A stretch of DNA of 64,000 nucleotides, taken from Octopus vulgaris. Taxonomy: Eukaryota. How positions within the stretch are numbered: position 1 is the first letter of the stretch; the number at the start of each line of letters is the position of its first letter. The stretch lies in NCBI GenBank assembly GCA_951406725.2, contig OX597814.1, positions 83,824,001-83,888,000 on the forward strand, given 5' to 3'. Below, piece after piece: positions 1-64,000 of the stretch. The position numbers and the translations under genes were made by a program. The notes under the pieces are model-generated. The model was not told the DNA's origin, searched no databases, and saw only the letters and a program-made list of their open reading frames with translations.

Positions 1-8
1 TGAAATAA

Positions 9-478
9 TGGCAAGACTTCCTTTTCTACCCCCCCCCCCCCCAAAAAAAAACACCCCTTGTTTTACTTAGTTTTTTTCCTTTTCCTACACAAACCCCCAT
101 TTTCGGCTACGGAGAATACGAATCTGCAAAAAATTTGGCAAAAATCGGCATTTTGAAATCCCCCCCTCCCTCCGCTAAATTCTTCATTTAAAACTTTTTT
201 CAGAATTTTTTTTTTTTCAAAATATGCAGAGAAATAGGGAGATTATGATTCGGAAAAAAAAGTTTCTAGTTAGGGTTTTAGGGTTAGGGTTACGGAAAAA
301 AGTGAAAAATGAAGAAATTGGGGGGGGGGGGCACAAAATTCAAAATTCCGATTTTTTGCAATTTTCCGGAATCTCCGAATCTCCGTATCCGAAAACGGGG
401 TTTTGGCAAAAATAAGTTTTGAAAACAAGACAATAATTTGCGAGAAAAATGGGGTGGTGGACGGGAGGAAGTCTTTCC
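9..478. mobile_element. MITE with GG-initial TIRs and internal TTAGGG repeats
   Basis: GGCAAGACTTCCT...AGGAAGTCTTTCC termini flanked by (G/A)AAATAAT on both sides; TAGGGTT repeats at 270-292. Confidence 0.6.
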
Positions 479-1604
479 AAAATAATTCCCAGAATAGTAA
501 TCTCTGTATTTTACTACAAGGATTAAAAAAAAAGTTTTAAAATTAAAAAAATTGGGGAGGGTGGGGGAAAATTAAAATTTTGAAAACGTGATTTTTGGCC
601 AAAACTGTATTCTCCAATATCGAAAACAGAAATCCGAAAAAAGTTTTGAAAAAAAAAACACCGATAATGAGTGGTGTACACATTCTTTACTTCCGTCCTA
701 TTTTTTTCTCTAGTTATATCTTACTGGCTTTTAATAAATAGAGAAGGATCCATTGAGTAATGAGCGAAAAATAGAAAGCAAAATTACCATTAAATGAAAC
801 GATACTAGTTTGACAAAATGAACGTGAAACGATTAACACTAGTATCACCTTTGACAGGACTATTGCGGTGCTTTGGAGCCAACATTTTAAAAGTTTACCT
901 TAATACCAGAAATAGCCGATAGATTTCTCTCAACATTCTACTGTGTTTCAAAAAGATAGGAGTAATGAATGAAGGAAGTTTGCCATCTACTAAACGAAAT
1001 GATATTAGTTTGGCAAAATGAAAGTGAAGCGTTGAACTTTAGGTTCGCCCTTGAATCCATTATTTCATAAGATAACCTTAAAAATGAACTGTCTTACATA
1101 AATGATTTTATTTTGTTGTGATTGTTGGTATTATTGTTACACATTTAAACTATGGTGCAAGTGAGCCTTTATATGTTTACTCGACATACTTAAAATAGCA
1201 GCGAAATATCTTTCAAATCCTGTACTGTCTTTGACAATACTGATACATTGGATTTGTAGGGACTGCACTTGGCACTGTCTGAGACTTGAAACCAAATCTT
1301 CCTGCTTGTTTTGACAAACAACAAGCAGATAAATTTGGTTTGAGAAAACGATGGGAGTAGTTATTGACGAGTATCTTATTTTTGAATTTGTTCATAAAGA
1401 GTAGTGACATTGTTGTCTACGATGACATTAGTACATATACTACAAAAGCTGTCGAAAAACACTTTGAGTATTATCTAAATCAGTGGTTCTCAACTGGTGT
1501 CCATATGGCCCTTGGATGTTCTTATAAGGTTTAGTTCTAAAAAATTAGATGCAATAAATAAATCAATTATGCTTCTACAAACAGAAAAATTAATGCTTTT
1601 TAAT

Positions 1605-3880
1605 GAAACTCTCAACAAATAACTGCTTAGATCTTGTAGATTGAGTGTATGTAACAATTTGTTGCCAAAAAATTTTCCGCGGGCTTGGGGAGAGAAGTTT
1701 CGGAAAATTCACAGGACCCTATACCTTTCAAACAGTATAGATTATGATTACAAAGAAATTTGTTGACAAAATTTTTTGCAAGGGAACGATGGGGAGGAGT
1801 TTCGGATTAGATGGTCCACATAAGCTGGAATTTCTCCGTTTTGACGGGGATTTTTTCCAATTTTGTTTTCACCACAATCTTTGGAATTATGGGAGGCATC
1901 TTTTCACGTAAAAAAAAACATATTTTGAAATTTATGATTTTTTTTACGCCCGCCAGTCCGACTGATTTTGGCCAATTTTTTTTTCCCTACATGGAGAAAC
2001 ATTTTCGGTTAAATTTTCAGAGGAAAATGTGTGATTTAAAGGAGATCTGGCTGTTTTTTCTAGCACATCCCAATACGTCCCTCCTCATTTCTCATTCTCT
2101 CATCTATTGATGTTTTTCAATATTTTACTTCCAATAAAGCAGCGAGCTGGCAGAAACGTTAGCACGCCTGGCAAAACGCTTTAACGATATTTTGTCTGTT
2201 TTTACATTCTGAGTTTAAATACTGCCAAGGTCAACTTTGCCTTTCTTCCTTTCGGGATCAATTAAATAAGTACCAGTTATGCACTGGGATTGATGTAATC
2301 GACTTAATCCCTTTGTCTTGTCCTTGTTTCTGCCCTCTATATTTAGCTCCCTGTGGGCAATAAAGAAATAAATATTTTACTTACAATAAACACATTTTAT
2401 GGAATGATGATGCCAAAGTAACACACGTGTGGTCCATTGCTGTGCAAGGAAAAAAGAAATGGTAATTGAAATTTTTACTTGCACCCCAGCCATGTGTATA
2501 AGAAAAAGGATCTTTTATTTTGGTTGCCAACGGCTCCAAAAATTAAAGAATGTGTTTGTGGCATACAACTGGCTAAAATTACCAAAGTTTTCGAACTTTA
2601 ATTACTAATAACTCTTTATTTATTGATTTATAGCGAAAAGTACTTTCACATCATTAATTAGCCTATAAAAGTGTATCATTACACTCAGTGGTGGACTGGG
2701 TCTAAAAATATTGGTTACCAGGAGACTAAGGGGGCCCACTCGCAATTACAATGCTATCATTTAGTTAGTTTCTTTGTTTTTGGGGGTTTTTTTGGTCAAA
2801 AGTATTCTTTTCAGCTGACTATAAACACAACCCAGGCTGAAATAATGCATTCTTTCAAGAATAAAAAATTCCCAAACTTGAAGGGATGAGCTCCTTAGAT
2901 ACTAACATGGGACCCCATATATGGATTCTAATGGCACAGGGGGCCACTTAACATTGGGCAAGCTGGCAACCTGGCCAGTCTGCCATTGATTAAACTGAAT
3001 ATGAAATCAGTTCGAGCAGAAAATTTACGCTGGCAGCTGCTGGCAACCAAACAGAAAATATCCGGAAAAAACATTTTCTAACAGAAAATTATGCTATCAA
3101 AATAAATCACTCTGGATAAATCCTGGCAATAATCTCAGGCTCTCCAATATTTTAGAATTATAAACAGAAACAATCTGGGGCAGGGATAAATTTTCAAATT
3201 TTTCTTTTTTTTTTTTTACGGCATAAATATGTTTATGGGGGAAAATATTGAAAAACACCAATACATATTTGAGAGAGAAAAAAACAAGGAGGGTGGTCTT
3301 GGGATGTGTTAGAAACTCCCTTAAATCACACATTTTCCTCTGAAAATATTAATTTTTTTTTTTAACTGAAAATGTTTCCCCCCATGGGTTTTAAGTATGT
3401 AGTGAAAAAAAAAATTGGCCAAAATCAGTCTGGACTGGGGTGGTGCAAGTGAAAAAAAACATAAATTTTCAAAATTATTATTTTTTTCTTTGTGAAAAGA
3501 TGCCTCCCATCACTCTGAAGACTGTGGTGAAAAAGATTGGCAAAAAATTCCCTTCAAAATGGAGAAATTCCAATTTATGTGGGCCATCTGATCTTAAACT
3601 CTGCCTCCTTGCAAAAAATTTTGCCAACAAATTTCTTTGTAATCATAATCTATACCATTTGAAAGGTATTTGCATAAAATTTCATTAAAAGATACCTATT
3701 TTCCTGGAAGGTATGAGGTAACAAACTCGGTGGTCTACACCTGAAAGTTATGAGGGGGAAAATGGGTTGTGTGAATTTTTCAAAACTTCTCTCCCCAACC
3801 TCTCGGAAAAATTTTTGGCAACAAATCATTACATACACTCAATCTACAGGATCTAAGCAGTTATCTTTTGAAAGTTTTGT
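1605..3880. repeat. Diverged long inverted repeat (arms ~1605-2400 and ~3220-3880)
   Basis: For example AACTGCTTAGATCTTGTAGATTGAGTGTATGTAA at 1621 versus its reverse complement at 3829-3862. Confidence 0.8.
2139..2370 (+). mobile_element. tRNA-derived SINE with ~20-bp TSD
   Basis: GAGCTGGCAGAA...GAGTTTAAAT box A/B-like head; TSD AATATTTTACTT(C/A)CAATAAA at 2119 and 2371. Confidence 0.8.
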
Positions 3881-3973
3881 TCTGGAAGTTATGAGGCAAC
3901 AAAGTTGGGGTGGGGTTTCACATCTGTAGTTATGCCAAGGTCCATAGGAAAAAAATGGTTGAGAATCACTGAT

Positions 3974-4365
3974 ACTCTTTTACTTGTTTCAGTCATTTTA
4001 CTGCAGCCATGCTGGAGCACCACCTTTAGTCGAGCAAATCAACTCCTGGACTTATTCTTTGTAAGCCTAGTACTTATTCTATCGGTCTTTTTTGCCGAAC
4101 TGTTATGGGGAAGTAAACACACCACCATCGGTTGTCAAGCGATGTTGGGGGGACAAACACTGACACACAAACATATACACACACATACATATATATATAT
4201 GCGACAGGCTTCTTTCAGTTTCTGTCTACCAAATCCACTCACAAGGCTTTGGTCAGCCCGAGGCTATAGTAGAAGACACTTGCCCAAGGTGTCACGCAGT
4301 GGGACTGAACCTGGAACCATGTGGTTGGTAAGCAAGCTACTTACCACACAGCCACTCCTGCGCCT
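3974..4365 (-). mobile_element. tRNA-derived SINE (second family)
   Basis: Minus-strand head GGCGCAGGAGTGGCTGTGTGGTAAG...GGTTCAGTCCC; related copies at 6490-6800, 11490-11700 and 52290-52540. Confidence 0.78.
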
Positions 4366-4959
4366 GATCTAAATGATTTTGTTGGAAAACAATGATTTGG
4401 GAAGAAACATCTTTTAATGATTGGAGATAGAACTAAATAAAGCAGTGTCAATATGCTACTGAGCAATCTGAAAAATAACATCTTCATAACAGCTCATCTC
4501 AAGACTTAAGATACTCTTTACTATTCTGTTATGAAGCATGATTTGGTCACTGGATGACAAGGCTCGTTTAAATATGTGTGTGTGTGTGTGTGGAAGAGAG
4601 AAATCATATTGTTTATAGCACTTCACTCATCATTTTTATCATTAGAATGACAAATTAATTCAGGATTATGATTTCTTTCATTTCTTTTTTTTTTTTTTTT
4701 GTTAATATATATCCATTTCTAATTCTGTACACCAATTGTTTAGCCACAAGTCAGCCCTGATTGAGCAGACCTATGACCAAAGCATTCCAGTTGTGATTAT
4801 CCCAACTTATTTTCAGATCATTTATCCAAGACTGTCATCCAAATAGTGTCTGTTCTCTTCCTAAAGATGGAATGATGTGGTTTGAGGAGATCTTAGCTGG
4901 TGATGTGGTGGTTCTAGCAAGTTGAGTGACTATGTAGAAGTTCTTTCAGGGATGAATTT

Positions 4960-6495
4960 CATGCAGGTGTAGTTTAAAAAGTATGAGTCAGAGGATGGAT
5001 CTTTGTGTGCTCCATTTGTGAAATTGAAAATTCTGGATGTGTTTTTATATTAATCTAAGTCTGGCAAACTGAGTGTTGTTTATGAAGGAAGTGTTTAGTA
5101 TTTTGTATATAAATGAATAGTGAGTAATGGATTAAAAGCTTTGCTGATATCTGATAATTAGGGTAGTAGGGAGGTTGGTATAGTTAAAACAATTATAATT
5201 TTTATACAATGTTTGTGTGTAGCATGGTATTCTTAATCCATGTATTGATTTGTAGAGAAAATTATGTAGTTAACGATATCAAGAATGTATCATTTAAAAA
5301 TGTTTGAGAGTGTGCAAAGGAAGGTGATCAATTTGATGCTACTTGAAATTTCCTTAATGTTTTTCTGGAGTCTTCTAGAAGGAAGTGGGGTTGAATTCCT
5401 TAGCCAGTGAAGGAGTATCAATATCAACAGTGAAGGAGTATCAACACTACTTGCTAGAACTGACACCCTAATGTATTTAAAAAGTTTGGTCTTCCAGTTT
5501 AAAATGGATGAATATACTGGATATGATATGCCAAGAAAACAAGAACAAAAGGATAAGATTGTCACAGCTTGAACTGAATGCTTGTCAATAAAAATTTGAC
5601 AAGGTAGTGGTCCAAGTAACATTCAGTACAACACTGAAGTTGAAGTAAAATGGATGAAAGCATAAAACCCTGACCATGTCATAAATCTGTTCAAGTCTGT
5701 TAAAGTCATGCTTCTCAATGGGGTGTTTAATTTTATATATCTCAGTTCTAACTCCTGAGAAAGAGATACAAGATCAGCTTAAAAAGATACAGGTATTTCA
5801 GCCAAGAGAAGAAAAACAAAATAAATGACTGAGGGATAAAGATTTTAAGATGCTGAAGATCTTCATCTTTTATATTATTATCATTGCTGTGTTTTTGCTT
5901 CAAACATACATTGGAAGAGTCCATACAATAATTTTCATTATATGTGTTCCCATTGTTCATATTAAATATAAAATTATCATTTTTGTAAAGGTCTTCACAC
6001 TTTACTTGAAATGCTGAATAGAGGTGTCCCCTAATTACTTCATTCCATTCCTTTGTTCTTGCTATATGATGCCTCTCTGACAGACAATCGTTGTATAATT
6101 TACTTTTGTTTTTCTTGCATTCCTAATTGCACCACAACCAAAAAATATACTGAACAACCATTGTCATCCTCATGGTCTTTCTTGTATTAACATCTGTTTT
6201 CCATACTTTCATGGATTGGAGATGTCAGCAATACAGCATGTTACTATTACTCTTTTTTTTTTTACTAACTACTGAAGGAGATTATTTGTAGCTTTTTGTC
6301 CTCATTTCATAAACTTTGGTAGAGTGAGAGAATGAGATGGCTGGATGATTAATAGTGAAGTCAGGAGTGTCTTGAGGTTAGAACAGTTATGATTGTTATA
6401 ACTGAAGAAGAGGCAGATATTAATTTTGGGGTTGGAATAGGATTCTGTCAGGCATTTTAGCTCTGAGGTGAGAAGTATGCTTCTCGACCACATAG
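4960..6495 (-). mobile_element. Highly decayed non-LTR retrotransposon (RT remnants)
   Basis: Minus strand SDISKAF (DxSKAFD-like) near 5140 and a degenerate GxxQGSILxP-like segment near 5000; many stops. Confidence 0.45.
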
Positions 6496-7577
6496 TTATG
6501 GGTTCAGTTTCACTAGTCCCAGGCTAACCAAACCCTTGTGAGTAGATTTGGTAGATGGAAACCAAACAAAGCCCATGTATAATATGTGTGTGTGTCTTTG
6601 TGTTTGTCCTCCACCACTACTTCACAACCAGTGTTTGTTTGTTTATGTCCTCATAACTTAGAACTTTGGCAAAAGTAACTCATAGAGAAAGTACCAGGAT
6701 TTTAAAAAAAATTAAGTACTTGGAGTGATTTGTTCATCTAAACCTTTCAAGGCATTACTCCAGCATGGCCACAGTCCAGTGGCTATAACAAATAAAAGAT
6801 GAAGTATAAATCACATGACTGCAGGCACATTACTTAGGCTTTAGTTGACTGACAGTAAACCAGCTGAAAATAGATTACAAATTGTTTCAGTCCAGTTGTC
6901 TCAAAAATTTTTCTTCTGTAACAGTAATTCTCACAAGTTCTATTTCATTTCTCTATGTTTACTATATACCTCAGGCCCCATCTATCATCAGTAAGCAAAT
7001 ACATTTTTTGTCTTGTATAAAGAACTATTTGTCACCACTTTTAATTACACAACCTTTTCCTCATCTGTTACCAATTAGCAGTTCAGGATCTCTTGTATAC
7101 AAATAACTACTATTCATCACATCTTTATTGCAGTATCCCCACTTACGATATAATGTCACTTTTTCCTTCACTGAATACATATTTTCATATTTTTACATTT
7201 TTTTTTTTTTATATATCATGCATTTTATGATCAATGTCATTGGCTATGCACTTTCTTCTAATATATCATCTTAAGCACTTAGTTTAAGATATCAGAGGTA
7301 TGGAGCATTGCTCAAAAGAGAGGATTTTTTATAGTCAGTTTGAGGTCCCAGTGGTTTTCTTTTCTATCATTTTCTTCTATACTAAATATAGAAAATAATC
7401 TCTCACTGATAAAAGTGTATCTATGGTTGTGATTAGTGGTACATAACATTTAAACTCTTGCTTTCTATGCTTGACAAGAGATATAACCTATTTAGAATTA
7501 TCCCAAATGTACATATAGAATCACTAAAATAGTATTTATTTTTCTAAAGCATTTAGTCAAGAACTCATCTACTTTAT

Positions 7578-9054
<1,477 letters not shown>

Positions 9055-9064
9055 TATCCATATA

Positions 9065-10996
<1,932 letters not shown>

Positions 10997-11744
10997 TTTC
11001 CTCTATTTACATAATATTGAGGTCTCTTTCTTTCTTTTGTTATCTTACTGTTTTTACCAATATACATATATATATATATATATAAATATATATATAGTTA
11101 CAGAGATGTACTTGCATAGCAAGTGACTTGATCTGAGATCGTGTGCTGGAACAAAAACAGTTGCAGCATTGAAGGTGTTTATAAGCCATTTAAGAAACAC
11201 ACAAAAACACTTCAACATTTAAAGTTAATTTGTCAAAATATTTTCGTCGCTTTGAGACCGCGACCTGTTAGCACAATATTTTTGTCAGTGAACAGGTCGC
11301 GGTCTCAAAGCGAGGAAAATATTTTGACAAATTAAATTTAAATGTTGAAGTGAATCTAACGGTTTTTGTGTGTTTCTTAAATGGCTTACAAACACCTTCC
11401 ATGCTGCAATATATATATACACACACATATATATATATGTATATATGTGTGTATATGTGTATGCATGTATGTGTGTGTGTGTGCGTGTCTGTGCTTGTGA
11501 TTGTTCTCCACCACTGCTTGACAACGAATGTTGGTTTGTTTACATCCCTGTCACCTAGTGGTTTGACAAAGGAAACAGATAGAATAAGTACAATGCTTAC
11601 AAAAATAAAACTGGAGTTGATTCATTAAACTACAATTCTTCAAGGCATTGCCCCAGCATGGCCACAGACCAATGGCTGGAAAAAGCAGAAGAATAAAAGA
11701 ATACATTCTCTGCTTTGGTCTTATGTTCAAGGCATGAGAAAGCT

Positions 11745-12035
11745 TGAGTTTACATGAGAAGGCCTAACAGACCTGGTAAAAACAGCAGCCAAATCTCCCT
11801 CAAATCACACCTTACTGTCTTATGTATGTATATATATATGAGCCAATGAGGGGGACCTCTACATGGTAGCTAGACCTGGTAGAAATAGCAGCCAAATTTC
11901 CCCCAAATCACACCTTACTGTCTTATCTATGTATATATGTATGTATGAGCCTATGAGGGAGACCCCTACATGGCAGCTAGACATGGTAGAAATAGCAGCC
12001 AAATCTCCCTCAAATCACACCTTACTGTCTTATGT
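11745..12035. repeat. ~110-bp tandem repeat x3
   Basis: AGCAGCCAAAT(C/T)TCCC(T/C)CAAATCACACCTTACTGTCTTAT occurs three times. Confidence 0.8.
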
Positions 12036-12049
12036 ATGTATATATATAT

Positions 12050-12396
12050 ATACATACATGTGTGTATAGATGAATATATAAATACATTTAAATATCTATA
12101 TACACTTTTGGGCGATCTTTCTGCTTCTTAGAGATAACTTTAGATGTTATATTCGTCCTAAATAACTTTGTATGAATTGAAAAAGTAAATGAATTGAAAT
12201 TCTAAAAGAAAGGAATTTGTTTACATACATGTGTAAAATGGCAAATGTTTGTGCAGTTGTCCGATGGAACTGATGTATTATAATGAATAGTCCTTCTTGT
12301 GAATATTAATTTGATTAATATGAACTGAAAACCAGTGGTGTAGCATAGGTGATCTTCTAGCAAAAAGGATGACCAGTCTGAATGGGTCGTCCCTGT

Positions 12397-12428
<32 letters not shown>

Positions 12429-13009
12429 CACACACACACGTTAGCTTACAATGTCTGTCAACAATTGACACTGTCATATATATTAGCGTGTCTATGTGTC
12501 TAATGAGGAAGTGGGAGTAATAGGCAGAGTAAAGGCTTCAAAGTGAAATGTTAAAATATTGAGTTTTCTCGAATTTTGTCTTAATTGGGGGTGAAATTGA
12601 AAGAAATTTTGTATGGCATGAACCAATGGAAGTTCTTTGAAAAATCATAGGTAAAGTCTAATTGAAGAAATTGTGTGAGGAGTAAATCATTATGTATTTA
12701 TTTGTTTCTGTTTGCTGCTTTCTTTTTAAATATTACATCTAGTTTCACTTTATTCATTGCACACTGTGTGTGTGCGTTTGCGTGTGCTGTAAACCAGACT
12801 AAGAAAAGCATTTGACATACACACCAGAATGTGAGTTTTCTGTCAATTTTGCTTAATTGGAGTTTAAATTTTAAAAACTGGACCTGGCATGACCCGATGC
12901 ATTCTACTCTTAAAAATGCTAGGTAAATTGTAATTGAAGAAATCCTATATTGTAGATTTGTATAACTTACAAAGGGAGGCAGATAAAATCTGCCTTTTAT
13001 AATAAGAGA
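12050..13009 (-). mobile_element. 3'-truncated copy of the same Helitron family (5' part)
   Basis: Shares the TCTCTTATTATAAAAGGCAGAT terminus and the internal 166-bp repeat sequence. Confidence 0.8.
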
Positions 13010-13395
13010 TATATACATATATATCCATATCCATATATATATACAAATATATATATATATATACAAATATACATATATATCCATATATATATACAAATAT
13101 ATATATATATATATATACAAATATATATATATATATCCATATATATATATATATCCATATATATATACAAATATATATATATATATATATTTGTATATAT
13201 ATATATATCCATATATATACAAATATATATATATATCCATATATATACAAATATATATATATACATACATACAAATATATATATATACATACATACATAT
13301 ATATATATATGCATATATATATACATATATATGTATATATATATATATACATACATATGTATATATATATATATACATACATACATACATATATA

Positions 13396-13445
<50 letters not shown>

Positions 13446-13481
13446 TATAAATACAAATATATATATATATATATATACACA
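13010..13481. repeat. Compound (TA)n microsatellite
   Basis: Low complexity; source of the spurious YI-repeat ORFs. Confidence 0.95.
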
Positions 13482-14575
13482 TCATCATCATCGTTTAACG
13501 TCCGTTCTCCATGCTAACATGGGTTGGACGGTTCGACCGGGGATCTGGGAAGCCAGAAGGCTGCACCAGGCTCCGGTCTTATCTGGCAATGTTTCTACAG
13601 CTGGATGCTCTTCCTAACGGTCGGATTGGTGCATTTTACGTGCCACTGGCACGGAAGCCAGTCGAGGTGGCACTGGCTTCGGCCACGATTCAGATGGTGC
13701 TTTTTACGTGCCATCGGCACGGTAGCCAGTCGAGGCGGCACTGGCATCGGCCACGATTTGGATAGTGCTTTTTACGTACCACCAGTCCAGGGGTCCTGGC
13801 ATCTGCCGGGTGCCAGTCATAGGATTGGTTCAATTTCGATTTCGATTTCTCTTGCCCCAACAGGATGAGGTTCGATATCAACTTCGCTTGCCTCAACAGG
13901 TCTGTGTGTGTCCAAGGGAGGAAAGGCATGCGTAAGTGGGCTGGACTCACTTGTCCTGCCTGGTCTTCTCACGTACAGCATATTTCCAAAAGTCTCGGTC
14001 GTTGGTCATTTCCTCAGTGAGGCCTAAAGTTTGAAGGTCATGCTTCACCACCTCGTCCCAGGTTTTCCTGGGTCTACCTCTTCCATGGGTTCCCTCAACT
14101 GCTAGAGATTGGCACTTTTTCACACACCTATCTTCATCCATTCTCGCCACATGACCATACCAGCGCAATCGTCTTTCTTGCACACCACAACTGATGCTTC
14201 TTAGGTACAACATTTCTCTCAAGGTACTAACGCTCTGTTGAGTATGTACACTGACATTACACATCCATTGGAGCATACTGGCTTCATTCCTCGCGAGCTT
14301 ATGCATGTCCTCAGCAGTCACGGCCCATGTTTCACTGCCATGTAGCATGGCTGTTCGTACACATGCATCATACAGTCTGCTTTTTACTCTGAGCGAGAGG
14401 CCTTTAGTCACCAGCAGAGGTAAGAGCTCCCTAAACTTTGCCCAGGCTATTCTTACTCTAGCAGTTACACTTTCAACGCACCCACCCCCACTACTGACTT
14501 GGTCACCTAGATAACGGAAGCTATCAACTACTTCTAGTTTTTCCCCCTGGAAAGTGACGGAAGTTGTTTTCTGCA
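13482..14575 (-). mobile_element. 5'-truncated RTE LINE (RT C-terminus + 3' UTR)
   Basis: ORF 13947-14627 is highly similar to 33720-34330; (CAT)n tail at 13482. Confidence 0.92.
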
Positions 14576-14626
14576 GATTATATATATATACACACACACA
14601 CACATATATATACATACATACACACA

Positions 14627-14667
<41 letters not shown>

Positions 14668-14668
<1 letters not shown>

Positions 14669-14865
14669 GTTAATCCAAACAAGAAAACACAGAAAAAAAC
14701 ACAGCAACGCGAGGACTTGGAACAATTAAAGTATTATTAGACGCTCAGGAAAGAAGGGAAGGAGGGTTTAACGTTTCGAGTGGAGCTCTTCGTCGGAAAC
14801 AAAGGAGAAGGGAAGACAGAGGAAAAAAATTTTTTTGCTGGTGGTGCTCAAGAGATCACATGTTG
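14668..14865 (-). mobile_element. Penelope-like terminal fragment with minimal hammerhead-like motif (14764-14800)
   Basis: Minus strand GUUU-CCGACGAA-GAG cucca CUC-GAAACGUUA-AAC; a partial homologue lies in the opposite orientation at 25493-25597. Confidence 0.45.
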
Positions 14866-16255
14866 AAAGGTGTATATATATATATATATATATAATATAT
14901 ATACACACACACATATATATACATATATATATAATTGACATTAAATAATGGTGATGATCTTGTCATTCATTGACAAATATCATTTTCCCATATGCAATAT
15001 CAATAAAAATTAGGTTATTTAAATATATGTGAAGCAAAAGTATGATGTACACAGTCACGTTTGTACAAGAAATTCGATTTATGTGTAGTGTAAATAGTGT
15101 TAATAAATATATCTCATTTCAGGAGATAATGCCTTTTGATATTCTGATCTATTAAAACATGAATCATAATGAGAATAACTTGAGAGAAGAAGTCCATTTG
15201 GAAAGAGTGGTGTCAAATTGCTACATCCTGTTTTCTAATCTCATGGCCATTACTCAGTTTTATCAGCATATAGGTTCAAGTCTGTGATGATGCGAAGTCT
15301 TATTCATATCCAGCTTGAAAGTTGACTTCTATTGGTTGCTAGTAAGCAAGGTTCCCATAAGGTATGCCAGGTTATATGCTAGAAATCAAAAAGTACTACT
15401 GCATAAATCACTAGAGATATGGGTTTGGCAACTCTGCCAAGGTTAACTTTCATCAGTGACTCCTTTGCTCCCTGGTTTTATTTTTTCATGATGTTATTTT
15501 CCAGGTCAGTTAGTTGGAATTGACCCACAGCAAAAGCTTGTTTGTGATGGCAGTAGATTATTTTAGATTTCATTTCAATTGAACTTTGCTTCAAGTATCC
15601 AATTTTTCACACACAGTGCCAGAAGCTACATAATCCACAGGAGTTGGGACAGGCTGTGTCAACAATCGTCCTTATCATCATCATCATTGTCTAACATCCA
15701 TGTTCCATACTGACATCTCTGTCTCCTTCTAAGTTAGCACTACTTGAGATTTAAGTAGGGACAAGTATGTGTTTCATTGTCAGCTACATGCAATAGTCCA
15801 GCATCATATCTTTGGGAGAAGATCTCTAAGATTTCTTTAGAAATTGGAGTTGGGCTCTACTCCCATGGACCTTAGTAGTCTGAAAAAAAATTTGCTTTCC
15901 CAGTTTCAGAAAAAAATGTTTATTCACCACCTCATAAAACATTGTGGTAAAAAGAGAACAGAGGAAAGAAACAAAACTGTATAATTTCCTACTACTTTGA
16001 ACTTGCTACTTACTGCTCCAACATACAACTGATTTATTTATTCATTATTCATTGAAATATTTATTCATTACACTAATATTTCTGTGTCCCCAATAATATG
16101 TGATCCATTTACTGTAGAGTCTATTGAAAATGAAAGATTAAGAATAGTCAGTGAAAAAGCTTAAAAATGAACAAAATGAACAGAGTTGTCCCAGTTTCAT
16201 ACTTCAATGGATAAATATTTTCAAGTTTTAGATATCACTAGCAGAATTATGATGA

Positions 16256-16777
16256 TTATTCAGGCAAATATTGATATAAGCTTACGGTGGGAAATAAGGA
16301 CTTAACGATCAAACGTGTGCCATTGCATTGTTTTGGGGGAACCAAATTTCTCATGAGCATTATAGGGGCACCAACTTTAAGTTTGAGAAAGTGTGGTGGT
16401 AGTCCGGGGTGCTCAAAGGAATTGAGTACCTCTATTGGATAGTTGATGACGTCCTCTGGGTCAGGAGTTGTATCAATAGACTGATATACATAGACTTCCC
16501 CAGGAATGAGTTTTAGCATTTCATCATTAATATGGTGAACAGTTTTATTCCTCGGGGCCAGTATAGCCTTTTTGCCAATCCAATCCATATTCTGATAATT
16601 AGCTTGTAGATCTGGGAACACTGCATCTCTGAGATCAGAAGGCGTCTTAACAATGGTACAAATGGAATTGATGGCAATATTACCATTTTCATCCCCTGGT
16701 ATTTTGCCTTCGCCAAGTGCAAGGAGGGTGTGAGGAAATGCTGCTGATGTGATATTACGTCGCATATGAGCACGCAT
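16256..16777 (-). pseudogene. Helitron PIF1-like helicase fragment, second copy
   Basis: Near-identical to 9888-10409. Confidence 0.85.
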
Positions 16778-17014
16778 ATTGGTGTGAAGTTTGAGAGTTA
16801 CTTCCCTTTATTAAAAAAAATATGCATTAAAATGGAAAAAATGATGGTAAATTATTTGTAAAATCATAGACTCATGCTAATACCCAGAAGGGCTCGATAT
16901 GAATCACGACTATAAGATACCCGGTTTTGGTTAAACTGCATCGCAAAATGTGGGAGTAGTTAGGAATCTAAATCGGAGTAGACAGACGCACAACCTTTCT
17001 TTTATATATAAATA

Positions 17015-17525
17015 TTTTCGTCCTAAAAAACTTTGTATGGATTGAATGGTTACCTCTATGGAAATATATACACGCACATTATACATACATGTGTGTATAG
17101 ATGAATATATAAATACATTTAAATATCTATATACACTTTTGGGCGATCTTTCTGTTTCTTAGAGATAACTTTAGATCTTATTTTCGTCCTAAAAAACTTT
17201 GTATGGAGTGAATGGTTACCTCTATGGAAATATATACACACACGTTATACATACATGTGTGCATAGATGAATATATAAATACATTTATATATCTATATAC
17301 ACTTTTGGGCGATCTTTATGCTACTTAGAGATAACTTTAGATCTTATGTTCGTCCTAAAAAACTTTGTATGGAGTGAAAGGTTACCTCTATGGAAATATA
17401 TACACACACATTATACATACATCTGTGTATAGATGAATATATAAATACATTTAAATATCTATATACACTTTTGGGCGATCTTTCTGCTACTTGGATATAG
17501 GTCTTATATTCGTCTTAAAAAACTT
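17015..17525. repeat. ~166-bp tandem repeat x3 inside Helitron
   Basis: CGTC(C/T)TAAAAAACTTT recurs at 17019, 17185, 17351 and 17511. Confidence 0.85.
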
Positions 17526-20091
17526 TCCTGTCACACACTCACGCACACACACACACACGCACCCTCACACACACACACACACACACGCACACACACTCAC
17601 ACACACACGTTAGCTTACAATTTTATTTATATATTTGCGTGTCTATGTGTGTAAAGAGGAAGTGGCAGAGTGAGAGTTACTCACTACAAAAAGTGAATTA
17701 CTTTCACTTTATTCATTGCACACTGTGTGTGTGCGTGTGGTGTAGGCCACACTAAGAAAAGCATTTGACTTAGACACCACAATGTGAGTTTTCTCTAAAT
17801 TTTGCTTAATTGGGGTTGAAATTTTAAAAACTGGACCTGGCACGACCCGATGCATTCTACTCTTAAAAATGCTAGGTAAATTGTAATTGAAGAAATCCTA
17901 TATTGTTGATTTCTATAAGATACAAAGGGAGGCAGATAAAATCTGCCTTTTATAATAAGAGATCTATATACACTTTTGGGCGATCTTTCTGCTACTTGGA
18001 TATAGGTCTTATATTCGTCCTAAAAAACTTTCCTGTCACACACTCACGCACACACACACACACACACACCCTCACACACACACACACATACACTCACATT
18101 AGCTTACAATTTTATTTATATATTTGCGTGTCTATGTGTGTAAAGAGGAAGTGGCAGAGTGAAAGAGTCACTCACTACAAAAAGTGAATTACTTTCACTT
18201 TATTCGTTGCACACTGTGTGTGCGTGTGGTGTAGGCCACACTAAGAAAAGCATTTGACTTAGACACCACAATGTGAGTTTTCTCTAAATTTTGCTTAATT
18301 GGGGTTGAAATTTTAAAAACTGACCTGGCATGACCCGATGCATTCTACTCTTAAAAATGCTAGGTAAATTGTAATTGAAGAAATCCTATATTGTTGATTT
18401 CTATAAGATACAAAGGGAGGCAGATAAAATCTGCCTTTTATAATAAGAGATACTCTGAAATATGGAGTTAACCACTACATTTGATGATAGATTTTATTTT
18501 TATACAATACCCCTTATACAAATGCTGGGTAATTGTGTATTTTCTCCACAACAAGACACCCATGCTTGTCCTTGGTAAAATATCATCTCTCCACCTCAAA
18601 TACTCCTCCCCAATTTAGTTGAAAGGGCTTTTTCCTTTTCTTCTTTCTCCTTTTCTCATTCTTTCCTGTCTTGCAAGTTATTTGGTGACTTCACTAGTGC
18701 TGGTGGCATGCAAAAAACACCCAGTATATACTGTAAAGTAGTTGGTGTTAGGAAAGGAATCCAGCTACAGAAATCATGCCAAAGCTGACATGGAGCATGA
18801 TGCAGCCCTATGACTCACTGGATCCTGTCAATCCATACCAGCATGGAAAATTACATTAAATGATGATGATGATTATGAAGGTGCAATGAAATCACAAAAG
18901 CAGAATTTAGATTATTCCTAACATATTCACATGAGATGTTATTTTGTTCATATACTTGGCTGTTACACTTCAAGGCTCTTGAAGATGTTAACTTAGAGAA
19001 AATATTCTGTTCCTTTCAATTGTCTCCTCCCTCTCCCTTTTCTATTGCTACAATAATTGCCTTTGCTCCTTGGAGCAGGCTAATCTAATACCACCTCCAC
19101 TCAGGCTTCCCGGTCTCATTTGTCTCTCCGCCTTTCATCACCTTTGTATCCAATCCTCCAAAGCCTTAATCACTATACCCAGTTCTTAATCCTTATTAAA
19201 CCTTAATTCTCCAGCCTTAATCACTATACCCAGTTCTTCCTTCCCAGAAGGACAATTCTTTATGTAATGCATTTGTTAAATTATATTGGATTGATGGAAT
19301 CCGGAATTAGACAAAATGCTTTGTGTTACATCTCTTTGCAGTTTGACTTTAAATGCTGTGAAACTGATTTTGCTTTCCATCCTTCTAGAGTTTTTATTAT
19401 TGGGTCTAAAGGAAAGGGCTCTACTTATGACCTTTATAGGCCCTCCTAGATCGGTGGGTTTGTTGCTATTACTATTCCTCTCAAATCTTTGTACCTCAAC
19501 ACCTGTGGAAAAGACATGAACAGAGAGAATTGTCCTTCTGGGAAGGAAGAACTAGGTATAGTGATTAGGACCAGCTTTGGAGGATTGGATACAAGGGTGA
19601 TGGAAAGAGGAGAGACAAGTGAGTCAAGGAAGCCTGAGTGGAGGTGGTATGAGTCCAGCCTACTCCAAGGAGCAAAGGTGATTATAGTAGCAATAGAAAA
19701 GGAAGAGGGAGGATACATCTGTGGACTAAAGATTGAGTGTGTTGGGGATTACCTCTATGTTAATCAGTTGGGTAGCCACTTTCTGCATGCAGTTTAGAAT
19801 ATCAGTGGGTACAGCAGTAACTGTTCCAGATGCAAGAGCAATACTCTAGGATGGGCTAATATAAGTATTAATCAATTACTCAGGTCAATTCAATCAACTG
19901 TTCCCTTTTTCTCCAAAATGTATGTCCATAACCTCCTGTAAGAAATTGTTATAAAATCATATTACTTACTTCATTAACTGAACTGATTTCTTCTTTTGTT
20001 AAATTTAATTATGGACACAAATTTTTGGTTAATAAGTTTCATCTAGTCAAATATTTCGAACATGAAGACAATGACAAATTTGCTTGATAAC

Positions 20092-20130
20092 TTTATTATT
20101 ATTAACTTATTTGAGAAGCAAGATTTATTT
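20092..20130 (-). terminator. Candidate AMDHD1 polyadenylation signals (AATAAA on minus strand)
   Basis: TTTATT on the plus strand near 20092 and 20124, 150-190 nt past the stop. The context is AT-rich, so specificity is low. Confidence 0.3.
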
Positions 20131-20281
20131 TAAGGACATAAACAGCCATTTGGTGTAATTCTAAATCTGTTAAAATCTTCATTGATTCCTTGTTCCATAT
20201 ATCTGGAAATGTTTGTGAAGTTGCTTTCTATATTTGTCTCCTTGCATTGTTGTAAGTATGGTTGCATGGTTGTAAGTGTGA

Positions 20282-46236
<25,955 letters not shown>

Positions 46237-48819
46237 AACTATTCCTTTTGCAAATGTTTTAAGAAATGAAATGATATGTAATGATAGAAAACAATGCTAT
46301 GCTACAATTAATTAATTACAGTTCTGTGTGTGAACTTATGAACAGATATTAATTACAAATATCATTCAAATCATAGTTTAACTTTAATTCGAGACTATCA
46401 CTAAACTTCAGTGACACTATCTGCATTTTAAATTTACTTGGGTGTGAGGACTAAATGAGAAGACAGTCATGACTGATCATTAATTAAGAAATAATATCAG
46501 ATTGAGAGAAAACAAGAAATAAATCATGGAAAAATTACTTTGTGCTAGATACAGTGAGTCTGAATACAAATTTTTGGATTATCTATCTACGTTATAATTT
46601 ACTGGTAATTAATAAGTAGGTTACTTTGAGCAAAATTAGTGCAGGCTCATCCTTATTCATAAAACAACCCATTGAAATGAGGATAAAATTTAAAAAAACA
46701 TAAAACTTAATTCTCTCGGGTAAAAGTTGATGATTTATTGCTCATTTTACATTTATACAACAAACAATAAAAAACATAATATTTGCTTCTTTCCAAACTG
46801 ATTTTAGCCTATTTCCCTTCTTACTTAAAATTTTGCTTAATTGTGTTGCTCTTTATTAGCCTAATTCTGTTGCTTTTTGTTTTGTTGGAAAATAAAACCT
46901 GAATTGAAATTCCTCATGCTTGTAAGAACAATATGAGTACTGAAACACGGTGTGCTGATCACAGTAAATAAGGTCAGTTGAAATATATGTGATACAGGTT
47001 GTTGGTTTAACTATCAACCATAGAAGGGTTTGTTGAAACCAACATTGAAGGTTATAATGTGATTACTCAAGTTACTAGAAATGTGTTGACTTGCTGCAGC
47101 CTCAATCATGCTCATTGGCCCTCAGAGGACCCGCAGGAGTCATGTATAATGACCCTCCCTTCTCACTCAGATCACACTCTGTTATCATAAAAAGGAAGAT
47201 CACATTTGACAATCTAATTCTATATGTAAAAAGAAATAAAAAAAAGACAGGTAAGTCATGATTAGATTTGAGACTAAACAATGAAAAGAATAAGTCAACT
47301 TTGGTGGGATATAAACTCTATTCTTTTTTCGTCTCCTTGCACAGATTATTCAAGATTACAACTCATCACTTTTCACTCTCTACAGCAATCCATTACATTA
47401 GTCAGGTTCAATTATCTACTTCATTCCTTTCTATTTTGAACTGGAAATATTAGTTAGTTTCTGAATTTCATTATTTTTCTCTCAGCAATGAATTTGCTTT
47501 TCTTATTCATCCACAGTATGTCCTCCCAATGGGATTATTTTATCTTCTAGTGAGGATGGTCTGATAAAATACACTCAGTCCATACTGCAAAGTGGTTTTG
47601 CAATTAGAAGGGTATTCAATGAAAATTCCAAATGCATAAGGCCTAGAATCACGAGGTCTTAACAAAGGCAAAATTTTAAGTAAGAAAGGAAAATGAGGGG
47701 AGTCTCTTATCCTCTGAGCTGTTTCCATGCACCTGTTGGAAACTATGGGTGTTCCAAAGGTGTAATGGGATCACAAACAGGTTATCAGAGAAGGAAGATT
47801 TTGTAACAGATGTGCTGGACTGGTTAGCAATATGGAAAAATTCACAGGAAAAAGTTACACAGAAAGTCCGCTGCAAGCAGTTAATAGCTTCTGTTACTTA
47901 GATTACCAAATAAGCAGTGGAAGAGGGTGTTCCAAAATCATTGTAGCCACTGAAAGAACAAGATGGAAAAAAGTTTAAGGAGTTGTTAGAAACCTCTGTT
48001 GGAACAAAGTGATTTTTCTGTGAGTGATGAGCAGATTGTATGATGCTTGTGAAACATTGGCATTGTATGCATAGGATGTGGGATGGCTAAAAAGAAAGGA
48101 GAAGAGAAAGGAGGATGTCCAACTGGATGAGTGTTGTTAGTGCACATGAATAACAGTGCACAAATAAGCCAAAGGAAAATGTGGATGTAAGAGAAATCAG
48201 AAGTAGTGTGTAATAGAGAAGATTGAGCTGGTATGGAAAAGTGATGTCACTTATAGGCCATAGAAACCACTTAACCATCCTTACGAGTCCAAGGACTTGA
48301 AATAGTAATATCCAGAGGTTGATGATGGTGGTGGTGGTGGTGCTGACATCTAATTCATACAAGCATTGAATGATGATGATAAGGAGGAGGAGGATAGTAT
48401 GACAGTGACAATGACAAAGATGATGATGATGTCGATGACAATGACAACAATGACGATGATGATGATGAAATGTACCATGAGAGCCTTACTTTGATTAAAA
48501 GGCATGACATACAACATGATGGTGGAGATGGACCTAATATGGGTGACAAACAAAGGTAAGGGACTAGCTAGCTTTGAGAAACAAAGGCCAGTGTTGTATC
48601 AGTGCTGATTACCTCTGATATCTTAAGATTAGTGCTTAGGAGAACATGTTGGAATTTGTCATTATAATATGTCTGTAGCTGATAGTTTATCATAGATAGG
48701 GTAGAGATAAAGTTAACTAACATAAATTGCCCTCTATCGTCTAGGAGCAGGAGAGAAGTAAAAGAAGAGTGCAGTGTTTAGTTTCACCTCGATTTGTGCT
48801 GGGAATTGAAACTTTATTA

Positions 48820-49028
48820 ATAATAATAATAATAATAAACATTGTGTACAGTGCTCAGGTGCACTACAACTCATCTAAAGTGCATATATAATCAGGTGTA
48901 GTTTCGACGGATTTCGGAAAGCATGAGGGCCTTAAAGGATGCAGTGTCATGGCAGTCAACAACTGACGCAGGCAGTTTATTCCATGCTTCAGCAACTCTG
49001 AGCGTGAAGAAGTGTTTCCGAAAGTCAC
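48820..49028 (-). mobile_element. CR1 3' end fragment
   Basis: GTACAGTGCTCAGGTGCAC 3' end motif plus the WNKLP coding segment. Confidence 0.78.
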
Positions 49029-52000
49029 ATTACTTTCTATCTTTGCTAATTGTAGGGGTTGGAGTGGTAATAGTGTGGTAGTGGTAATGGTCAGACAGCA
49101 GAGATATCAATAAAATATGTAATTAGTAGTGTACAAAACTGAGTATAGTGCCATGAGTTTTATCAATTGTGCCTTGTACTTTACAAAACAAGGCATTGTT
49201 TTTGGGGCAAAAAATATATATATAGTAGTTTTTCATCACCACAACTCACTCTCCCCCTCCTGTTTTGAGGATTTGGGATTTTGGGGTCATCTTACTGTGT
49301 GTCACATTCCAGACCATGCACTAAGCACTGTACTAACATTCTCCTTCTCAAAACATCAACTCTCTGGAAATCTCTTCTTGCAGTTGTTAACTTACAGACA
49401 GATATTCAACTAAATATGAGTCACAGTATGCAGATCTGTTGTTTTTCATATAAGGTACAAACGTGGATATTTCTATAATATAATTTCTGGTTATAAAGCT
49501 GAAGATTTCTTAGTTGAATGCTTTAGAAAATTAAAAAACCTTATTGACTAATTTTATGGTACATTGATATTCCATATAATTACTTTCATATAAGGAATAC
49601 AGAAATCAAGTGCTCTGCCTCCTTCCTTTGACTAATTGATAAAGAAAACAAAATTAAATTGCCATTGATAGTTGCTGATGCAGAGGGAGAGTAATGAGAA
49701 GTAGTTCTTTATACTAGAGAGAAATATTTCTGGTCACAGATAGGAACAGAGGTACACAGTAAAAAAAAAAAGAGAGAGAGAAATGAAATACAATTATGAC
49801 AACTACTCTAACAGAAGAGTCAGTAACATCTAGAATCAACTGAACTGATGCAACTTCATACACATAGTCTGAAGGATATTCCAGCAATTGATTTCTTGTT
49901 TTATTTTTGTTATATTAGCAATAATTGAACTAGTTTGCAGATCAATCTAAATCCATCCATCACAAGATTTTCCAGTGTTTTCTATGTAACAAAATGGGAT
50001 CTTTTGATCTGTTACAAATAGCAGCAAAATTTTCTTCAAACCACATCCCAATGTCTTAAAAGAGGACATATTGGATGATGTAGTTCAGGGTATACTATGT
50101 TTGAAAAACAATTATATTATGGGATGGATAAGGACAGAATACATTTGAACTTATGTCTGCTCAACCAGGGCTGATTTATAGCTAAACAACAACAGCAGCA
50201 GCTGACCTTGTGTCATTTGTTATTCTTCTCACACCAACACAGCAGATAAGCTGCTTCAACATATCAGATTTTTTATCAAAAAGAAACACCTTTCAATTCA
50301 TATTAGGGATTTTAGGCAATGATATAGATGTAGGTCAGTTTCAAATTTAGTGAGAATTATCTGAATGTTATCTTTTGTTGTTCTATTTACCCTTTACAGA
50401 TGAAACAATTTAGCCATGTTACATGCTAAAGCATGTATAAAAGAAAGCCAATAAAATGTATTTTTGCTACAATGAGAAAAAGTAAAATGCTGATAATGTT
50501 TTTTTTAATTTAAAAATTAAAATTATTTCTCATTATTTTCAGTTTTGTTGTCTAAATTTTTGACTGGTAGGGGGACATATTCATCAATTATAAATTCTTT
50601 TAATTATTTTTTTCTTCTGGAAATATATATTTCTACATAAATAATAAGAGAAAAAGTAAAACACTTGTGTGCGAGTTTCATTCTTCAGGCAGTTTCAATA
50701 CAAATGATACATAAGTGAAATCAGGTATACTGCAAATCCATTTAAGATTGACTTTAATGCCTTGTTCTCAAGTGTAATATCGATATTTTAAAATCTATTA
50801 TTTTTTCATGTTTTGCACATCATTCCAATAATAAATTCTTTCTACTATAGGTACAAGGTTAGAAATTTTTGTGAGAAGTGGGAAGTCAATTACATCAACC
50901 CATGTACTCAACTGGTATATATTTTACCAACTCCAAAACAATGAATGGTGAAATCAACTTAAATGGAATTTGAACTTAGAACATAAAACCAGAAGAAATA
51001 CTGCTAAGCCTTTTGTGCAACATGCTAATGATTCTGCCAGCTTTCTGACTTCAATCTAATAATAAATAAAGTGCTACTTCCATTCAGTAGTTTAATGGTA
51101 ACAAAAACATCTAATTGTCAAATATCTCTGCAATATTTCAATATTTCATGAATCAGCTGCTGATACAGACCATTACTAGTTTCCCTAAATTGAAGATTTG
51201 TCACCAAGCAACACAGGGTACAATGAAATAAGTATACAAATGAACAAACAATAGATTTTAAAATGCTGTTATCTTTCTTCAAAGTCTTTAGGAAGAAATA
51301 ACTTTAAAAGACAACGTTCAGGGTTTACTTACTAGCATTTGCAGTATAAGTGGTTTCAGTAAGGAATCAAACCTGCATTATAGATTCAACTAGAGGAATA
51401 TTATTTTTTGCTGTAAACTAAGTGCCAGAAACCGTTTTTAACAGCAATTGTATAATAACCTGTTAGATCCATATCTACTGATTAAAATAAATAAATCTTT
51501 AAAATTTAAATTTCAAATATTAAATTTTGATTCTAATTAAAGGTAATAAAACTTTAATTTTATTTATTCATAGGTTATGCATCTTATCCATATTATTCTG
51601 CTACCATAAGGCAGCAAGTTGTATAAAATGCAATACTCTCTTCTGGCTTTACATTCTGACTTCAAATGTTGATAAAAGGATGACTTTGCTTTTCATCCTT
51701 CCAGGGTCTATAAAATAGATGCTAGCATTGGGATTGTTGATATTGACTTATACCTTTCCATAAAACTGATGGACGTGTACCAGAATTTGAAACCATTATT
51801 TTGGTACTCTACCATTTATGTATATAGAAGATGCTATAATTATGGAACAACATTTACTTGATCTGTGGGCCTTTTTAAATTCCAAAAGGGATTCATTTAG
51901 TCAGTGCTCTCATGAGAAGAAATTCATGTTGAGAACATGGAATCCTCTGCCTGCTGACTAGTGAAGGGAAATCATACATAAACTGACCCTTTTTTGGACT

Positions 52001-52625
52001 CACCTGAAACCTGTCAAAGGGAGATAATTCCATCTTGCCCAGAAGAGGGTTTCACATAGAAGCTTTTCATTTCAGTTTTTTTTTTAGATCCCTGGTTAAC
52101 CAAGACTGTATTCCTACCTCCATTTGTAAAGAAATTATATGTCTTCAGTCAGCAGGTCTGATGAGTCACTGGTATTGTTAGGAGCATAATAGGTATGAGT
52201 CCAAAGGAAACTTTTTGACTGGCTAAAAATCAATGACTACATTAAATATATATATATATCTATCTACCTACACACACACACACACACACTCATGCATGAC
52301 CAGACTTCCACACAGTTTTCATCTATTAAATTTTACTCCTGTCTTTGGCTATAACAAAAGACACTTGCCCAAGGTACCACTAAGTGAGACTGAACCCAAA
52401 ATCTTGTGGTTCTGAAGTAAACTTCTTCCTATGCCATGTATGTGCATGTATCATTGATATATATATATATAGATAGATAGATAATAGGTGGTGCTCCAGC
52501 ATGGCTGCAGTCAAATGACTGAATCATGTAAAAGATTAAAAGATTATATATAAAGTATTGATTGGGTATCATCGGATAGTTGATGTTTTATTGATTTAAG
52601 TATGTTTCTCCATTCTCTAATTTTG

Positions 52626-52660
<35 letters not shown>

Positions 52661-53724
52661 CAGTGAGCCCGTTACTTTTTGATGCAAATATAAAATCAAT
52701 AGATAACAATTCTCAAGGTAGAAGAGATGATAATTATTTCACAAATATGGTTTTAAAGATGCTCTCTCCTATAACTGCACCTTCACGTATTACTCACTTC
52801 AGAAAAAAATACAATTTTGAAAGAAATTATGTATTTCATGGTCCTCTTTAAAATTTCAAACTATCTTACAGTCTCCTGAGAAGCAGTTAAGTTTTTACGA
52901 ACACGATGATATTACATAACAATTTTGGCTTGAACTATTATTTGTTTAAACCATATGAACTTTTACCAACTTTGTTAGCAGAATGTTTCACATTTGCATG
53001 TAGCCAAAGTTTCAAACATGATCATAAGGTTCTCCACCTCTGCCTCCAGAAGAGAGATTTGTCACAAGGGTAGAGGAATCATCATCATCATCATTCAACA
53101 TCCATTTTTCATGCTGGCATAGGCTGGACAGTTTTGCTGGAGCTGGTAAGCTAGGGAGCTACACCTGATTCCAGTCTGATTTGGCTGAATTTCTACAGCT
53201 AGATGGCCTCCCTAATGCAAACCACTTTACAGTGTGTGCTGGCTGCTGTTAACATGGCACTGGCATAACCACTTTTATGTGGCTCTGACATGAATGCCGT
53301 TTATGTAGAACCACATAAGACTCTTGCAGGCCAAAACCTCTTCAACAAGGTGGAGTGGCCTTGAAGATTGAAAAGGGAAGGTGGACAAAAATCATTAAGA
53401 TGGTTTTACAGTGATTGTGTAACACTGGAGCTAAAGAAAATCACACACACACACAGATATATTTATAAGTAGGTCATATTACTGAACGGGTGTTTTCAAA
53501 TGAGGATTATCTCACCATATAAATCATGAAATCCTGTAAATAAGCAAAACGAGAAAAATTCTAATTTTAAAATTAAAAAAGAGAAGCCAGTTTGCTATTT
53601 TATTCATTATATCAGATGTAAAATTAGCTTTCCGTAGCGTTATTTCCAGTGGCTCTGTAGCTTGGGACGAGGCTAAATTATTTGTTTAAAGGTAAAGAGT
53701 TGTTAGGAAATATATTAAACTTTA

Positions 53725-54075
53725 TCGTGGCACTCAGTTGGTTACGACAACGAGGGTTCCAGTTGATCTGATCAACGGAACAGCCTACTCGTGAAATTAA
53801 GTGGCTGAGCACTCCACAGACACGTTAGTTCTCAGGGAGATTCATGTGACACAGAGTGTGACAAGGCTAGTCCTTTGAAATACAGGTACAACAGAAACAA
53901 GAAAAAAGAGTGAGAGAAAGTTGTGGTGAAAGAATACAGCAGGGTTCGCCACCACCAGCTGCTGGAGCCTCGTGGAACCTTAGGTGTTTTTGCTCAATAA
54001 ACACTCACAACGCCCAGTCTGGGAATCGAAATCGCGAGTCCGCCGCCCTAACCACTTAGCCACTGCGCTACCACA
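53725..54075 (-). mobile_element. tRNA-derived SINE (third family)
   Basis: Minus-strand head GTGGTAGCGCAGTGGCTAAGTGGTTAGGGC...TTTCGATTCCCAG resembles tRNA A/B boxes. Confidence 0.65.
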
Positions 54076-54949
54076 TTGAACTTTATATAACAGCATTCAT
54101 AGAAGGGGAGATAATTCTAAACAAATTCTTGAACTAATTCTGAAAACAGTCTTCTATTATTTTGCTTAGCTTAAAAGATTGGTTAATATATATACTTCTG
54201 AAGGTGTCTTTTGTTGATAAAACTTATCTCATTCTAAAGTAGCTTAGCTATCTACTGTGCATAATGAATAACGAGCAATTTAACAAGTAACTGACATCGA
54301 CGGTGAAAACTCGTCAATGTCATTAAATGTGAGATACAATTAACTGCTTCGACTGTTGTTGATACGGTTGATGTGTGCGCTATAGTCAAATAATGATGAA
54401 AGCATTTTTTTAAAAATCACCAGCTCGATGATTTAGAAAGAAATCCTCCCTGGGTACTTGTCAATTGTCGTGGTCCCGGTTTTGCACACGCGAATTCGCG
54501 CGCGCGCGCGCGTCAGACGTAGGTACTCGATACTCGAGATCCTACGAGGTGACTTGCGCATGCGCAGTGCAGAATTCGCGCGTGCGCGTTAAACCCCCCC
54601 CCCTAAAAAAAAGGTGTTGGATTTCACTAAAAATATATATGTGTGTGTGTGTGTGTGTATATATAACATTTTCAATTTTACACAAAAAAATTACATAGTC
54701 GCTTTCCTCGCGGATTTACAGAGAAATGAATTAATTACTATTTTACAGAATAAAATTAATGAATTAATTATATAAATTAAATAATTCTTGAAAATTAATT
54801 AATATTAATAATATTTTTTGAACAAAGTAAATAATTTATAAAACTTGGTTAATAATTTTTTTTACACAAACGCGAACGTATATAATTTGTGAAACTTTTT
54901 TTTTTACAGACGTATATAATTTGGTAAACTTAATGAATTAATTTCTTCT

Positions 54950-55372
54950 CATCATCATCATCGTTTAACGTCCGTTCTCCATGCCAGCATGGGTTGGACG
55001 GTTCGACCGGGGATCTGGGAAGCCAGAAGGCTGCACCAGACTCCAGTCTTATCTGGCAATGTTTCTACAGCTGGATGCCCTTCCTAACGCCAACCACTCC
55101 GAGAGTGTAGTGGGTGCTTTTTACATGCCACCCGCACAGGTGCCAGGCGAGGCTGGCAACGGCCACGGTCGGATTGGTGCCAGTCGAGGCGGCTCTGGCA
55201 TCGGCCACGATTCGGATAGTGCTTTTTACGTACCACCAGTCCAGGGGTCCTGGCATTTGCCGGGTGCCACACTTGCCCCAACATGTCTTCGCAAGCAAAG
55301 GGGTTGGCATGGGTGCCTGTCGTGGGATGAGGTTCGATATCAACTTCGCTTGCCTCAACAGGTCTTTGTGTA
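54950..55372 (-). mobile_element. RTE LINE 3' UTR fragment within left arm of fold-back element
   Basis: (CAT)n tail followed by CGTTTAACGTCCGTTCTCCATGC; homologous to 13482-13910 and the 3' end of the RTE at 34470-34716. Confidence 0.85.
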
Positions 55373-55807
55373 TAAATGTATAAATTTTTCGCACTAAATT
55401 CTTTCCGTAGAATTTATCAAAAAACGCACAAAATTATTCCGTAGACTTTATCAAATTAAAAAACGCAAAATTAATATATTTTTTGAAATTGCAAATTATT
55501 TAGAATATAAAACAAATTAAGTTAAATTTTAAAAATAAATGTCATATACTTATACTCTGTAAGGTGCTGTGTTCACACTTCAATTTACTATTTTCTAGAA
55601 ATGTTGCTTTTCTAATTGAAACAATTTTTCTCAATCTCCATTTAAAAGTCCATAATGCCTCTTGAGCCATATCAAAATGAACAACTTTGAATTACCCGGT
55701 GGTGGTGGTGGTGTGAGGTTCTAATTTTTTTTCTGATCTCTCTTTGCCCCCCCCCCTAGATGGAGGTGTGGTGGGGAGACAGATGAAAGATGTTTCATTC
55801 TCTACTA

Positions 55808-55858
<51 letters not shown>

Positions 55859-56429
55859 CTTAAACCTACACGATATAGTCTATAAATTTGGGATGTTTTT
55901 GAAAGATAATATATTTTGTCATCAGAATATATATACTTTCTCACACTACAATTAAGATATATTTATTTTAAATCGTTCATCTTTTCCCGAGACAACAAAA
56001 ATTGGGCGCGAAAATTTTTCTAAATATTAGCTGAATGAACAACTGAGATAAAGAGGGGGCAAAGAGAGATCAGAAAAAAAATTTAGAACCTCACACCACC
56101 ACCACCGGGTAATTCAAAGTTGTTCATTTTGATATGGCTCAAGAGGCATTATGGACTTTTAAATGGAGATTGAGAAAAATTGTTTCAATTAGAAAAGCAA
56201 CATTTCTAGAAAATAGTAAATTGAAGTGTGAACACAGCACCTTACAGAGTATAAGTATATGACATTTATTTTTAAAATTTAACTTAATTTGTTTTATATT
56301 CTAAATAATTTGCAATTTCAAAAAATATATTAATTTTGCGTTTTTTAATTTGATAAAGTCTACGGAATAATTTTGTGCGTTTTTTGATAAATTCTACGGA
56401 AAGAATTTAGTGCGAAAAATTTATACATT

Positions 56430-56855
56430 TATACACAAAGACCTGTTGAGGCAAGCGAAGTTGATATCGAACCTCATCCCACGACAGGCACCCATGCCAA
56501 CCCCCTTTGCTTGCGAAGACATGTTGGGGCAAGTGTGGCACCCGGCAAATGCCAGGACCCCTGGACTGGTGGTACGTAAAAAGCACTATCCGAATCGTGG
56601 CCGATGCCAGAGCCGCCTCGACTGGCACCAATCCGACCGTGGCCGTTGCCAGCCTCGCCTGGCACCTGTGCGGGTGGCATGTAAAAAGCACCCACTACAC
56701 TCTCGGAGTGGTTGGCGTTAGGAAGGGCATCCAGCTGTAGAAACATTGCCAGATAAGACTGGAGTCTGGTGCAGCCTTCTGGCTTCCCAGATCCCCGGTC
56801 GAACCGTCCAACCCATGCTGGCATGGAGAACGGACGTTAAACGATGATGATGATG
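56430..56855 (+). mobile_element. RTE LINE 3' UTR fragment within right arm (mirror copy)
   Basis: Reverse complement of 54950-55372, with a (GAT)n tail. Confidence 0.85.
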
Positions 56856-57237
56856 AGAAGAAATTAATTCATTAAGTTTACCAAATTATATACGTCTGTA
56901 AAAAAAAAAGTTTCACAAATTATATACGTTCGCGTTTGTGTAAAAAAAATTATTAACCAAGTTTTATAAATTATTTACTTTGTTCAAAAAATATTATTAA
57001 TATTAATTAATTTTCAAGAATTATTTAATTTATATAATTAATTCATTAATTTTATTCTGTAAAATAGTAATTAATTCATTTCTCTGTAAATCCGCGAGGA
57101 AAGCGACTATGTAATTTTTTTGTGTAAAATTGAAAATGTTATATATACACACACACACACACACATATATATTTTTAGTGAAATCCAACACCTTTTTTTT
57201 AGGGGGGGGGTTTAACGCGCACGCGCGAATTCTGCAC

Positions 57238-57249
57238 TGCGCATGCGCA
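57238..57249. promoter_or_regulatory. NRF1/Ewg-type palindrome TGCGCATGCGCA in right TIR, ~155 bp upstream of LONP2 ATG (mirror copy at 54555-54566)
   Basis: Exact match to the YGCGCAYGCGCR consensus; function is inferred only. Confidence 0.4.
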
Positions 57250-57402
57250 AGTCACCTCGTAGGATCTCGAGTATCGAGTACCTACGTCTGACGCGCGCGC
57301 GCGCGCGAATTCGCGTGTGCAAAACCGGGACCACGACAATTGACAAGTACCTCCTCCCTGTTAGTCTGAAATATAATAATATTTGGTGACATTGTGGTTA
57401 CG

Positions 57403-57506
57403 ATGGTATCTTCAATAACAATTCCTCGACGTCTACCTCTACTTATTGCTGACAATGTCTTGTTACCAGGTTCTTCAATGCGTATTTTAGTTCGCAGCTT
57501 ACAGAA
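57403..57506 (+). CDS. LONP2: Peroxisomal Lon protease homolog 2, first coding exon (gene continues beyond the window)
   Basis: Translation MVSSITIPRRLPLLIADNVLLPGSSMRILVRSLQ resembles the vertebrate LONP2 N-terminus (IQIPSRLPLLL..GVLLPGSTMR). Ends in a strong donor AA|GTGAGT. No exon 2 found before 64000. Confidence 0.85.
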
Positions 57507-58497
57507 GTGAGTACCCAAACATATTTATTAATTAATACTATCTGTTATATTGCTATGTAGGTTAATGTTTACAAGTACACCGGCACGAAAACATCGACTC
57601 TTTTTTTTTTATTTGAAAATTTTTCAGCGGATTCCTATGCTTTCGATGACAGAGATTCTGAATATGCCAAAAACTATGTTTTCAAAATTTTCAATTCCTC
57701 CCTCCCCACCCCAAATTTTTTAATTTTTTCGGATTTTTTTTTCAGTCTACGTGGAAAAATATGGAGATTTAAATATGGAAAAAAGAAAAAATGTAGTGAA
57801 ACAGATTAATTTATCAAATATTTAAGGTCTGTTAAAAACTAGGGGTATAGCATGTCACGACAACCCTTTGTATAATTCTCTGTAACTTTTAGATAATATA
57901 CATTTTTTTTTACTAAGAGCTATAGTTTCACTAGGTTATTCTCTGGTTATTTACGTGCGGTTAGCAAAGATATATTCCGGTGTAGAAGACCAGTGCCTGA
58001 ATCAAATAACAACTTGTCAACAATCAGCAGCTGAAGTTGTACTTGAATATCAGCTGGCACCGTTTATTTCTCTAAAATACGACAATATGTTATATTTATA
58101 TTGTCATCAAACGAATGAAAGAAATATTGCCACCTTAAAATAATCTCTTTCCTTTAGTTACAGATTACACGATTATCAAATATTTGAAGTGACAGGCGTT
58201 TCAAAAAGAGATTGTGTCACAAAATGAAGTTAGTAATTTATTAACCAATACTAATTAACCAACAAAACAACCACTCAACATTAAAACTGCCAGAGGCTGT
58301 GTAGAGCAATTTACATGCATCTATCTGCCCGCCCGTCCGTCTTCTTAATTTCCTATATTGATAGAGTATTTAAATATGAAAGTTATTCGGAGTCGATGTT
58401 GAAAGGAAGACCAATGGATTAAATTGTTTAAGTTTAAATGGCTTGTTTTTTGTCTATTTTATTTTCCAGTCATTCCATTAAGTTCACCTGTTGGTGT

Positions 58498-59115
58498 TAA
58501 TAATAATGAAATTATTATGTACAGTGCTCAGGTGCACTACAACTTATCAAAGGCGCATGTACAATACATAGAATTATGTTTAAATGTCAGGAAAGTGAAC
58601 AGTGTGTATCATGATTTACATGCAAGCATGCGTATGGAGTGTGTGCGGGGGGATATCAGGTGTAGTGCTGGTGAATTTCAGGAAGCATGGAGGTTTTAAA
58701 GGATGCAATGTCTTGGCAGCTAACAACTGATGCGGGTAATTTGTGCCATGCTTCAGCAACTCTGAGTGTGAAAAAATGTTTCCAAAAGCCATAGGCGGTG
58801 TGCTGTTTTCTGACTTTGTAGGTATGCCCTCATGTGTTAGACACATAGAATTCAATAAGGTATTTAAGGTTGTTGTTGGCACGATAGTTAATAATTTTGT
58901 GGGTGTTTACCAAGTGCGTTGCCAGACGTTGGAGCTTTATCGTATCTATGTCCTGGAAGTTTCCAGGAGGTCAATGTTCTGAGCAAGGTAAGGGTTCTAG
59001 ACTGGTGATGCAAATTCCAAGTGTTGCTGCACCATAGCCATAAATAGATAACTAGAGAGTGGCTGGCAAAGGTCTTGCTGAGTGATGTCAAGACACCCTC
59101 AGCCTTCTTGACAAT
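58498..59115 (-). mobile_element. CR1 3' fragment in LONP2 intron 1
   Basis: Homologous to 35520-36060 and 21625-22288. Confidence 0.82.
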
Positions 59116-59464
59116 AAATGAATTCAGTTGATACTGTTTATGTGAGAGACACAGATTTATAAGTTTTTCTAAATGGCTCAGTTTGTTTTTAACTAGAAGG
59201 AAAATTACAATATCTTACTTGTTAGAAGCTACAGGCTGCACTGAACTTGTTTCTTATCTGTGAGCATGTTTCTTATATGTGAGCATGTTTCTACATAAGT
59301 ATAATCTGCAGGGGCCTATGATCATCACAACATACAAAAGGGGTAGTGAACTAATTAGTAAATAAATATACAGAAATGTGTTTATTACTGTAGAGAAAAA
59401 AAAGAATTGTTTGAAATTCTCTCACTGTATATTTTATACGTATGCTTTCACCTGCTTAATATTG

Positions 59465-59655
59465 ATTTCAAACTTTGGCACAATGTCAGCAATTTCAGAA
59501 GAAAGGGTAAGTCAATTACATTGACTCCAGTACTCAACTGGTACTTATTAAATCCATCCTGAAAGGATGAAAGGCAAAGTCAATCTTGGTAGAATTTGAA
59601 CTCAGAATGTGAAGACAGATGAAATGCTGCTAAGCATTTCTCATGGTGTGCTAAT
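59465..59655 (-). mobile_element. SINE copy (family of 2139-2370)
   Basis: GAAAGGATGAAAGGCAAAGTCAA...AATTTGAACTCAGAA. Confidence 0.72.
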
Positions 59656-59669
59656 TCCAAAGCCTCGTC

Positions 59670-61860
59670 TAAATTCTTAACTAGTTCCCTTTCTATTCTA
59701 GATCTATCTAAACTTAGCTGGTTGCTAAATCTAATAGATTCTAAACAGATGGTTCTCTTGAGGGCATGCCACCATCTATTATTAATGATGGCGCCACATA
59801 ATGCCCTCTGTACTAATTCTTTAATCCAGGCATGGAAGGCTTGACAAGTCAAAATGGACTTGTTCATCTTCCAGTACCTGGGTCCCTGTCAATGACATTT
59901 ATTTATATGTACCTCACATGTCACAAATTTGTGATCTGTGTAAGGCACAATACAAAATTGTGGACAGCTATCTCTTTCTCTAACAAATATCCTATCTATA
60001 TACGATCTGCATGAGCTGTCGTTATTACTCCACATCCACTGTGGAACTCTCGGCTCTTCAGTCTGTAATGGTCTACTAGATTATAGCTCTCTAGTAGACA
60101 CTTGAGGCTAGGATTTCCCCTCCTATCAGTTGAGCCAACACTATCCACCCGTGCATCGAGTGTAGTGTTAAAGTCTCCTAATAGAACTAACATTTTTGAG
60201 GTCACTAGAAAGTGCTCTAGTTCTCGATAAAAGCCAGACTGCCTACACTCCTTAAGAGCATAGACAGCTACCAATCTGAAAGACTGTTTACTCATGTGGA
60301 TCACATCTAGGACGACCAGCCTACCTTCTGGGTCCAGAAAGACTGTACTTACCTGTAAGTCCAAGGTCTTCCTGAGTAGAACCACCACACCCCCTCCTCC
60401 TTGTCGGCCAGGAGAAATAAATTTCTCATAGCCATTTAGAAGAGGCAAGAATGCTTGTGGTCCACTCATCTTGGATTCAGTTACAATGCACACATCTATA
60501 TCTTGTGACCTGAGGTCGTTCAGGAGACAAGCTTGTTTCCATTTTGAACCCGGCCCACGCACATTTATGCACCCTAGCTTAATCAACATAAAGAAATTTT
60601 ATGGAAAAAGAAGTACTTACAATTTAAGTTTTCATGGTGGTGGGGCTGCACAAATACACCTACCTCCACATCCTTTTCTTTTGCTGGTGGAGCCGCTGGG
60701 CTTTTTATTGGTGTAGCTACTGGGCTATTTGTTGGTGTGGCGGCCAGGCTTACGATTAATTTACCCTCCACCACTTCTGTGCTGACATCTTGCACGTCGT
60801 CCGGGTAACGCGCTATCAATTCTTTCCACAGGCCTTTGTCCATTAATGGAAAACTAATGCCTGTCGGTGTGATCTAATGTATTTAGTCACCAGTTCATTT
60901 CTTTCTCTAAAATGCCACTGTTTTTTCATGTGCTTTTTTGGTGGAAGTTTGATAAATGATTTTACTGTGAAGTTGGATTGGGGAGTTTGGTTGTGTGTAT
61001 CGTATGTTTTGTTACTTTTTTTGATTGGGGAGGGAAGTCAGGGACATGTGTCTTTTTCCGTTTATGCATAACTGTGGTAAACTCCATTTCTTCAGTTGTT
61101 TCTTCTTTCTCCTCAGCTACATTTTCTTCCTTCTTCGCTAACGCATTCTCTGGCTTGTCTGTTTTTTCCTTCACCTCCTTTGCAGCTTTTGGGGGAGGAG
61201 CTTCATTCTCTTTTTTTTTTTTGTGCACTTGGAGTGAATGTGGCCCTTTTCTCCACACTTGAAGCATCTGGGCCTATGTCCCTCCACGGCCACTCGCAAT
61301 GATAGCCCCTCCCCTACAAATACCCTATCGGGTAAATTTTCCAGAGTCTCATTCGCTGCTTGGACTAACATTTCTAATGTCTGGCCTTTCCAATTTATGG
61401 TGTTCTTCTTTTTCATCTGTAAGAGGAACATCTCTTCTACGTCATAAATCACTGCTGCTGCTACCCACATAACTTCATATCCTGCTGGAATTTCTTCCAC
61501 TGTAATTTTTTCCACTGTAATTTTTGCAGTTCTGTGACCCAAGTATGTGGGTAGCAGCATTATCTCATAATTCCTTAATGTTTTTGTTGACACCTCCTTG
61601 GCTACGTCAGCCATTTGGAACTGCACTTCAACAGTTGCGCTTTGCATTCCACGGCCAATGTAGCATACCTTGTTCCATATTGGTGCCAAGCACCTCTCCA
61701 CCACTTCGTTCTTGGCTTCTGTTATCCTCTTTTCCTTCAGGTTGTAGATTTTGTATACTACCGTTCTAGCATTGATTGCTTGTACCATTTCAGGAGGCGG
61801 CAACAGTTTAGTGCTTTAAGTTCAGTCATACTGTGCTGCACCTGTGTCTTCTATAACCTG
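59670..61860 (-). mobile_element. L1/Tx1-clade retrotransposon 5' half: gag-like ORF1 with zinc knuckle plus ORF2 APE endonuclease
   Basis: CFKCGEKGHIHSKC (CCHC) in 61171-61803; GCINVRG, DPEGRL and LLGDFN in 59996-60589; frameshifted, RT missing. Confidence 0.85.
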
Positions 61861-62999
61861 AGGTAGATTAAAGCCTTGGGAGAGGATTTGGCAGATGGGC
61901 ACTGAAAGAAGCATTCTGTGTGTGTATGGGTGTGTTACCTGCTTGGAAGCATGTGAGGGTTGGTGTCAGGAAAATCTATCTCAGCAAATTGTGTCTGACC
62001 CATGCAAGCATAGAAAAATGGGCATTGATATTGATGATGATTTAGTTTATTTCAAGAGCTCCTGTCAAACAAAACTCACTGATCTGCTTTTGAAGAAGTT
62101 TCTTTTAATAGCATGTAATTGTCCCTGTGTTTTGTTCTCTCAATTATTGTTTGAGCCTTTTTTGCAATTGGTGGGTTTAAATTTCTGCATTTTATAGTAT
62201 CTTTGAACGAAAAAAAAAAAACTGGCTTTTCTATTTGATTTAGAGTTCTTAGGTATTTATTTGAACTCTAATAGAGAAGAAAATTCATCATTTGCATGAA
62301 ATACCATTTTGCATTCTTGTGATTCAATTTCCAAAAATATTTTCAGTTCCTATAGAAACTGAAAATTTCTTAACAAATGAGAGGTGACACTGAAATTTAT
62401 TTGAAAAAAATCAAAATTTTCACTGAAATTTATTTCAAAAATCAAAATGTAAACAAACCAATGGTTGATTTTTATGTTTTCATGTCATGAGATATAGGAA
62501 ACTCTTGTGGATGTAATAGGGTATAATTTGTCATTTTCAATTACATAGTTAGGTATTTTTAATTTTCTGGCACTTTATTCATTGTAAAACACATTTGATC
62601 TTTTAACTACTTGTGAAGCATTTTTGCCATCAAATGACATTCTATTACATGGATATAGCTGATTGCATGCTGGAAAGAAAGGGAAATGGTTTATTGGCAG
62701 GATTGATAATGACTTGATTATGTGCTTCTTAGTTTGATGATGAGGAAAATTTTAAATTTTACAATAAATGAAATGGCAAAGGATAAGCTATTTAAAGTAA
62801 TTTATTCTTTTGCAGCTAATCAATTAGAAGATTCTGATTGTGATTTTTGAAATTTTGCTATAACTATTTGTGTTTATTCTGATGTGCTGCTCTCCTTAAT
62901 TATATCTTCTTTTAAAAGGTGTTGAATTTCTTCATAGATAAACTCAGTACCCATTTAAGTCATAGATTTATTGTTAAACCTCAGGCCAACCTTGATTAA

Positions 63000-63580
63000 T
63001 CACCATCATCACTTAACAAACATTTTCCATGCTGATATGGGTTGGATGGTTTGACAGGAGCTGGCCAGTTTGAAGAGCCACTCAGGCTTCATGTCTGTTT
63101 TGGCATGGTTTCTACAGCTGGATGCACTTCCTAATGCCAACAACCTTATAGAGTGTAGTGGGTACTTTTATGCAGCACTGCCGCAGGTGTGTTTATGTAG
63201 CACCAGTACCCATGAGCCTGTAAAGTTAGGAATGCTCAGCTGGAGGGGGAAATAGCCTGTATTCAAGGACAACCATGCTTTTACTTAGCTTGACATGTCT
63301 TTTCAAGCACAGCAAACTGCCAGATATCTTGGACCCCTGTCATCCCATCTCTGAGTCCCAATGTCTGTAGATCCTTTCTCACCACTTCATTCCATGTCTT
63401 CTTTGGTCTAGCCCTTCCACATATTCCCTCTACTGGCACCTCTTGATGCAACTTTCTTCATTTATACACATCACATGGCCATATTAGTGCAGTCATTTCT
63501 CTTGCACACTACATCTGATGTCTCATATACCCAGTTTTTCTTTCAAATCACTTATTCTCTGTCATGCATTCACACAGACA
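63000..63580 (-). mobile_element. Decayed RTE LINE 3' fragment
   Basis: RTE 3' UTR motif TTTCTACAGCTGGATGC plus a GRARPKKTWNEVV remnant. Confidence 0.72.
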
Positions 63581-64000
63581 TTTGTTGTTGGACTGTTGGT
63601 AATCTTATTCCCCGCCACCCTGTCATGTTTTGAAAGATGTAGTTTCTTTTCATTTCATCAACTATTAGCCTCTGAGTTATAGTGGATAAAAGCATTGGAA
63701 CTTAGATCAAAACAGTGAAAACCCAATGTGAGCACATGTAGATATGCAAAAAGGAAAACAAAAACAAAAAGACCCCACAAAATGAAGGTTAGAAGTTAAA
63801 AAAATATTTTCCATCAGTATTAACAATAACTCATGTCAATTAGTCATGGCACATTTTGGTAATAGTATTAATCAGGTTGAATGACTGTAGAAACTTTCGT
63901 GCTAACTAAACAGTCTTTGATGCTGATGATGGTAGAAAATGTTGCTGTGATTAATAATGTCCAATAAATATCGCAGTAAAAGGATGTTTGAAGAAAAAGT

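Follow-up and report, generated by a model that had tools for sequence, protein, structure and literature searches.

An apparently young and polymorphic foldback-like transposon with 1.3-kb arms next to LONP2 exon 1 in Octopus vulgaris

A palindrome of almost 3 kb stands just before the first coding exon of LONP2, the gene of the peroxisomal Lon protease, in the assembled genome of Octopus vulgaris, and it raises the question of whether a mobile element has recently settled there and, if so, what this means for the gene. We addressed this question in the surrounding 64-kb stretch of DNA (the window) and in contigs of public runs. The overall explanation that we consider very probable is a young, non-autonomous, cut-and-paste, foldback-like DNA transposon, the observed part of which consists of near-perfect long arms, a 9-bp duplication, the lack of coding capacity, many copies and an empty site.

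The element spans 2,899 bp (54453-57351) and has GG..CC ends, Table 1. When its arms are aligned with each other, 1,295 positions match, none is substituted, and 7 gap columns fall into 5 indel events (four homopolymers and one GGT unit), which leaves perfect blocks of 141, 705, 398, 22, 24 and 5 bp. A first-pass annotation, made from the letters of the sequence, had described arms of ~1.3 kb with homopolymer or microsatellite differences only, a perfect 9-bp target-site duplication, GG..CC termini and no transposase, and each of these descriptions holds. The duplication, TCCTCCCTG, is known from this one copy (54444-57360), and two fixed ends would share 9 bases by chance with a probability of about 8e-6. 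As regards coding capacity, 34 frames of at least 30 aa lie over the left arm and spacer, and 0 of the 20 stop-to-stop frames of the element covered by a Pfam scan reached the curated cut-off. The middle had been described as a (TA)n spacer of ~300 bp; its length is confirmed (302 bp), but the composition is not, (TA)25 at 55806-55856 accounting for 51 of the 302 bp, and we discarded that description. With a spacer of 302 bp, a cruciform extruded from duplex DNA would be less likely than a fold-back of single strands or RNA.

Table 1 Features of the element, its insertion site and the neighbouring genes (positions in the window)
Feature	Position	Strand	Basis or remark
Target-site duplication, left copy	54444..54452	+	9 bp, TCCTCCCTG, directly outside GG
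Target-site duplication, right copy	57352..57360	+	TCCTCCCTG; empty-site contigs (records 14, 22, 32) match up to its exact first base
Left arm (long terminal inverted repeat, 1,300 bp), begins GG	54453..55752	+	Arm alignment
Right arm (1,297 bp), ends CC	56055..57351	-	Arm alignment; another copy (X9) ends at 57351 with a different flank
Non-palindromic spacer, 302 bp, non-coding, common to the family	55753..56054	.	Contigs joining spacer to arm in X6 and X9
3' fragment of a non-LTR retroposon in the left arm, (GAT)n tail outward	54949..55371	-	Similarity within the window
Same retroposon fragment in the right arm	56433..56856	+	Borders with the arm joined by deep contigs (records 11, 19, 21, 27)
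CpG-rich subterminal self-folding segment of the arm	54478..54595 (mirror ~57210-57326)	.	Fold compared with shuffles
12-bp palindrome with NRF1 consensus, left arm	54555..54566	.	Motif match
12-bp palindrome with NRF1 consensus, right arm	57238..57249	.	Motif match; 165 bp before the LONP2 ATG
LONP2 first coding exon	57403..57506	+	Donor GT at 57507; contig X9 record 32 departs at 57506
AMDHD1 (imidazolonepropionase) first coding exon	46078..46236	-	53/53 residues identical to the O. sinensis protein
Native sequence left of the site	54054..54443	.	Probable continuation of the empty-site RNA-like contig, from run-on lengths

Each arm contains, at the identical place, a 424-bp retroposon fragment that the first-pass annotation overlooked. 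The fragment is 76% similar to 13480-13909 over 457-459 nt, and 85% similar over 225 nt to the 3' end of a LINE at 31175-34716 that we take to be RTE-like; a target duplication around it was looked for, and none was found. The LINE itself (+ strand) is near-complete and lies in an AMDHD1 intron, antisense to AMDHD1, with an 872-aa frame comprising endonuclease, reverse transcriptase and PHD finger, then a stop, 222 aa and a (GAT)10 tail. Among the other repeats of the window are two young Helitron-like copies (9064-10485, + strand, and 16238-18450, - strand), which face each other 5.8 kb apart and are 98.4% alike over 957 bp. In the first, which was the one scanned, there is a Pif1 helicase fragment (PF21530, E 2.6e-15), and its end is formed by a hairpin, CTAG and (TA)59. 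No hairpin is left in the second copy, where stretches of 489 and 166 bp are duplicated in tandem. Positions 10-478 hold an old palindrome of MITE-like type, which has GG..CC ends and is flanked by a 7-base repeat, and a repeat related to it (69-72%), multi-copy in the runs, lies in LONP2 intron 1 (57605-57784). No tRNA genes were found in the 64-kb window, and Rfam gave only 2 chance mir-297 matches, on (TG)n tracts and far below the gathering score.

Whether the element has relatives can be read from the public runs. Of the 24 listed, 20 contain part of 54000-57800 and 9 contain half or more of its words; four (X1, X4, X6 and X9) were compared with 55870-58300, a stretch that takes in the right arm and its flank as well as most of the spacer. 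The records of these runs are contigs, which drop rare variants. Single arm or spacer contigs are 14-169 times deeper than flank contigs (X4, X6), a rough ratio, since depth is no copy number, and a rough sign of a family of tens of copies. Another copy, in X9, ends at the same base (57351) with a different flank. Contigs join the spacer to the arm in X6 and X9 (records 17, 25), and the borders between arm and retroposon fragment are joined by deep contigs in three of the four runs, among the pieces listed; the whole build is therefore family-wide. The 21-base terminus has no further copy within the window, contigs from metagenomes, prokaryotic genomes and viruses contain 0 exact matches to it, and neither a second target duplication nor an autonomous partner was seen in the window and the four runs. 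A clean ancestral arm without the retroposon fragment was absent from the best 15 of 125 joints. Two joints in X6 (56379-56920 and 56949-57267; organism C) have an equal depth of 129.7, which hints at a short form of the element that has lost internal sequence and been amplified; they were rejected as a clean fragment-free arm, as they take out more than the retroposon fragment. Contigs of X9, the RNA-like run, extend over the outer arm end (57264-57345), one of them continuing into another flank; transcription that traverses or leaves other copies would fit this, its direction and level not being readable from contigs.

The presence of the same retroposon insertion in both arms implies that one arm was copied from the other, and with moderate confidence we attribute the length and identity of the arms to such arm-to-arm copying. 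The retroposon fragment would have entered one arm once and reached its mirror position when repair or replication copied the first arm over the second, which would yield long identical arms. Position 56376 carries T in both arms of this copy and C in all of the run depth of all four runs, and a shorter A-run at 56899 in both arms is also consistent with copying, although the A-run may be a sequencing error and the shared T may mark a small subfamily; polishing, too, could have equalised the arms. The differences between the arms at 56082, at 56506 and in a 3-base unit near 56104 are variants that are also present in family contigs. Extension of terminal inverted repeats (TIRs) by repair from the other arm has been proposed for Galileo (PMC3573991, which, like all papers cited here, is drawn on in excerpt).

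The first-pass annotation took the insertion to be very recent, possibly polymorphic and of foldback type, and suggested comparison with an empty site. Such a site is provided by contigs of X4, X6 and X9, which pass the position without the element; these are three of the four runs and come from three studies, with the label organism A on two of them and organism C on the third. In X4 (record 14, 674 nt, depth 14.7), X6 (record 22, 601 nt) and X9 (record 32, 2,436 nt) the match ends at 57352, after which 433, 437 and 390 non-element letters follow, respectively. The element end lay inside the compared stretch, so that these letters could have matched it, and our reading of the record coordinates was checked on X1 record 8 and X6 record 24, which overrun the end of the stretch likewise. 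We infer that the run-on letters are the left flank: if colinear with it, the three contigs end at 54011, 54007 and 54054, within a tRNA-type repeat, a kind of sequence that often breaks such contigs. Blanks in cover (57510-58001 in X9 and 57428-57509 in X1) were not counted as evidence, and X1, the best-matching run, has no piece over exon 1 among the pieces listed (~80% of X1). The empty site, together with the multi-copy family, bears out the earlier view, and there is strong reason to regard the insertion as a polymorphism that is absent at this site in other animals. As such it shows that a long-armed DNA transposon family is moving, or was lately moving, in Octopus.

The same contigs bear on two explanations without a recent transposition at this site. 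A chimeric read or a misjoin might have made the palindrome, or misplaced a real copy of the family. Such an artefact of assembly or of fold-back reads would fit the absence, in all four runs and among the pieces listed, of contigs across the element copy's own junctions, it would fit arm differences that are all of homopolymer or microsatellite type, and it would fit a site that is empty in every run covering it. We nevertheless consider it very unlikely. A chimera of the fold-back kind would carry a mirrored flank and would not create a duplication; here the flanks are distinct and an exact 9-bp duplication stands at both ends, the unique 302-bp spacer is joined to the arm in other runs, the element end coincides with that of another copy, and some of the arm differences recur as variants in family contigs. 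One could also imagine that two opposed retroposon copies nucleated a local inverted duplication, with no transposon involved, given that each arm holds a retroposon fragment and that opposed repeats are common in the window. The arms, however, continue beyond the fragment for ~500 bp on its outer side and 380 bp on its inner side and are without notable match elsewhere in the window, and arms and spacer are multi-copy and bounded by a duplication at an empty site; this reading is largely refuted, and we find it scarcely credible.

For the transposon that we prefer, a DDE transposase encoded elsewhere very probably bound the ends in trans and made a 9-nt staggered cut, followed by the recent insertion of this copy. 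With long near-identical inverted arms around a short middle, a target duplication, an empty site and dispersed copies, the element has the features of the foldback-like structural class. Its arms are without the internal tandem-repeat arrays of FB, Tetris and Galileo arms, having one 34-bp unit (x1.9) and a few 17-27-nt duplications, and for this reason we do not file it under any of these three. It is alike to Drosophila Tetris (arms up to 1,735 bp, 8-10-bp duplication; PMC4079207) in its kilobase arms, and to the Galileo 2-TIR copies, which measure 1.7-2.2 kb and whose arms are 98-100% identical within a copy (PMC3573991); with Tetris, FB and these Galileo copies it shares the short middle, the lack of a transposase and, probably, arm extension by copying. 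We rejected a MITE, as the element measures 2,899 bp against the usual <600 bp (PMC3573991).

As to the superfamily, the first-pass annotation kept both Mutator and Merlin as candidates, and so do we, giving Mutator an even chance of being correct. The element has the 8-11-bp duplication and the long TIRs of Mutator-like elements (MULE, including Phantom and Rehavkus; PMC6446971) and, like them, has a gene at or close to its site; for that group, promoters in the TIRs and dsRNA from fold-back have been discussed before. It differs from them in having 1,300-bp arms, compared to 14-500 bp (PMC6446971), and in being without a transposase, and TIR length is considered unreliable for classification (PMC3573991). 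A tentative candidate is a derivative of Merlin (IS1016-related) instead of Mutator. A five-letter Merlin terminal consensus would presumably fit the element ends, and is not counted as support. Terminal 5'-GG and an 8-9-bp duplication, which define Merlin (PMC8101967), are both found, and two zebrafish families from Repbase, Merlin-N5_DR and Merlin-1_DR, one of them non-coding, are listed with 1,000-bp TIRs (PMC8101967, S1 table); the 1,300-bp arm is outside the 24-462 bp given when Merlin was first described. Merlin is also abundant and recently active in Octopus, with 191 protein matches in O. bimaculoides and, in O. vulgaris, 2 families with 11 insertions of mean length 2.6 kb, compared to 0.88 kb for Mutator (PMC13282606), although this 2.6-kb mean may reflect coding Merlins, and an automatic pipeline might label a non-coding element otherwise. 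Against Merlin, most of its families have 8-bp duplications and short TIRs (PMC8101967), foldback elements are mostly assigned to Mutator (PMC4079207), and it is Mutator that prefers sites near genes (PMC6446971). The element moreover is without DDE_Tnp_IS1595 sequence, and is likened to Merlin by its end letters and duplication, not by octopus Merlin termini; among the 6 DNA passages listed from the Merlin supplements (PMC8101967), its terminal letters gave only internal chance matches. A superfamily other than these two is quite unlikely. The consensus library deposited with PMC13282606 may contain the family; the excerpts of that paper hold no locus-level Merlin data for O. vulgaris. We found neither a published octopus foldback transposon nor a published LONP2 insertion polymorphism in octopus, in a search outside most subscription journals and Repbase.

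The exon next to the element is LONP2 exon 1: it is 97% similar to O. sinensis LONP2 and starts with MVSSITIP, as does the O. vulgaris protein, the second codon being Val here and in O. vulgaris and Ala in O. sinensis and O. bimaculoides. No other LONP2 exons were found in the window. As first described, 51 nt separate the element from the LONP2 ATG (57403). The head-to-head arrangement with AMDHD1 proved correct in its divergent orientation, but not in its close spacing, which we rejected at the level of coding exons, as the AMDHD1 ATG (46236) is 8.2 kb away from the element. An acceptor-like sequence, seen by eye, directly precedes that ATG, so a non-coding first exon nearer to LONP2 is possible. 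Just left of the LONP2 leader region we noted a tRNA-type SINE (~53900-54075, - strand; by eye and one box A-like match), whose donor-like site at 54008, on the strand of AMDHD1, is a candidate end for a non-coding AMDHD1 first exon.

The empty-site contig of X9 (record 32), with 155 and 390 letters on either side of the site, departs from the genome at the exon-1 donor (57506) and continues for 1,891 letters, as a spliced LONP2 message would. Since it both departs at the LONP2 donor and crosses the empty site, RNA probably covers the site, as seen in one unstranded contig of one run from one study, the RNA status of X9 being a guess. It would be either LONP2 leader RNA or a first exon of AMDHD1 that overlaps the site; a contig that spans two genes is no proof of one transcript, and the bridging part could come from an AMDHD1 first exon on the opposite strand. 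With moderate confidence, we place the element inside the transcribed LONP2 leader. The first-pass claim that the insertion separates LONP2 from its upstream DNA thus stands, but is refined, the point of separation probably lying within the leader. The native leader would be at least 441 nt long and contain 7 short upstream ORFs, which are many for a main start and call for caution on the leader length.

A transcript from the native start would cross 2.9 kb of element before reaching the LONP2 ATG. The element adds 42 ATGs, AATAAA at 54749 and 55534 (sense), and a 1.3-kb duplex, and because a transcript would cross all of these, our guess, which we favour slightly, is that the allele is rare and that the chromosome carrying it has a reduced LONP2 output. 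An arm promoter that rescues expression has a modest chance, and little effect on LONP2 seems rather unlikely.

What such a promoter could consist of is suggested by the outer 148 nt of the arm, which are CpG-rich and self-folding and contain TGCGCATGCGCA. CpG observed/expected reaches 1.6-1.8 in bins of the self-folding subterminal segment, and the fold of 54478-54595 has a z of -4.66, with 0 of 200 shuffles equally stable. The core of TGCGCATGCGCA is the NRF1 consensus of PMC10810270. The motif occurs once per arm and nowhere else in the 64 kb (0 of 100 shuffles), and within the outer 148 nt the NRF1-type 12-mer arises in 0 of 5,000 shuffles in exact form and in 34 of 5,000 in degenerate form, counts that overstate its surprise because the motif was noticed after the fact. 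One could speculate that the insertion has replaced the promoter, the CpG-rich arm end with its NRF1-type site driving LONP2 outward, with neutral or altered regulation as the outcome. Each arm has a perfect 12-mer, the only 2 in the window, none within 2 mismatches is present in the native flank 54054-54452, and Mutator TIRs contain promoters (PMC6446971). The replacement is nonetheless doubtful: the motif was picked post hoc where CG palindromes abound, and such palindromes could be hairpin by-products or serve as transposase sites, the NRF1 site is predicted from a consensus only, and methylation or small-RNA silencing of the arms could block the promoter.

The type of element is ordinary, long-armed non-autonomous elements being known in both Mutator and Merlin, and it needs no new mechanism. 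New, beyond the first-pass annotation, are the empty site, the probable leader insertion, the mirrored retroposon fragment and the NRF1-type sites, of which the mirrored fragment is a neat marker of arm-to-arm copying. A bolder idea, which we regard as a long shot, is that of an active octopus family whose CpG-rich, NRF1-site arm ends serve as portable housekeeping promoters, replacing the promoter when inserted in gene leaders or else making 1.3-kb hairpin RNA, with arms kept identical by continual copying; if true, its natural alleles would reveal what becomes of long perfect dsRNA in an editing-rich animal. For LONP2, the consequence of this copy may be a disturbed gene or a newly acquired promoter. 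The young insertion polymorphism is clean and can be compared with an empty allele; it can serve as a natural allele of the peroxisomal Lon protease and, in a cephalopod, as a test case for leader insertions and long hairpin RNA.
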